A stretch of DNA of 29,871 nt from a virus (taxonomy: Duplodnaviria > Caudoviricetes), in the IMG/VR virus record IMGVR_UViG_3300011339_000048, positions 1 through 29,871 of that record, one strand, 5' to 3'. How positions within the stretch are numbered: position 1 is the first letter of the stretch; the number at the start of each line of letters is the position of its first letter. Made by a program: the position numbers and the translations under genes. Below are positions 1-29,871 of the stretch, piece by piece. Under the pieces are notes generated by a model, which saw only the letters and a program-made list of their open reading frames with translations, had not been told where the DNA came from and did no database searches.

Positions 1-172
1 CATTAAGTTGTTTGGTGAGTTCTTGCTCTTTTACACGGGCTTCCTCGTTCTTGACAGCAATCTCTGCTTGCATCTCAATATCACGATCATCCCATCCTCT
101 ATGGTGTCCATAACCATAAAAGCCTGCCAAAGCCAATAGAACGCCTAAGATTACCCAAGGGTTTGGAATCAT
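1..172 (-). CDS. Putative inner-membrane spanin (Rz-like), partial, runs off the window edge
   Basis: Not in the ORF track. ATG at 172-170 overlaps the TGA of the upstream gene (ATGA). Reads MIPNPWVILGVLLALAGFYGYGHHRGWDDRDIEMQAEIAVKNEEARVKEQELTKQLN: one N-terminal TM followed by a charged helix, the usual i-spanin layout. Confidence 0.6.
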   Translation of the reverse strand, partial: MIPNPWVILGVLLALAGFYGYGHHRGWDDRDIEMQAEIAVKNEEARVKEQELTKQLN

Positions 173-675
173 TGATCAGCCCTCGCTAATGCCCTCTCAT
201 TGGCTATTTTCTCCTTCTCAGGATCAATATAGTCAGGTGGAGTAGTAGGTGGTGGTGGCGCTCTCCATTCCTCGTCCAAAGGAGGATTCACCCATGCTGG
301 CATAGCACCAGATGACACCCAAGTAGAGGTAGATGGTGGTGGAGGCGTTGTAGGGGTGCTAGGAGGCGTTGTAGGGGGTGTTGTAGGCGTTGACATCTTC
401 TCAGCCAAGGTCTGCACACCCTTCCTAGACATAACGCCACCAATGCCACCAACAATGAGCAAAACAATGTCGTTGAGCATCTTAAGGTAGCCTTGGTCTA
501 TCGGAGCCATGCTCTTGATAGGCTGAGTCACAAAGGTAACGCTATACAGCATAAAGAACACAATGCCAGCCAAGATAACAGTCACGATTAGGACTACTAA
601 CGCCCAAACCCTGACCTCTATCTCATCTTGCGTCAGAAGCCGATTGACTTGGAATTTGTGGGGGTTGTTGGACAA
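169..675 (-). CDS. Two-TM membrane protein with Pro/Thr-rich tail, holin-like
   Basis: Hydrophobic segments VWALVVLIVTVILAGIVFFMLY and IVLLIVGGIGGVM; PTTPP repeats; translationally coupled to the spanin candidate. TTG start is uncertain. Confidence 0.6.
   Translation of the reverse strand: MSNNPHKFQVNRLLTQDEIEVRVWALVVLIVTVILAGIVFFMLYSVTFVTQPIKSMAPIDQGYLKMLNDIVLLIVGGIGGVMSRKGVQTLAEKMSTPTTPPTTPPSTPTTPPPPSTSTWVSSGAMPAWVNPPLDEEWRAPPPPTTPPDYIDPEKEKIANERALARADQ
341..377. repeat. 16-nt direct repeat encoding PTTPP units
   Basis: GGAGGCGTTGTAGGGG at 341-356 and 362-377. Confidence 0.8.
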
Positions 676-847
676 CTTGTTTCTCCAATATAGGTGCTAC
701 GAGGTAATCGGGACAGTCTTGGGTGAATTGGCAATCAGGACGCTGACATTGTTTGGCAGAGAAGTTCTTAGGATTTTGGCAAAAATATCGGTAGCGATCA
801 CTACATGATGCCAAAACGAATAAACCTATACATATCAACCACTTCAT
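623..847 (-). CDS. Small Cys-rich lipoprotein
   Basis: From ATG 847: MKWLICIGLFVLASC is a signal peptide II with lipobox LASC; four further Cys in the mature part. Confidence 0.75.
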   Translation of the reverse strand: MKWLICIGLFVLASCSDRYRYFCQNPKNFSAKQCQRPDCQFTQDCPDYLVAPILEKQVVQQPPQIPSQSASDAR

Positions 848-876
848 GTATACAAAATGGCTTTTTCTGTACATAT

Positions 877-1053
877 TCATTTGGTTTCTTTCAGTTCTTG
901 TTTCAACTTACGCAATTCTTTCATCTCTCTCTTTAGTTGTGCCTTCATGTACAAGGTTTCGATGTATGCAAGGCTTGTTGTGGCAACAATGATGCACAAA
1001 GCCAAGACACTCAGAATCCACCCGACAAGTTTCGTAGAACCCACATCATCCAC
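877..1053 (-). CDS. Single-TM protein with C-terminal coiled coil
   Basis: TM LVGWILSVLALCIIVATTSLAYI, then LKREMKELRKLKQELKE. Start uncertain (GTG 1053 chosen; the ORF is open to 1110). Confidence 0.6.
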   Translation of the reverse strand: MDDVGSTKLVGWILSVLALCIIVATTSLAYIETLYMKAQLKREMKELRKLKQELKETK

Positions 1054-1733
1054 CCAAATATTAAGGACATAAACACCACAGCAATCACCCCACCAGTTAA
1101 TTCGATACAACGAGTCTCATATTGCTCTTGCTTCCATCTCTTTAGCCTTGCTCTGCGAACCATCTCTGCCCTTGCCCACTCTTGCTCTTGCTCAATCTTT
1201 TGGTGCATTTTCAAGAATCTGCTATACAAATCCTTTAGTTCTGCTGGAGCATACACCATCGCCTCTCTGACTTGCTCAAACAACTTCTCCATTTGTAACT
1301 CAATCAAAGCCCTCTCAATTGCCTTTTTGCTGTTGTTTTGGGTTGGATCGTAGTTGTTTTTGTTTGTTTCTTCTAGTTCATGGTAGTAGTTGTTGATTTC
1401 TTGTTGTGTGTCAAAGAGAAAACCTAGTTTGTCACCAATGTCTTTGATAAGTTTAAGTTCAAGTTCCTCATAGGTTTGCTTGGCGGCAATGGCTTTGGCT
1501 TTCGCTTTTGCCACAGGCTTGGGCGTTTCTGCTGACTTGGTTGGCTCTGCTCGTTTAAACAGACCAACAAACCAATCAAAAATGCCCTTGATCGCCTTAA
1601 CATCTGCAATGACTCCTTCGACTGTCTTCTTAGCCCCTTCCAACTCCATGCGTCCCTCGTGGAGCATATTGCAACCTTGCTTGATGAAGCCAACTGCACC
1701 TTGCGCCAACATGAGGAGAGAGAAAGGATCAAT
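1011..1733 (-). CDS. Coiled-coil protein with C-terminal TM anchor, function unknown
   Basis: 233-aa ORF from ATG 1712, extendable in frame to ATT 1733, which lies 6 nt after an AGGAG SD. C-terminal TM LTGGVIAVVFMSLIFGWMMWVL. Confidence 0.8.
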   Translation of the reverse strand: MDPFSLLMLAQGAVGFIKQGCNMLHEGRMELEGAKKTVEGVIADVKAIKGIFDWFVGLFKRAEPTKSAETPKPVAKAKAKAIAAKQTYEELELKLIKDIGDKLGFLFDTQQEINNYYHELEETNKNNYDPTQNNSKKAIERALIELQMEKLFEQVREAMVYAPAELKDLYSRFLKMHQKIEQEQEWARAEMVRRARLKRWKQEQYETRCIELTGGVIAVVFMSLIFGWMMWVLRNLSGGF

Positions 1734-1742
1734 GGGTTACTC

Positions 1743-4472
1743 CTATTGGTTATACATAAAGTATGGTTCTGTAACTTCTTCTTCAACAGGTCTTTGTGTC
1801 ATAGAAGAACGTGCGCCTAAATAGCCAGACCTCAAAACGCCTTGACCAATTGCGTTGGCAAAGTCTCCCACATCGCCTGGTCGCAGTAAACCCTTTATGT
1901 CTACATCTTTTCCACTTTTGCTAATTAGCCTTGTGGAAGCGTTCTCTATCGCAGTTAAACCATCTTTATCCAAAAACAGTTTCCTTTGGGCTTCTTTTGT
2001 TGCATTATCAATGTTTGCTTGACCAATCAATGAAAGTATCCTGAAACCTTTGTTAAATACACTAGATATTTGATTAACAGCAATTCCAGTAATTTGTTGT
2101 GGGCGAACTCCACCCGTCATGCGCTCTAATGCTGAAGTTTCTTTAATAGCAACATCTTTGATATTTAATCTATTTATATCAATCTTTTTAGACAACTGAG
2201 CCACATCTGCCAAAGCAGTTAATCTATCAACATGGTCTTTGCCAAAAACCTTAATAAACGCTTCTTTGTTTGCATTTAGATAATCAAATGGCTGTGGTGT
2301 ATCAAGCATTTTGGTAACCATACCTTCTTTTAAGGCCATGTTTACATTTGCTTGGTCTTGAGAAGGTAATTTTTTTAGGTCTACGCTTAATTTGTTGAAA
2401 TAACCTTTGCCACCAGAGCCTAGCAAGTTATTTACAACTCCTTCAATTCCCCTATTGTCATAGTCATTTAAGAAACTTTGACCAAGCCTTGCTTTTGCTG
2501 ACTTTGCCGCATCATCAATTGCAACCTTTTCTCCTGCCAAATAACTTGCTCTTACTCTTGCATCTTGTAGGTTTGCTTTTAATGATGGAACTTCATCAAG
2601 AATGTCGCTAAATCCACCATTGTTGCTATTCTTTGTAATTAATTTGTCTAGTTTTACAGGATCAACTAAACCATTTTTATCTAATGCCGAGTTAAATAAC
2701 TTTGACATGATTGCTTTTTCCACCATTGGAACGCCCTCATCTCCAGCAATACGCAAAAACTGTTTTGTCGCTGTTGGTGAAGATGCTATCAATGGAGAAA
2801 TGCGCTCTGCATACTCTTGTGAACCTATCTTTTGAACAGCAGTTGCATCTTTAAAAGGAATTCCAATCTTGTTGTAGTAATCCGTATCTAGTTGCGTCAT
2901 TGCTTGACCAAAAGTCATGTTCTCGCCACGCAAGTTAACATTGACATTACCATTTGCTGTTTGCACTTGATTTAAAGCATCATCAACTCTGTCTTGCAAT
3001 ATGCGTAACTTATCCTTAGTTACATCAGACTTGACATTACGTATATCCTCCGCAACTCTGCGTTTCAGCGAGTCTAGGCTTGTCATGTCCATGCCTAAAG
3101 ACAAATCGCTAGTTGTAGTGGCTGGTAAGTTATCACCAGCACCAGATGGTTGCATACGAGAACGCAAAGCACTAAATTTATCTGACTGTGTTTTTACCAA
3201 GCGCAATAGGTCTGACTGTCTTCCCCAAGGGTCTGACTGAAACAAATCTTCCGCAGTTGCCAATAAACGTGCTGTTTCGTTGGCAGGAAGGATCGCTCCT
3301 TGCTTTGATGCTTGCCCAATGACGCTATCGTATTCTGGCGATATTGCTTGCCTAGTGGCTTTTTCTCTTGCAATGGCAAGATTTTGCATAGCCATACCTT
3401 GTTGCAAAGGAGTTGATGTGCCAGACAAGTCTAAATCAGATGTAAGTTTAGATAATTGCTTATCAATGAACTTAACTCTCTCGTTTAAATCGGTTTCAAC
3501 TTCGGCTATTTTTTTTGTTGCTGATGGCAACTCGCCCGTTGGTGATGGATAAAGTTCTGCTCTTTTTTTAGCAACAGCAGATTGAATATCAGAATATAGA
3601 GACTTAAGGTCTGCGGCAAAACCAATATCATTTTCAGCAAGAGACTTCAACCTTGTAGACAAAACAATGTTGTCAAGCCCTGCTACGCCCAATACACTTT
3701 TTTCACCCGTAACAAACTGAAGGCGTTTTTGTACTTCGTCAAGTCTGTTTTTTAAGGAAGGATCAGCCTTAAACGCCTCTCCTAATAAGTCTTGCGCCCG
3801 TGATAAGCCCTCAACTTGTGCCAAATCTTCAACATTAAAATCTTTTAAACGATCTTTGGCTTTTCCAAATAACCCCTCTGCGGCTTTGCCAACGCCAACA
3901 CCACTACCTAACGCAAAAGTAATTCCACCAATAACTTGTCCTAATGGGCCAGCAACCTGTTCTCCTACTGTTCCACCTAGTTCTCCAGCCATTCCAGGAA
4001 TTGTTGCCAATCCCATCCGCAATCCTGTTGCTCCTGCTTTAAGAGGGCCACCAAATATTGTGGTTGGGTCAAATGCCGCCTCTATCCCTTTACCAATATA
4101 CTTTTGAGCCGTAGAAGCAGGGGGCATAGCCGTATCAACACCAAGACGCTGTTGTATGTTCTCTGTTGTTAATCCCAACATTTCTGGTTGTGTAGGAAAT
4201 GCCCCAGCAAATGTTCCAGTTTGTTGTGCGCCACCAGCAGTCAAAGATGATGGAAAACCTGTAAGACCTCTTTTTGCACTTTCTACTGCAAACTCCATAA
4301 AAGATGGTGGTCTTTGTTCTGTTTCGCCCATAAGCATAGTTGCCGCAGGGCCACCACTTTCAGCGGCAAATTGTTTTTGCAAATACGCTATTGCATCATT
4401 TTCAGAAGCACCTTCAGGAGCATCTACTTCATACTGCGATCCATCTGGTGCTGTAACAATAAATTTAGCCAC
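1743..4472 (-). CDS. Large internal virion (DNA ejection) protein, putative
   Basis: 909 aa, helical character, Gly/hydrophobic stretch near the N-terminus, last of three large genes after the tail nozzle as in podoviruses. Function inferred from synteny. Confidence 0.65.
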   Translation of the reverse strand: MAKFIVTAPDGSQYEVDAPEGASENDAIAYLQKQFAAESGGPAATMLMGETEQRPPSFMEFAVESAKRGLTGFPSSLTAGGAQQTGTFAGAFPTQPEMLGLTTENIQQRLGVDTAMPPASTAQKYIGKGIEAAFDPTTIFGGPLKAGATGLRMGLATIPGMAGELGGTVGEQVAGPLGQVIGGITFALGSGVGVGKAAEGLFGKAKDRLKDFNVEDLAQVEGLSRAQDLLGEAFKADPSLKNRLDEVQKRLQFVTGEKSVLGVAGLDNIVLSTRLKSLAENDIGFAADLKSLYSDIQSAVAKKRAELYPSPTGELPSATKKIAEVETDLNERVKFIDKQLSKLTSDLDLSGTSTPLQQGMAMQNLAIAREKATRQAISPEYDSVIGQASKQGAILPANETARLLATAEDLFQSDPWGRQSDLLRLVKTQSDKFSALRSRMQPSGAGDNLPATTTSDLSLGMDMTSLDSLKRRVAEDIRNVKSDVTKDKLRILQDRVDDALNQVQTANGNVNVNLRGENMTFGQAMTQLDTDYYNKIGIPFKDATAVQKIGSQEYAERISPLIASSPTATKQFLRIAGDEGVPMVEKAIMSKLFNSALDKNGLVDPVKLDKLITKNSNNGGFSDILDEVPSLKANLQDARVRASYLAGEKVAIDDAAKSAKARLGQSFLNDYDNRGIEGVVNNLLGSGGKGYFNKLSVDLKKLPSQDQANVNMALKEGMVTKMLDTPQPFDYLNANKEAFIKVFGKDHVDRLTALADVAQLSKKIDINRLNIKDVAIKETSALERMTGGVRPQQITGIAVNQISSVFNKGFRILSLIGQANIDNATKEAQRKLFLDKDGLTAIENASTRLISKSGKDVDIKGLLRPGDVGDFANAIGQGVLRSGYLGARSSMTQRPVEEEVTEPYFMYNQ

Positions 4473-4483
4473 AATATCACCCC

Positions 4484-5701
4484 TTAGTTAATTCTTCTTG
4501 CTGAAAACCCAGTTTGCCCAGATGGTTTTTCTACACTAACAGATGGTTTTTCAGCCCCAGTTTTGGATGGTGGTGTAAATTCTTTAAACTTACCCAACTG
4601 TTCATCAATAGATTGTATAAATGATTCGTAATTAGGGCTTTTTGTATATCCAAGTTGTTTTGCTTCGTTGATAACAAAATTCTTTTGCTCAATAAGCGCA
4701 CCACGATAGATAGCAGAAACATATTTCTGTGCTTCTTCTTTTTGTTGCCTTGTTCCTCTGCCACTAAAGAATTCAGTTGCAGATTGTGCTAATCGGTCAT
4801 CTAAACCACCAGTTCTAGCAAAACGCTGAATGTCTGCTTTTGATAATGGCCCTGTTTCCCCTGTTAATCTTGCTAAAGTAGCAGGAAGTGCTTTAGCGGC
4901 AATATCATTACCTGTAACTCGATTTATTGTGTCAAATGCACTTGGAGCCTCAGAGATAAGAGCAGATGTTTTCTTCATTGTGGGGTTTGAATCTACAAAC
5001 TTTCTAAATTCCATCCAATCTTTTTGCGCTACTGGTGCGCCAGGTGGATATACTTTTACGCCACTTTTATCAGCAAGCGTTCCTTTTTGTTCTTCAATTA
5101 ATTTGTTAACAATTGCTTTTTGTTCTTGCGTTAATGATGCAAAAGGCATATTAAATTTTTCTTCAGAAAGCGCCTCCCTATCTATACCAAATCGGGCAGA
5201 TTTTTCTGGTTTTTCTACTAATGCCAACCTAGTAATATCTCCAGTTTGCTCATACTCTGCAATACTTTGAGGTGTATATTTACCAGACCTAATAATCTGC
5301 TGAATAGGATCAAGACCTTGACGTTCACGCAAGTTCTTAGTTACTTGAGACAACTTAAACGCCGCTTCTCTAGCCTGATTAGCCACGGCATTTGCTCCTT
5401 GTGGATCAAAAGGTGCTAACTCTTTTGCGGCGGCCATAAGAGAATCTGGATCGTTTGGGTCAGTTTTATTAAATATTGCATTTCTCATGCTTATCAGTTT
5501 TAACATTGGGTCTTCAGCACCCAATGCGCCACCGATACCGCGACCTATTTGGGTAGCACCAGCATAAACATTAGCACGACCAAAAGCATCAGGAGCCAAC
5601 TTCCCCATTTGCACCCCTTGATCCAATATGTTTTCACCAACATTTTGTTGGTACATCTCAGGAGTAATACCAAATAACCCACCTACTATATCTGTTGCCA
5701 T
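4484..5701 (-). CDS. Internal virion (ejection) protein, putative
   Basis: 405 aa, AAGGAG SD upstream, middle gene of the trio. Confidence 0.6.
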   Translation of the reverse strand: MATDIVGGLFGITPEMYQQNVGENILDQGVQMGKLAPDAFGRANVYAGATQIGRGIGGALGAEDPMLKLISMRNAIFNKTDPNDPDSLMAAAKELAPFDPQGANAVANQAREAAFKLSQVTKNLRERQGLDPIQQIIRSGKYTPQSIAEYEQTGDITRLALVEKPEKSARFGIDREALSEEKFNMPFASLTQEQKAIVNKLIEEQKGTLADKSGVKVYPPGAPVAQKDWMEFRKFVDSNPTMKKTSALISEAPSAFDTINRVTGNDIAAKALPATLARLTGETGPLSKADIQRFARTGGLDDRLAQSATEFFSGRGTRQQKEEAQKYVSAIYRGALIEQKNFVINEAKQLGYTKSPNYESFIQSIDEQLGKFKEFTPPSKTGAEKPSVSVEKPSGQTGFSARRIN

Positions 5702-5710
5702 GATTACTCC

Positions 5711-7414
5711 TTAAAAGTTTGCGTAGCCTAGTGGTACATAACCGCTACCATAAACATCCAATGTTGGATTTTGCATACCAGCACTTGTTATTCCACCACC
5801 TGCGCCACCAGTATTGACCAATGGTGATGTTAGATAAGTACCCAAAGCATTGCCTAACAAGGAATTAGGATTGCCTAAACCACTCAAACCATACGCCAAT
5901 GGACTAGCAGTAGCCCCTGCTGAAGTGCCTAATGCACCTCCATAGACAGAACCCCTTAGCCCTATTTCCCCTGCCCTTGCACCAGCCACAGATGATTGAC
6001 CTGCAAGTCCTTGACTTAAAGCAAATGGTTGTTGTGCCATGTTCTCTAGTTGACCTGCCTGACCAAACAAACTTGTACCAAAACCAACTTGTTGCTGACC
6101 CGCTTGTTGTGCTTGAGCCGCCAACTGTGCGTCTTGTTGTGCCAAGGCGTTGTAATAGGCTTCCATCTCAGGATTAGCACCCATCAAACCTTGTGCGCCA
6201 CTAGGACGCAAACCAGTAGAGCCTACTGATAATCCCATGCGACCTGTCTGGAAAGCCTGATTCCTGATGGCGGCTAGTTGTCTTTGCCGACTAGGATCGA
6301 GTAATTCATACTGCTTGGATAGGTATTGTTGGGCAACCTCTTCAGGTGTTTGTGCCAAGTAACTCGCACCCAATCCCATGAGTCTGTTTTGAGCAGAAGT
6401 GATCTCAGGAGCGGCGGTGTAGCCAGCACTTATTACTTGACCTGTGGTTGGGTCAACTTGAAACTGGGATGCGCCAAAACGAGTTGTAACACCTACTGGT
6501 CTGAACTGTGCGCCCGCAACACCACGCCCTGCCGCTTGCTCAATGTTTCTTTGTGCTTGGAGTGCCGCTTCTTTAGACTGTTGCATTTGCAATAGCCCAC
6601 CTGCGGTCTGCAATCCACCCTGAATAGCACCTTTTTGTTGCAAGAAGTTCAAAGCACCTCTAGCCGCGCTACCACCAGCCGCCAATGCTCGTTTAATTAT
6701 TGCTTGTGTAGCGGAATCCAAAGTGCTATTGCCACCAAAGGTTTGCATAGTGTCATCTATTTGCGCTTGCGTCATTGGTGTTGAGCCAAACCCACTTGTC
6801 GGGTCTTCTGTACCTAAACCACCATACCCGTAAAAACTGTTTTGTAGGGCGTTAGGGTCACCATAAAGTCCACTAACAGACTCTCCAGTATTGAAATAAT
6901 CAGTTATATCTGCCATGTTTGTCGCTCCCGTTGTTCCTTGTCCTGATGTTCCACCAGAACTTAATAAGCCAGATGGTGTTACTTGGCTTATTGCTCCACT
7001 TGTTAAACCACCTGCTAATGCTTGCTCTGGTGTTGCACCACTTAGTAATCCTGATGTAGTGCTACCAGCCACATTACCCACAAACTGCGAGCCTGTTTCA
7101 GCACCAACTGCGCCACCGACTTGCGTTCCAGCGTAACTTACTGCGGCTTGTTTAAGTGCTTGCTCTGGGCTTTGTCCAGCATCAAGAGCAAACGCCGCAT
7201 TTATATAAGGTATTAGATAAGTTTGACCCGTTGCCATAGCCGTTGCTACCGCCGCAGTCTGTAACGGGTTATCCAATGCCGCTTGAACAGTTTGCTCAAC
7301 CGCTTTAACAACTGGTTGTACTACTTGCTCAATAACTGGTTCAACAATGGGATTAACCACAGTCTCCACAACTGGGTTAAATACTTGTCCAATAAATCCA
7401 CCACAACATCCCAT
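5711..7414 (-). CDS. Gly/Ala/Gln-rich internal virion (pilot-like) protein, putative
   Basis: 567 aa low-complexity G/A/Q composition typical of podovirus ejection proteins; GGAG SD. Confidence 0.65.
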   Translation of the reverse strand: MGCCGGFIGQVFNPVVETVVNPIVEPVIEQVVQPVVKAVEQTVQAALDNPLQTAAVATAMATGQTYLIPYINAAFALDAGQSPEQALKQAAVSYAGTQVGGAVGAETGSQFVGNVAGSTTSGLLSGATPEQALAGGLTSGAISQVTPSGLLSSGGTSGQGTTGATNMADITDYFNTGESVSGLYGDPNALQNSFYGYGGLGTEDPTSGFGSTPMTQAQIDDTMQTFGGNSTLDSATQAIIKRALAAGGSAARGALNFLQQKGAIQGGLQTAGGLLQMQQSKEAALQAQRNIEQAAGRGVAGAQFRPVGVTTRFGASQFQVDPTTGQVISAGYTAAPEITSAQNRLMGLGASYLAQTPEEVAQQYLSKQYELLDPSRQRQLAAIRNQAFQTGRMGLSVGSTGLRPSGAQGLMGANPEMEAYYNALAQQDAQLAAQAQQAGQQQVGFGTSLFGQAGQLENMAQQPFALSQGLAGQSSVAGARAGEIGLRGSVYGGALGTSAGATASPLAYGLSGLGNPNSLLGNALGTYLTSPLVNTGGAGGGITSAGMQNPTLDVYGSGYVPLGYANF

Positions 7415-7415
7415 G

Positions 7416-7802
7416 TTATATCTCCATTGACATTAAGTAAGGGTCAACTTTTCGTTTTTCATCTTTCTTAAAACTAACGGAAATTGCGCCTGCGGTTTTT
7501 GCTAATCTTTCTGCCGTAGTTGTATTGTCAACATACATCTGCAACAAACGAATATTTGCTTTTTTCATGGTGGCAAAGAACTCTTTAATTGCTTTTATAT
7601 ATCCCATTGCATTACCACCATTGATGATATAAAACAATGCAGAATTACCAGATACTTTGTATACAAACATACAATCGCCAGAACGAACAGCAAATGCATT
7701 TTTTTGCTTCAATGTGCCATTTATTTCGGCAATCATTTTGGCTTTTGTCGTATCAAGATTGTTATTCTTGATATGGTTCTCAACAATTTGTTCTGGAGTC
7801 AT
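7416..7802 (-). CDS. Hypothetical protein, possibly GNAT-like virion assembly factor
   Basis: 128 aa alpha/beta pattern; sits between the nozzle and the first ejection protein, the position of T7 gp13. TAATG coupling to the upstream gene. Confidence 0.55.
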   Translation of the reverse strand: MTPEQIVENHIKNNNLDTTKAKMIAEINGTLKQKNAFAVRSGDCMFVYKVSGNSALFYIINGGNAMGYIKAIKEFFATMKKANIRLLQMYVDNTTTAERLAKTAGAISVSFKKDEKRKVDPYLMSMEI

Positions 7803-8074
7803 TACATTGTTCCATTCGCAACAATATTGCCAATCACAGTCAAGTTACCTGACGCATCTATCTTTGCCACAGGCGTTGATACATTGTAGATATACAAGAC
7901 ATTGGATGCCTCAACAAACGAGAAGTTTGTCAATGTGCCATCTACCTTTGTAGCAATAGCAGTCTGTATATTGGTGAACTCAGTATCAATCTCAGTTCCC
8001 TTAACAACCTTATTGGCATTGCCAGACGCAAGTGCATCTTTAGCCGCAAAATTGGTGGTTTTCGTGTAGTTCAT
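7802..8074 (-). CDS. Small tail structural protein (needle or short fibre-like)
   Basis: 90 aa; N-terminal NYTKTTNFAAKD...KGTEIDTEFTNIQTAIATK tail-attachment-like motif; directly after the nozzle gene. Confidence 0.6.
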   Translation of the reverse strand: MNYTKTTNFAAKDALASGNANKVVKGTEIDTEFTNIQTAIATKVDGTLTNFSFVEASNVLYIYNVSTPVAKIDASGNLTVIGNIVANGTM

Positions 8075-8085
8075 ATATTTATTCC

Positions 8086-9645
8086 TTACCCAAGTTTTCC
8101 GTTTTTAGCCTGAATCTCAATCTTTTGAATACTCACAGCAGAACCATTGATCTGCACTTCATACGCTGTTTGCACTACCTTGCCGTATCCTGACGCTTGT
8201 CCAACAAGAGTAGATATTTGTATGCCTTGCGAGTAATATGCTACTGGAACACCATTAGCACCATATTCAGCCGTTCCATACTCTGCAATGGTTGATATAG
8301 GAATCTGTGCCTGAGTGGAGTAGTATTGACCTGAGAAATCAAATGACCACTTGATGATCAAGTCTTGGTTTGTTCCACCAATCACCACCACAGAAATCTT
8401 CTTCAGAATTGAGGTAATGTTCTGATCACCAAGGTCTGCGTAGTTGGTGTAATACTGGAAACGATAAGAAGAGGCATGGTCAAGATAAGTCCCATACTTG
8501 CCCACATACCCATTCTTACCAATCAGCAAATCACCATTCCTACGAGACAACAAGGCTGTTGGCTCAATGCTGTCCCAAGTCGTTACCCTTGAAGAACCAT
8601 CTTGCAATGTAGCCTTGGTATCAAACACATAGACTTGTTTGGCAACGGGAAGAGTCAAGAGATAAAAGGCGTTGACTTCTGAGTAAACCGCCTTAATGTT
8701 TGCCAATGTCTCAGAACCCACATAGGTCATCAAGTCATTACGCACATTCTTGGATAAGTCTCGCAAAGGTGCAGACTTCTCTTGAATCGTACGCATGAGA
8801 CTACGAACACCAGAGTTAGACAAGAAAACAATGTCTGAGGCAGTCGTAACAATCGAATCCCTTGACAGACAACCAATGTTTCCAATAGTGTCTGCCAATG
8901 TCATGGTGGATGGGGTTGTAGCACCAGAATAAACTAGGATTTGACGCTTACCAAAGATGAACAAAAAGCCATTGTGTGCGCCAAGTCCTACGATCTGATC
9001 AGAGCCGTTAGGCCATACCCGTGATACATCCAAACTGCCTGAAGTCCCACCCGTCCAGTTGTGACCAGCAAGTAAGTCAGAGAAAGTGATCGTTGCATTG
9101 TCTGTCGCTGTATCCGCTACCCACAAACGACCAAACGCAGAAATGGCTACATTCGCTTGTGGAACAGTACCTGTATAACCAGTTTTCTCAGATACACGCC
9201 TAAATGTCGTGGTGCTGACCGCAGGGTCATAGATCAGAGGGTCATACCCAGACTGAAAGAAGTATGTGATGCCATTCAAGGATGCACATTGCCAATTGGT
9301 TGCTGTAATGGTAGGTGCTGTACCGCCACCACCATAGGTCAATTCCACAACCGCATTGGAACTATCTAACTTGAATAACTTGTTGTTACCAGAAAACAAT
9401 ACAGTTAGTGTTCCATCCAACTGCACTAGTTCATGGATGACATTGATGTTATTTGCACCAAGGTTGCCAGAACTAGAGTTGACCCTTGAGAAACCTTTTC
9501 TAGCACCAATGCGTCCATATTGGTCAATGACACAATTGGTAGCAATAGCCGCATACCCCGCCTCCAATGTCAGAGGGGAGTCTTGCGTGTTCAGCCCAAA
9601 GAAGCCTGGGGCTTGAACGCTAAAGGTCTGCAATCTTTGCGTCAT
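8086..9645 (-). CDS. Tail nozzle / tail tubular protein B-like
   Basis: 519 aa beta-rich; N-terminal GFFGLNTQDSP...ATNCVIDQYGRIGARKG pattern of podovirus nozzles (P22 gp10 / T7 gp12 class); follows the adaptor gene. Confidence 0.8.
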   Translation of the reverse strand: MTQRLQTFSVQAPGFFGLNTQDSPLTLEAGYAAIATNCVIDQYGRIGARKGFSRVNSSSGNLGANNINVIHELVQLDGTLTVLFSGNNKLFKLDSSNAVVELTYGGGGTAPTITATNWQCASLNGITYFFQSGYDPLIYDPAVSTTTFRRVSEKTGYTGTVPQANVAISAFGRLWVADTATDNATITFSDLLAGHNWTGGTSGSLDVSRVWPNGSDQIVGLGAHNGFLFIFGKRQILVYSGATTPSTMTLADTIGNIGCLSRDSIVTTASDIVFLSNSGVRSLMRTIQEKSAPLRDLSKNVRNDLMTYVGSETLANIKAVYSEVNAFYLLTLPVAKQVYVFDTKATLQDGSSRVTTWDSIEPTALLSRRNGDLLIGKNGYVGKYGTYLDHASSYRFQYYTNYADLGDQNITSILKKISVVVIGGTNQDLIIKWSFDFSGQYYSTQAQIPISTIAEYGTAEYGANGVPVAYYSQGIQISTLVGQASGYGKVVQTAYEVQINGSAVSIQKIEIQAKNGKLG

Positions 9646-10289
9646 ATACTGACAAACTCCTGATTCTCAGGATAGCGTGTGCCTTCCAAAGCAATATAGT
9701 CAGACAACATTGCCCGATATAGGTTATACGCTTCTGAGGAAGATAGACCACCATCCTCGCCACGCTCTACCAATGCTCTTGCATAGGCGTTTTGAGACAC
9801 TAAAACATCAGGCACTTTGACAACAGTTGAGTCTGCAGACAAGGTGGCTTGTGGGATGGTCAACATGAATTTGACTGTGTATACAGTATCTGGAACTGGA
9901 TATAGGCTTACTTTGCTATCGTAAGAACCATCCACGCCATCAAAGGCAAATTGGGTTGGCGCACCTTGTGGAACAGGCGCAAAGTTAAGATTGCGGTTCA
10001 TCTCCACAAAACTGATGTTTCTCATCCCAATGAGACTTGTTGTGTTGATTACATCCATAACCTGAAACTTCTGCCCAGCACCTGTCAGAGAATAGGAAGA
10101 TGTGCCTGAGACAGTTGTGACTGTGATGGTTGACCCCAATGCGTTCCAAGAGAAAGCATCTTCAACCTGACGCTTGGCATCATTGATGAACTTAGAAATT
10201 AGGGTGGAGTAGGTGGTTTCGTTGTATGTGGTGACCACAGGCTCTCTGAGTCGCACCAAAACATCGTTTACAAGTTCTAGGAATGTCAT
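9642..10289 (-). CDS. Head-tail adaptor / tail tubular protein A-like
   Basis: 215 aa; MTFLELVNDVLVRLRE...FINDAKRQVEDAFSW is a typical adaptor N-terminus; ATGA overlaps at both ends. Confidence 0.8.
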   Translation of the reverse strand: MTFLELVNDVLVRLREPVVTTYNETTYSTLISKFINDAKRQVEDAFSWNALGSTITVTTVSGTSSYSLTGAGQKFQVMDVINTTSLIGMRNISFVEMNRNLNFAPVPQGAPTQFAFDGVDGSYDSKVSLYPVPDTVYTVKFMLTIPQATLSADSTVVKVPDVLVSQNAYARALVERGEDGGLSSSEAYNLYRAMLSDYIALEGTRYPENQEFVSI

Positions 10290-10621
10290 GTTCTAGTCAA
10301 CCCTTCTTCTTCAAATGTGGCTATAAAACTGAACGAACTTGCCGATTCAGTTGTTATCTTAATCTTGTCACCTTCTTCTAAAACGATATAGGCGTTGCCA
10401 TCAAACTGTAAGTAACTTTTTGATGAAAAGTTGTATTGAGTCAATATATCAAGGGTGGTATTAGCACTTGAGTCATACCATTGAACAGTAATATGCTTGG
10501 TAGACCCACCTGTATTGTGTATATACATTACAGTAAATTTAGCGTAATAGCCTCTAGGACAGGTATAGACTGTTGTGTCTACTGCCGCTGTGGGGTTAAC
10601 GCCAACTGATAATGCTCTCAT
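10286..10621 (-). CDS. Small beta-sandwich structural protein, putative
   Basis: 111 aa, TTVYTCP...IVLEEGDKIKIT beta pattern; ATGA coupling on both sides. Confidence 0.65.
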   Translation of the reverse strand: MRALSVGVNPTAAVDTTVYTCPRGYYAKFTVMYIHNTGGSTKHITVQWYDSSANTTLDILTQYNFSSKSYLQFDGNAYIVLEEGDKIKITTESASSFSFIATFEEEGLTRT

Positions 10622-10929
10622 TTCGCCTTTGCCTTATTCCTTGCGGAAATTGACTTGGCTTTTGCCTTTGCATCAGCCTTGGAAGAAGCACCCCAAGCCT
10701 TTAGCGAAAGAAGCAGTCTTGTCGGTTCACCATTCTTGTACTCAGGGCCACTCATGTTTCCCATACGAGCCAAAAAACTCGATCTTCTCGGGTTGTCACC
10801 CGTTTTTACTGGAGCCTTTAAATTGCCACCAGTTTCCGCATTATAAGATGCTCTTCCCTTGGCGTTCAACCCTCCAGATTTGGATTTTCCTTCACTCCTA
10901 GCCCATGCTGGGCTTTTGAACTTTTCCAT
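10618..10929 (-). CDS. Small basic protein (DUF6321-like)
   Basis: SPAWARSEGKSKSGGLNAKGRASYN...RRSSFLARMG...RLLLSLKAWG; GGAG SD lies inside the upstream endonuclease gene. Family name from memory. Confidence 0.75.
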   Translation of the reverse strand: MEKFKSPAWARSEGKSKSGGLNAKGRASYNAETGGNLKAPVKTGDNPRRSSFLARMGNMSGPEYKNGEPTRLLLSLKAWGASSKADAKAKAKSISARNKAKAK

Positions 10930-11641
10930 GATGATTCTCCATTATTGTTAAACACCATTGATAAAGTTGCTCGGTAGAAAGGTCTGATTTCATGCGGTTC
11001 ACAACATCACAAACAAATTGTACATTTCCTTTAACATAGCCTAAAGAACTATCTATTCTATCAATACTAATGTTTGTTAAAACCCTTCCAACGCCAGCAA
11101 TATAAGTCATATCAACCCCAGAAATAGCACATTTGCCTTCTTGTTTTTTATATAAATCAAGTAGGTAAAAAATATCAATGTTAAATCCAAGGTGCTGTTT
11201 TCGTTTTGTTGCATGATACAAAATTGATGAAATAAAGTTTTTTGGACTAAATGATCTTTGTTTGCATTTTGTTAAATAACTTATTGGGTACTTTTGTTTT
11301 GATAAATCCAAGACACAACTTTTGCACTTTGTTCTATATTTTTTTGTTCCGTCACTGAAACATCCGTTTGAATAGAATTCCGATAAAGGCTTATCTATTT
11401 TGCATGATGAGCAAGTTTGCTCGCCAAGCAATAATATTGCCGAATGAACTGGCCTTGCTCTGTTTTTTCTTTCTTTAACCCTACGACATTGTTTGCAATA
11501 TGGTCTATACCTTGTAGCACCATCCTTGCGAACTCCATGAACATAAAAATCAAAAAGAGGTTTGTTATTTTTACATTTTGGGCAAAACGCAAAAGATAAG
11601 TCATCTTTGCCACGAATGATAAAAGAATTGAATTTTTCCAT
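10898..11641 (-). CDS. HNH-type (His-Me finger) putative homing endonuclease with N-terminal Zn-ribbon repeats
   Basis: Two CxxC..KPLxxFY..CKxC repeats; C-terminal CAISG...SIDRIDSSLGYVKGNVQFVCDVVNRMK; visibly AT-richer than its flanks. Start is ATG 11641 or 11656. Confidence 0.8.
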   Translation of the reverse strand: MEKFNSFIIRGKDDLSFAFCPKCKNNKPLFDFYVHGVRKDGATRYRPYCKQCRRVKERKNRARPVHSAILLLGEQTCSSCKIDKPLSEFYSNGCFSDGTKKYRTKCKSCVLDLSKQKYPISYLTKCKQRSFSPKNFISSILYHATKRKQHLGFNIDIFYLLDLYKKQEGKCAISGVDMTYIAGVGRVLTNISIDRIDSSLGYVKGNVQFVCDVVNRMKSDLSTEQLYQWCLTIMENHHGKVQKPSMG

Positions 11642-11647
11642 CTTGCC

Positions 11648-11653
11648 ATTATA
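11648..11653 (-). promoter_or_regulatory. Perfect -10 hexamer ahead of the endonuclease gene
   Basis: TATAAT 6 nt upstream of ATG 11641; no recognisable -35 or SD. Confidence 0.45.
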
Positions 11654-11664
11654 CATCGTCCAGT

Positions 11665-11703
11665 GTTTTTACCTTCGGAGCGTTGCCAAGCGGGAGTTTT
11701 CAT
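11665..11703 (-). pseudogene. 5' remnant of the DUF6321-like gene
   Basis: ATG 11703 (TGATG-coupled) reads MKTPAWQRSEGKN, matching KSPAWARSEGKS of the 10618-10929 protein, then runs out of similarity into the endonuclease in another frame. Confidence 0.75.
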
Positions 11704-11861
11704 CACTTCACCTTTTTTGGTTTCTTTGCAGTTTTAGCAGACTCAATAAACGCTTTGGCAGTTGGCGCACCTTTGCTACCAACCTTACGCATCCGTTCAC
11801 CAGAGCCAGCTTTAATTCTTGCTTGTTTAGCATGGATATTGGCATATAAACCTTGTTTCAT
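11703..11861 (-). CDS. Small basic protein, 52 aa
   Basis: Not in the ORF track. MKQGLYANIHAKQARIKAGSGERMRKVGSKGAPTAKAFIESAKTAKKPKKVK; start and stop both overlap the neighbouring genes. Confidence 0.8.
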   Translation of the reverse strand: MKQGLYANIHAKQARIKAGSGERMRKVGSKGAPTAKAFIESAKTAKKPKKVK

Positions 11862-12022
11862 TTCTTCTTCCTTGGCTTGGACATTCCCCCTTCTGAGAGG
11901 GCAATAGCAATTGCTTGTTTGCGTGACTTCACTACGGGGCCTTTTTTACCAGAATGTAGAGTACCTTCTTTGTACTCGTGCATTACCTTGCCAACCTTCT
12001 TCTGTCCTTTGGTCATTTTCAT
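11858..12022 (-). CDS. Small basic protein (DUF6496-like)
   Basis: MKMTKGQKKVGKVMHEYKEGTLHSGKKGPVVKSRKQAIAIALSE; AAGGAG SD; ATGA overlap. Confidence 0.8.
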   Translation of the reverse strand: MKMTKGQKKVGKVMHEYKEGTLHSGKKGPVVKSRKQAIAIALSEGGMSKPRKKK

Positions 12023-12432
12023 GGTTTCTCCTTTGTAATTGGCCCACCAGATTTCCACGCATCACAAGTGCGGAGGGCGGCACAGGTGAATTGAAATAAG
12101 TCGCAATACCCAAGATTAGCCGCCTTGACAAAGTTCTCGTCATAGGACAACTCACCTTCTTTCTCATCTTTTTCTAGCCCACCAAGGATGCACTCCATCA
12201 TCTTGGGAGTCTGGATAAATGCGGCGCAGTTGCCACAACGCATCCCCATAATATCTTTGGTAGGGGCGTTATACATCTTTGCCTTCTTTAACCAGAAAGA
12301 GTCATTTGGCTCTTCAGGGTTAGGAGGGCCATACCCATACTCTTTAAAAGCATGGTTTCTGTTCTTCAGATTGATGGAAACATCCTGAGTTGCCACAGGA
12401 CAAACAGTTCCTGAAAGCAATCCCTCTTTCAT
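12019..12432 (-). CDS. Cys-rich protein with HiPIP-like motif
   Basis: ATG 12432 overlaps the upstream TGA; RCGNCAAF...GYCDLFQFTCAALRTCDAW. Confidence 0.7.
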   Translation of the reverse strand: MKEGLLSGTVCPVATQDVSINLKNRNHAFKEYGYGPPNPEEPNDSFWLKKAKMYNAPTKDIMGMRCGNCAAFIQTPKMMECILGGLEKDEKEGELSYDENFVKAANLGYCDLFQFTCAALRTCDAWKSGGPITKEKP

Positions 12433-12632
12433 CGGAGTAACTTTCCACCAATGAAGGTGATTACGCCACCAATCATAGATGCGATGGTCATACCAATCCA
12501 AAAGCCACCCTTAGACTTGTTTGCCAACTCAAGTAGTGCTTTTACATCTTGGGCAAGAGAGTGAACCTCTGTTTGGAGAGCCTCTACTTGAGCCTCCAAT
12601 TTGCCAAAATCTCTTGCGTCTATGTCGCTCAT
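12429..12632 (-). CDS. Small coiled-coil plus C-terminal TM protein
   Basis: 67 aa: heptads LEAQVEALQTEVHSLAQDVKAL, then GGFWIGMTIASMIGGVITFIGG. Confidence 0.75.
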   Translation of the reverse strand: MSDIDARDFGKLEAQVEALQTEVHSLAQDVKALLELANKSKGGFWIGMTIASMIGGVITFIGGKLLR

Positions 12633-12829
12633 AACAATTGTTCCTTACGGGGTCTACCCATAGGTTTCTTCAAAGTTAGTGTCTGCCTTGTTCCATCAAC
12701 CTTCTCAACCTCCACAACAGCAGAAGTATCTACCTCTGTATATTGATGGTGTCTACGCATCTCAATAATGTCATAGTCCTGTCTGAACTCAACAACATTA
12801 CCTGATTGATTGCAACGAAACAAAGCCAT
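12629..12829 (-). CDS. Hypothetical protein, 66 aa
   Basis: ATG 12829 after AAGGA SD; ends KKPMGRPRKEQLL (AT-hook-like GRPRK). Confidence 0.7.
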   Translation of the reverse strand: MALFRCNQSGNVVEFRQDYDIIEMRRHHQYTEVDTSAVVEVEKVDGTRQTLTLKKPMGRPRKEQLL

Positions 12830-12843
12830 ATAAATTCCTTTTG

Positions 12844-12866
12844 AAGAAAGGGGGAACAAGTCCCCC
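12844..12866 (-). terminator. Rho-independent terminator
   Basis: Minus strand GGGGGA-CTTGT-TCCCCC followed by TTTCTT, right after the stop of the 107-aa gene. Confidence 0.65.
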
Positions 12867-12871
12867 AATCT

Positions 12872-13195
12872 TTAGACCATACGAACTACAACTAGTCGTA
12901 AGGTGGTTGATGCTAGGTCAACAGTGGAGCCAGATTCATTTTGAACACGGAATTTGACAGTATTTGCGGCTGAGACATAACCTGTCACAGTCAAACCTAC
13001 CAAATCTACGCCCAAAGATGCACCGATAACCATGTCTCCCAAGGCAACGCCTGGGATCGTAATGTCATCAGTCTCACCTGCTCCATCTACCAAAGAACCA
13101 GCGTCTAACGTGGCTCTGACAGACCATGTATCGCTGAAAAGACCACGAAATTGGTCATTTCCTCTGCGTGTCGTTACTGCGGATGCGGTTGGCAT
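12872..13195 (-). CDS. Capsid decoration / minor head protein, putative
   Basis: 107 aa beta-rich, AGGAG SD, immediately after the major capsid gene. Confidence 0.6.
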   Translation of the reverse strand: MPTASAVTTRRGNDQFRGLFSDTWSVRATLDAGSLVDGAGETDDITIPGVALGDMVIGASLGVDLVGLTVTGYVSAANTVKFRVQNESGSTVDLASTTLRLVVVRMV

Positions 13196-13216
13196 TTCAA
13201 TTTCTCCTAATTAGTT

Positions 13217-13244
13217 AAAAAAAGTCCCCCCAGTTACGGGGGGC
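13217..13244 (-). terminator. Rho-independent terminator after major capsid gene
   Basis: Minus strand CCCCCC-GTAACT-GGGGGG then ACTTTTTTT. Confidence 0.8.
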
Positions 13245-13254
13245 GCAACTGCAA

Positions 13255-14199
13255 TTAGGCAGGAACTAAGAGAGCAAACATAGAGGCAGACTTAGCCGCA
13301 CCTGTGCTTGCCGCAGAACGCAGAATCTGAACGCCATACAACGTATCAGATGTGAACAGCGTAGCAAGATACTCTTGCTTGTACTGCACTTGTGAACGAA
13401 CACCGATTTGCTCGACAAGAACCAAAGACTCTTTGTGTCCCATCAAACAAACCCGTGCGCCAGCAGAGCCTGACGCTGTGTCGCAATTGCTTGAGACAAA
13501 CACAGGGATGCCATACAAGTTACCGATCTCACCTGTGCGGATGGTATTGTTAGTACCGCCAACAAAGGCTTGCTCTGTGTAACGAGCGAGACCCATCAAA
13601 GTATTGCGACTTGAGGGTGGGATGATGAAGAAGCGACCATCCATAGGAGTGTCGGTATCGTCAAGGCGTTGGATAGTTCTGCGAATAGCGGCATCGGTCA
13701 AAGCAGACTCGTTGTTGCTTGCGGCAACATAGGCTGTTGTTCCATCACCACCAATGAACGCACCAGTTGCGTAGGCGTTTGTGCCAGCACCACCATTGGT
13801 TGAACGTCCCAAGTTGATCAAGTCTGTATCGACTTGCTTTGCCAAGGAGTAACCAGCGTCTGCTGTGTAGAAGTTGCGTAGGCTGTTTAAGGCTTGTGCT
13901 TCTACGATGTCTTCGATCAAACGGCTATATTCATAGTGTTTGTCGATTGCTACCTGAACTTCAGACTCGGTTGCCGCAATCAGCGTAACCTGTGAACCCG
14001 CCGCCTTTGCAGACGCAGAGCCACGGGTAGGAGCGGGGACGTGAACTGTGTCACCCTTCTTACCCTTGAAGTTCATCTTCATAACCAAGTTGGCTAAAAC
14101 GAGGTTCTTTTTGTAAGCCGCAACAATCTCGTCACTCCATATTTCAGGAATGAAGGTTGCCGCAGTCGTGACTGTCACATTATTTGTACCTAAAGGCAT
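13255..14199 (-). CDS. Major capsid protein (HK97 fold)
   Basis: 314 aa; FIPEIWSDEI, GDTVHVP, AGYSLAKQVDTDL, GEIGNLYGIPVFVSSN, DTLYGV motifs; follows the scaffold gene. Confidence 0.92.
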   Translation of the reverse strand: MPLGTNNVTVTTAATFIPEIWSDEIVAAYKKNLVLANLVMKMNFKGKKGDTVHVPAPTRGSASAKAAGSQVTLIAATESEVQVAIDKHYEYSRLIEDIVEAQALNSLRNFYTADAGYSLAKQVDTDLINLGRSTNGGAGTNAYATGAFIGGDGTTAYVAASNNESALTDAAIRRTIQRLDDTDTPMDGRFFIIPPSSRNTLMGLARYTEQAFVGGTNNTIRTGEIGNLYGIPVFVSSNCDTASGSAGARVCLMGHKESLVLVEQIGVRSQVQYKQEYLATLFTSDTLYGVQILRSAASTGAAKSASMFALLVPA

Positions 14200-14227
14200 G
14201 ATAAATCTCCAAAAATCGATAAGTTAA

Positions 14228-14992
14228 CTATTTGACCCGACCTTCTGCGTAGGCTTGCATGATTTCATCACTCAAGGCTTCGTATCTGTTCGGATCGCTC
14301 ATTTTCAGCCGAATAAGGTCAGCCCTTCTGTATACCCTTTTTCCTGATTCCCCACTTCCACCTACATCCACACTCGCCGCCTTCAGGTTAGTCTTGCGTG
14401 TGGTTTCACCCACATCACTCGTCTGTTTAGCCCGAACACCTTGCAATTGCTTGTAGGTTGAGATTAATTCATTGGCACTATCGTAGTCAAATTCACCATC
14501 TGCTTTAGCATAAAGACCTAACCTTACGGGACTGGATTTCACCCAGTTCACAAAGTTTGGGTCTTGAGCAATCTGACCATAGTCGGGATGCTCTTGCGCT
14601 AGTTTTTGCTGAATCTGCATCTTTTTGAACTCTTGAGCCGCTTGGCGTCCCGCAAGTACATCTGGATGGTTGTCTACTGTTTGCCGAATTGCCTCTTTTG
14701 GGTTCTCAAAAAAGTCTACTTCTTGCCGTTCCTCTTGAATAGGTTGCTTGTTAGAGGAGAGGTTTTGCTTTATGAGTTCATCTGCTAGTTTTCGTACTTC
14801 ACCAACTTCTTGAGCCTGTTTACCAATCAACTTTTCAGCCTCTTGGTGCATTTTGACAACCTCTTCAAGAGTTTTCTCCCGATATTTTTCGGGTAACTCT
14901 GCTAGGGGTGCAGTCTCAGGGAGTTGTTTTTGCTGTGATTGCTCAACAACATCTAACTCACTTGGCATCTCGTCTTCTTGATCAATCAACAT
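14228..14992 (-). CDS. Capsid scaffolding protein
   Basis: ATG 14992 after a purine-rich SD; LPEKYREKTLEEVVKMHQEAEKLIG; C-terminal MSDPNRYEALSDEIMQAYAEGRVK; directly upstream of the capsid gene. Confidence 0.85.
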   Translation of the reverse strand: MLIDQEDEMPSELDVVEQSQQKQLPETAPLAELPEKYREKTLEEVVKMHQEAEKLIGKQAQEVGEVRKLADELIKQNLSSNKQPIQEERQEVDFFENPKEAIRQTVDNHPDVLAGRQAAQEFKKMQIQQKLAQEHPDYGQIAQDPNFVNWVKSSPVRLGLYAKADGEFDYDSANELISTYKQLQGVRAKQTSDVGETTRKTNLKAASVDVGGSGESGKRVYRRADLIRLKMSDPNRYEALSDEIMQAYAEGRVK

Positions 14993-15048
14993 ATTTTTAC
15001 CTTTTCCTGCCGTTATCGGTTCTAGGACATTCAACTCGCCACTTTGGG

Positions 15049-15276
15049 TTAAGAGTTGTTTCTTTGCTCCCATTTCAACCTGTCAAGGTGCTTTTTCTCG
15101 AACTTCCCATGCTCAGATGGGAAAGAACCAGACCACCCTTCCAACTTGAAGTTGGGTGCGCTAATGAGGCGGTTGGCTGTTGCTCCGCACTCACACCTAA
15201 AACTTGTTGCCTCATAATCAACAAGTCTTTCGGTAATATGCCCATTTTCACAGGCAAAATCAAATAATCTTTTCAT
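15049..15276 (-). CDS. FmdB-family zinc-ribbon protein
   Basis: LFDFACENGH...RCECGATANRLISAP matches the FmdB-type ribbon pattern. Confidence 0.75.
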   Translation of the reverse strand: MKRLFDFACENGHITERLVDYEATSFRCECGATANRLISAPNFKLEGWSGSFPSEHGKFEKKHLDRLKWEQRNNS

Positions 15277-15499
15277 TCAATTCCTCGTATGCTCTTTCGC
15301 TGACCTCTTTCAAGGTTCTCAGCCAAGTCAGAATTGACAACTCGCCCTTCTTGAAGTGCAAGGTTTGTTCGTCAGGGATTGTACTGATATTGTTCAAAGA
15401 TTCAATCATTGTGTCAATATCTTCCATTAAGTCTTTCCACCCATCTGTTGCCATAGTGGAGAAACGAGCCTCATAGTACTTTTGCAGTTCAGGATTCAC
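15260..15499 (-). CDS. Conserved small helical head-region protein
   Basis: 79 aa, GTG start; MATDGWKDLMED...LHFKKGELSILTWL. Confidence 0.75.
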   Translation of the reverse strand: MNPELQKYYEARFSTMATDGWKDLMEDIDTMIESLNNISTIPDEQTLHFKKGELSILTWLRTLKEVSERAYEELNEKII

Positions 15500-15653
15500 T
15501 TGGAGTTTCCTCTGCCTTTGGAAGTTGAGGTTCTACTTGGCTACGCAATTTCAGCCACAAAGGATGTGCATTTGACTGCGTTGGCAGTTGACCAATAATG
15601 TTTGTTATGTCTACTGCCTCTTGTGCAGTCAAAGTTATTGTTACCTCTTGCAT
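15489..15653 (-). CDS. Hypothetical 54-aa protein, possible fibre chaperone
   Basis: Not in the ORF track. TAATG-coupled; MQEVTITLTAQEAVDITNIIGQLPTQSNAHPLWLKLRSQVEPQLPKAEETPSES. Confidence 0.7.
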   Translation of the reverse strand: MQEVTITLTAQEAVDITNIIGQLPTQSNAHPLWLKLRSQVEPQLPKAEETPSES

Positions 15654-15943
15654 TACCAAGGCACTCCAGTAGCAGTTACAGGATTCTTCTGTGCATCTAT
15701 CTGCGCTTGCAGACTAGCCTCTACCGCCTCTTTGTCTACGCCATTAGCCCATATCCAACCTAATACTTCTTCTTGTGTCAAGTCAGCATAGGGCGTTGTA
15801 GGTGTTCCATCTGCCCATGAACTTGTAGAGTATGTAGATGCGGAATAATCCCCATCTACTGCGCTTGCAGTCCAATGTGCGGTGGTTACAAACCCGTTAG
15901 AGGTTTGGCGGTCTAGTTGTGTGATTGTCCAAGTTGTAGTCAT
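15653..15943 (-). CDS. Fibre-associated small protein
   Basis: 96 aa, PYADLTQEEVLGWIW...PW; AAGGA SD; follows the S74 fibre gene. Confidence 0.7.
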   Translation of the reverse strand: MTTTWTITQLDRQTSNGFVTTAHWTASAVDGDYSASTYSTSSWADGTPTTPYADLTQEEVLGWIWANGVDKEAVEASLQAQIDAQKNPVTATGVPW

Positions 15944-15952
15944 AAAGTTTCC

Positions 15953-17398
15953 TTACTTAGTTTCAAGTGCCACCACACGGGCGGTTAGTGCGTTGATTGT
16001 TTCGGCTTGTGTGTCGTTTATAGCCTTGAGTTCTTTTATGGCGGCGCTTAGAGCAGCAACTAAAAAGGAAGCGTCCATGCTCTGGTACTCAGGATTGCCA
16101 TCTTTATCTACCCCGTCTTTTGTTCCGTGAACCGCTTGCGGAAACACTTCTGCTAACTCATGGGCAATAAAACCTTCACCATCTTTACCATCAATTTTCC
16201 ATGTATAGGTACAAGGCTTTAGTCGTGCAATCTTAGCCAAAGCCCCAGTTATTGGCGTTACGTTTTCTTTAAGGCGGTAGTCAGATGTTGTGTTGTAAAG
16301 AATACTAGAACCGTTTCCCACAATAGAGCCAACGGCCCCATTACCATTTACCCAACTTATATATGAGTTAGTGGTTGCCGCGCCAGTACTAAATATGCTT
16401 GGGCCTGTATTGAAAGTATTCCTAAACAAAATTCCTTGCGCAGAACTTGTTGGGTTATTAAAAATTTGTACTTGGTCTGTAATTGTGGCGTTTCCAAAAA
16501 CATTAAATGTGCTAGTGCCGCCCGTGCCTTTAAGTTGGAGGTTGCCGTTGGCGTCGATACGCATACGCTCAGAGCCGTTGTTATAAAAACGAATGTTTCC
16601 AGCGGGGTTATTCCAAATATCTAAATTACCTGCACCACCAGTAAATCCAATATATCCATAGTTAGTTGATGGAGTTGTTGTAGAACGCACATAAACAGCA
16701 GAGCCACCACTTCCTTGTACATCTAGTGCTTTTCCATACGCACCTGTATCGGTTGGTGTACTAGTACCAATCCCCACATTACCAGAGGAGTCGATACGCA
16801 TACGCTCTGTGCCACCAGTTTGTGCATATAAATATGCACTTGAAGAATTTATTCCATAAGCAGTCCCAGCGCCAAATGTTGCGTTATCACCAATTTGTGA
16901 AGAAGTATTTGTTGCTCCATTATTTACAATATATGTGGAGTTATAAGTTGACCCAAATCTTGCGGTACTAGAAACATCTAATTTTTGTGCTGGCGAACTA
17001 GTACCAATCCCCACATTCTGTGAAGTATCAATAGTTACCGCAGTAGTGCCAGCAGACTGAATCGTAAGATTAGTAGCAGATGCGCTTGAGAACTGATTGA
17101 TAGTGGGTGTAGTTAGTGTCTTATTGGTCAGAGTATCTGTGGTTGCTCGACCCACCAAGGTATCTGTTGATGTTGGTAGGGTCAGAGTGCCAGTATTAGA
17201 GATTGTGCTGATTACAGGAGCAGTTAGGGTCTTGTTGGTCAGGGTATCAGTCGTTGCCTTACCAACCAAGGTATCCGTTGCCGCAGGCAGGGTGATGGTA
17301 GTAGTACCAGCCACCGCAGTTGCCTGCAATGTGGTTGTCCCTGAAGTCGAACCAGAAATATCTATTGCATTAGGTTTTAGGGTTACTGTCGTTGCCAT
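15953..17398 (-). CDS. Fibre protein with C-terminal peptidase S74 intramolecular chaperone
   Basis: Thr-rich TDTLTNKTLT repeats, ERMRID..GNVGIGT shaft repeats, autocleavage motif TTSDYRLKENV, GFIAHELAEVFP and a terminal coiled coil. Confidence 0.9.
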   Translation of the reverse strand: MATTVTLKPNAIDISGSTSGTTTLQATAVAGTTTITLPAATDTLVGKATTDTLTNKTLTAPVISTISNTGTLTLPTSTDTLVGRATTDTLTNKTLTTPTINQFSSASATNLTIQSAGTTAVTIDTSQNVGIGTSSPAQKLDVSSTARFGSTYNSTYIVNNGATNTSSQIGDNATFGAGTAYGINSSSAYLYAQTGGTERMRIDSSGNVGIGTSTPTDTGAYGKALDVQGSGGSAVYVRSTTTPSTNYGYIGFTGGAGNLDIWNNPAGNIRFYNNGSERMRIDANGNLQLKGTGGTSTFNVFGNATITDQVQIFNNPTSSAQGILFRNTFNTGPSIFSTGAATTNSYISWVNGNGAVGSIVGNGSSILYNTTSDYRLKENVTPITGALAKIARLKPCTYTWKIDGKDGEGFIAHELAEVFPQAVHGTKDGVDKDGNPEYQSMDASFLVAALSAAIKELKAINDTQAETINALTARVVALETK

Positions 17399-17407
17399 AT
17401 TTTTCCT

Positions 17408-18112
17408 TTATGGTGTTCCATTTGCAACAATATTTGTTGCTGAAGTAATCACTCCAGTTGAAGACATTGATGCAATTGTAATTGCACCATACTTGAATAT
17501 CAACTTGCCACCCGATTCTTCAATTGTGAAGTTTGTCGTTACAAGAGAATTAACAGTTGGCGTTGCCCAAGATGTGTTTGTTCCATCTGTTTTTAAAAAC
17601 TTGCCAGAATTGCTTGCCTGTGAGGGTAGAACAGTACCCGCACCCCCAGAAGTCACAAGTTTGATTCTTTCTTGCAACTCAGGAGCAACTACCTCTCCCA
17701 CATTGATCTGTTGACCAGTAGACAAGGTAATAACCAATGATCCATCAAAGTCAATCTGGGCGTTTGAGACAGAAACACCATCTTTTCCGTCTTGTCCGTC
17801 TTTCCCATCCCGACCATCTCGCCCATTCTTGCCATCTACGCCTTGCCGACCATCTGCACCCTTCTCGCCCTTGTCTCCCTTGTCCCCTTTTTGTGGGACT
17901 ATGGCTTTGGCAACCTCAAGTTGTGCTGTAACCTTGTTTTCCATCACTTTGATAGCCTCAACTATCAAATCTACATTGTCTTGAACAGCCTTTTCCTCTT
18001 GTTGGCGCATAGCCACAAGCGTTTCTTCCATCTTTGTAATGGCTTCTAACTTCTCATCAAAAGATGAGTCTGTTGACTCAATACTTTGGATAAGTTCTTT
18101 GATATTAGCCAT
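17408..18112 (-). CDS. Collagen-like fibre protein
   Basis: N-terminal coiled coil, 13 consecutive Gly-X-Y triplets (GDK...GVS), SGKFLKTDGTNTSW linker, beta C-terminus. Confidence 0.8.
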   Translation of the reverse strand: MANIKELIQSIESTDSSFDEKLEAITKMEETLVAMRQQEEKAVQDNVDLIVEAIKVMENKVTAQLEVAKAIVPQKGDKGDKGEKGADGRQGVDGKNGRDGRDGKDGQDGKDGVSVSNAQIDFDGSLVITLSTGQQINVGEVVAPELQERIKLVTSGGAGTVLPSQASNSGKFLKTDGTNTSWATPTVNSLVTTNFTIEESGGKLIFKYGAITIASMSSTGVITSATNIVANGTP

Positions 18113-20171
18113 TTCTTAGACCATCTGTGAGTTTGGTAAGGAAATCTTCTTTGACTTTTGACTGAGCATTTAACTTGTCTGCCATCTGTAACTCAACAAT
18201 CTTGCTCTTATTCTTAATATCAGCCTCTTTAAGCATCAAATCAGCAATCTTGACTCGTTTGTCAAACTCTCTCTGGTTGGCATCAGCCTCATTTGGCAGA
18301 TTCTTAGTCAAAGATGCACTCATCTTGGCTTGCACCTCTTGTGGCATGAGTTGCGCCTCAGTCATTAACTTCTGAGCCTCTGCACGATTCTGTTCTGCCT
18401 GAGTAGTATTGACCGCAATTTGGGCTTGAGCCGCTTGGAGTGCCAATTGTTGTTGCACTTGTTGCATTTGTTGCGCTTGTGGGTCAGGTTGAGCCATCTT
18501 CTCAAGCATTGCAATCAACTCCATCCTGTTGGACAAACTTGAATTAGCCAAAATGCCCTTCAGAATCACAGGCAAGACAGGAGTGTTGGGGCCTAGCGTC
18601 TGAAGTAGCCCAATAAACTGCTGTTGTTCGTACTCTCTAGCAATAATGCCAAGGGTTGCGGTTGGTATGAAGTTCATATCCACGCTTGGATAGCGTTCTG
18701 GGTCAAACTGCATATAGCGAAATGCCGCCTTCTTGATAAACGGGATCAAGAAATCCTCTTGGAAGTTCACCAAAGTGCGTTTGTACTTCTTGATGATAGA
18801 GGCAACAGCCATAGACATACCGCCTTGACCACCATCTCTAGCCACATTGCTGATCATGCCTTGGGAATCAAGAGTTCCCGTTGCTTGGAGGAGCATCCTC
18901 TCAAAGTCTTTGGCAGTAGCCAAGTTGTTGGGGTCAGTTTGACCAAACTTGAAGGGATACAAAATCTCAGAAGGTGCGCCATTGGTCAAGATCGCCTTGC
19001 CAGGCTTGACCTCAAACTTCATTCCCCTTGGAAGTCTGGTCGCATCCATTGCAATCATCGGGGAAGTTGTCAGCGCCAAGGAATCTAGGTGGCTTCTAGT
19101 CTGTGCGTCAATAGCCTTTTGCATATTGAACGCCTTTTCGACTGTGCCTCTACCCAACAATCTGTTTGGAACTGTGTCATCTTGGTAACTTAAAACAGGT
19201 CTGTCCTTCATCATGTAAGGATTGGCTTCTGCTTTCAAGAGTTGGTCATCGTTGGCAATCACCACAATGGCTTCTACCAAGTCTGCATACTCTTCTGCCT
19301 CAGAGTTATCTGGAAACAGGTCAACAATTTCCTTGTTTTCCTCTAGATTCTCAAGAAACTCCCTTGGCACTAAGCCATAGTAGGTCAACAACAAGACTTT
19401 CTCGTCCTGATATTGGCTTACCTCTTGGGTAGGCTCAAGGTCTGTGTCTTCACCAGAAGTGGTAATGTCTACTTTGCGATAGATGCCCTTCTCTATGCCT
19501 TGGACAATCTTGTGGATAGAGACATATTTCTCGATAGCCACGCCCATACAGTCATCAATGCTCGTTCCATTGGGATCGAATAAGAAGTTCTTGGGGTTGA
19601 CAGGCATGATCTTCACGCCAATGCGGTCTTTTTCTAAGACTCCGATGGCGGCTTGCCCAACTTGGCCTGGTATCGCTTGCGTGGCAGGGACGTATTCCTT
19701 CTCCGTCTTGACAATAATCTCGCCAATGCCTGTGCCGTAGATTTCAGCCATCAACTCGATTTGGTCGATGGACTTGCGGATTTTGTCCTTCTTGAAGTCT
19801 TCCATCAGTTGAGCCTTGATTAACTCAACATCTATGGGGTTACCGCCTACATCTTGTAGGTTGTCTTCAATATCAAAGTAGTCGCCTTGACCAAAGATTG
19901 CTTCCATGATCTCTGCATGGCGAGTCTCTACGGCTTGTTGGGTGGCGGGGGTGACAATACGGCTACGCTCAGATTCACGGGTTTTGTCCTCGGAAGCCCA
20001 TTGACCACGGAAGATGCGCTCGTACTCTAGCCAATCAGGAAGGAAGTTAACATCTCGGTAGTCACGCCACCGATTGCAGTGGTCTACAACAAATCCAACA
20101 AGTTCTTTGTCAGCCTCACTAGGCTCGTCAAACTCGTTTTCTTCCATACCGACTTGTTTATCTGTTGCCAT
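18105..20171 (-). CDS. Portal protein
   Basis: About 688 aa from ATG 20171, directly after terL; RSRIVTPATQQAVE, AEIYGTGIG, NFLFDPNG motifs; Gln-rich C-terminal helix like the P22 portal barrel. Confidence 0.9.
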   Translation of the reverse strand: MATDKQVGMEENEFDEPSEADKELVGFVVDHCNRWRDYRDVNFLPDWLEYERIFRGQWASEDKTRESERSRIVTPATQQAVETRHAEIMEAIFGQGDYFDIEDNLQDVGGNPIDVELIKAQLMEDFKKDKIRKSIDQIELMAEIYGTGIGEIIVKTEKEYVPATQAIPGQVGQAAIGVLEKDRIGVKIMPVNPKNFLFDPNGTSIDDCMGVAIEKYVSIHKIVQGIEKGIYRKVDITTSGEDTDLEPTQEVSQYQDEKVLLLTYYGLVPREFLENLEENKEIVDLFPDNSEAEEYADLVEAIVVIANDDQLLKAEANPYMMKDRPVLSYQDDTVPNRLLGRGTVEKAFNMQKAIDAQTRSHLDSLALTTSPMIAMDATRLPRGMKFEVKPGKAILTNGAPSEILYPFKFGQTDPNNLATAKDFERMLLQATGTLDSQGMISNVARDGGQGGMSMAVASIIKKYKRTLVNFQEDFLIPFIKKAAFRYMQFDPERYPSVDMNFIPTATLGIIAREYEQQQFIGLLQTLGPNTPVLPVILKGILANSSLSNRMELIAMLEKMAQPDPQAQQMQQVQQQLALQAAQAQIAVNTTQAEQNRAEAQKLMTEAQLMPQEVQAKMSASLTKNLPNEADANQREFDKRVKIADLMLKEADIKNKSKIVELQMADKLNAQSKVKEDFLTKLTDGLRNG

Positions 20172-20173
20172 TA

Positions 20174-21433
20174 TCAAACCCCGCTTATTATGTCTACTGG
20201 CTCCCAATCATCTTCTTGATCGTCCACAAAGTAAGAAGTGACAGCCATTTGATCTATATATGAGAGAGCATCTGGCAAATCATCATGCACTCCAATGGCG
20301 GGAAATAAAAGAAGTTGATCTTTAAATTCATCCCAATCCTCCTCAGAGTTCAGCACAATACGTCCATGCTCAAACCGCCCTTGGAGACTCCAGATAATTC
20401 TGTCAGCCTTTTTCCTGTTGCCATGCGTTAAGTCAACTATGTGCGAATATACATTATTTTTACGCATTAAGTCAGACAAATATGGCAAAACTGCGTTTTT
20501 TAGCGCACCTTTCTCAATTCCTACACTCAAAGGCTTGTATTCACGCATCTTCAATAGGATCGTTGCCGCAGTCTCACGGATGTCCCAACGCCCATAGACA
20601 ATCTCTTTGACAAACCATTTGCCATCATCCGTTACCTTGACAACAGCAATAGCAGTCTGGTCTAGCCTTTTCTTAGAATTAGCCGCTTGTTTGGCAACTT
20701 CCTCGAATCCTGCCAAGTCACAGGCTATGTAGTAACTGCCATACTCAGGCTCTTCCCCGTACTTGATCCACTCTTCCTTAAAGATATTGCTACCAGCATT
20801 GGTGAAACTAGCCATATATTCTTGCTTGAAAGCAAAGGTAGACAGGGTTTTCTTGGCTGACTCAATCTCTGAGGGGTCGATCAGGGGGTTGTCTTTGGTG
20901 GTGAAGTGCCAAGATTTCCAGTCTTTATCCTCTGCGCTTTCGCCCAATCTAAACAGATCGTAGAACCAGTTTCTTCCTTTGGGCGTTCCGATGAACATGG
21001 CTCTTCCTTTTTTATCGGAGAGAGAGGCTCGGATAACTTGCTCCCACGCTTCGGGCTTGATGTCTGCGACTTCGTCAAGGACTGCGTAGGTGAGGGAGAC
21101 TCCACGGAGGGTATCGGGTCTATCAGCACCTCGGACATAGATGGTTGCTCCGTTGATGGTGGTAATGTCTTGATTGTTGATGTGGGCATTTTGGATAACT
21201 TCCCTTCCTAATTCCATTAAAACTTGCCAAATAATCTGCCTAGCCTGACCATTGGTAGGGGCTACATACAGAACAGCAGAACCCGCAGGGCAACGCAATG
21301 CCTCAATAAGTAGGGTGACTGCCGCCATACGGGACTTACCACAACGCCTACCAGCCGCAATGACTTTGAACCTCGTCTGATCCTTAAAAACAGTCTCTTG
21401 CCAAGGTAAAAGGCTAAAGTTCAGATCACTCAT
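20174..21433 (-). CDS. terL: Terminase large subunit
   Basis: Walker A AAGRRCGKS, Walker B AVLDE, GTP coupling motif, nuclease motifs IACDLAG and HDDLPDALSY. Confidence 0.95.
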   Translation of the reverse strand: MSDLNFSLLPWQETVFKDQTRFKVIAAGRRCGKSRMAAVTLLIEALRCPAGSAVLYVAPTNGQARQIIWQVLMELGREVIQNAHINNQDITTINGATIYVRGADRPDTLRGVSLTYAVLDEVADIKPEAWEQVIRASLSDKKGRAMFIGTPKGRNWFYDLFRLGESAEDKDWKSWHFTTKDNPLIDPSEIESAKKTLSTFAFKQEYMASFTNAGSNIFKEEWIKYGEEPEYGSYYIACDLAGFEEVAKQAANSKKRLDQTAIAVVKVTDDGKWFVKEIVYGRWDIRETAATILLKMREYKPLSVGIEKGALKNAVLPYLSDLMRKNNVYSHIVDLTHGNRKKADRIIWSLQGRFEHGRIVLNSEEDWDEFKDQLLLFPAIGVHDDLPDALSYIDQMAVTSYFVDDQEDDWEPVDIISGV

Positions 21434-21834
21434 TATTTCTTCATCATTTGCATGATTTGTTCTTGGAGTTTCTGAGCCTCAAGGGTTTGGTCTAGGGTCG
21501 CATCTTTGGCAGAAGGGTCTCCTGAGAGAATCCTAGCCAAGATAGACTGTTTGGCAGAAATTGGGTCTTTTTCATACTCAGTACCAGTAAACATCTTTTG
21601 CTGTGACTTTGTTAAGTCAAAACTTGGGCTTATTTCATTTTGGCGCATATAGATACGCAAAGCCTCGTTTTTTGCCACAGCCATCTTCTCTTGAGGTGAA
21701 AGCGTAGAAAAAGGATTTAATATGATTTTGTTGTCTTCAGTCGCCATACCAGCAACTTCAGGTCTTTCCTTAAAGAAAGTAAGTTCTGATTTATAGGGAG
21801 TTCTCATCCCATAAAGGTTTACAAGGTTATCCAT
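21433..21834 (-). CDS. Hypothetical protein between terS and terL
   Basis: About 133 aa from ATG 21834 with GGAGG SD; TAATG-coupled to terL. Confidence 0.7.
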   Translation of the reverse strand: MDNLVNLYGMRTPYKSELTFFKERPEVAGMATEDNKIILNPFSTLSPQEKMAVAKNEALRIYMRQNEISPSFDLTKSQQKMFTGTEYEKDPISAKQSILARILSGDPSAKDATLDQTLEAQKLQEQIMQMMKK

Positions 21835-22201
21835 TCTTATCCTCCACATCTTCTGCGTCTATTGTAGGAGCGTGGCTTATTTCGCCAATTCCCGTAATAT
21901 TGATGGTGACAGCCGACCTTTGCTTGGCTTCCTTGTCAAATAAGGTGATCGGTAGCGTCCGATCCAAACACATTTTGAGTGCCGCCATCTGGCCTGGGTG
22001 GTCATCATTCAACGCAATCTCTATCACCTTCTGCGCCACATCCCTTCCACCAGAGTTGATCATCAACTCCTTCAACTCCTTGATCCTCTGGTGATCCGTC
22101 TTCGGTAACGAGAGAGATGGGTTCGCCGCCCATCGCTGGATGGTGAGTTTCTTAACACCCTTCGGTCTACCAACCTTTTTTTTCAATTCAAGTTCACTCA
22201 T
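21827..22201 (-). CDS. terS: Terminase small subunit, putative
   Basis: 124 aa; basic KKKVGRPKGVKK N-terminus, helical core VIEIALNDDHPGQMAALKMCLDR, C-terminal strand VTINITG; first gene of the packaging module. Confidence 0.7.
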   Translation of the reverse strand: MSELELKKKVGRPKGVKKLTIQRWAANPSLSLPKTDHQRIKELKELMINSGGRDVAQKVIEIALNDDHPGQMAALKMCLDRTLPITLFDKEAKQRSAVTINITGIGEISHAPTIDAEDVEDKNG

Positions 22202-22233
22202 AACAAAATTTTACTCCTTTTACCTTTTCGTGT

Positions 22234-22281
22234 GGGGAGGGGGGTACAGCAAAAACTTTGGTGGCGACCGACCCCCTCCCC
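22234..22281. repeat. 10-bp G/C inverted repeat containing GGGNAGGG octamers
   Basis: GGGGAGGGGG at 22234-22243 and CCCCCTCCCC at 22272-22281. Confidence 0.75.
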
Positions 22282-22332
22282 CCCATGCGAAAACCAAAGA
22301 CTACTGGAAAACCCTAACAGTTTTGCGAGTCT

Positions 22333-22360
22333 GCTTCATACAACATTCATTATGTAAAGT
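22333..22360 (+). other. dif-like XerC/XerD recombination site
   Basis: GCTTCATACAA-CATTCA-TTATGTAAAGT, 11-6-11. Right arm 9/11 to the E. coli XerD arm TTATGTTAAAT; left arm 6/11 to the XerC arm GGTGCGCATAA. Confidence 0.75.
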
Positions 22361-22369
22361 TATTTGGTA

Positions 22370-22457
22370 GTTATCCACAGGTTATCCACAGGCTTTTGTA
22401 AGTTAACGCAAAGAAATCAAGAAATTGTGGATAACTCATCATTTGCCCTGTGGATAA
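22370..22457. promoter_or_regulatory. Cluster of four perfect DnaA boxes
   Basis: TTATCCACA at 22371-22379 and 22382-22390; TGTGGATAA at 22426-22434 and 22449-22457. Confidence 0.9.
22415..22427 (+). promoter_or_regulatory. IHF-binding consensus
   Basis: AATCAA-GAAA-TTG fits WATCAANNNNTTR; lies between DnaA boxes 2 and 3. Confidence 0.6.
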
Positions 22458-22584
22458 GTTGGGTTTGGGCGGTCTGGTTCGGCGGCGCAAACGCAAAAAG
22501 TGAAAGAGTCGGATGGTGCATTTTGGCTATACCTTAGGTTTTGACTATCGACTTTAACAAACCAATAGTTATTGCAAATATTCG

Positions 22585-22866
22585 TTAAGAAGTATCGAGA
22601 TCAGATAGTTTGCACATATGCCTCTTATTCCTCTTAAAACGGGCTACAAGCCTCTGATCTGACTCATCCGTAGCCAGACTAACCTCAAGGGATTGGACGG
22701 GCATCCAAGGTCTATAACCGAATTCGTAGAAATGTCGGTAAAACTCCATTACGGCGACAAAACCATTGGAGATGTTTCCGTCACCAGCCGCCAAAAGGAT
22801 TGTCCGTTCCGCATCACCAAGAACCCTGCGGAACTGGACAGTATGTTTGCTTGGTGGACGAGGCAT
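22585..22866 (-). CDS. Hypothetical protein, possibly DNA-binding
   Basis: 93 aa starting 1 nt after the rusA stop, GGAGG SD; basic MPRPPSK N-terminus. Confidence 0.6.
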   Translation of the reverse strand: MPRPPSKHTVQFRRVLGDAERTILLAAGDGNISNGFVAVMEFYRHFYEFGYRPWMPVQSLEVSLATDESDQRLVARFKRNKRHMCKLSDLDTS

Positions 22867-22867
22867 C

Positions 22868-23203
22868 CTAGATCACCTCCAACTCAACCGCATACACCTT
22901 GGCACCACCGCTTCTCTGCCGATACTGCCAATCAAGCCGCTTATCGCCATCATCAACGCCAAGCCAGTCGGCGACACCATCACGGGTTGCTTTGAACGCA
23001 GACTGCAAGTTATCGCCATCCAACTGGCGAGGCGCAATCCTCGTTAGCACCAAAGTCAAAGGTAATGGCGGCGGAACAGCCACAGATGCCAATGCGTTAA
23101 ACGCCTTTTGCCGCTGACTTTTCGCCAAACGAGCCTTAACAGCCCAATGCATCCGCAAATTAGCAACAGAGACAATTTTCATATCAATCCTCACTTCGAT
23201 CAT
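22868..23203 (-). CDS. rusA: RusA-like Holliday junction resolvase
   Basis: RQLDGDNLQSAFKATRDGVADWLGVDDGD matches the RusA DxDN...K...D...DD signature. Confidence 0.8.
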   Translation of the reverse strand: MIEVRIDMKIVSVANLRMHWAVKARLAKSQRQKAFNALASVAVPPPLPLTLVLTRIAPRQLDGDNLQSAFKATRDGVADWLGVDDGDKRLDWQYRQRSGGAKVYAVELEVI

Positions 23204-23517
23204 GCGTAGGCTTCTTCGATGGCTTTGCAGACCGCTTTGAACAAGTCTGGGCGAAACTCCTTAATGATTGGCAAGTCAAGGTTATCGGCAAACCTAGTGC
23301 CATTCCAAGCAAACCAATAATTCGCTTTTAGTGCCACCATGCCATCAGCCACCAGTTTGTAGTTATTCCAATATTCCTTAACTGGCTGGTTCTCAAACAG
23401 CATCCAGTTAACGCCATCAAACTCACCAAGGTCACAAACCTTTACCCAAGTCTTCTGATCTGGTTTATTTCCAGCCCACAATTTTTCTTTCATACCTTGC
23501 CTTTCAAATTTATCCAA
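23200..23517 (-). CDS. Hypothetical protein
   Basis: 105 aa, TTG start with GGGAG SD (alternative ATG 23493); ATGA overlap with rusA. Confidence 0.65.
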   Translation of the reverse strand: MDKFERQGMKEKLWAGNKPDQKTWVKVCDLGEFDGVNWMLFENQPVKEYWNNYKLVADGMVALKANYWFAWNGTRFADNLDLPIIKEFRPDLFKAVCKAIEEAYA

Positions 23518-23542
23518 CCTGACTCCCTTGTCCGTCCTACCT

Positions 23543-23727
23543 CATCCGATCTGCCTTCCATCCGATCCTTCCGTTGTCTGTAGACAACGGAGGAAGGATT
23601 CGGATGATTGGAGAGGCAGAAGGCGGATGGTTTCGGATGGTTTCGGATGATTCGGATGGTAGTTTCGGATGATCTAATTACCATCCGATGTTATCCGATT
23701 CGGATGACTTTCGGATGGTTTCGGATG
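23543..23727. repeat. Iteron array plus hairpin, probable phage replication origin
   Basis: Eight TTCGGATG copies (23599, 23632, 23642, 23651, 23664, 23699, 23710, 23720), inverted CATCCGA at 23543, 23559 and 23682, and palindrome TCCGTTGTCT-GT-AGACAACGGA at 23570-23591; overlaps the 3' end of the primase-helicase gene. Confidence 0.8.
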
Positions 23728-25728
23728 ACTTTTATACCCACCATCGACCTCCAAAATCATCTCTTTGGCGATCATGCTCTTGACTACTTCCCAAAATCTG
23801 TTGTTCTTAACTCCATGCTCCTTGGCGCAGTCTCGCCACTCGTCATATCCAACTGGTCTGAGTTGGTGATTTTGTAGCAAATTGACCTCTAGCATCACCA
23901 AGCATTCCATCACTTGCTTTTGGTTTGGTGAGAGGTAGGTCTTCTTTTGGACTTGGCTAACCAATCCCGAAATGTCTACCGCTGTCAGGTACGCACCCTT
24001 GACTGGCATCCCGTTCTTGTTGTTGATTGGTAGATCGACTTGGGTGATCTGGAAGTTCTTAGGACTTGGCATTTCCGCATCCTTCATCTTCTTGGACTCA
24101 AACGCTATGGTTTTGGTGCCTGAATCCAACTGGCACTTGTACTCAGCATCCAATGCGCCTTTCAAGGCTGTCGAGCCTCTGGAGCGATCCTTGTCTGCCA
24201 CTCCGCTATGGTGAACCACCATGACACAGCATTTCCAAGGTTGGCGCAGATACACATCTAGATGTTGGATAAACGCATTCATGTCTTGGGTGCTATTTTC
24301 GTCACCACCATGATTTCTGGCTAATGTATCAATCACAATCATGGATGGGATGCAGTTCGCTTCCGCTGACAACTGCTTAATCGACTCAGCCACAACTGCC
24401 GCCTCAGTAGCGTCATACAACTGAGCCGCACGATGGGACTTGTACAGCGGGACACCAGCTAGGCTGGTGCCGTTACCAATCTGCCATGCCTTTAGCCTTC
24501 TGGCTAATCCGTTATGCCCTTCACCAGCGATGTAGAACACGCTTCCCTGTTTGACATCATGCCCATGCCAAGGTTTGCCAGTTGCAACGCAACAAGCCAG
24601 ATCGATGGCCACAAAACTCTTGCCACCGCCTGGGTCTCCAAACACCTGCGCCAGACTGTCTGCCTCGATGTAGTCATCGACCACCCATTTGATCTCTGTC
24701 AACTCCAAACTATCTGCTCTGGTGAACTCAAACGCCAACTTATCTATGGCTGGCAACGCCACACGCTCGATCTGCTCTTTGACCGCCTCAATCCCTTGGA
24801 GAGTGTGCAAGTCATTGAAATCCGTTGGCTTAGATGCCAGATCAGACTCATTGAAGATTGGATACACAATTTCCCCAAACACCAAACCAGCCGCCGCCTT
24901 TGCCTTGGTGAGGCCAGGATTGCCCTCCGTGAACTGATCATTATCCGCACAGATAACTATGCGAGACCCTAAGAACATCTCCTTAGCAGACTTGGCTACC
25001 TTGGCGAGATTGCCACAGTCAAACGCCACCAAAGTTGTGAACCCTGTCGCTTGGTGAATGGATGCACAAGTTGCGAAACCCTCACCTATAAAGATCACTT
25101 TGCGGTTACCCCTGAGTTCATAAAACCCACCCTCGATCTTGCCGCCTTTTAGAAATCTTTTGTTGCCCTCTGCATCAATGGTTTGGTAGGACAGAATTTC
25201 CCCTGACACATCACTCACAGGCACCACCAAACGCCCTGCACGATCAATCTTGATCCCATGAGGCTCAATCCTCTTCCTCACCAAATACGGATGGTCTGCA
25301 CTCGCATCAGCATAGGTGCTGACCTCATCCTCTGCCTTTTCAGCCGCCACCTGTTGACTGGCAATCCTGTCAGCCTCTCGCTTAGACCTGATTTCTGCGA
25401 TTAACTTGTCATGCTCTAGTCGCTCAGAAAACGACATATTGCGCCCAATATCTGCCATCCACTTGGACTCAAAGGTTGGCTCCTTCCAACAGCCACAAAC
25501 ACCAACAGGAATCTTGCCACTTAAGTGCAAGATATACCACCCATCAACTGCACCCTTCTTGGAAGAGATGTGAGGCACTCGATGTATCTCGCCATCTGCG
25601 ATCAAGTCTCTGATCACCAGCCCTTGCGCCTCACAATGCTTGGTGAACGCCGTCACAGGATCAATCAGGTCTTGGCTCTCAGTTGCCGCGGCAAAGCCGT
25701 TGGGAAATATGTTTGTAAGGCTAGTCAT
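23674..25728 (-). CDS. Toprim primase fused to RepA-like (AAA_25) helicase
   Basis: Toprim IGEGFAT...VAFDCGNL...ICADND...TDFNDL; Walker A GDPGGGKS, YIAGEG, Walker B IVIDT, VVHHSG, RGSTALKGALD. Confidence 0.92.
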   Translation of the reverse strand: MTSLTNIFPNGFAAATESQDLIDPVTAFTKHCEAQGLVIRDLIADGEIHRVPHISSKKGAVDGWYILHLSGKIPVGVCGCWKEPTFESKWMADIGRNMSFSERLEHDKLIAEIRSKREADRIASQQVAAEKAEDEVSTYADASADHPYLVRKRIEPHGIKIDRAGRLVVPVSDVSGEILSYQTIDAEGNKRFLKGGKIEGGFYELRGNRKVIFIGEGFATCASIHQATGFTTLVAFDCGNLAKVAKSAKEMFLGSRIVICADNDQFTEGNPGLTKAKAAAGLVFGEIVYPIFNESDLASKPTDFNDLHTLQGIEAVKEQIERVALPAIDKLAFEFTRADSLELTEIKWVVDDYIEADSLAQVFGDPGGGKSFVAIDLACCVATGKPWHGHDVKQGSVFYIAGEGHNGLARRLKAWQIGNGTSLAGVPLYKSHRAAQLYDATEAAVVAESIKQLSAEANCIPSMIVIDTLARNHGGDENSTQDMNAFIQHLDVYLRQPWKCCVMVVHHSGVADKDRSRGSTALKGALDAEYKCQLDSGTKTIAFESKKMKDAEMPSPKNFQITQVDLPINNKNGMPVKGAYLTAVDISGLVSQVQKKTYLSPNQKQVMECLVMLEVNLLQNHQLRPVGYDEWRDCAKEHGVKNNRFWEVVKSMIAKEMILEVDGGYKSHPKPSESHPNRITSDGN

Positions 25729-25946
25729 GTTTGCACCTCCACCAACTCAGGCCAAATAGCCTGCCAAGACCCCTGACAGAGCATCTTTCTGGTGATCTTG
25801 CCACCTGATTCATGCTCGACCCAGACAGCTTGCCAAGCACTCATTTCTCGCCTTCCTGTCAGGCATTGATAAATATATTGTTCTGAGAGTCCAACTCTTT
25901 TAGCCAACTCTCTGCGCTCTTCGGGGGGAATGTGTGGAATGTTCAT
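25725..25946 (-). CDS. Cro-like HTH regulator
   Basis: 73 aa; RRELAKRVGLSEQYIYQCLTGRR HTH and C-terminal IWPEL; first gene of the leftward operon. Confidence 0.85.
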   Translation of the reverse strand: MNIPHIPPEERRELAKRVGLSEQYIYQCLTGRREMSAWQAVWVEHESGGKITRKMLCQGSWQAIWPELVEVQT

Positions 25947-25955
25947 AGGATGGCG

Positions 25956-26063
25956 AGTCTAGCATATTGCTATAACTGTGGATTTTTAGCGTAAACCCTA
26001 TTAGGGTTTTCATATTAAATATTTCTAGCAATTTGTTAGAAACCTCTAGTTTTTTGCTAGAAT
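25956..26063. promoter_or_regulatory. Divergent promoters with three operator-like palindromes
   Basis: Leftward extended -10 TGC-TAGACT (25964-25956); rightward TGC-TAGAAT (26055-26063); 15-bp CTAGCA-N3-TGCTAG-like sites at 25959, 26025 and 26046. Confidence 0.7.
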
Positions 26064-26127
26064 TCTGGTCATGGGCAGGGAAATAGGTTCTTTGCACATC
26101 ACGCCGAGAGGCCACAAAGGAAACAAA

Positions 26128-26502
26128 ATGAACGCAACTTACACAGCATTTGTAGGATATGACTTTTACGAAGCAGGCAAGTCTTGTGACGGCCACCCAT
26201 ATATCGCTTCAAAATTTTACGTAATGGTTGAGAACGAGGCTGGCCGCCGTTTTCGTCACACAGCATCATTTCCTAGCGTCCAAGTAAAAGAATGGGAAGG
26301 CGAAAACATTTTTGTCAATATTGGCGAAGAGTCAAAAGACATTGCGGATGGCTTGGCTAAAAAGGTCAACGCCGCCCTGCAAGCGGGTAAGCAGTTGGAT
26401 CAAAATTATTGGTTTGAGATTGATCCAGCGTATGGCTCAGATGAGTACATTGCTCAGGATACAGAGGCTCATCGTCTTTTTGCAGAGAAGCAAGAAGGTT
26501 AA
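26128..26502 (+). CDS. Hypothetical early protein
   Basis: ATG 26128 after AAGGA SD; 124 aa. Confidence 0.75.
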   Translation: MNATYTAFVGYDFYEAGKSCDGHPYIASKFYVMVENEAGRRFRHTASFPSVQVKEWEGENIFVNIGEESKDIADGLAKKVNAALQAGKQLDQNYWFEIDPAYGSDEYIAQDTEAHRLFAEKQEG

Positions 26503-26508
26503 CCCCAC

Positions 26509-26540
26509 GGGGCGCAAGCCCCATCCCTTTTAACCTTTTT
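26509..26540 (+). terminator. GNRA-loop hairpin, possible weak terminator
   Basis: GGGGC-GCAA-GCCCC followed after a short gap by T runs. Confidence 0.45.
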
Positions 26541-26552
26541 AGGACAATTGAA

Positions 26553-26807
26553 ATGACACATTCAACATCAAACGGAACAGTAGTAAGGCGCAAGGGCAAT
26601 ACAGGCTCCAGACCCAACGCTCGCAAAGAGTGGATCGTGATCCGCATGGACAATTATGTTGGCGCACTAAAAATGTGGAAGCCAACTTTGCCAATGACTA
26701 TCAAGCAAGCCGCTGACGCATTCAATCACTTTAGCCGTTGGGACGATGTGGCAGTAAAGATGATTACTGTTAAAGAGTGGGAAAAGATGAACGAGGTGAC
26801 AGCGTGA
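26553..26807 (+). CDS. Hypothetical protein
   Basis: 84 aa, AGGA SD. Confidence 0.7.
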   Translation: MTHSTSNGTVVRRKGNTGSRPNARKEWIVIRMDNYVGALKMWKPTLPMTIKQAADAFNHFSRWDDVAVKMITVKEWEKMNEVTA

Positions 26808-26890
26808 AACAAACCCTTAAAGACATCCTCGCCGCCACACTGGTGGCAGTAGGCTTTGCTTGGCTCCTAGTGGCATGGTGGTCAGCATGA
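26804..26890 (+). CDS. 28-aa single-TM peptide
   Basis: Not in the ORF track. GTGA and ATGA overlaps at both ends, GAGG SD; MKQTLKDILAATLVAVGFAWLLVAWWSA. Confidence 0.7.
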   Translation: MKQTLKDILAATLVAVGFAWLLVAWWSA

Positions 26891-27138
26891 CCCACATCAC
26901 CAGGCTCCAAGAGTTCTGCGCCGAGCCACGCACAATGAAAGAAATTACAGCTGAAGGTTTCACACCCAACGCTGTCTACATGGCCGTTCGCCGAGGCCAA
27001 CTGGTCAACCACAATGCCAAAGATGCTTGGGGCAGACCTCTACACAAAACAGCTGGTCTTTTCCAATCTGCTGTGCAAGTCAACCCTGTCTATGATGCCC
27101 AACCTTTGGTTTCCGCATGGATGGGAGCATCAGCATGA
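26887..27138 (+). CDS. Hypothetical protein, possible winged HTH
   Basis: ATG 26887; EPRTMKEITAEGFTPNAVYMAVRRGQL. Confidence 0.65.
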   Translation: MTHITRLQEFCAEPRTMKEITAEGFTPNAVYMAVRRGQLVNHNAKDAWGRPLHKTAGLFQSAVQVNPVYDAQPLVSAWMGASA

Positions 27139-27338
27139 TTGATTTTTTATTGATGGTAGGAGGGGCGTTGTTTGCAATGTTTGTTAGTGGCATTGTCAAT
27201 TATGGAAAACGCACATGGGTTGGATTGACTGATGAGGAACTACAACCGATTGCTGACAAGTACCGCATTTTATTTGGAAGTTGCGTAAAAGACTTTGCAA
27301 CAGCCATCGAAGCCAAACTCAAGGAGAAGAACACATGA
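27135..27338 (+). CDS. Hypothetical protein with N-terminal TM and WVGLTDEE...AIEAKLKEKNT module
   Basis: ATGA overlaps at both ends; the C-terminal module is one I recall from betaproteobacterial phage ORFs. Confidence 0.7.
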   Translation: MIDFLLMVGGALFAMFVSGIVNYGKRTWVGLTDEELQPIADKYRILFGSCVKDFATAIEAKLKEKNT

Positions 27339-27574
27339 ACCCAGCCCTCTACGAATTCAACTGCGAGGTTGAAGGTGTCGAACTCCAATGCAAGTTGGAG
27401 TATGAACCAGCAGAAGAAAACTATCCAGACGCACCCGACATAGACGAGTGCATGAACCTTGTTAACGCCTTCACCAATGGCGTTGACATTGCCCATCTGC
27501 TAATGCAGTCCATCGTGGATCACATCTGCGAATCAGCCCTTGAAGATATGAAAGAAAACTCACATGATTTCTAA
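27335..27574 (+). CDS. Small acidic hypothetical protein
   Basis: ATG 27335 with AAGGAG SD; 79 aa. Confidence 0.75.
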   Translation: MNPALYEFNCEVEGVELQCKLEYEPAEENYPDAPDIDECMNLVNAFTNGVDIAHLLMQSIVDHICESALEDMKENSHDF

Positions 27575-27938
27575 CCTAATCGCTGAACTCCGAGCCGCAA
27601 AGTTGGCTGAAGAGAAAGCCAAACAAGACCGCATCGATGTTGAGAACAAAATCATTTCTTTGTTTGCCCACCCAATAACTGGTGAAGGCACACACAATGA
27701 TGAAGAGTTTTCTATTGCATGGAAACTAACCCGCTCAGTTGATCAAGAAAAACTTTCTGCCGACTTTGAATTGCTTGGTGCCAATGTGCAAAAAGCATTT
27801 CGCTGGAAGCCAGAAGTCGATCTACGCCAACTGCGTAACTTACAAGAACTTGATGCTCCTGCGTACGCAGAAGCCGCCAAGTACTTCACTAGCAAACCCG
27901 CAAAACCATCCGTAACTCTGAAAGATAAAAATGTTTGA
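27564..27938 (+). CDS. Conserved protein of the recombination module
   Basis: 124 aa; N-terminal coiled coil, AFRWKPEVD, TSKPAKPSV; directly before the Sak4-like gene. Confidence 0.75.
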   Translation: MISNLIAELRAAKLAEEKAKQDRIDVENKIISLFAHPITGEGTHNDEEFSIAWKLTRSVDQEKLSADFELLGANVQKAFRWKPEVDLRQLRNLQELDAPAYAEAAKYFTSKPAKPSVTLKDKNV

Positions 27939-28674
27939 TCTCAAATCCATCACTAAAACCCGCCGTGTTCGCTCCCCCAAAATTGTTGTTGTTGGAGCAG
28001 GCAAGATCGGCAAGACCACCTTTGCATCACAGGCACCAAATGCCATTGGCATCTTGACCGAGGATGGCGCAGACGCTGTGGATGCAAACGCATTCCCGCT
28101 GGCGAGTAGCTTGACTGAGGTCTATGCGGCAATCGAAACGCTGATTACTAATGAACATGATTTCAAGACGCTGTTTATCGACTCGCTCGATTGGCTGGAG
28201 CCAATGGTGCAGGATCATGTGTGCAAGGCAAATGGTTGGAAGAACATCGAACAGCCTGGCTTTGGCAAGGGCTATGTTGCCGCCGCCGAGGAATGGCGCA
28301 ATCTTCTGACTGGTCTGGAAGTCTTGCGATCCACCAAGCAGATGGGCATCATCCTGATTGCCCACGACAAGATCAAACGAGTGGAAGACCCGCTGACCGA
28401 GGGCTACGACTCCCATGTTTTGAAACTGCATGACCGAGCCGCCGCTCTGGTGCAAGAGTGGGCAGATGTGATTGGCTACGCTGGCTATCGCATTTACACA
28501 AGCAAAACAGACGCTGGTTTCAACAAGAAAGAAACCAAGGCAACCACAACGGGTGAACGCATTCTCCATGTTGAGGCTCATCCAGCCCATTGCGGTGGCA
28601 ACCGCTTTGGCTTAACCAATTTGCCGCTTGACTGGGCGGCATTTCAGGACGCTTTGACAAAAGCACAATCTTGA
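27931..28674 (+). CDS. Sak4-like AAA ATPase / ssDNA annealing protein
   Basis: Walker A GAGKIGKTT, Walker B LFIDSLDWLE, GFGKGY, LIAH, QEWADVIGY. Confidence 0.85.
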   Translation: MFDLKSITKTRRVRSPKIVVVGAGKIGKTTFASQAPNAIGILTEDGADAVDANAFPLASSLTEVYAAIETLITNEHDFKTLFIDSLDWLEPMVQDHVCKANGWKNIEQPGFGKGYVAAAEEWRNLLTGLEVLRSTKQMGIILIAHDKIKRVEDPLTEGYDSHVLKLHDRAAALVQEWADVIGYAGYRIYTSKTDAGFNKKETKATTTGERILHVEAHPAHCGGNRFGLTNLPLDWAAFQDALTKAQS

Positions 28675-28713
28675 TCCATCAGTCCGTAACTTTAACTTTT
28701 TAGGATTTAAAAA

Positions 28714-29196
28714 ATGGCACACTTTAATTTTGACGCATCCGCTGTCGCACCTCAAGTCTCCAACTCTGTCTTACCCGCTGGTACTTATCTGGCGCACATC
28801 ACAGAGTCTGATGTTCGCCCTCTGGCGAGTGGAAATGGTGAAGGCTTGAAACTGACCTTTGAGATCATTGATGGTCAGCACAAAGGTCGGCGTGTTTGGG
28901 ACAACCTGAACATTCAGCACAACAATGAAACTACCCAACGCATTGCACAGGCGCAGTTGTCTGCCTTGTGCCATGCAGTCAATGTAATCAAGTTAGAAGA
29001 CACTTCTGCCTTGCACTACAAGCCTGTCAAGATCAAGGTGACAGTCCGAGAGGCAGATGGCAAGTACCAAGAGAGCAACAACATCAAGGGCTATGAGTCT
29101 GCTTCTGGTGCCACTCCTGCGCCCTCTGCACCTGTTGCTGTCACAGCACCAGCCCCAGCAACAACTTCCAAAGCCCCAGCTTGGGCTAAGAAGTAA
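28714..29196 (+). CDS. DUF669-type single-stranded DNA-binding protein
   Basis: LPAGTYLAHI, LKLTFEIIDGQHKGRRVWDNLN, NNIKGY, Pro/Ala tail ending PAWAKK; follows the Sak4-like gene. Confidence 0.85.
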   Translation: MAHFNFDASAVAPQVSNSVLPAGTYLAHITESDVRPLASGNGEGLKLTFEIIDGQHKGRRVWDNLNIQHNNETTQRIAQAQLSALCHAVNVIKLEDTSALHYKPVKIKVTVREADGKYQESNNIKGYESASGATPAPSAPVAVTAPAPATTSKAPAWAKK

Positions 29197-29198
29197 AC

Positions 29199-29871
29199 AT
29201 GGCAGTTCTACCGCAATCTGTGGTAGACCCTGTGGCAGATGCCATCTTTGCCTATTACAAGGCAAAGTATGGCTCTGAGCCACAGCGTCCATACCTTGGG
29301 GCATCCACTATTGGCAAGCCATGTCTGCGCCAGCATTGGTATTCCTTCCGCTGGTCTAAGGCGGCACAATTTTCAGGTCGCTTGTATCGAGTGTTTCAGT
29401 CTGGACATCTGCAAGAGCCACGGGTCTACCAAGACTTAGCAAGCATTGGTTGTACTGTTTACCAGAACAATCCTGCAACAGGCAAGCAATGGTCATTCAC
29501 AGAGCAATCTTCTGGTGGCCACTTTCAGGGAAACTGTGATGGCATTGTGATTGGTCTGCCGCAAGCCCCCAAGTCACCGCACATCTTGGAGATCAAGACA
29601 GCGTCTGACAAGATGTTTAAGGATATGCAAAAAAATGGAGTAAAGAAGTCCAAGCCAGAACACTATGGGCAGATGCAAATATACATGAAGTGGAGCCAAG
29701 ACGAGTTTGGTGACGATGGTTGCAAACGAGCCTTGTACTTTGTGGTCAACAAGGATAACGATGAAATCTACACAGAACGAGTCGAGTTTGACGCACAAGA
29801 GGCTCAAGCAATCATTGACAAAGCTATTGCGGTCATCACCGCCACGGAGCCTCCTGTTGGCGTTTCTACTG
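29199..29871 (+). CDS. Cas4-like PD-(D/E)xK exonuclease, partial
   Basis: Not in the ORF track (no stop in window). RPYLGASTIGKPCLRQHWYSFRW, GHLQE, GNCDG, LEIKT, HYGQMQIYM. Confidence 0.85.
   Translation, partial: MAVLPQSVVDPVADAIFAYYKAKYGSEPQRPYLGASTIGKPCLRQHWYSFRWSKAAQFSGRLYRVFQSGHLQEPRVYQDLASIGCTVYQNNPATGKQWSFTEQSSGGHFQGNCDGIVIGLPQAPKSPHILEIKTASDKMFKDMQKNGVKKSKPEHYGQMQIYMKWSQDEFGDDGCKRALYFVVNKDNDEIYTERVEFDAQEAQAIIDKAIAVITATEPPVGVST

Follow-up and report, generated by a model that had tools for sequence, protein, structure and literature searches.

Sequence comparison identified a short non-coding cassette, made up of DnaA boxes and an adjoining AT-rich core (22346-22457, ~110 bp), as a small portable module common to three otherwise unrelated freshwater phage groups. 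By the same comparison the DnaA boxes are real and selected, and the gap module that they form is a likely candidate binding site for the host DnaA protein. We infer, tentatively and with a probability of roughly 0.3, that the cassette would be a DnaA-driven unwinding site acting as an auxiliary origin. If host DnaA is recruited, three unrelated and abundant freshwater phage groups use one movable non-coding plug-in to the host initiator, and this would be a rare exchange between phages of a cis element and not of a gene.

The window, the whole stretch of DNA that was analysed (29871 bases), is a linear IMG/VR virus record with a CheckV completeness of 85%. The minus strand carries every window gene from 25946 down to 1, in the order cro-like gene, primase-helicase, orf105, orf111, orf93, gap, orf124, orf138, terL, portal and structural genes. 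The primase-helicase (23674..25728, minus strand) had Toprim_3 and AAA_25 domain matches, and orf93 (22585..22866, minus strand), the last gene ahead of the gap, was without a family match. The gap itself is 383 bp long (22202-22584) and is followed by orf124 (21827..22201, minus strand) and, further down, by terL (20174-21433, minus strand). The sequence-only reading had placed its element directly before terS; the gap is indeed upstream of orf124, but orf124 can be called small-terminase-like by position only. orf124 has a GRPKG AT-hook-like N-terminus, gave no match in Pfam or PHROG, and in the ESM Atlas fell into hypothetical viral clusters only, in one of which 36% of the members have an AT_hook. 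The divergent arm that starts at 26071 encodes Sak4-like, SSB-like and Cas4-type exonuclease proteins, and the portion of the genome absent from the window encodes a spanin, an endolysin and a helicase. Rfam and ARAGORN searches over the window found nothing.

The four perfect DnaA boxes claimed for the gap were all present and were the sole perfect copies of TTATCCACA in the 29871-base window, where ~0.23 perfect 9-mers were expected by chance on both strands as compared to the 4 found. The core-proximal box is at 22371..22379 (plus strand, offset -15; the coding, minus, strand reads TGTGGATAA) and the second at 22382..22390 (plus strand, offset -26). The other two boxes are on the coding strand, at 22426..22434 (minus strand, offset -70) and 22449..22457 (minus strand, offset -93). 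Together the four boxes span 87 bp and form two opposed pairs, of which the one closest to the core is a tandem 'double box' with 2 bp between its boxes. E. coli DnaA needs tandem pairs of this spacing in vivo (PMC11317965).

The AT-rich core is a 19-mer, AATAACTTTACATAATGAA, at 22346..22364 on the minus strand, and it overlaps the site that had been read as 'dif-like'. An IMG/VR scan detected the exact 19-mer in 88 viral contigs. All 88 had at least one TTATNCACA box at offset -93, -70, -40, -26 or -15, at least two such boxes at these fixed offsets were found in 86 of the 88 loci, and the flanks of all loci together held just 2 additional TTATNCACA boxes. The box at offset -15 was the most constant and was present in 85/88 of the loci holding the 19-mer. 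A perfect box at offset -26 was found only in the window and in loci L089 and L123, with the other group A members showing a one-mismatch copy there when read by eye. The commonest layouts were -70/-40/-15 (30 loci), -40/-15 (26 loci) and -93/-70/-15 (19 loci), and the four-box form of the window recurred in L123 and nearly so in L089. Every variant with at least two boxes (86/88 loci) had boxes in both directions.

Column conservation was computed outside the 19-mer, since the 19-mer was the selection criterion. The share of the majority letter was higher in box columns than in other columns in all three groups (0.98 versus 0.77 in group A, 0.98 versus 0.87 in group B and 0.96 versus 0.83 in group C). 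Among the 30-mers within +-400 nt, the core ranked as the least stable in 5 of the 6 sequences tested and as the second least stable in the sixth; low stability by itself does not show unwinding at the core. In the relatives with the 19-mer the boxes and their spacing were kept, but the XerC-arm half of the dif-like site and the IHF match were not. What stands of the earlier claim of a purely cis-acting module that recruits host proteins is the set of conserved DnaA consensus sites, between which the spacers vary, and not its dif, KOPS and IHF parts. Within the core, low-affinity DnaA sites in 11-bp phase could be read by eye with matches of only 7/9 and 5/9.

The 88 loci fell into three groups by their flanking proteins, group A with 25, group B with 54 and group C with 9 loci. 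Group A is the family of the window and has the order orf93, cassette, G-run and terS-like gene. The order in group B is a 707-aa primase/helicase, orf236, a PHROG-1482 small terminase, the cassette, a C-rich tract and terL; here the cassette begins at the terS stop codon and terL is only ~25% identical to that of the window. Group C begins with a primase-helicase that shares 89% identity with that of the window in its C-terminal part, followed by a small ORF, a PHROG-1482 small terminase, the cassette and a G-run. In this group (9/88 loci) the cassette comes 25 nt behind terS and has an inverted orientation with respect to all genes that flank it. Across the groups the cassette was invariably located no more than ~150 nt from a small-terminase(-like) gene, upstream of terS in group A. 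Sampling of group B through terL detected 1-3 boxes in 67 of the 71 loci with enough upstream DNA, and in these loci the boxes stayed at the terS end with the distance to terL ranging from 276 to 1065 nt. When group A was sampled through terL, the cassette was found in 15 of the best 80 loci. A diverged lineage, A2 (L051, L077, L080, L081, L082 and L084), with a helicase that is 36% identical, had 2-6 perfect boxes and a related core. The contigs of one run branched at 22346 and at 22383 into group-B-like sequence, which indicates that groups A and B co-occur in that run and have the core in common; the DNA contigs compared with the window otherwise showed strain variation only. In each complete carrier genome the cassette held all, or all but 1-2, of the DnaA boxes. 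Searched against isolate phages, the region 17000-27000 (megablast) and the gap (blastn) gave no match, protein searches detected distant relatives only, and MW202879, with a terL 69% identical to that of group B, was without a DnaA box.

The phages that carry the cassette also carry an iteron array. In the window this array consists of 11 copies of CATCCGA on both strands with a central palindrome (23543..23727, minus strand). It extends over the end of the primase-helicase gene into the DNA that follows and is likely the cognate origin. The same kind of layout behind the primase-helicase, with other iterons, was observed in groups B and C and in lineage A2 (GGACAAATGG in group B and GGGGACAAA in lineage A2). 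The nearest isolates, Idiomarinaceae phage 1N2-2 and Alteromonas phage PB15, had the same iteron layout and no DnaA-box cluster. Cassette and iterons are separated by 1.1-1.3 kb that contain orf105, orf111 and orf93. An AAA_25 primase-helicase was encoded in 6/6 carrier genomes and in 0/4 complete box-less sister genomes; all four of these sisters encode DnaD-like 'replication initiation/primosomal' proteins, and box-less sister genomes hold other repeats in the cassette slot. The co-occurrence of cassette and primase-helicase, ~1.2 kb apart, may be mere linkage. For annotation, the lesson is that clustered DnaA boxes do not always mark the origin of a phage; here the likely cognate iteron origin is 1.1 kb away. 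A composite origin of iterons and DnaA boxes of the P1 oriR type was considered and rejected, as the iterons (23543-23727) and the boxes (22371-22457) do not adjoin. In P1 oriR, pSC101 and RK2 oriV, boxes and iterons are adjacent parts of a single origin, a few hundred bp in size. The phages described here resemble these systems in being mobile replicons with their own initiator sites, host DnaA boxes and an AT-rich region.

As an auxiliary origin the cassette would operate like a miniature oriC. Host DnaA would assemble on the two opposed box pairs and open the adjacent AT-rich core, the least stable DNA of the region, and the opened core would provide a host-initiator-driven start of DNA synthesis beside the iteron origin of the primase-helicase. 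DnaA binding, melting, and priming or helicase loading at the cassette are all steps that we infer. The consensus boxes, the tandem pair with its 2-bp gap, the opposed arrays and the unstable core suggest this reading. A plain promoter is disfavoured by the use of the cassette in both orientations. The oriC/BUS modules (PMC8287927) likewise combine consensus boxes, a tandem pair and opposed arrays with adjacent least stable DNA; unlike them the cassette is without dnaA or dnaN context, and its replicon has a separate iteron-type origin. DnaA boxes were also marked in a predicted origin of a Pseudomonas phage (PMC11512268). The BUS rule is at least three NAN trios starting 0-16 nt from a box (PMC8287927). 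By eye no run of three NAN trios was seen within 16 nt of a box in the window, a weak result as the strand rule was itself inferred, and the sole run of three, also read by eye, started 24 nt from the box at 22382-22390. The constant neighbourhood of terS, for which an origin has no need, speaks against an auxiliary origin, and so does the distance of 1.1-1.3 kb to the iterons, unlike the plasmid origins with their adjoining boxes and iterons. A DnaA origin is in addition not needed, since the carrier lineages have an iteron origin and 1N2-2 and PB15 have the same layout without the box cluster. The related P4 alpha system replicates without DnaA. Relative to the unwinding element, the core-nearest box here is oriented opposite to R1 of the E. 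coli oriC.

In all three groups the cassette lies at the junction between the replication/recombination genes and the packaging genes, a position that would also suit a gate between early and late expression. DnaA on the opposed boxes would block read-through from the early operon (cro to primase-helicase) and cover a promoter-like site; we regard this as possible but doubtful, and hold the same of its proposed timing, in which multiplication of the phage genome would titrate DnaA away and the packaging genes would switch on. The promoter-like site is a sigma-70-like match, TGGATA-17-CATAAT, at 22349..22377 on the minus strand (9/12) with its first hexamer (-35) inside the proximal box, and the overlap with this box was seen in groups A and B. 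However, a match of just 9/12 is low and is partly a consequence of the box sequence, the promoter-like site of group C fails the scan and would fire antisense into terS, and lineage A2, read by eye, keeps the core without a usable -35. The genes from 25946 to 1 are on one strand with no terminator-like site found in the gap, and boxes in both directions in 86/88 loci suit a block that acts either way round, but in groups B and C such a gate would split terS from terL. RNA contigs from four metatranscriptome runs covered the late genes and almost nothing beyond 22262; these contigs lack starts and strand, and the late genes covered are common to many relatives. The DnaA-regulated promoters and roadblocks of E. 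coli share boxes 2-3 bp apart, a -35-like overlap and a long transcription unit with the cassette (PMC11317965). Unlike those promoters, the cassette has four boxes in two opposed pairs, it also occurs inverted (group C), and its promoter is putative. A broader form of this reading, which we consider decidedly unlikely, is a cis-only copy-number clock traded among phages, in which DnaA on the opposed boxes would hold the packaging genes shut until it is titrated. The other protein-binding arrays in the slot of the sister phages would then do the same job, a suggestion to which we give the same low standing.

The constant neighbourhood of the small terminase suggests a possible role at the genome end or in packaging. 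The cassette could lie in or beside a terminal repeat or packaging site, a reading by analogy that we think rather unlikely, and no more probable is its extension that bound DnaA would serve terminase assembly, end handling or DNA entry, as proposed for T5. A small-terminase(-like) gene was always within ~150 nt of the cassette, and the group B boxes (67/71 loci) were fixed at the terS end despite the varying distance to terL. In all three small-terminase types the N-terminus is AT-hook-like (GRP) and could be in contact with the AT-rich core. The annotation of Sinorhizobium phage phiM5 (terL 55% identical to that of group B) gives direct terminal repeats of 357 bp, which contain a C-run and stop 36 nt short of terL. 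The carrier assemblies G005, G006 and G008 were circular with word-length overlaps, and their 'terminal repeats' of 99 or 127 nt are assembler word lengths. Pile-ups of contig ends, maybe from homopolymer breaks, followed the C-run in group B and fell within the G-run in group A; the ends near these G/C-runs were ragged and not at one base, and look like assembly breaks. Against a role in packaging, box-bearing and box-less phages of group A have terS-like proteins that are homologous over their full length, with no co-variation with the upstream sites. The small terminase was also considered as the reader of the upstream sites and was rejected, the group A proteins being homologous throughout, boxes or not. 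A function of DnaA in packaging or entry is not known to have been demonstrated, and for T5 it is a proposed model.

T5-like phages are the closest known comparison, and they have eight paired DnaA boxes in the terminal repeat, with the pairs in inverted repeats, which favours a genome-end role (bioRxiv 10.1101/866236, Davison). The earlier statement that tailed phages have no described equivalent was therefore too strong. The cassette and the T5 injection-stop (iss) region are both non-coding tailed-phage DNA with close TTATCCACA pairs inverted around a spacer, and both keep their architecture across phages with diverged genes and have a function that is proposed but unproven. T5 has its 8 boxes, paired at a spacing of 3 bp, within a terminal repeat of 10 kb and remote from the terminase genes, whereas the cassette has 2-4 boxes (up to 6 in one lineage), a 2-bp gap, a place beside terS and a conserved AT-rich core. 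A search for literature on DnaA boxes beside terminase genes found none, with most subscription journals outside the search. If DnaA does bind here, the cassette would be a second, independent example besides T5 of DnaA boxes near the packaging side of a tailed phage, and the comparison with T5 would make the role of DnaA for such phages testable.

A sink for host DnaA is improbable in our view. Double boxes of high affinity, present on hundreds of replicating phage genomes, would titrate host DnaA or, datA-like, inactivate it, and it is equally improbable that new rounds of host chromosome replication would stop as a consequence. The boxes are of perfect consensus and double-box form, they occur in either cassette orientation and in three phage groups, and the carriers' own helicase-primase and iteron origin should make DnaA unnecessary for the phage, all of which is compatible with a sink. 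There are only 2-4 boxes per genome, however, and a sink leaves the strictly conserved core, the fixed box-to-core spacing and the constant terS neighbourhood unexplained. The E. coli datA and DARS loci resemble the cassette as non-origin clusters of DnaA boxes, and in the window an IHF-type match lies between the boxes. Unlike datA/DARS the cassette is phage-borne, and its IHF match, which a datA-like site would share, is not conserved in the relatives.

The sequence-only reading had combined the DnaA boxes with a dif site, an IHF site and KOPS octamers. The best register of the dif-like site, 22333-22360 on the plus strand, matched the E. coli dif 28-mer at 17/28, which is chance level; the dif of the host may differ from that of E. 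coli. A score of 17 or 18 was obtained at six other places in the window, and a score of at least 17 in 50/50 shuffles. The half of this register that resembles the XerD arm lies in conserved sequence, and the XerC-arm half varies between and within groups. Integration at host dif was not borne out, as phage genes of group A, B or C flank the site and phage-host junctions were found at 0/88 loci, each checked on whichever side its contig reaches. The IHF consensus WATCAANNNNTTR does match 22415-22427 (plus strand), yet at chance level and with poor conservation. There were 2 matches in the window as compared to 1.86 expected, at least 2 were found in 51/100 shuffles, and the match, which lies between the two box pairs, was kept only in the closest subtype (window, L044 and L045). 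The GGGNAGGG letters of the KOPS-like octamers are present, but a polar FtsK signal is not supported. The gap has one copy on each strand, and these two copies form the arms of an inverted repeat with a perfect 10-bp match (22234-22243 and 22272-22281). The 4 copies in the window compare to 2.5 expected, with at least 4 in 28/100 shuffles. With its dif, KOPS and IHF parts unsupported, the picture of opposite chromosome poles brought together in one cassette falls.

An episomal or integrated lifestyle fared no better, and nothing was found that supports a lysogenic state. A genome-contig scan with terL returned 5 short MAG contigs and neither a host nor an integrated prophage, a tyrosine integrase was found in 0/5 complete carrier genomes, and no partition genes were seen in the annotated parts. 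A composite mimic of oriC and dif, in which XerCD, FtsK/KOPS and IHF would serve to resolve dimers, integrate the phage at dif or maintain it as an episome, is almost certainly wrong. In its favour, 9/11 positions in one part of the core agree by eye with the XerD arm of E. coli dif, and an integrase-free route is compatible with the integrase count of 0/5. Against it, the dif and IHF matches are both at chance level and the XerC-arm half of the dif-like site is unconserved, the octamers are arms of an inverted repeat whose G-run occurs with or without DnaA boxes, and neither a phage-host junction (0/88) nor, in the genome-contig scan, a prophage was found.

The arms of the inverted repeat are a G-run, GGGGGGGAGGGGG, at 22272..22284 on the minus (coding) strand, which contains one of the 'KOPS' octamers, and a C-rich partner arm at 22234..22244 (minus strand; the plus strand reads GGGGAGGGGGG), which contains the other; the two are 100% complementary over 10 nt. 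A single G-run of the form G6-9 A G4-6 precedes the terS-like gene of the window and of 52 of the 80 terL-related loci, always on the coding strand and never on the other, and most of the remaining terL-related loci without it end short upstream. Compared across these loci, the G-run is a family-wide element and not a polar chromosome signal. It was present irrespective of DnaA boxes, and in box-less relatives the 200 nt before it hold ~TTAGTTAGTGCTTAC repeats, palindromes or GC-rich repeats. A Fur-box reading of the sister-phage palindromes was rejected, as just 1 of 10 matches of at least 14/19 was in the slot, with no enrichment. The hairpin fold of the window had a z of -1.49, unremarkable for its composition, and in many family members the G-run can pair with the C-rich arm.

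Directly behind the primase-helicase gene the window carries an iteron origin (23543-23727, minus strand). An iteron origin was likewise located directly behind the primase-helicase gene in L178, a locus from carrier group B (3690-3850), in L051, a diverged lineage of the window's own family (3975-4110), and in the viral loci L179 (6500-6740), L187 (22007-22270) and L189 (9983-10230). All of these origins share a layout in which direct repeats lead into a central palindrome that is followed by inverted copies. The iteron words themselves were lineage-specific (CATCCGAA, GGACAAATGG, GGGGACAAA, GGTACA and GGTTCA). As the word differs by lineage, these data suggest that it co-varies with the C-terminal domain of the primase-helicase. 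The origin iteron word CCATCCGA also occurs once within ATGCACCATCCGA (window 22506-22520), a sequence situated at the upstream edge of the cassette of DnaA boxes and AT-rich core. An inverted form, ATGGTGCAT, was kept by relatives that lack the DnaA boxes, about 200 nt before the G-run described below.

The G-run (G6-9 A G4-6) is a family-wide, single-copy element that precedes the terS-like gene on the coding strand. It was found at window 22272-22284 and at the equivalent place in 52 of the 80 terL-related loci of the family (L005-L084), and most family members have a conserved stretch, about TGTAATATTTGTGGGAGCCTCC, after it. Contig breaks were frequent within the G-run. Those sister phages among L005-L084 that lack DnaA boxes have lineage-specific arrays in the 200 nt preceding the G-run. 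Some arrays consist of 2-5 repeats close to TTAGTTAGTGCTTAC and others of palindromes, for example AAATGAGAATGATTCTCATTT, while L052-L054 have GC-rich repeats of the CTGGCCGC type. Reading the palindromes in these sisters as Fur boxes was rejected, as matches were not above background.

All three kinds of small terminase or terminase-like protein encoded beside the cassette (window 21827-22201; L178:4616-5047; L179:7164-7730) carry an AT-hook-like GRP motif close to the N-terminus, and AT_hook was present in 36% of the members of an Atlas cluster related to orf124, the terS-like gene of the window. In relatives without the boxes (the family loci L030, L034, L038 and L063), 0.5-1.4 kb of structured-looking non-coding DNA separates the G-run from the terS-like gene. 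Within this DNA in L030, Rfam gave a 108-nt tRNA match that contains an insertion (5311-5418, 44 bits); ARAGORN called no tRNA at this match. On the other side of the gene, orf138 (window 21433-21849) separates it from terL, while in many relatives the two genes adjoin without orf138. One RNA-run contig links 21433 to 21849, with 14 other letters in between.

In group B a C-rich, low-complexity tract lies between the cassette and terL (L178:5230-5340 and the equivalent tract in the other loci). Its length varies among loci, and contigs end and start raggedly inside it. In the Sinorhizobium phage phiM5, the annotated terminal repeat ends in a similar C-run.
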